Shown here: positions 1-64,000 of the stretch, one piece after another
How positions within the stretch are numbered: position 1 is the first letter of the stretch
Layout of the letters: the number at the start of each line of letters is the position of its first letter
NCBI RefSeq assembly: GCF_024700885.2
Contig: NZ_CP117016.1
From: Escherichia coli
Lineage (GTDB): Bacteria; Pseudomonadota; Gammaproteobacteria; Enterobacterales; Enterobacteriaceae
Strand: one strand, 5' to 3'
Length of the DNA stretch: 64,000 bases
Program-made: the position numbers and the translations under genes
Notes under the pieces: model-generated
What the model was told of the DNA's origin: nothing
What the model saw: the letters and a program-made list of their open reading frames with translations, nothing else
Database searches by the model: none

Positions 1-12801: not shown

Positions 12802-13344
12802 TCAGAAACTGGCGTTAACCCCAACATACGGGCCGTCAGCCACTGCGTTGTCGCGGTTACCGTCTTTACCCGACAGATTCAGGTAGCGATAACCCGCCTC
12901 AATACTGACTGGACGCATAATGGTGTAACGCGCGCCAGCATTCGCTTCCTCATAACTTTGAATACCGCTGGAGAGCGAATCCGGAGAGTAGTAATACTCG
13001 CCAAACAAACGGAAGTTGTTGCCAATTTTCCACTGCAAACCACCTCCTACCGCTGCGGCATAACCTTCATCGCCGTAATTCGGGTTGGTGTAAACGCCTT
13101 TTCCGCCAACGGTCGCCATTAACGGCCCGAGAGGCAGATTCAACCCCAGCCCCACGCCCGCGACGTCACCGTCGTCGTCGTTATGTGTCCAGTTACCGCT
13201 TAACGCCAGGCCCGTCGATTCAGTCCCAAAACCGACACCAATATTGGTGTATTCTTTACCCGCCTGGCCGCTGATGCTCATTGCATTGACCGATGCAGAA
13301 ACCAACAGCATTCCGGCCAGACCTGCTAGCGCAATTTTTTTCAT
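12802..13344 (-). CDS. yfaZ: Outer membrane protein YfaZ
   Basis: Track ORF trimmed to MKKIALAGLAGMLLVSASVNA (signal peptide), 180 aa; beta-barrel-like alternation, C-terminal aromatic residue. Confidence 0.88.
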   Translation of the reverse strand: MKKIALAGLAGMLLVSASVNAMSISGQAGKEYTNIGVGFGTESTGLALSGNWTHNDDDGDVAGVGLGLNLPLGPLMATVGGKGVYTNPNYGDEGYAAAVGGGLQWKIGNNFRLFGEYYYSPDSLSSGIQSYEEANAGARYTIMRPVSIEAGYRYLNLSGKDGNRDNAVADGPYVGVNASF

Positions 13345-13622
13345 TTTCCCCTCTCCCACAAGCAATAAATCAAAATTCCCAAAGCTGCGGGATTGTACTG
13401 CCTGGCACAGAGGATTCAATGAGCGAAAAAAGGGATCTAGTCACTTATTGTAACTAAATACTTCTTAAATAATTAAACGCCGAAAAAATAAACACACTTT
13501 ATCGATACACACAAAAATAATAATAAGTGCAGTTATCATCGCAAAAGAGATTACTGTCACTTTCACATATTTCTGAGTTACCGTATTCTCATGGTTTCTT
13601 TTAATTTATAAGGAATACCCCT

Positions 13623-14048
13623 GTGCGACAACGGACTATTGTATGCCCTTTGATTCAAAATGATGGTGCTTATTTGCTGTGTAAAATGGCCGACGATCGC
13701 GGCGTTTTCCCCGGTCAATGGGCGCTTTCGGGTGGCGGCGTAGAGCCTGGCGAACGAATTGAAGAGGCACTACGCCGCGAAATTCGCGAAGAACTGGGAG
13801 AACAGCTGCTTTTGACAGAAATCACGCCGTGGACCTTCAGCGATGATATTCGCACCAAGACGTATGCAGATGGTCGCAAGGAAGAGATTTATATGATTTA
13901 CCTGATTTTTGACTGCGTTTCTGCCAACCGAGAAGTGAAAATAAACGAAGAGTTTCAGGACTACGCGTGGGTAAAACCTGAAGATCTGGCGCACTATGAT
14001 TTGAATGTCGCCACCCGAAAAACGTTACGTTTGAAAGGTCTTCTGTAA
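13623..14048 (+). CDS. nudI: Nudix hydrolase (nucleoside triphosphatase NudI)
   Basis: 141 aa; Nudix box [27 protein letters not shown] start. Confidence 0.92.
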
Positions 14049-14055
14049 TAATGAT

Positions 14056-14080
14056 GACAGCCATTACTGGCTGTCAGATT
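14056..14080. terminator. Bidirectional terminator between convergent nudI and ais
   Basis: Perfect hairpin gacagcc-attact-ggctgtc in the 38-bp gap between the two stop codons. Confidence 0.6.
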
Positions 14081-14086
14081 GAAAAT

Positions 14087-14689
14087 TTAGTGGTTAACGA
14101 ATTCCCCATCCAGATAAACTTTGCCTTTTTCCACATGCATGACTAAACCATCCAGATAATCAGGTTTAAATGTCGCATCACGCTTATCTTTAGCAATATA
14201 TGTCAGGCAATGATTATGGGTGAAAATAACGATATTTTTATCAGGCGCTTTGCTTTGTAAGTCCTTAATTGCACTATAAATCTCATTACCGCACTGAAGA
14301 AGTCGTTTATCTACCGTCAGCTTTTTACCCGCTGAAAACCAGGTCGCCGACTGAATGGTCCGGACGGTATTACTGGAATAAAGATCGAAATCAGGGATAT
14401 CAGCACTAAAAGCGTTGCCCAGTTCACGGGCATCCTGGGTACCTTTGACCGTAATACCTGTTTTATCTGACAAGCATTGATTGGTTGAACGATCGCAACG
14501 TTCAGCATGGCGAAACAAAACGACAACCGGATGCTGCTGTGCCAGTCTGGCCAGCGTTTTATTGTCGATACGTGGCAAACCATTGCTACTCCAGGCGGCA
14601 TGAGTACCCAGTCCGGCAATTGCAGCGAGCGCCAGTAAAATGATGAAATATTTTTTTGACTTCAACGAAGAGCGGCAAAAAGCTAACAC
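14087..14689 (-). CDS. ais: Lipopolysaccharide core heptose(II)-phosphate phosphatase (aluminium-inducible protein)
   Basis: Track ORF trimmed to GTG start ([25 protein letters not shown] signal peptide), 200 aa; histidine-phosphatase RHAER motif; divergent from arnB. Confidence 0.88.
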
Positions 14690-14881
14690 GTAAACTCCAC
14701 CTATAGACAAGCGCAACCAGACAATTACCGTGAAATTGAGCGACATTTCTGGCGATAATTAGCAGTTGGTGTAATATTAAAAATCCTGCGATGCCGGCAA
14801 AATGCCTCAAAATTTTGCCAAATGCAAAGCCTAAATAAGAAAAAATATAAAAATTTCAATATTTACGTCTAATATTAGTTT

Positions 14882-14898
14882 CTTAAGGTTAAGTTAAT
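14882..14898 (+). promoter_or_regulatory. PmrA/BasR box (CTTAAG-N5-GTTAAT direct repeat) at the -35 region of the arn operon promoter
   Basis: cttaag gttaa gttaat read directly, about 80 nt upstream of the arnB start; matches the YTTAAK-N5-YTTAAK consensus from the literature. Confidence 0.7.
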
Positions 14899-14978
14899 AT
14901 TCTATCCTTAGAATTTCGCTCCAAATGGCAAAATATACACAACACTCTTTATAGCAAATATAAGTGGACAGGTATTCA

Positions 14979-16136
14979 ATGGCGGAAGGAAAAGCAATGT
15001 CAGAATTTTTGCCTTTTTCGCGACCAGCAATGGGCGTGGAGGAACTCGCTGCAGTTAAAGAGGTTCTCGAATCCGGTTGGATCACAACCGGTCCGAAGAA
15101 TCAGGCGCTTGAACAAGCCTTTTGCCAGTTGACGGGAAATCAGCATGCCATCGCGGTCAGTTCAGCCACCGCCGGAATGCATATCACGCTAATGGCGTTG
15201 GAAATTGGCAAGGGCGATGAAGTGATTACGCCTTCCCTGACCTGGGTTTCAACCCTCAATATGATCTCCTTGTTGGGTGCAACGCCGGTAATGGTGGATG
15301 TCGACCGCGATACGCTGATGGTCACGCCTGAAACGATCGAAGCAGCCATTACGCCACGCACTAAAGCCATCATTCCGGTGCATTATGCCGGTGCGCCAGC
15401 AGATATTGACGCCATTCGCGCCATTGGCGAACGTTACGGCATCGCAGTTATCGAAGATGCTGCCCATGCCGTCGGTACGTATTACAAAGGCCGACATATT
15501 GGCGCAAAAGGTACCGCTATTTTTTCGTTTCACGCCATCAAAAATATTACCTGTGCGGAAGGTGGCCTGATTGTTACTGATAATGAAAACCTTGCCCGCC
15601 AGCTACGGATGCTAAAATTTCACGGTCTGGGTGTCGATGCCTATGACAGACAAACCTGGGGCCGTGCACCGCAAGCTGAAGTCTTAACGCCGGGCTATAA
15701 GTATAATCTGACCGATATTAACGCCGCGATTGCCCTAACCCAGTTAGCCAAACTAGAGCACCTCAACACCCGTCGGCGCGAAATTGCCCAGCAATATCAG
15801 CAAGCACTGGCAGCTCTCCCCTTTCAGCCATTAAGCCTTCCCGCCTGGCCGCACGTTCACGCCTGGCATCTGTTTATTATTCGTGTCGATGAACAACGTT
15901 GTGGTATCAGTCGCGATGCGTTGATGGAAGCATTAAAAGAAAGAGGCATTGGTACCGGGTTACATTTCCGCGCCGCTCACACACAAAAATATTATCGCGA
16001 GCGTTTTCCCACGCTGTCGTTACCGAATACCGAATGGAATAGCGAACGCATCTGTTCGTTGCCGCTGTTCCCGGATATGACCACCGCCGATGCCGACCGC
16101 GTCATCACAGCCCTTCAGCAACTCGCAGGACAATAA
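14979..16136 (+). CDS. arnB: UDP-4-amino-4-deoxy-L-arabinose--oxoglutarate aminotransferase
   Basis: DegT/ArnB PLP-aminotransferase; track ORF trimmed to [19 protein letters not shown] (385 aa); MSEF is an alternative start. Confidence 0.93.
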
Positions 16137-17107
<971 letters not shown>

Positions 17108-17108
<1 letters not shown>

Positions 17109-19090
17109 TGAAAACCGTCGTTTTTGCCTACCACGATATGGGATGCCTCGGTATTGAAGCCCTGCTGGCTGCCGGTTACGAAATTAGCGCCATTTTTACT
17201 CATACTGATAATCCCGGTGAAAAAGCCTTTTATGGTTCGGTAGCTCGTCTGGCGGCGGAAAGAGGCATTCCGGTTTATGCGCCAGATAACGTTAACCATC
17301 CGCTGTGGGTGGAACGCATTGCCCAACTCTCACCAGAGGTGATTTTCTCTTTTTATTATCGCCATCTTATTTGCGACGAGATTTTGCAGCTCGCTCCCGC
17401 AGGTGCATTTAATCTGCATGGTTCGCTGTTACCAAAATATCGTGGTCGCGCGCCGCTGAACTGGGTGCTGGTGAACGGTGAAACGGAAACTGGCGTTACA
17501 TTGCACCGAATGGTGAAACGTGCCGATGCCGGGGCCATTGTGGCGCAACTGCGCATTGCCATTGCGCCAGACGATATCGCCATTACGCTGCATCATAAGT
17601 TATGTCATGCCGCGCGCCAGCTACTGGAGCAGACATTACCCGCCATTAAACACGGTAATATTCTGGAAATCGCCCAGCGCGAAAACGAAGCCACCTGTTT
17701 TGGTCGCAGAACACCGGAAGACAGTTTCCTCGAATGGCATAAACCGGCATCCGTGCTGCACAACATGGTGCGTGCCGTTGCCGATCCGTGGCCGGGTGCC
17801 TTCAGCTATGTTGGTAATCAGAAATTTACCGTCTGGTCGTCACGCGTGCATTCTCATGCGCCTGCAGCACAGCCGGGGAGCGTGATTTCTGTAGCGCCAC
17901 TGCTGATTGCCTGTGGCGATGGCGCGCTGGAAATCGTCACCGGACAGGCGGGCGACGGCATTACTATGCAGGGCTCGCAATTAGCGCAGACGCTGGGCCT
18001 GGTGCAAGGTTCACGCTTGAATAGCCAGCCTGCCTGCACCGCCCGACGCCGTACCCGGGTACTCATCCTCGGGGTGAATGGCTTTATTGGCAACCATCTG
18101 ACAGAACGCCTGCTGCGCGAAGATCATTATAAAGTTTACGGTCTGGATATTGGCAGCGATGCGATAAGCCGTTTTCTGAATCATCCGCATTTTCACTTTG
18201 TCGAAGGCGATATCAGTATTCATTCCGAATGGATTGAGTATCACGTCAAAAAATGTGATGTCGTGTTGCCGCTGGTGGCGATAGCCACGCCGATTGAATA
18301 TACCCGCAACCCACTGCGCGTATTTGAACTCGATTTTGAAGAGAATCTACGCATTATCCGCTACTGCGTGAAGTACCGTAAGCGAATCATCTTCCCGTCG
18401 ACTTCAGAAGTTTATGGGATGTGTAGCGATAAATACTTCGATGAGGACCATTCTAATTTAATCGTCGGCCCGGTGAATAAACCACGCTGGATTTATTCGG
18501 TGTCTAAACAATTACTTGATCGAGTGATCTGGGCCTATGGCGAAAAAGAGGGTTTACAGTTCACCCTCTTCCGCCCGTTTAACTGGATGGGGCCACGACT
18601 GGATAACCTTAATGCAGCGCGAATTGGCAGCTCCCGCGCTATTACGCAACTCATTCTCAATCTGGTAGAAGGTTCACCGATTAAGCTGATTGATGGCGGA
18701 AAACAAAAACGCTGCTTTACTGATATTCGCGATGGTATCGAGGCGTTATACCGCATCATCGAAAATGCGGGAAATCGCTGCGACGGCGAAATTATCAACA
18801 TTGGCAATCCTGATAACGAAGCGAGTATTGAGGAACTGGGCGAGATGCTGCTGGCGAGCTTCGAAAAACATCCGCTGCGCCATCACTTCCCACCGTTTGC
18901 GGGCTTTCGCGTTGTCGAAAGTAGCAGCTACTACGGCAAAGGATATCAGGACGTAGAGCATCGTAAACCAAGCATCCGCAATGCCCGCCGCTGCCTGGAC
19001 TGGGAGCCGAAAATTGATATGCAGGAAACCATCGACGAAACGCTGGATTTCTTCCTGCGCACCGTTGATCTTACGGATAAACCATCATGA
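17108..19090 (+). CDS. arnA: Bifunctional UDP-glucuronic acid decarboxylase / UDP-Ara4N formyltransferase
   Basis: 660 aa; N-terminal formyltransferase domain, C-terminal SDR Rossmann [14 protein letters not shown] overlap with arnC stop. Confidence 0.96.
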
Positions 19091-19977
19091 CCAAAGTAGG
19101 CTTACGCATTGATGTCGATACCTTTCGTGGCACCCGTGAAGGCGTGCCGCGTCTGCTGGAAATCTTGAGTAAGCATAATATTCAGGCCAGCATTTTTTTC
19201 AGCGTCGGCCCGGACAATATGGGCCGCCATCTCTGGCGACTGGTGAAGCCAAGGTTTTTGTGGAAGATGCTGCGCTCAAACGCGGCATCGCTTTATGGCT
19301 GGGATATTTTACTGGCAGGTACGGCCTGGCCAGGTAAAGAGATTGGTCATGCCAATGCCGATATCATTCGTGAAGCGGCTAAACATCACGAAGTCGGCCT
19401 GCACGCCTGGGATCACCATGCCTGGCAAGCCCATAGCGGTAACTGGGATCGGCAAACAATGATCGACGATATCGCACGCGGCCTTCGCACCCTGGAAGAA
19501 ATTATCGGCCAACCGGTAACCTGCTCCGCAGCCGCTGGCTGGCGTGCCGACCAGCAGGTGATCGAAGCAAAAGAAGCGTTCCATTTGCGCTACAACAGCG
19601 ATTGTCGTGGGGCGATGCCGTTTCGGCCACTGCTCGAATCAGGAAACCCTGGCACTGCGCAAATTCCGGTGACCTTACCCACCTGGGATGAAGTGATTGG
19701 TCGGGATGTGAAAGCAGAAGATTTTAACGGTTGGTTACTCAACCGCATCCTGCGAGATAAAGGCACGCCGGTTTATACCATTCATGCAGAAGTTGAAGGC
19801 TGCGCTTATCAGCATAATTTTGTGGATCTCCTGAAACGCGCAGCCCAGGAAGGCATGACATTTTGCCCTTTAAGCGAACTGTTATCAGGGTCGTTGCCGC
19901 TCGGGCAAGTTGTTCGCGGAAATATTGCCGGACGTGAAGGCTGGCTGGGTTGCCAACAAATTGCGGGTAGTCGCTGA
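19087..19977 (+). CDS. arnD: 4-deoxy-4-formamido-L-arabinose-phosphoundecaprenol deformylase
   Basis: 296 aa polysaccharide deacetylase-like; overlaps arnA stop. Confidence 0.94.
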
Positions 19978-21629
19978 TGAAATCGGTACGTTACCTTATC
20001 GGCCTCTTCGCGTTTATTGCCTGCTATTACCTGTTACCGATCAGCACGCGTCTGCTCTGGCAACCCGATGAAACGCGTTATGCGGAAATCAGTCGGGAAA
20101 TGCTGGCATCCGGCGACTGGATTGTGCCCCATTTGTTAGGGCTACGTTATTTCGAAAAACCCATTGCCGGATACTGGATTAACAGCATTGGGCAATGGCT
20201 ATTTGGCGCAAATAACTTTGGTGTGCGGGCAGGCGTTATCTTTGCGACCCTGTTAACTGCCGCGCTGGTGACCTGGTTTACTCTGCGCTTATGGCGCGAT
20301 AAACGTCTGGCATTACTCGCCGCAGTGATTTACCTCTCATTGTTCATTGTCTATGCCATCGGCACTTATGCCGTGCTCGATCCGTTTATTGCCTTCTGGC
20401 TGGTGGCGGGAATGTGCAGCTTCTGGCTGGCAATGCAGGCACAGACGTGGAAAGGCAAAAGCGCAGGATTTTTACTGCTGGGGATCACCTGCGGCATGGG
20501 GGTGATGACCAAAGGTTTTCTCGCCCTTGCCGTGCCGGTATTAAGCGTGCTGCCATGGGTGGCGACGCAAAAACGCTGGAAAGATCTCTTTATTTACGGC
20601 TGGCTGGCGGTCATCAGTTGCGTACTGACGGTTCTCCCTTGGGGACTGGCGATAGCGCAGCGGGAGCCTGACTTCTGGCACTATTTTTTCTGGGTTGAGC
20701 ATATTCAACGCTTTGCACTGGATGATGCCCAACATAGAGCTCCGTTCTGGTACTACTTGCCGGTCATCATTGCCGGTAGCCTGCCGTGGCTGGGATTACT
20801 CCCCGGAGCACTGTACGCAGGCTGGAAAAACCGCAAGCATTCCGCAACCGTCTATTTGTTGAGCTGGACGATAATGCCGCTGCTGTTTTTCTCCGTCGCT
20901 AAAGGCAAATTGCCCACCTATATTCTTTCCTGCTTTGCACCTCTGGCAATGCTGATGGCGCATTACGCTTTGCTGGCAGCAAAAAATAATCCTCTGGCGC
21001 TGCGGATTAATGGCTGGATTAACATCGCTTTTGGTGTCACTGGCATTATTGCCACATTTGTGGTCTCCCCATGGGGACCAATGAACACGCCAGTGTGGCA
21101 AACCTTCGAGAGCTATAAAGTCTTTTGTGCCTGGTCGATTTTTTCGCTATGGGCATTTTTCGGCTGGTACACCTTAACAAACGTCGAAAAGACCTGGTCT
21201 TTTGCCGCGCTTTGCCCGCTGGGGCTGGCGTTGCTGGTAGGATTTTCAATTCCTGACAGAGTCATGGAAGGAAAACATCCGCAATTTTTTGTCGAGATGA
21301 CACAAGAATCACTTCAGCCAAGCCGCTATATTCTTACTGATAGCGTCGGTGTTGCCGCAGGTCTGGCATGGAGCCTGCAACGCGATGACATCATCATGTA
21401 TCGCCAGACAGGTGAGTTGAAATACGGCCTTAATTATCCGGATGCGAAAGGGAGATTTGTCAGCGGTGATGAGTTCGCAAACTGGCTTAATCAACATCGT
21501 CAGGAGGGGATTATTACACTCGTGCTTTCGGTTGACCGCGATGAAGATATCAACAGTCTCGCCATTCCGCCCGCAGATGCCATCGATCGTCAGGAGCGTC
21601 TGGTGCTGATTCAGTATCGTCCCAAATGA
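19977..21629 (+). CDS. arnT: Undecaprenyl phosphate-alpha-Ara4N transferase (lipid A modification)
   Basis: 550 aa polytopic membrane glycosyltransferase (PMT_2-like); overlaps arnD stop. Confidence 0.95.
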
Positions 21630-21961
21630 TCTGGCTAACATTAGTCTTTGCCAGCTTGCTTAGCGTTGCCGGGCAGTTGTGTCAGAAACAGGCAACCTGC
21701 TTTGTGGCGATAAACAAACGGCGCAAACATATCGTGCTGTGGCTGGGACTGGCGCTGGCTTGTCTTGGTCTTGCCATGGTGCTCTGGCTGCTGATCTTGC
21801 AGAACGTACCGGTAGGCATTGCCTACCCGATGTTAAGTATGAATTTTGTCTGGGTGACGCTGGCTGCAGTAAAACTGTGGCACGAGCCGGTATCACTGCG
21901 TCACTGGTGTGGGGTGGCATTCATTATTGGCGGCATTGTGATCCTCGGGAGTACCGTGTAA
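21626..21961 (+). CDS. arnE: Undecaprenyl phosphate-Ara4N flippase subunit
   Basis: 111 aa, 4-TM SMR-like protein; overlaps arnT stop. Confidence 0.9.
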
Positions 21962-22347
21962 TGGGCCTGATGTGGGGATTATTCAGCGTCATTATCGCCT
22001 CCGCTGCGCAATTAAGCCTAGGTTTTGCGGCGAGTCATCTGCCGCCGATGACGCACTTATGGGATTTTATCGCGGCGCTGTTAGCTTTTGGCCTGGATGC
22101 CCGGATACTGTTACTCGGGCTGCTGGGTTATCTGCTTTCCGTTTTTTGTTGGTATAAAACGCTACATAAACTTGCGTTAAGCAAAGCCTATGCCTTGCTC
22201 AGTATGAGCTATGTGCTGGTATGGATTGCATCAATGATACTTCCCAGCTGGGAAGGAACTTTTTCGCTGAAGGCACTACTGGGAGTTGCTTGTATTATGA
22301 GCGGGTTGATGTTGATTTTCCTGCCCACGACAAAACAACGTTACTGA
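21961..22347 (+). CDS. arnF: Undecaprenyl phosphate-Ara4N flippase subunit
   Basis: 128 aa from ATG at 21961 ([17 protein letters not shown]); the track's 222-aa ORF 21679..22347 is an upstream extension in the same frame across arnE. Confidence 0.88.
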
Positions 22348-22607
22348 GTTTTCCCTGCCGCTGTACACTGCCGTTCCCACTCATCGGGGCTATAACTGCT
22401 TGCCGAGAGGACTTTCACCGTATGCAGCTTTTCACGATTAATACAATAAAGCGCATTCTGCAAAGGGGAGAGTAAATCCCCCACTTTCACGGCGAAGTCA
22501 CTCTTCACTTCGGCGATCATTTTTATCGCGCCGCCAGCATCGCAGAGCATAAGTACATGTCTGTTATCTTGTTTATTGCAGCACGATTTTTTGACCAGCC
22601 ATTCCAT
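22341..22607 (-). CDS. pmrD: Signal transduction connector protein PmrD
   Basis: Track ORF trimmed to [26 protein letters not shown] (88 aa); location immediately after the arn operon. Confidence 0.88.
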
Positions 22608-22716
22608 TGCATTATCCTGTTTGCTAAGAGTTTTCACATCAATTTACAGATTAACAGATAAACTCTTTATCAACGGCAATGGAATGGCAGAAATGAGAAG
22701 TGAAACGGAGGGTTAA

Positions 22717-24072
22717 TTATTGCTGACGTTGCACCCACTCTTTTAGCGCCTGACGTGAAATTTTAATACCGCCGTTTTTCAGTTCAGGCGGCAACGTTAA
22801 CCAACGCACCGGTTGCTGAAAACGGGCCAGCTTATCTTTCACCCATTCGCCAAGATCAACGGTTTGCTGGTCATACTCCACCACCGCTACCGGTCGATGA
22901 CCAAACTCCTTGTCAGCAACGGGAACGATAAACACCTGCAAAACCGCAGGATGTGCAGCAATAACGCGCTCGACTTCTTCTGGCTGAATGCCTTCGCCAC
23001 CACTGAAGAACAGATTGTCTAAACGTCCGACAATGGTCAGCTTGCCATTATGCATCTCACCGCGATCGCGCGTGGCGTACCAGCCTTCATCATTAACCAG
23101 TGGAACCAGTTGCCCGTTACGCCAGTAACCTTCTGCCATGCTGGCAGCCCGCAGCCACACTTCGTCGTTTACGATTTTCACTTCCCGACCCGGCAGCGGC
23201 GAACCGACGTCTGCCAGACCGTCGGCTTCTTTCGCACACACTGTGGAGGCAAACTCGGTCAGACCATAGCCGCAAAAGCAACGAATCCCCTGCTCGCGCG
23301 CCTGTTCCGTCAACTCGACTGGAATTGCCGCACCACCAAGTAACACCGCTTTCAGGGAAACGGAACTGCGGTTAACCAGCAAACGCCAGAGTTGTGTTGG
23401 CACCAGTGAAGCGTGAGTACAGCCTGCCAGCATTTGCTCCAATGGCTGTTTATCACGTACCGTCATCCGCGCGCCAGCGTATAACCAGCGCCACATAATT
23501 CCCTGACCGGAGACGTGAAACAGCGGCAAAGAGAGCAACCAGTCATCGTGATCGCTAAACGGAATTAGCGATAACACCCCTTCAGCGCTGGCAAGATGGG
23601 CCTGGTAAGTATGAACAGCGGCTTTCGGCAAGCCAGTGGAGCCAGAGGTTAACGTCATTGAGCACAGACGCGTCGGCTGCCACGCAGCGGCATGTGCGCC
23701 TTCAACCAGCTGAATGTGCAGCGAAGTTAATGCCGGAAACGTGTTTTCCCCATCCGGCACCAGCGCAAATTGCAGCGTAAGATTGGGGAGCAATTCCTCA
23801 AGTAACGGTTGCGGCAGCTGTGGATTCACGGGCAGCACCCGCGCCCCGCATTGCAGTAACGCCAGCCAGGCCAGCAGCGTTTGCGGCGAATTCCACGCCC
23901 GCAACATCACGCCGCTGCCCTCAACAACGCCCTGTACCGCAAAGCCGGAGGCTAATTCATCGACGCGAGCACAAAGCTCGCGCCAGTTGAGTTGCTCGTC
24001 ATTGAGACGTAAGGCGATGGCTTCTCCCCGCACTTGCCGCCAGTGACGCCACGGCCAGTCAGAGAAGATCAT
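22717..24072 (-). CDS. menE: o-succinylbenzoate--CoA ligase
   Basis: 451-aa adenylate-forming enzyme ([12 protein letters not shown]-binding motif); men operon synteny. Confidence 0.94.
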
Positions 24073-25031
24073 AGCAGCCGCTCCAGTGCATTAATGTCCA
24101 CTAACGGCAGTGGGCTACCCGGCCAGCGACGAACCTGCTGCGCCTGCATCAGATCCAGCGTGTCCAGCCCTGGAATAGTCTCTGGTGTTAACCAGGCGGC
24201 AATCCGCGCCAGTTGCGTTAAGCCTAAGCTCGACTCAATAGATGAACTGATCACCGCCGTCAGCCCCAGCGCATGCGCCGCCTGCACCTGCTCGCGTACT
24301 TTCTCCAGGCTGCCCGTGAGCGTGGGTTTGATAACTACCGCGCGCACGCCCTCTTCAGCCACAAAGGCAAAATCCGGCTCGCGCAGGCTTTCATCCCAGG
24401 CAATGGCAATGCCGGTTTCACGGGCAAACGCTCGCGAATCATCGCGGGTTTTGCACGGCTCTTCGAGAAACGCGATGCGGTCGCGATAATCCGGGTTAAC
24501 GTATTTGGCAAACTGCTGGCCTTTCAGCGGCGTCCAGGCGCGGTTCGCGTCAAGACGCAAATGCAGATCCGGAATTGCCTCCAGCAACAGATTGACCACC
24601 ATGCCGTCGCGCACGGCTTCGTACAATCCCACTTTGACCTTCGCCACTTTCTCGCCAGGCATATCGGCAAGTTTGAGGATCAGATCGTCAGGATCGCCAT
24701 TACACAGCGGCGCAGCACGATAATTGGCCGCCTGCGGGAGCGTATCTGCCAGCTCCGCCAATGCACAGCTTACGCCAAAGGCCACGGAAGGCATCTGCGG
24801 TAGCTCGCTATCGCCTGCCAGCCAGTTATTTACCCAGGCAAGCAGCACGCTTTGTGCCTCTTCCCAGGTTTCCTGACTGAAGCCCGGCAGTGGGGAGATC
24901 TCCCCCCACCCTTCGCGCTCGCCCTCACGCAGGCAAACATACAGCCCGTCGCGGGTTTTTAACCGCCTGTCGCGCAGAACCACCCCCGCGTCCATGGGGA
25001 TCTGCCAGCGGTATACCTGCGCGCTACGCAT
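24069..25031 (-). CDS. menC: o-succinylbenzoate synthase (enolase superfamily)
   Basis: 320 aa; overlaps menE start by 4 nt. Confidence 0.94.
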
Positions 25032-25888
25032 TACGGATTCCGTTTAAATTTGCTGAAATCAGGCTGACGTTTCTGGTTGAAAGCGTTGCGACCTTCCTGA
25101 CCTTCTTCCGTCATATAGAACAGCATGGTGGCGTTACCTGCCAGCTCCTGCAGACCTGCCTGACCGTCACAGTCGGCGTTCAGCGCAGCTTTCAGGCAAC
25201 GCAGCGCCATCGGGCTGTTTTGCAGCATTTCGCGGCACCAGCGCACGGTTTCTTTTTCCAGATCCGCCAGCGGCACCACGGTGTTGACAAGGCCCATATC
25301 CAGCGCCTGTTTCGCGTCGTACTGACGGCACAGGAACCAGATTTCACGCGCTTTTTTCTGTCCGACGATGCGCGCCATGTAGGAAGCGCCCCAGCCGCCG
25401 TCGAAGGAACCGACTTTCGGGCCAGTCTGACCGAAGATGGCATTATCTGCCGCGATAGTCAGGTCGCACATCATGTGCAGAACGTGACCGCCGCCGATGG
25501 AGTAGCCAGCCACCATCGCGACAACCGGTTTCGGACAGGTACGGATCTGACGCTGGAAGTCCAGCACGTTCAGGTGATGTACGCCGGAATCATCCTTATA
25601 GCCGCCGTAATCACCACGCACTTTCTGGTCACCACCGGAGCAGAACGCTTTATCGCCTGCGCCAGTCAGAATGATCACGCCGATGTTGTCGTCATAACGC
25701 GCATCTGCCAGTGCCTGGATCATCTCTTTTACCGTCAGAGGACGGAAGGCATTGCGCACCTGCGGACGATTAATGGTGATTTTTGCGATACCGTCGGTGG
25801 ATTTTTCATAACGAATGTCCTCGAAACCTTCGGAGCAGTCGTGCCATTCAACCGGTGCGTAAAGCATTGCTTCATCAGGATAAATCAT
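25031..25888 (-). CDS. menB: 1,4-dihydroxy-2-naphthoyl-CoA synthase (crotonase fold)
   Basis: 285 aa; crotonase signature; near-invariant menB sequence. Confidence 0.96.
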
Positions 25889-25902
25889 ATTGTGTCCTTT
25901 AG

Positions 25903-26661
25903 TCAGAAACGCAAGATCTGCGCCAGACTTGCGATTACGCCAGCGGGATTTTCCCGGTGCGCGTTATGTCCGGCGCGAGGAATGACATGGCAGTCGGCAG
26001 CCAGTTCCGTCGCCAGAGCGCGGAATTTGCTGTCACGTTCACCACATAAATAATAAAACGCAAATGTGCGGGCGCTAAGGTTAGCACGTAAATCGGGCTG
26101 GACGGCGAGAGAAGTCGCCTCCAGCATGGCGGCAAGGGTTGCGCCATTATTGCTGCTGCGCAGCGCCACCAGCTCCCGGCGTTGATCGTCATTGAGCGAG
26201 GCAAAAACAGGCTGTTGATACCAGTCGGCAAATACCGCCGTTAACGGTTCTGTGCGAAAACGCTGCGCCCATTGGCGATCGGAATGCTGACGTTCCGTGC
26301 GTTGTTCAGCATTTTGCAACCCAGGGTGCCCGCCTTCGACAATAACCCCACAAAGCCCCGGCATCCCCTGACAAGCCGCCATCATCGCCACCCGTCCGCC
26401 AAGCGAGTACCCCACCAGCCAGAAGTTAAGGATGTTGTAACTAACCAGAGTTTTACGCAGTAAGCCGGTGACATCATCAAATCCATCGACGCTAATTGCT
26501 GCCGAACCACCGTGACCTGGGAGATCAACATACAACCGCGAGTAGTCGGCAAACGCCTCGCCCACTTCTTGCCATTCATGGCAATCGCCGGAAAAACCGT
26601 GCAAAAACACCAGCCAGGGTAAACCTGGTTTGCCGTGTTTTGCCTGCGCGTGCAGGATCAT
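25903..26661 (-). CDS. menH: 2-succinyl-6-hydroxy-2,4-cyclohexadiene-1-carboxylate synthase (alpha/beta hydrolase)
   Basis: 252 aa; alpha/beta-hydrolase motif GYSLGGR. Confidence 0.93.
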
Positions 26662-38195: not shown

Positions 38196-40037
38196 TCAAC
38201 GCAGTACCATCAACAGTGCCAGCACCACGACCGCACCGATGCTCATGGATGCCACATACCAGCGCAGATAACCGTTCTCGCTTAACAGCAGACCTTTACC
38301 TGCAAAGCGGGAAAGGACAGCCGGGATGTTCATCATTGAGTTCAGCGGATCGCGTTTCAGCAACCAGGCAATACCCAGGAACGGCTTGACGAACACTTTG
38401 TCGTACAGCCAGTCAAAGCCCCAGGCGTTGTACCACCAGGTGCCCAGCAGACGGCCCGGAGCACTGTTGGCGATGGAGGTCACCAGAGTACGTTTACCCA
38501 GCCACAGCCAGGCTGCCAGCAGAATGCCGACCACCGCGACCACACCAGAGGTAATTTCCAGGGTCAACATGCTGCCGTGCGCCAGCTCCGTCGTTTGCGG
38601 GAGCACGCCCTGCAGCGGCGGTACAATCAGTGCGCCAACGAAGGTGGAAAGGATCAGCAGCACAATCAGCGGCAGGCTGTGAGTTACCCCTTTCACGGCG
38701 TGAGCGTGAATTTGTTCTTTTCCGTGGAAGACGATGAAAATCATACGGAAGGTGTAGAGCGAGGTCATAAACGCACCGACCAGACCAGCCACCATCAGAT
38801 TGATATGACCATTCGCCATCGCACCCGCGAGGATCTCATCCTTACTGAAGAAGCCCGCAGTGACCAGCGGCAGTGCCGACAGTGCTGCGCCGCCCACCAG
38901 GAAGCAGAGATAAACCAGCGGAATAGATTTACGCAGACCGCCCATCTTGAAGATGTTCTGTTCGTGATGGCAGGCCAGAATGACGGAACCGGATGCCAGG
39001 AACAGCAGCGCTTTAAAGAACGCGTGAGTCATCAAGTGGAAAATCGCCGCATCCCATGCCTGTACGCCAAGCGCGAGGAACATGTAGCCAATCTGGCTCA
39101 TGGTAGAGTAAGCGAGAACACGTTTGATGTCGGTCTGTACCAGCGCCGCAAAACCGGCCAGCAGCAGCGTAACCGCCCCAACAATGCCCACCAGATGCAG
39201 AACTTCCGGCGTCATCAGGAACAGGCCGTGGGTACGGGCGATCAGGTAGACACCCGCGGTTACCATCGTTGCGGCGTGGATCAGCGCGGAGACAGGCGTC
39301 GGGCCCGCCATCGCGTCGGCAAGCCATGTCTGCAACGGCAACTGCGCAGATTTACCGACCGCACCGCCCAGCAGCATCAGCGTCGCCCACATCAGCATGT
39401 TATTGCCGTCAGCAAAGTGCGCTGGTGCCAGTTCCACCATTTCGCGGAAGTTCAGGGTGCCCAGTTCGTTGTAAAGAATGAACAGCGCGAAAGCGAGGAA
39501 GACGTCACCCACACGGGTCACGACGAACGCTTTCATTGCCGCTGCGCCATTCTTCGGATCGGTGTAATAGAAACCGATCAGCAGATAGGAGCACAGGCCC
39601 ACGCCTTCCCAGCCGAGGTACATCAGCAGCAGGTTGTCGGCAAGCACCAGAACTACCATGCTGGCGATGAACAGGTTGGTGTAAGCGAAGAAGCGAGAGT
39701 AGCCCTCTTCACCGCGCATATACCAGGAGGCGTACATGTGAATAAGGAAACCCACACCAGTGACCACCGAGAGCATGGTCAGCGACAGGCCGTCCAGCAC
39801 CAGGTTAAAACCGATGTTAAAGTCGCCTACCGACATCCATGTCCACAGCGGCTGGCTGTATGCCTGCTCGCCGTTAGCGAAGAAGTCGACGCCAATAAAG
39901 GCAGTTACCAGTGCCGCCAGGCCTACAGAGCCAACGCCAACGATCGCCGAGACGTTTTCAGACCAGCGCCCACGGGAGAACGCCAGCAGGACAAAGCCAA
40001 TCAATGGCAAAATAATGGTTAAGGCAAGCATGTTCAT
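38196..40037 (-). CDS. nuoL: NADH:quinone oxidoreductase subunit L
   Basis: 613 aa; [21 protein letters not shown]-terminus. Confidence 0.96.
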
Positions 40038-40336
40038 CCGCGCATCTCACTTACTGAATCGATGTTCAGGTTCTGGCGACGACGGTGAAGTTGCAGCAGC
40101 AGCGCTAGGCCGATACTCGCTTCTGCCGCCGCGAGGCTGATGGCGAGAATATACATCACCTGACCGTCGGTCTGGCCCCAGTAGCTTCCGGCGACCACAA
40201 AGGCCAGCGCAGAGGCGTTAATCATGATTTCCAGACCAATCAGCATAAACAGCAGATTGCGACGGATAACCAGACCAGTTAAGCCAAGAACGAATAAGAT
40301 TGCCGCGAGGATCAGTCCATGTTGTAAGGGGATCAT
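40034..40336 (-). CDS. nuoK: NADH:quinone oxidoreductase subunit K
   Basis: 100 aa, 3 TM; overlaps nuoL start. Confidence 0.95.
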
Positions 40337-40887
40337 GCGTGCTCCTCCGTTTTTCTTTTCGCGCTGTCGTCTTTACGATTGCTCAGCACTTCACCCGCAC
40401 GCTCTTCACGACCGACGTGGAAGGCCACAACCAGACCCGCGAGCAGCAGCATAGAAGCCAGTTCCACCGCCAGTACGTAAGGCCCGAACAGCGTAATACC
40501 CACTGCTTTAGCACTGATTGGCGTACCGTTGATACCTTGATCGTTAACACCGAGAATGGCGTAAACAATCACCACCAGCATGATGGCCGACAAAATCGCC
40601 GGACCAATCCACACCTGCGGTTTCAGCCACTGGCGTTCCTGTTCAATTTCTGAACCGCCCAGGTTGAGCATCATCACCACGAACACGAACAGCACCATAA
40701 TGGCACCCGCGTAGACGATAATTTCCAGCGCACCGGCAAAGTAAGCGCCCAGTGAGAAGAACACCCCAGAGATCGCCAGCAGCGAAATAATCAGGTACAG
40801 CAGTGCGTGTACCGGATTGGTATGGGTGATCACTCGCAAGGTCGCAAGTATGGCTATCAGGCCACAGATATAAAAAGCGAACTCCAT
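40333..40887 (-). CDS. nuoJ: NADH:quinone oxidoreductase subunit J
   Basis: 184 aa; overlaps nuoK start. Confidence 0.95.
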
Positions 40888-40898
40888 TGCCCCTCTCC

Positions 40899-41441
40899 TT
40901 ACGGTAACAGGCTCTTGACGTCGATAGGCTTGGCTTCGTTCTCTGCTTCGCCCTTATCTTTGCCGTCGATTGCCATACCTGCCATCCGGTAGAAGTTATA
41001 TTCCGGGTATTTGCCCGGACCGGAGATCAGCAGATCCTCTTTCTCGTAAACCAGATCCTGGCGCTTGTATTCCCCCATTTCGAAATCCGGGGTTAACTGA
41101 ATCGCCGTGGTCGGACAGGCTTCTTCGCACAGGCCACAGAAAATGCAGCGTGAGAAGTTGATGCGGAAAAATTCCGGATACCAGCGACCGTCTTTGGTTT
41201 CTGCTTTTTGCAACGAGATACAGCCGACCGGGCAGGCTACCGCACAGAGGTTACAGGCTACGCAACGCTCTTCGCCGTCCGGATCGCGGGTCAGAACGAT
41301 ACGACCACGATAACGGGGCGGCAGATAGACCGGCTCTTCCGGGTACATTCGCGTTTCGCGTTTGGCGAACGCGTGCAGGCCGATCATCCAGATACTACGA
41401 ACCTGGGTGCCGAAACCTACTAACAATTCTTTTAAGGTCAT
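40899..41441 (-). CDS. nuoI: NADH:quinone oxidoreductase subunit I (2x[4Fe-4S] ferredoxin)
   Basis: 180 aa; two CxxCxxCxxxCP motifs. Confidence 0.96.
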
Positions 41442-41455
41442 GGTCTTATTGCCCC

Positions 41456-42433
41456 TTATTGCGCCTGCCAGAGAATGACAGCCGCCGTTACCAGCAAGTT
41501 GATCAGCGTCAGCGGCAGGCAGATTTTCCAGCCGAAGGACATTACCTGGTCATAACGCGGACGCGGTAACGACGCACGAATCAAAATGAACATCATCATA
41601 AAGAACGCGGTTTTCAGCGCGAACCAGATGAATGGCGGTAACAACGGGCCTTGCCAGCCACCGAAGAACAGCGTCACCATCAATGCAGAGATGGTCACAA
41701 TCCCGATGTACTCACCCACGAAGAACAGACCGAACTTCATACCGGAATATTCAATGTGGTAACCATCCGCCAGTTCCTGCTCGGCTTCCGGCTGGTCAAA
41801 CGGGTGACGGTGACACACCGCCACGCCCGCGATGGCAAAGGTAATAAAACCAAAGAATTGCGGGATGACGTTCCACACATGCGCCTGGCTGTTGACGATG
41901 TCGGTCATGTTGAATGAACCGGCCTGCGCCACCACGCCCATCAGGGAAAGCCCGAGGAACACTTCGTAGCTCAGAGTCTGCGCAGAAGCACGCATCGCCC
42001 CCAGCAACGAGTATTTGTTGTTACTTGACCAGCCCGCAAACAGCACCGCGTAGACCGCCAGACCGGCCATCATCAGGAAGAACAAAATCCCGATGTTCAG
42101 GTCGGCAACCACCCAACCTGGGCTGACTGGCACAATCGCAAAGGCCAGCAGCAGCGAGGTAAAGGCAATCATCGGTGCCAGGGTAAAGATGACGCGATCC
42201 GAGAATTTCGGGATCCAGTCTTCTTTAAAGAACATCTTGATCATGTCCGCAACCAGCTGGAGCGAACCGCCCCAGCCAACACGGTTAGGTCCGTAACGGT
42301 TCTGGAACAGACCCAGCAGGCGACGTTCGCCAAAGCTCATGAATGCCCCACAGGTGACAACCACCAGCAGGATCACCACCGCTTTGAGGATGGTCAGCAG
42401 GATCTCAATCAGTTCCGGTGATATCCAACTCAT
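41456..42433 (-). CDS. nuoH: NADH:quinone oxidoreductase subunit H
   Basis: 325 aa membrane subunit. Confidence 0.96.
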
Positions 42434-45156
42434 TGTTGTGCCTCCTTGAGATCCTCAAGATGCGCGCCAGCCAGCACCGGAGCAATGCCGGACATACCCA
42501 TCGGCAAGCCCACCTGCCCTGCCGTCAGCCCTTCGGCGATTTCAACCGGCAGAGTGACCGTGTTGCCATCGTAGCTAAAGGAGACGCGAGTGCCCGCGTT
42601 CACACCCAACTTCGCGGCATCCGCCGGGTTAAGTTTGATGTACGGCTGTGGCATACGGCTCTGGAAAACCGGAGCACGCTGTGACAATTCATCGCTGCCA
42701 AACAGGTGGTAGTACGGCGCGATACGCCATTTCCCGTCTTGCGGCTGGAAGCGTGCCGGTACGCTGGTGAAGTAATCCAGACCATTTTCGCTGGTTTCAA
42801 ACAGACGCACGCCTGGATCGCCAAAGCGCAGTTTGCCGCCCACTTCGTCCTGGAATTTGTTCCACGCCTGCGGGGAGTTCCAGCCCGGTGCCCAGGCAAA
42901 CGGCACTTGCGAACGGTGCGCGGTCGGCTGGTTGTTACCTTCCATCGAGAAGGTGAACATGGTGTCAATATCCTGCGGCTGACGCGGCTCATGAACGCTG
43001 ATGTTGGCGCGCATGGCGGTACGACCGCTGTAACGGTGCGGCTCACGGGCCAGTTTCTGCCCACGAATACGGAATGTCGCATCCGGCGCAGCATCTTTGA
43101 TACCTGCCAGTTCCGGGATTTTCGCCACAACAGCGTCAATCACGTGGTCGAGCTGCGTCCAGTCCACTTCACGGCTCAGCAGGGTGCTGTGCAGCGAGTG
43201 TAACCAGCGCCAGCTTTCCAGCATGACAGTTTTGCTGTCGTAATAAGCCGGATCGTAAACCTGGAAGAAACGTTGGGCGCGACCTTCATTATTAATTACC
43301 GTACCGTCGCTTTCAGCAAAGCTGGCGGCGGAAAGTACCAGATGGGCGTTTTCCATAATCGCTGTGCGTTGATGGTCAACCACCATCACCAGCGGCGCTT
43401 TCGCCAGCGCAGCATTCACGCGGGTAGCGGAAGCGTGACGATGCAGATCGTTTTCCAGCACCACCACCGCGTCGGCGCGTCCGGTTTCCAGTTCGGTTAA
43501 CGCTTCTTCAAGCGATCCACCGCCCATAATGCCCAGCCCCATGCTGTTGACGGAACGGGCAATCATGGTGATACCGACGTCAGCGCCGCGACCTTTCAGG
43601 GCTTTTGCGACGTTAGCCGCCGCCTGAATAACTTCAGCGCTGCCGGCGTTCGTCCCGGAGATAATCAACGGTTTCTTCGCCCCCGCCAGAGCCTGCACGA
43701 TGACGTCGATTTTGCTTTGCAGCTCAGGTTCGATACCGTCAACCGCTGGTGCTGAGTTGTCCAACGCATGGGCGATGGCAAAACCTAAACGCGCCTGATC
43801 TTCAACCGGTGCGCGGTAAGTCCACGCCGCGATATCATCCAGACGGGTGTCATCAACGTTGGTAACAAACAGCGGATGCTTCGCTCGTTGGCCAATATTG
43901 AGGATTGCCGCAATCTGCCAGTCAGCCACTTTCTGTGCTGCCGCCATTTCGCGCGCTTTACCTTTCACCGCCTGACGCACTGCCAGCGCGACACGCGCCC
44001 CGGTCTGGGTAACGTCTTCGCCCAGCACCAGTACCGCATCGTAAGATTCGATTTCGCGCAGTGCCGGCGTATAAATACCACCTTCACGCAGCACTTTCAG
44101 CGCCAGCTGCAGACGCTCCTGCTCACCGTGAGCGATACCGGTGTAGAAGTTTTCTTCGCCCACCAGCTCACGCAGCGCAAAGTTGCTTTCCACGCTGGCA
44201 CGCGGAGAACCAATGCCGATCACTTTCTTCGACTGACGCAGAATATCTGCCGCGCCCTGCATTGCCTGTTCGGCGTTGAGGGTAATGAAATCATCGCCAC
44301 GACGCTGTACTGGCTGACGCGGACGATCTTTCAGGTTGACGTAACCGTAACCGAAACGACCACGGTCGCAGAGGAAGTAGTGGTTTACTGTACCGTTGTA
44401 ACGGTTTTCGATTCGACGCAGTTCGCCATAACGCTCGCCGGGGCTGATGTTACAGCCGATGGAACATTGCTGGCAGATGCTCGGCGCAAACTGCATATCC
44501 CATTTACGGTTGTAACGCTCGGAGTGCGTTTTGTCGGTGAATACGCCGGTCGGGCAAATCTCGACCAGATTACCGGAAAATTCGCTTTCCAGCGTGCCGT
44601 CTTCCGGGCGACCGAAGTAGACGTTGTCGTGCGCACCGTAAACGCCCAGGTCCGTGCCGTCAGCGTAATCTTTGTAGTAACGCACGCAGCGGTAACAGGC
44701 GATGCAGCGGTTCATTTCGTGAGAGATGAATGGCCCCAAATCCTGATTACGGTGGGTACGTTTGGTGAAACGGTAGCGACGGAAGCTGTGTCCGGTCATC
44801 ACGGTCATATCCTGAAGATGGCAGTTACCGCCTTCTTCACATACCGGACAGTCGTGCGGGTGGTTGGTCATTAACCACTCGACCACACTTTCACGGAACT
44901 GTTTCGCTTCTTCATCGTCAATGGAAATAAAGGTGCCATCGGAAGCCGGTGTCATACAGGACATCACCAGGCGACCACGCGTGTCTTCCGCGTTTTGGTA
45001 TTGCTTCACCGCACACTGGCGGCAAGCACCGACGCTTCCCAGCGCCGGATGCCAGCAAAAGTAAGGAATATCAAGGCCCAGAGACAGACAAGCTTCCAGC
45101 AAGTTGTCCGCTCCGTTGACCTCGTATTCTTTGCCGTCTACATGAATTGTAGCCAT
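42430..45156 (-). CDS. nuoG: NADH:quinone oxidoreductase subunit G (Fe-S / molybdopterin-like fold)
   Basis: About 908 aa; track ORF starts MLMATIH, likely true start [11 protein letters not shown]; 2Fe-2S and 4Fe-4S cysteine motifs. Confidence 0.95.
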
Positions 45157-45208
45157 TAGCATGCTTCCAGTTTTCTCAGTCAGAGACTGAGCGTTAATCG
45201 AAATTCGG

Positions 45209-46546
45209 TTACCAGCGCTCTTTCAGCAGGTTCGGCTGAATCCCATTAATCAAATGGGTATTGCTGAACGGCTGTTTGATTCCCGCCTCAAATTCTTCGC
45301 GGAAATATTTGATGGCGCTCTGTAACGGCTCCACTGCACCAGGTGCGTGGGCACAGAAAGTTTTACCCGGGCCTAAGAATCGACACAGTTGCTCAAGTGT
45401 TTCGATATCGCCCGGCTGACCTTCGCCACGCTCCAGCGCACGCAGAATTTTCACGCTCCACGGCAGACCGTCGCGGCACGGCGTACACCAGCCGCAGGAC
45501 TCACGGGCGAAAAACTCTTCCAGGTTACGCACCAGCGACACCATGTTGATCTCATGGTCAACCGCCATCGCCAGCGCCGTACCCAGACGGCTTCCCGCTT
45601 TACCGATACTTTCGAATTCCATCGGCAGATCAAGGTGCGCTTCGGTCAGGAAGTCGGTACCCGCGCCGCCTGGCTGCCAGGCTTTGAATTTCAGACCGTC
45701 ACGCATACCACCGGCGTAATCTTCGAGGATCTCGCGTGCGGTGGTGCCGAATGGCAGTTCCCACAGGCCCGGATTTTTCACCCGACCGGAGAAGCCCATC
45801 AGCTTGGTGCCAGCATCTTTACTTTTCGAGATGTTCTGATACCACTCCACGCCGTTAGCGAGGATCGCCGGAACGTTACACAGGGTTTCGACGTTATTGA
45901 CACAGGTCGGTTTGCCCCATGCACCGGAGGTTGCCGGGAATGGTGGCTTCGAGCGCGGGTTAGCGCGACGCCCTTCCAGGGAGTTGATTAACGCTGTTTC
46001 TTCCCCGCAGATGTAGCGCCCTGCCCCGGTATGGACGAACAGTTCGAAATCGAAACCTGTTCCCATAATGTTTTTGCCAAGCAGGCCTGCTTCGGTGGCT
46101 TCGGCAATGGCACGGCGCAGATTCACTGCCGCTTCGATATATTCGCCGCGCAGGAAGATGTAGCCACGGTACGCTTTCAGCGCAAACGCGGAGATGAGCA
46201 TACCTTCCACCAGCAGGTGCGGCAGTTGTTCCATCAGCAGGCGGTCTTTATAGGTGCCCGGCTCCATTTCATCCGCGTTACACAGCAGGTAACGGATGTT
46301 CATGGATTCGTCTTTCGGCATCAGGCTCCACTTCAGACCAGTCGAAAAGCCCGCGCCGCCGCGCCCTTTCAGACCAGCGTCTTTTACCTGATTAACGATT
46401 TCGTCCGGAGACAGCCCGGTCAGCGCCTTACGCGCGCCTTCGTAACCGTTTTTGCTGCGATATTCGTCCAGCCACACTGGCTGTTTGTCATCGCGCAGAC
46501 GCCAGGTCAGCGGATGCGTTTCGGGAGTTCGGATAATGTTTTTCAT
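45209..46546 (-). CDS. nuoF: NADH:quinone oxidoreductase subunit F (NADH/FMN binding)
   Basis: 445 aa; glycine-rich NAD/FMN motif GRGGAGF. Confidence 0.96.
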
Positions 46547-47043
46547 TTATACCGCTCCAGCAGTTCAGGAATCGCTTCCGGGGTCAGATGCGCGTGAGTG
46601 TCCTCATCGATCATCATGTTTGGCCCTTTATCACAGTTCCCCAGGCAGCAAGTTGGCAGCAGCGTAAAGCGACCGTCAAATGTCGTTTGCCCTGGTTTGA
46701 TGTTCAGCTTTTTCTCGAGCGCCGCCTGAATACCCTGATAACCGTTGATATGACAGACCACGCTGTCGCAATAACGGATCACATGGCGACCAACCGGCTG
46801 GCGGAAGATCTGGCTATAAAACGTTGCCACACCTTCGACGTCGCTCGCCGGAATACCCAGCACATCGGCGATCGCGTGGATCGCGCCATCCGGCACCCAG
46901 CCACGCTGCTTCTGAACGATTTTCAGCGCTTCAATGGACGCCGCACGCGGGTCTTCGTAGTGGTGCATTTCGTGCTCAATCGCTTCACGCTCTGCCGCAC
47001 TCAGCTCAAAAGCCTCGGTTTGTGGTTGTTGATTCTCGTGCAT
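46543..47043 (-). CDS. nuoE: NADH:quinone oxidoreductase subunit E (2Fe-2S)
   Basis: 166 aa; thioredoxin-like 2Fe-2S cysteines. Confidence 0.96.
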
Positions 47044-47045
47044 AA

Positions 47046-48848
47046 TTAGCGGTCCACATCTGACATAACAAAATCGATACTGCCCAGATAAACAATCAGG
47101 TCAGACACCAGGCTGCCGCGGATCGCCGCCGGAATTTGCTGCAAATGCGCATAACTCGGCGTACGGATACGGGTGCGATAACTCATGGTGCTACCGTCGC
47201 TGGTCAGGTAGTAACTGTTGATCCCCTTGGTCGCCTCAATCATCTGGAAAGATTCATTGGCTGGCATCACCGGACCCCACGACACTTGCAGGAAGTGGGT
47301 GATCAGGGTTTCGATATGTTGCAGCGTGCGCTCTTTCGGCGGCGGCGTGGTCAGCGGGTGATCCGCTTTGAACGGGCCTTCCGGCATGTTGTTGAGGCAC
47401 TGCTCAAGAATGCGCAGACTCTGGCGCAGCTCTTCCACTTTCAGCATTACGCGGGTGTAGCAGTCAGAAACACCACCACCCACCGGGATTTCAAAGTCGA
47501 AGTTTTCATAGCCAGAATAAGGACGCGCCTTACGCACGTCGAAGTCGATCCCGGTGGCGCGCAGGCCCGCGCCAGTGGTGCCCCACTCCAGCGCCTCTTT
47601 CGCGCCATAGGCGGCAACGCCCTGGGAACGACCTTTCAGAATGGTGTTTTGCAGCGCCGCTTTCTCGTAAGACGCCAGACGTTTCGGCATCCAGTCGAGG
47701 AACTCACGCAGCAGGCGATCCCAGCCGCGCGGCAGGTCGTGCGCTACGCCGCCAATACGGAACCACGCCGGGTGCATACGAAAACCAGTGATTGCTTCCA
47801 CCAGATCGTAAATTTTCTGACGATCGGTAAAGGCGAAGAACACTGGCGTCATCGCGCCGACGTCCTGAATAAAGGTGGAGATATACAGCAGATGGCTGTT
47901 GATGCGGAACAGCTCAGAAAGCATTACGCGAATGACGTTAACGCGATCCGGCACGGTGATCCCGGCCAGTTTCTCTACAGCCAGCACGTAAGGCATTTCG
48001 TTAACGCAGCCGCCGAGGTATTCGATACGGTCGGTATACGGAATGTAGCTATGCCAGGACTGGCGCTCGCCCATTTTCTCCGCACCACGGTGGTGGTAGC
48101 CGATGTCTGGTACGCAGTCGACAATCTCTTCGCCATCGAGCTGCAAAACGATACGGAAAGCCCCGTGCGCCGACGGGTGGTTCGGGCCGAGGTTGAGGAA
48201 CATGAAGTCCTCGTTTTCGGTTCCGCGCTTCATCCCCCACTCTTCCGGTTTGAAGGTCAGGGCTTCCATCTCCAGATCCTGTTTGGCTTTGGTCAGCTCA
48301 AACGGCGAGAATTCGGTAGCGCGCGCCGGGTAATCTTTACGCAGCGGGTGACCTTTCCAGGTTTGCGGCATCATGATGCGGCGCAGGTTCGGGTGACCGT
48401 CGAAAGTAATGCCAAACAGATCCCAGGTCTCACGCTCATACCAGTTAGCGTTCGGGAACAGTTTGGTGAAGGTCGGTAAGTGCAGGTCGTTTTCTGCCAG
48501 CGCCACCTTCAGCATGATGTCGCGGTTACGATCGATAGAAATCAGATGGTAGAAAACGGAAAAATCCGCGGCAGGTAACCCTTCGCGGTGTGTGCGCAGA
48601 CGTTCGTCCATGCCGTGTAAGTCAAACAGCATGACGTAAGGTTTCGGCAGTTTCTTTAAGAAATCGCCAACTTCCAGTAATTGTTCACGCTTGATCCACA
48701 CAACGGGAACCCCGGTGCGAGTCGCCTGAACAGTAAAGGCATCCGGCCCAAAACGGTTGCGCAGTTCGCCAATCACCGGATCATCAAGATGATCGCGGGT
48801 CTGCCAGGCGGGTTCTTGCGCGGTTAAGTCGGTCATATTGTTCACCAT
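47046..48848 (-). CDS. nuoC: NADH:quinone oxidoreductase fused subunit C/D
   Basis: 600-aa ORF (start may be the internal MTDL, about 596 aa); fused 30-kDa and 49-kDa subunit homologs as in E. coli. Confidence 0.95.
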
Positions 48849-48941
48849 TGCAAATGGTCCGTGGTGACTGTCGGCGCAGTAAGCTTCGCGAAATAGATTT
48901 AGGAATAAGCGAAGAAAAATCCCTTTGCCGACAGGCGCAAA

Positions 48942-49604
48942 TTAAATCTCGTCAGGTGTACGCAGGTTGGTTACGGCAATGCGTTCACCGCGCTTGCGTT
49001 CGCGCTCTGATTGCATGTTGGCGCGATAAACGCCCTGATCGCCAACCACCCAGGAGAGCGGACGACGTTCTTTACCGATAGATTCCTGCAACAGCATCAG
49101 TGCCTGCATGTACGCTTCAGGACGCGGCGGGCAGCCCGGGATATACACATCAACCGGGATAAATTTATCGACGCCCTGCACAACGGAATAAATATCGTAC
49201 ATACCGCCGGAGTTGGCACAGGCCCCCATTGAGATAACCCATTTTGGTTCCAGCATCTGGTCATACAGACGCTGAATAACCGGTGCCATTTTGGTAAAGC
49301 AGGTTCCTGCAACGACCATCAGGTCAGCCTGACGCGGCGAAGCTCGCAATACTTCTGCGCCAAAACGCGCCACGTCATGCACCGCGGTAAACGAAGTCAC
49401 CATCTCAACGTAACAGCAGGAAAGACCGAAGTTATACGGCCAAATTGAGTTTTTACGACCCCAGTTAACCATGTCATTGAGCTTGCCCATAAACACGTTT
49501 TTGTTAACTTCTTGCTCCAGAGGGTCGGTTACGATCTCCTGCTTTTGCAGGGGGTAACGGTCGTTCTCACCGTTGGGATCTATGCGGGTGAGCGTATAAT
49601 CCAT
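48942..49604 (-). CDS. nuoB: NADH:quinone oxidoreductase subunit B (N2 cluster)
   Basis: 220 aa; CCxxE...GxCxxxGG...CP motifs. Confidence 0.96.
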
Positions 49605-49619
49605 CTTAATGCCTCGCGG

Positions 49620-50063
49620 TTAGCGTTGACGATTAGCGATACTGTTCGTTTCCGGGTTCATACGCTCGCGGCGTGAACGCGCGGGCGTCCAGTCCAGCGC
49701 GCCAATACGCACCAGATAAACCAGACCTGCCAGTAACACAAAAATAAAAATTGCAGCTTCCACAAAGCCTACCCAGCCGCTTTCGCGGATAGAGGTTGAC
49801 CATGCGAACAGATACAGCGCTTCAACGTCGAAGATAACGAAGAACATGGCCACCAGATAAAACTTGGCGGACAGGCGTAAGCGGGCGGAGCCGACCGAGT
49901 CGATACCGGATTCAAACGGCACGTTTTTCGACCTCGCGCGTGCGCGACCGCCTAAAAACCAACCGCCTACCAGCATCAGGCAACACAGGCCAATGGCAAC
50001 GATAAGAAAGATAGCGAATGCCCAGTGATGAGCGATGACTTCAGTGGATGTTGACATACTCAT
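49620..50063 (-). CDS. nuoA: NADH:quinone oxidoreductase subunit A
   Basis: 147 aa, 3 TM; first gene of the operon. Confidence 0.95.
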
Positions 50064-50609
50064 TGCTTACTCATCAAAAGTAGCGCCAGATTCACTGCTC
50101 TTCACGGCAGATGGACGCCACATCGATTCATGGGGAGGAATAAAAAAAACCTTACAATCACTGTAGAAATTCTTTTATACAGCTAATTGATGTGGTCTTT
50201 TACTCCTTTCTATAACCTTTTGTCAACTTTAACAAAAGTTTCTTCACATTAGTTTACATAATATCAACACCATTAGCATTTAATGCCCTTTCACCCCAGA
50301 TCCTTGACGACTCCAGGATAATTAGATGTTGTTGAATCGTGTCCGTTGTGAAGCAATGGAAAAAATACGGGTCTATTTTGACAGGAATTTGTGTCGATTC
50401 CTCCCCCCAAAAGAGAGTATTTTCTTGATCTGTGACACGCTTTTGTCATTCCATAACAAAAACGCAGCAACAAATTTACGTATTTTTTAACATCATTGTA
50501 GCAGGTGATTTTTTTCAGGCGATTATTTGTGCGTTCGGGACGTGAATCTCTGGTGATTGAAAAATGAACAGTTTTGTACGTTCTGCACGATACGAGGAAG
50601 GCTTTTTAC
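50064..50609 (-). promoter_or_regulatory. nuo operon promoter / long 5' leader region
   Basis: About 550 bp AT-rich non-coding DNA upstream of nuoA, downstream of the lrhA terminator; individual sites not mapped. Confidence 0.5.
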
Positions 50610-50657
50610 TAAAAAAAAGCCGCTGGGGTTTAAAACACCCCCAGCGGCTCGTTTTTA
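50610..50657. terminator. Bidirectional rho-independent terminator downstream of lrhA
   Basis: A8 - gccgctgggg-loop-ccccagcggc - GTTTTT, 35 nt from the lrhA stop. Confidence 0.8.
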
Positions 50658-50692
50658 CACTATTGTCTCAGAAATTATCTATGGTCCGTCGA

Positions 50693-51634
<942 letters not shown>

Positions 51635-52543
51635 TTATCACTTACTGGCGGCTCATACTGAGCTGGTTAATGCTGTGCACACACAAACAAGCAATTCCAT
51701 TTGTAATGTGCCTCCCTGGCAGTTTCATCCGGAACCCGGACGAAAGTAAAAATGCATATGAGTTGCACTAAAAAAGCGACTCACATTGTTCCGTTATAAT
51801 GCCTGAAGTAGATCACAGAATATATCTTCAGGAATCGCATATCTATTAAGTTACTCACTCTTTTGTATTTATGACATGCGCGTGTTTGTATAAATGTAAA
51901 TGTGAGTCCTTGTTCCACTCTCGTGCAGCATCGCTGGTCATACGCGAACACGTACAAACAGCAATGGTGAGGCGGCATCAAGAGCAGGGATCCGTCATTT
52001 ATGCGAGCATTTTACCCCAAAAACCTTTTATTTATAAGGGTCATTGCGAATTATCTGATGCAAAGTTATGTTATGTTAGGCAAAGTAATCTTCTATTATT
52101 AATAAGCACAACAAAACCTTTTTGAATATTAAATAATTAGCATCATCCTCATTCATTAATCCCGCTTAACAATAGTTTCACACCTTGCACCCATTACGAC
52201 ACCTCGGAAATCATCACGCTGTTAAACTCTCCGTAATGCGGAAATATCATCATCACGATTCATTAGTGAATTCTTAAACGAGGCATTTTCAAACAATTAT
52301 CTTACAGATAAAAAAACCACACTCACAATTAAGAATCAGAACAATTCACTACATAACATTAATTACTAAGCATATACACCTCATTATTTTGCCATTATTA
52401 AGTTATTAACAGCACAATCGAGTCTTCCCCTCTGGCAAAATCTTATTCTGCAGACCTTCAAAACGCCGTCCTGGGGGAGTACATTGTTCTAAGCTGACTT
52501 CCACGGCAGGGAGTGGCGATAACAGCAAAAAAGGTCAAGATTC

Positions 52544-64000: not shown

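Follow-up and report, generated by a model that had tools for sequence, protein, structure and literature searches.

The direct repeat CTTAAG-GTTAA-GTTAAT in the control region between ais and arnB of Escherichia coli is very probably the BasR (PmrA) operator of the arnBCADTEF promoter, a reading that draws on sequence comparison across Enterobacterales. An earlier note on the 64,000-nucleotide stretch of the E. coli chromosome analysed here (the window) had proposed this repeat as a PmrA/BasR box, and both its sequence and its coordinates on the + strand were exact. The identification holds as well: the repeat has an 11-bp period, is kept upstream of arnB across Enterobacterales and has already been named in papers (PMC10729948; PMC1525208). 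In particular, Salmonella, E. coli and Yersinia have been reported to share the PmrA motif of yfbE (arnB) (PMC1525208), and in a 2023 study of enteropathogenic E. coli (EPEC) the same sequence is labelled as the site of PmrA in the arn promoter, 'with a slight modification' (PMC10729948). Induction of a P_arnB-gfp fusion in MG1655 needs pmrA (bioRxiv 10.1101/2020.05.05.080051), and constitutive mutations in basS or basR raise arnB-lacZ expression 31-72 fold (PMC8151780). As far as the box at the arnB promoter is concerned, the finding is correct, already known and no new biology. What the comparative data give is a precise promoter model, in which the box is followed by 10 bp, a -10 hexamer and a predicted start near 14921 (Table 1).

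In the annotation of an identical strain, the locus reads nudI(+), ais(-), arnB-arnC-arnA-arnD-arnT-arnE-arnF(+), pmrD(-) and menE(-). All coordinates are those of the window, and addition of 2350931 converts them to K-12 MG1655 coordinates. The segment 14000-15400 has a match in 5418 of 5426 complete E. coli genomes, several of them at 100%, and in most of these genomes this surrounding 1.4 kb shows only 95-99% identity. The limits of the control region, given in the earlier note as 14747-14978, had to be corrected. Based on the annotated and aligned start codons, the ais-arnB intergenic region covers 14690-14996 (307 bp). For ais, RefSeq/PGAP places the start at the GTG at 14689, as opposed to the ATG at 14746, and the GTG is supported because its GGAG Shine-Dalgarno sequence is conserved in the cross-species alignment. 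For arnB, the PGAP start is the ATG at 14997 (379 aa), while the K-12 annotation uses the ATG equivalent to 14979 (385 aa). The former is favoured, because in Citrobacter the upstream ATG is directly followed by a stop codon (ATGGCTTGA) and because the AAGGA-N6-ATG arrangement is conserved.

Table 1. Features of the ais-arnB control region, in window coordinates
Feature	Position	Strand	Basis or remark
ais (pmrG) coding sequence	14087..14689	-	GTG start; annotation; GGAG-N5-GTG arrangement kept across 11 species
Candidate ais core promoter	14799..14827	-	-35-like TTGCAT (14827 to 14822), 17-nt variable spacer, -10-like CATTTT (14804 to 14799)
PmrA/BasR box	14882..14898	+	half-site 1 CTTAAG (14882-14887), spacer GTTAA (14888-14892), half-site 2 GTTAAT (14893-14898)
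Predicted arnB -10 hexamer, TAGAAT (TAAAAT in K-12)	14909..14914	+	spacing conserved in 68 species; in-silico assignment
Predicted arnB transcription start, about 14921 (K-12 about 2365852)	14919..14923	+	inferred, 5-9 nt downstream of the -10 hexamer
arnB Shine-Dalgarno sequence, AAGGA	14986..14990	+	(G)AAGGAA 6 nt before the ATG at 14997; kept in Escherichia and Citrobacter
arnB coding sequence, first gene of arnBCADTEF	14997..16136	+	RefSeq annotation of an identical strain and ORF list

The significance of the match between the repeat and the PmrA recognition sequence depends on the consensus that is chosen. Against the loose consensus YTTAAK-N5-YTTAAK, the box carries one mismatch (the G that opens half-site 2), and a search of the 64-kb window at one mismatch returned five matches against 2.7 expected, which is not significant. 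The loose consensus with one mismatch was dropped as evidence for the box, since its matches are at chance level. The experimentally verified boxes of Salmonella, however, have the form CTTAAG-N5-XTTAAT, where X is any base (PMC3973317), and the box is the sole match to CTTAAG-N5-NTTAAT in 64 kb, with 0.01 expected. It is conservation that decides. The base at issue, the first of half-site 2, is variable among the 68 species in which a full box was found (A in 13, C in 30, G in 16 and T in 9) and is also N in the verified Salmonella boxes. Four other BasR boxes of K-12 (those of eptA, pmrR, ugd and waaH) match at all 12 of 12 positions with a C opening half-site 2, whereas arnB has a G; judged by this base, the arnB box may be of lower affinity. 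In 2012, Ogasawara and colleagues reportedly gave a direct repeat of TTAAnnTT as the definition of the BasR box, and the arnB box fits this form as TTAAggTT-aag-TTAAtaTT.

Conservation was assessed in 80 arnB loci taken from different Enterobacterales species, 78 of which had enough upstream sequence. A full box lies within 400 bp upstream of arnB in 68 of these 78 loci, as against 0.97% of shuffled controls. When the upstream regions of Escherichia and Citrobacter are aligned, the box, CTTAAGG[T/A]TAA[G/A]TTAA[T/C], forms the longest invariant stretch between diverged flanks, and 5374 of 5426 complete E. coli genomes carry the 35-mer around it (14874-14908) without a change. It is exceedingly improbable that the box is a chance product of AT-rich intergenic DNA and plays no regulatory role. 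The excess of matches to the loose consensus is indeed small enough to allow such a view, but it is countered by the single match to the verified consensus in the window, by the invariance of the box across species and within E. coli, and by its fixed distance to a conserved -10 hexamer.

This distance emerged from the upstream regions of the 68 species, which were anchored on the box alone. Outside the box, only positions +28, +29 and +33 from its first base carry high information, being T in 66, A in 68 and T in 68 of the 68 species, respectively. Thus, 66-68 of 68 species have a TAnnnT hexamer exactly 10 bp downstream of the box, while the background frequency of TAnnnT in these regions is 2.9%. 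No recognisable sigma-70 -35 hexamer precedes TAGAAT, and a sigma-70 consensus scan reports no promoter there. The proposal that the box sits where the -35 element of the arnBCADTEF promoter would be expected is therefore well founded. The same layout recurs at the other BasR promoters of K-12, namely those of eptA, pmrR and ugd, where an nAnnnT hexamer comes 10 bp after the box, and that of waaH, where the same 10-bp gap is followed by TAAAAC. Read from sequence, it is the layout of PhoB-type promoters, in which an activator binds in place of the -35 element, and not that of a repressor site. The arnB leader, from the predicted start to the ATG at 14997, is predicted to be about 76 nt long, and this start is consistent with the PmrA footprint of Klebsiella pneumoniae, whose promoter-proximal edge lies at -22 (PMC2565834).

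Several minor features of the arnB core promoter and leader were also seen. The strain carries a single-nucleotide difference at 14911, within the -10 hexamer, where K-12 and the EPEC probe have TAAAAT and this strain has TAGAAT, and both versions match TATAAT at five of six positions; a second one lies at 14917 in the core promoter, with C here and T in EPEC. An extended -10 sequence, TGgCAAAAT at 14926-14934, was considered as the arnB promoter and set aside, being conserved only in Escherichia and Citrobacter and not across the 68 species. As a conserved TGnCAAAAT, it could be a second arnB promoter in those two genera. The same bases belong to a tiny open reading frame at 14925-14954, which reads MAKYTQHSL* here and MK* in Citrobacter; its ATG, 4-6 nt downstream of the predicted arnB start, is shared by Escherichia and Citrobacter. 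The sequences GGCAAAAT and CCAAATG of this frame each recur in the conserved block on the ais side. In C. amalonaticus (L007, about 2190-2500), the arnB leader has gained some 200 bp of inserted DNA with GC-rich, REP-like palindromes; this insertion shifts the box to -327 from the start codon and leaves the spacing between box and -10 hexamer unchanged.

The proposed mechanism follows that of PhoB. At class II pho boxes, the activator site likewise replaces the -35 element, consists of tandem 11-bp repeats and lacks a -35 hexamer. Pho boxes end 10 bp upstream of the -10 hexamer. The arnB box, ending exactly 10 bp before TAGAAT, would take the place of the -35 hexamer in the same way, and a bound BasR dimer would recruit sigma-70 RNA polymerase as PhoB does, presumably through a contact with sigma-4. 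BasR is expected to contact the exact bases of the box, with transcription starting near 14921. The two systems differ in regulator and in recognition sequence (CTGTCAT for PhoB and YTTAAK for PmrA), and the sigma-4 activation by PmrA has been modelled on the PhoB ternary complex: in the paper on the PmrA-DNA crystal structure, a PhoB-based docking model puts sigma-4 at the two DNA-binding domains (PMC4660055). Its authors place the -35 element at half-site 1, citing PMC2565834 (PMC4660055). Upon sensing of Fe3+, Al3+ or mild acid by BasS, arnB would be transcribed, 4-aminoarabinose added to lipid A and polymyxin resistance increased. The box would be the switch for this lipid A modification, through which E. 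coli can become resistant to polymyxin and colistin by chromosomal means.

A different role for PmrA at this site has been proposed, in which PmrA blocks RNA polymerase and QseB is the activator (PMC10729948). According to this reading, the site is mainly an operator of QseB, a paralogous response regulator phosphorylated by PmrB, which activates arn, while PmrA only occludes the promoter. Phosphorylated QseB does shift a 60-bp oligonucleotide that corresponds to 14861-14920 of the window with two SNPs and includes the whole box, and a pmrA qseC double mutant expresses arnB at a constitutively raised level (PMC10729948). However, as the probe holds the entire box, a QseB site and cross-binding of QseB to the PmrA box are inseparable in this assay. 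The QseB consensus, G(C/T)(G/A)ACAAT(A/T)A-N4-TT, has 251 matches with up to three mismatches in the window against 249 expected. Its best intergenic match (14752-14767, one mismatch) lies outside the probe, and there is no good match inside it. The reading also has to contend with the requirement for pmrA in arnB induction (bioRxiv 10.1101/2020.05.05.080051), with the rise of arnB expression in basR and basS constitutive mutants (PMC8151780) and with the order of box, 10 bp and -10 hexamer, which is that of an activator site. A site that is mainly a QseB operator is thus quite unlikely. Because the activator architecture is conserved and because of the genetic data on pmrA/basR, the occlusion model is unlikely as well, and the comparative data speak against the published view of PmrA as a mere block on the arn promoter. 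Cross-talk of QseB at the box, as an addition to BasR control and not as its replacement, is plausible.

PhoP was considered as a further regulator of the region. The PhoP box, (T/G)GTTTA-N5-(T/G)GTTTA, through which PhoP acts directly on pbgP in Klebsiella and Yersinia, has no match at up to two mismatches within 14690-14996. This agrees with the description of the E. coli arn promoter as one without direct PhoP control (PMC2565834), and it sets E. coli apart from Klebsiella, where a PhoP box is present and a second promoter depends on PhoP. Over the whole window, PhoP-box-like matches are commoner than in shuffled sequence (23 as against 12.5). The best of them, GGTTTTGCAGGTGTTTA at 22929-22945 (-) with one mismatch, falls within menE, some 320 bp upstream of pmrD, and could be, but need not be, the site through which PhoP controls pmrD.

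The closest known counterpart of the arnB box is the PmrA box of pbgP (pmrH) in Salmonella enterica, which lies between pmrG and pmrH and is orthologous, as is the intergenic region itself. The Salmonella loci have CTTAATGTTAATTTAAT as their box, then 10 bp and TAGGGT, with the same direct-repeat geometry, CTTAAG/T-N5-NTTAAT. Three bases within the box differ between Salmonella and E. coli, and the distance from the box to the conserved block on the ais side is 75 bp in the former and 85 bp in the latter. In K. pneumoniae, box1 of pbgP is CTTAAT-ATTAT-CCTAAG (PDB 4S04/4S05), again with two hexamers 11 bp apart. Half-site 2 is CCTAAG there, in contrast to GTTAAT in E. coli. Activated PmrA is bound head-to-tail at this box (PMC4660055), for which a PmrA footprint is available (PMC2565834), and it has been crystallised together with PmrA; orthologous Salmonella boxes have been footprinted as well. 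The Klebsiella and Raoultella loci have the same 10-bp gap, followed by TAAATT. Among the K-12 BasR promoters compared, only the arnB box sits between divergent BasR-responsive genes.

The same region had also been said to drive the divergent ais gene, and the ais loci support this. Ais homologues were traced to their contigs and combined with those fetched arnB loci that contain ais, which gave 14 ais-bearing loci. In nine of them, arnB is divergent from ais (three from Escherichia, four Citrobacter lineages and two from Salmonella). In C. tructae, a PMT-family glycosyltransferase gene occupies the position of arnB. An adjacent arn operon is absent from the remaining four, which belong to Intestinirhabdus alba, C. 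rodentium, a C. freundii-like genome and one metagenome contig; ais is preceded by pmrD in Intestinirhabdus alba and by menE in the other three. The box in arn orientation, the 10-bp gap and the TAnnnT hexamer are kept in all 14 loci. A block on the ais strand, TTTGCn-17-CATTTT, is likewise invariant in 14 of 14, with a 17-nt spacer that varies (the loci include L002, L003, L007, L011 and L084-L092). Every ais locus examined thus has the box and a promoter-like block proximal to ais, and ais is co-expressed with eptA, arnABC, pmrR, ugd and waaH, that is, with the BasR regulon, in a transcriptome of Fe(III) adaptation (PMC13405929).

From its sequence, the ais-side block is a candidate ais promoter, with the shape of a weak sigma-70 promoter and a predicted mRNA start near 14792 (K-12 2365723). 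It could serve as the core promoter of ais or bind an additional factor. The latter is suggested by the 8-mer GGCATTTT, which is invariant beyond the need of a plain -10 hexamer. In E. coli, the block overlaps an inverted repeat, GGCAAAAT-N8-ATTTTGCC (14796-14819). Measured from the centre of the box, GCATTTT lies 85 bp away in six loci, 75 bp in six, 64 bp in one, and 77 and 72 bp in the remaining two, and as most of these distances differ by 10 or 21 bp, a constraint of helical phase is suggested.

Taken with the conserved pairing of box and block, these distances suggest that the single box very probably also confers BasR control on ais. The arrangement in which one inverted, distal PmrA box serves both divergent genes, arnB and ais, is put forward tentatively, as a possibility. 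If it is true, BasR would activate ais from about -75 to -100 in a manner that depends on the helix face, or, alternatively, the firing of the arn-side promoter itself would stimulate ais. Either form of coupling would explain the upkeep of an apparently orphan PmrA promoter, and the observations on the ais side could explain how one response-regulator site controls two divergent lipopolysaccharide-modification genes. It is rather doubtful that the box controls arnB only, with ais under the independent control of the block at 14799-14827 and co-expressed with the BasR regulon only indirectly. Relative to ais, the box is inverted and situated some 90-106 bp ahead of the putative ais start, there is no further PmrA box in ais orientation, and the conservation of GGCATTTT beyond the needs of a -10 hexamer points to another factor, all of which would fit independent control. 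Yet four loci without an adjacent arn operon keep the box beside ais, the distances from box to block cluster at 64, 75 and 85 bp, whole helical turns apart, and the expression of ais goes together with that of eptA, arn, pmrR and ugd (PMC13405929). The pattern of a shared box and an orphan promoter at ais is a modest lead.

In the four arn-less genomes, the PmrA-type promoters are complete (L086 1334-1350, L088 1381-1397, L089 1332-1348 and L090 1337-1353) and point towards menE or pmrD, at the 3' end or the terminator. Behind the orphan promoter, these genomes have no conserved small open reading frame, and a search for small RNAs with Rfam over 14500-15200 gave no family match.

Other promoter and site readings of the intergenic region were weighed and rejected. 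The sigma-70 scan reported only GTGAAA/GATAAT (+, 14730-14759) and TAGACG/TATATT (-, 14871-14844). The latter was discarded as a general ais promoter, being deleted in Escherichia sp. E1V33 and unconserved in E. albertii and Citrobacter; in Salmonella and Intestinirhabdus, GATAAT/TATAAT is aligned with it. TAATAT (14779 to 14774) was rejected as the ais -10 element on account of its variable distance from the conserved block in Salmonella, Intestinirhabdus and C. rodentium. Sigma-54, sigma-32 and marbox readings of the block were poor fits by eye. The yhjX promoter contains GGCATTTCAT-11-GGCATTTCAT, a repeat motif that we take to be a YpdB-type site. The ais block shares GGCATTT with it, but has a period of 20 bp and not 21 bp and a poor first copy, so that a YpdB-type site in the block is a weak lead only.

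Elsewhere in the window, the annotation of the identical strain places an IS200/IS605-family element at about 9023-11280, with ISEc46 tnpA and a gene for a TnpB/InsQ RNA-guided endonuclease. It interrupts an IclR-family regulator gene between the rhamnonate genes and yfaY, leaving two pseudogene fragments.

Follow-up and report, generated by a model that had tools for sequence, protein, structure and literature searches.

The 629 bp that separate lrhA from nuoA in this Escherichia coli chromosome (positions 50064–50692 of the window, by which we mean the whole 64,000-nucleotide stretch of DNA analyzed) constitute an ordinary and already-known control region, except for one component: a conserved, uncharacterized RNA hairpin in the leader that precedes nuoA. 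Read in the direction of transcription, the spacer is very probably the known lrhA–nuoA control region, consisting of a terminator, regulatory DNA with its promoter, and a structured leader, all on the minus strand. The nuo genes specify respiratory complex I, and the DNA that controls them is a textbook example of a single promoter on which numerous global regulators act. Confirmation of this layout in itself adds nothing new: the terminator is ordinary, the sigma-70 promoter is already known to answer to multiple regulators, and the ribosome-binding site is a known RyhB target. What is useful is a precise map in which only 128 nt are leader, the finding that the spacer keeps a fixed length and a fixed arrangement of blocks across the Enterobacteriaceae, and the coincidence of a conserved, covarying leader hairpin with strong published RNA 3′ ends that the main text of the Term-seq study leaves undiscussed.

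The gene identities follow from the open reading frame listing and the published K-12 RefSeq annotation. The lrhA coding sequence occupies 50693–51631 on the minus strand (312 aa) and ends in a TAA stop codon at 50693–50695, while nuoA occupies 49620–50063 on the same strand (147 aa) and is followed by nuoB and nuoC; the K-12 RefSeq annotation places no feature between lrhA and nuoA. This part of the window shares 99% identity and its gene order with E. coli K-12 MG1655, and an alignment over 681 bases contains nine substitutions and a 1-bp indel in an A-run, the K-12 spacer measuring 630 bp. The locus is that of the K-12 nuoA-N promoter region, with which it shares the transcription start context, the −35 box, the leader, and the flanking genes; that region was reportedly described by Bongaerts et al. 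in 1995 and Wackwitz et al. in 1999. Of 5,426 complete E. coli genomes, 5,423 carry the spacer, as a single chromosomal copy. A first-pass annotation of this DNA had named the two flanking genes, put the spacer at 630 bp, and described about 550 bp of AT-rich DNA before nuoA. The description holds: the 546 bp from 50064 to 50609 have a G+C content of 38.1%, as compared with 53% in nuoA, 50% in lrhA, and 52% in the window as a whole. For the comparisons described below, the lrhA locus was taken from 80 species of Enterobacteriaceae, and individual analyses cover 67–69 sequences or 73 species.

A conserved intrinsic terminator downstream of lrhA

The hairpin downstream of lrhA (50610–50657, minus strand) is a real intrinsic terminator, by both sequence and evolution, and lies at exactly the coordinates originally given for it. 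Its A-run (50656–50652) begins 36 nt past the lrhA TAA on the same strand, and is followed by an 11-bp stem with nine G-C pairs (50649–50639 with 50628–50618), which encloses a 10-nt loop (50638–50629), and by a U-run (50618–50611). The minus strand reads AAAAA-CG-AGCCGCUGGGG-(10-nt loop)-CCCCAGCGGCU-UUUUUUU; the tail comprises 8 U, and the 5–6 A of the A-run are able to pair with it. Folded in a 101-nt context, the minus strand reaches −34 kcal/mol (z = −4.7), and none of 200 shuffles was equally stable. A consensus terminator scanner did not call the lrhA hairpin because its loop limit is 8 nt, as against the 10 nt of the loop found here.

The comparative evidence is extensive. Among 68 distinct Enterobacteriaceae sequences, a hairpin with a T-run lies at the same distance past the lrhA stop codon in nearly every species; the stem sequence varies freely while its pairing is kept, with 83.7% of cells paired. 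Compensatory cells number 155, versus 54 ± 11 in shuffles, and the covariation score is 0.52 versus 0.26, a value reached by none of 500 shuffles; as a control, sliding the partner columns abolishes the signal. An unbiased helix scan of the whole alignment returns the terminator as its top match, including the pairs between A-run and U-run: the A-run is almost invariant across genera and co-varies with the U-run as an extension of the helix. A Rho-independent terminator placed 36 nt past the stop codon would end lrhA transcription.

The "primary" 3′ end associated with lrhA in K-12 maps to 2405672/3 (Supplementary file 1 of Adams et al., 2021; PMC7815308), 14 nt upstream of the hairpin and equivalent by alignment to 50662–50663 on the minus strand of the window. 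The curated Term-seq lists of that study, covering three conditions, place no 3′ end on the terminator U-tract (K-12 2405620–27), nor do they place a plus-strand 3′ end at the terminator (PMC7815308). The absence of ends on the U-tract is a weak negative, as a 3′ end buried in the A/U-extended helix may ligate poorly and so be undersampled. Even so, the first-pass statement that the hairpin isolates lrhA from the nuo operon stands as a prediction, with the efficiency of the terminator presumed: the listed ends in question lie at 50662/3 and at 50288, and none of those listed falls on the U-tract.

The hairpin had also been called bidirectional, and this description is apt only in part. Both strands do read as a hairpin with a U-run: the order is AAAAA-CG-stem...stem-UUUUUUUU, the plus-strand tail is CGUUUUU, and the plus strand folds to −29.6 kcal/mol (z = −5.3; again, none of 200 shuffles equally stable). 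In its G+C-rich stem, U tail, A-run, and conserved position after the stop codon, the element resembles canonical Rho-independent terminators with an A-tract, the so-called bidirectional form. Unlike these, however, it lies between co-directional rather than convergent genes, and its plus-strand T-run amounts only to CGTTTTT. Because lrhA and nuoA are both transcribed from the minus strand, "bidirectional" here describes shape only; there is no opposing gene for such a terminator to serve, the consensus scan found no promoter-like site on either strand, and the listed 3′ ends include none on the plus strand. An upstream A-tract also strengthens unidirectional terminators, as terminator design studies have found. 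An Rfam scan of 49500–52600 at E ≤ 1 produced a single match, to AaHKsRNA41 over the terminator; its 19.6 bits fall short of the gathering score of 97 (E = 0.17), and the match is taken as chance.

Promoter, transcription start and upstream DNA

The division of the remaining spacer follows from published transcription start mapping. In K-12, nuoA transcripts start 128 nt (4,218 reads) and 125 nt (1,744 reads) before the ATG (Kim et al., 2012; PMC3415461), and the upstream sequence that the same table gives for the nuoA start ends in ...TTGACAAAAGGTTATAGAAAGGAGTAAAAAACCACA. The major start, K-12 v3 coordinate 2405200, corresponds to 50191 in the window, and the minor start to 50188, both on the minus strand. 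The core sigma-70 promoter (50197–50226, minus strand) has a perfect −35 box, TTGACA (50226–50221), an 18-nt spacer, and the −10 hexamer TAAAAG (50202–50197), which ends 5 nt before the major start. In keeping with this assignment, a promoter described as TTGACA-18-TAAAAA was recovered for nuoA by SELEX with RpoD holoenzyme (Shimada et al., 2014; PMC3946193). Because the major start is at 50191, the leader is 128 nt long and the other 418 bp are promoter-upstream DNA. The first-pass annotation had proposed an extended promoter or leader and had named transcription start mapping as a check. An extended AT-rich control region is indeed present, but the published starts at 50191 and 50188 argue against a leader of about 550 nt.

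The promoter is strongly conserved apart from one position. In a footprint of 69 sequences, every base from 50258 to 50198 has a conservation of at least 0.9, the exception being 50197, the final base of the putative −10 hexamer, which is G in the window and A in K-12. The window's exact 60-mer around this base occurs in 4,253 of 5,423 E. coli genomes and is the commoner form; a K-12 60-mer offset by 7 nt has an exact match in 1,049, and the base is A in the other genera sampled. The hexamer TAAAAG matches the consensus at only four of six positions and lacks the final T. Because its last base is not T, the consensus promoter scan missed the nuo promoter; the scan called nothing in the region, its sole match lying inside nuoA.

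Our alignments show that the DNA upstream of the promoter is constrained in length and in blocks. The distance from the lrhA stop codon to the nuoA ATG is 619–634 bp in 65 of 73 species, and identity of the spacer to the window is only 55–71% outside Escherichia. Past the terminator lies a poorly conserved stretch of some 110 bp (50495–50609, minus strand), where conservation in the footprint of 69 sequences is mostly 0.1–0.4. The same footprint then resolves near-invariant blocks at 50493–50483, 50473–50463, 50450–50414, 50408–50397, 50387–50371, 50345–50326, and 50287–50270, followed by a continuous conserved block (50258–50180) that spans the core promoter. The far-upstream group (50371–50493, minus strand; −180 to −302 from the transcription start) contains GTTAAAAAA, TTGTTGCTG, ATGACAAAAGCGTGTCACAGATCAAGAAAATACTC, GGGGGGAGGAAT, and TTCCTGTCAAAATAGA, which are presumed to be binding sites for global regulators. 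Nearer the promoter are the block ACGGACACGATTCAACAAC (50326–50345, minus strand) and the block GGGCATTAAATGCTAATGG (50270–50288, minus strand), the latter including the palindrome GCATTAAATGC.

Bongaerts et al. in 1995 are said to have described control of nuo by ArcA and IHF, together with a C4-dicarboxylate effect further upstream. Other regulators are reported in the portions of the literature consulted: CpxR sites in the nuo promoter region that are bound directly (PMC8831704), control by NarL and FNR (PMC1805755), and multiple upstream Fis sites (PMC6497325; PMC3688515). Among the papers cited in PMC1805755, PMC6497325, and PMC3688515, ArcA and IHF control is reported as well. The site content had been described from the outset as not resolvable from sequence, and consensus scans for CpxR, NarL, IHF, FNR, CRP, Fis, ArcA, PdhR, and Fur bear this out, with just two matches in conserved DNA: a NarL heptamer at −13 and a CpxR-like box, GTAAACTAATGTGAA, centered at −59 (50243–50257, minus strand; one mismatch to GTAAA-N5-GTAAA; conservation 0.87). 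Both are leads only, including the reading of GTAAACTAATGTGAA as a CpxR site, and any pairing of individual proteins with individual blocks is conjectural.

When the whole alignment was searched without bias for stacked pairs that covary, no more than three helices emerged, namely the terminator of lrhA and two within the 128-nt leader, and none lay upstream of the start at 50191. Nor is there a conserved open reading frame in the spacer: frames of 37–60 codons are intact in only 1–3 of 69 sequences. Because it has no covarying helix and no conserved reading frame, and because its length and blocks are fixed, we infer that the upstream 418 bp acts as DNA, in the manner of a phased platform for proteins. 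These roughly 420 bp of AT-rich DNA would serve as a binding platform for ArcA, NarL, FNR, IHF, Fis, and CpxR, and these global regulators would adjust the output of a single strong sigma-70 promoter, from which the 14-gene nuo mRNA begins at 50191.

It is improbable, if still worth stating, that the nuo mRNA instead starts far upstream, at about 50326 or by read-through from lrhA, so that the conserved blocks act as RNA. The PBAD-nuoA fusion primer PBAD-nuoA-F begins at a "+1" at K-12 2405335 (Chareyre et al., 2019, Table S2). This position lies 263 nt ahead of the ATG and is equivalent to 50326, at the edge of the block ACGGACACGATTCAACAAC. In addition, the listed Term-seq data include a minus-strand 3′ end at K-12 2405297 in LB at OD 0.4 (Adams et al., 2021; PMC7815308), which corresponds to 50288, at the edge of the block GGGCATTAAATGCTAATGG and between the lrhA terminator and the nuo promoter. 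The use of a "+1" at 263 nt and the 3′ end at 50288 indicate that some transcription crosses the "upstream" DNA, and the lack of a listed 3′ end on the lrhA terminator U-tract is compatible with this. A perfect 10-nt complement, GGGGAGGAAT/ATTCCTCCCC, with arms 255 nt apart and both conserved, might further suggest a long-range RNA structure. However, the start mapping gives only 50191 and 50188 for nuoA, each with thousands of reads, and its table contains no start near 50326 (PMC3415461); the SELEX promoter and the perfect TTGACA box fit the start at 50191; no sigma-70-like hexamers are apparent by eye upstream of 50326; and no helix upstream of 50191 covaries. The complement (−215/+51) was rejected as an RNA helix, since about 20 sequences carry uncompensated changes in it, the upstream-arm changes from GGAGG to GATGA or GGAGGC never being compensated. 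The "+1" at 50326 probably follows an older primer-extension assignment; a minor second nuo start there, with a 263-nt leader, is possible. The start at 50191 is used in all that follows.

The nuoA leader and its terminator-like hairpin

The 128-nt leader defined by start mapping (50064–50191, minus strand) contains two structures that are conserved as RNA. The first, close to the mRNA 5′ end, is a stem-loop from +3 to +37 (50155–50189, minus strand), identified by folding and covariation, its outer stem being recovered by the unbiased scan. In this stem-loop, 77% of cells are paired and 7 of 11 pairs are changed on both sides, with stems such as CUGUA/UACAG, CUGUC/GACAG, CUGG/CCAG, and CUGCC/GGCAG; it would probably protect the mRNA end. 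Downstream of it, footprint and alignment mark a run of eight U (50149–50142) followed by a near-invariant AUUCCUCCCC (50141–50132), which together span +43 to +60 (50132–50149, minus strand).

The second structure is the terminator-like hairpin, which with its U-tract occupies 50073–50127 on the minus strand and is a real, selected RNA element. The hairpin proper, from +71 to +112, is branched and has the form GUGGCGUC...GGCGCUAC; UUUUGAU comes next, and after it GAGUAAGCAAUG, which contains the nuoA start. Its main stem (50121–50114 with 50087–50080) is accompanied by an inner CUGC/GCAG and an outer AUCGA/UUGAU pairing, and the short U-tract (50079–50076) follows, so that hairpin and tract end 10–14 nt before the nuoA AUG. 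The fold is −19.9 kcal/mol (z = −2.4). RNAalifold predicts the structure independently, and the unbiased scan recovers it. In 67 of 67 sequences the six core pairs are intact, with GC↔AU exchange in 14 and CG↔UA exchange in 13. The Rfam scan of 49500–52600 assigned the leader to no family at the gathering score.

The hairpin coincides with published 3′ ends. The Term-seq lists place one at +115 (50077; K-12 2405086) in LB at OD 0.4, with a score of 282,730, a Rho score of 0.82 ("No"), and an intrinsic-terminator score of 11.6 against a threshold of 3, and another at +119 (50073; K-12 2405082), with scores of 475,924 in LB at OD 2.0 and 124,622 in M63 (Adams et al., 2021; PMC7815308). The string "nuo" occurs nowhere in the main text of that study (PMC7815308). 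A hairpin with a U-run and Rho-independent 3′ ends in vivo is a hallmark of an attenuator, and the leader resembles the 5′-UTR premature-termination elements described from Term-seq, such as ispU/uppS (Adams et al., 2021), in precisely these features and in its high intrinsic-terminator score; it differs from them in that its U-tract is short and its hairpin is branched and long. The leader hairpin would most likely either stop some polymerases or block 3′ exonucleases, and either role would leave an abundant leader fragment of 115–119 nt.

The reading to which we give the most weight, at just under an even chance, is that this fragment is an intermediate of decay or processing, and that the hairpin acts in translation or mRNA stability rather than in termination; it could, for example, present the weak nuoA ribosome-binding site, position Hfq or RyhB, or block exonucleases. 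Most 3′ ends in 5′ UTRs have been ascribed to processing, and such ends adjoin sRNA pairing sites (Adams et al., 2021; PMC7815308), as do those in the nuo leader, which lie next to the segment that pairs with RyhB. The listed end also moves from +115 to +119 with growth condition, and nuoA.5UTR is target-like in RIL-seq data. This reading sits less easily with the high intrinsic-terminator score and Rho independence listed for the +115 end. It also has to accommodate the growth condition, since no induction of RyhB would be expected at OD 0.4 in LB, where iron is replete.

It is conceivable, though less likely, that the hairpin and U-tract (50127–50073) form a regulated transcription attenuator, at which a variable share of polymerases would stop 10–14 nt ahead of the nuoA AUG, setting complex I output and releasing a 115–119-nt RNA. 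Strong ends lie on or just past the U-tract in three growth conditions among the lists consulted and are Rho-independent, with a score well above threshold; by sequence reading, the +119 end lies 7 nt beyond the stem, which is the canonical distance; and compensatory changes preserve the hairpin, which a U-rich run always follows. Yet the U-tract (UUUUGAU) is short, the hairpin is long and has internal loops, and trimming by 3′ exonucleases back to a stable hairpin would be expected to leave the same ends. No covariation-supported anti-terminator structure was found, and the leader has neither a conserved leader peptide nor an Rfam family. One candidate anti-terminator, pairing of the mRNA 5′ end with AAUCGAUGUGG in the 5′ flank of the hairpin, was set aside: 78% of cells are paired, and covariation does not rise above shuffles. 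Further, read-through past the hairpin must dominate because the nuo operon is strongly expressed. If the hairpin does attenuate, it would represent an extra, unstudied control step for one of the cell's largest iron–sulfur enzymes, and would put a checkpoint at transcription elongation on top of a promoter that many global regulators already control. The stronger form of this idea, in which a regulated complex I attenuator also yields a leader RNA that functions in its own right and the U8-CCUCCCC tract is a possible sensor or protein site, is doubtful.

A peptide-coding role for the spacer is highly improbable. The candidates are a 9-codon upstream frame, MNRCGVHLP* (50102–50131, minus strand, read from 50131 to 50102), which overlaps the 5′ arm of the leader hairpin, and the frames of 37–60 codons mentioned above. 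In favor of the former, an ATG, GTG, or TTG is aligned at its start in most species, and in 31 of 67 sequences the frame is open for 23 codons and overlaps the nuoA start as ATGA. Against it, there is no Shine–Dalgarno sequence, CCUCCCC lying directly upstream; the start is lost in several species; the frame spans anything between 9 and 23 codons or is open-ended; the peptide differs between genera; and the E. coli form is intact in only 5 of 69 sequences. It is also absent from a published supplement of small open reading frames. With neither start, frame, length, nor ribosome-binding site conserved, we do not regard the frame as a conserved coding unit and reject it as a leader peptide.

The last segment of the leader is the best characterized. 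RyhB pairs with the nuoA ribosome-binding site and start codon, as established with compensatory mutants (Chareyre et al., 2019; PMC6497325), and the locus described here is that published case itself, with the same mode of pairing at the ribosome-binding site and start codon as in other RyhB-repressed mRNAs, such as sdhC. In the window, the ribosome-binding region with the ATG (50063–50061) lies at about 50055–50078 on the minus strand, the limits of the pairing site being estimated; it includes AAGCAAUG, which is near-invariant in 67 sequences. It is at this segment, downstream of the hairpin, that pairing of RyhB, an sRNA of iron starvation, has been demonstrated experimentally. A RIL-seq-derived table records 1,167 chimeras for nuoA.5UTR, with one partner and an sRNA probability of 0.005; on these figures, nuoA.5UTR looks like a target and not an sRNA. 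One discrepancy concerns the published mutants: the text of Chareyre et al. (2019) names "G86C/C87G", but the mutagenic primer replaces AGT with TCA at codon 2 of nuoA.

Spacer length and repeated elements upstream of nuoA

The distance from the lrhA stop codon to the nuoA ATG (window 50064-50692) is nearly constant across the Enterobacteriaceae compared: 65 of the 73 species, drawn from many genera, fall between 619 and 634 bp (the window together with lrhA loci L002-L081). Despite this fixed overall length, approximately 110 bp of the spacer varies freely in sequence. Near-constant length combined with so much variable sequence suggests selection on helical phasing or on spacing between the conserved far-upstream blocks and the nuo promoter. 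Longer spacers, resulting from insertions of 35-310 bp, occur in four species (loci L032, 664 bp; L038, 748 bp; L047, 937 bp; and L049, 747 bp).

The spacer also contains a perfect 10-nt inverted repeat, GGGGAGGAAT / ATTCCTCCCC, whose arms lie at window 50132-50141 and 50397-50406 with 255 nt between them. Both arms are near-invariant across genera, and no compensatory change between them was found across the genera compared. The repeat could represent one protein site present twice in opposite orientation, or else a coincidence.

Allelic variation in the proposed nuo -10 hexamer

The proposed -10 hexamer of the nuo promoter (50202-50197) reads TAAAAG in the window versus TAAAAA in E. coli K-12, the differing base being 50197 on the minus strand. 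A 60-mer spanning this position in its window form matches exactly in 4,253 of 5,423 E. coli genomes, while the K-12 form (queried with an offset of 7 nt) has exact matches in 1,049. The allele in K-12 may therefore be the rarer one within E. coli, and the position is one that normally counts for promoter function. Position 50197 is A in nearly all non-Escherichia genera sampled.

Transcript ends and the lrhA leader

Directly 5' of the A-run of the lrhA terminator, a 3'-UTR motif, GGTAACAAAATGTAAGTGT, is conserved in most genera other than Escherichia (loci L004-L081); the Escherichia 3' UTR (window 50657-50692) has diverged from it, reading GAGACAATAGTGT. The Term-seq 3' end of K-12 falls in this diverged stretch. 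Beyond the other end of the spacer, a minor 5' end (40 reads, assigned to nuoB) falls 18 nt inside the nuoA coding sequence, at window ~50045 (Kim et al. 2012, PMC3415461), and is probably a processing site.

The leader of lrhA is itself long. The lrhA-alaA spacer (window 51632-52543) spans 912 bp at 38.5% G+C, and an lrhA TSS has been reported 371 nt 5' of the ATG, with 11 reads (Kim et al. 2012, PMC3415461). Minus-strand 3' ends within this leader map to K-12 2406691, 50 nt 5' of the lrhA start codon, and to 2406927/2406933 (Adams et al. 2021, PMC7815308). In a RIL-seq-derived table, alaA.lrhA.IGR appears with 449 chimeras and four partners. RNA-level regulation looks richer in the lrhA-alaA spacer than in the lrhA-nuoA spacer.
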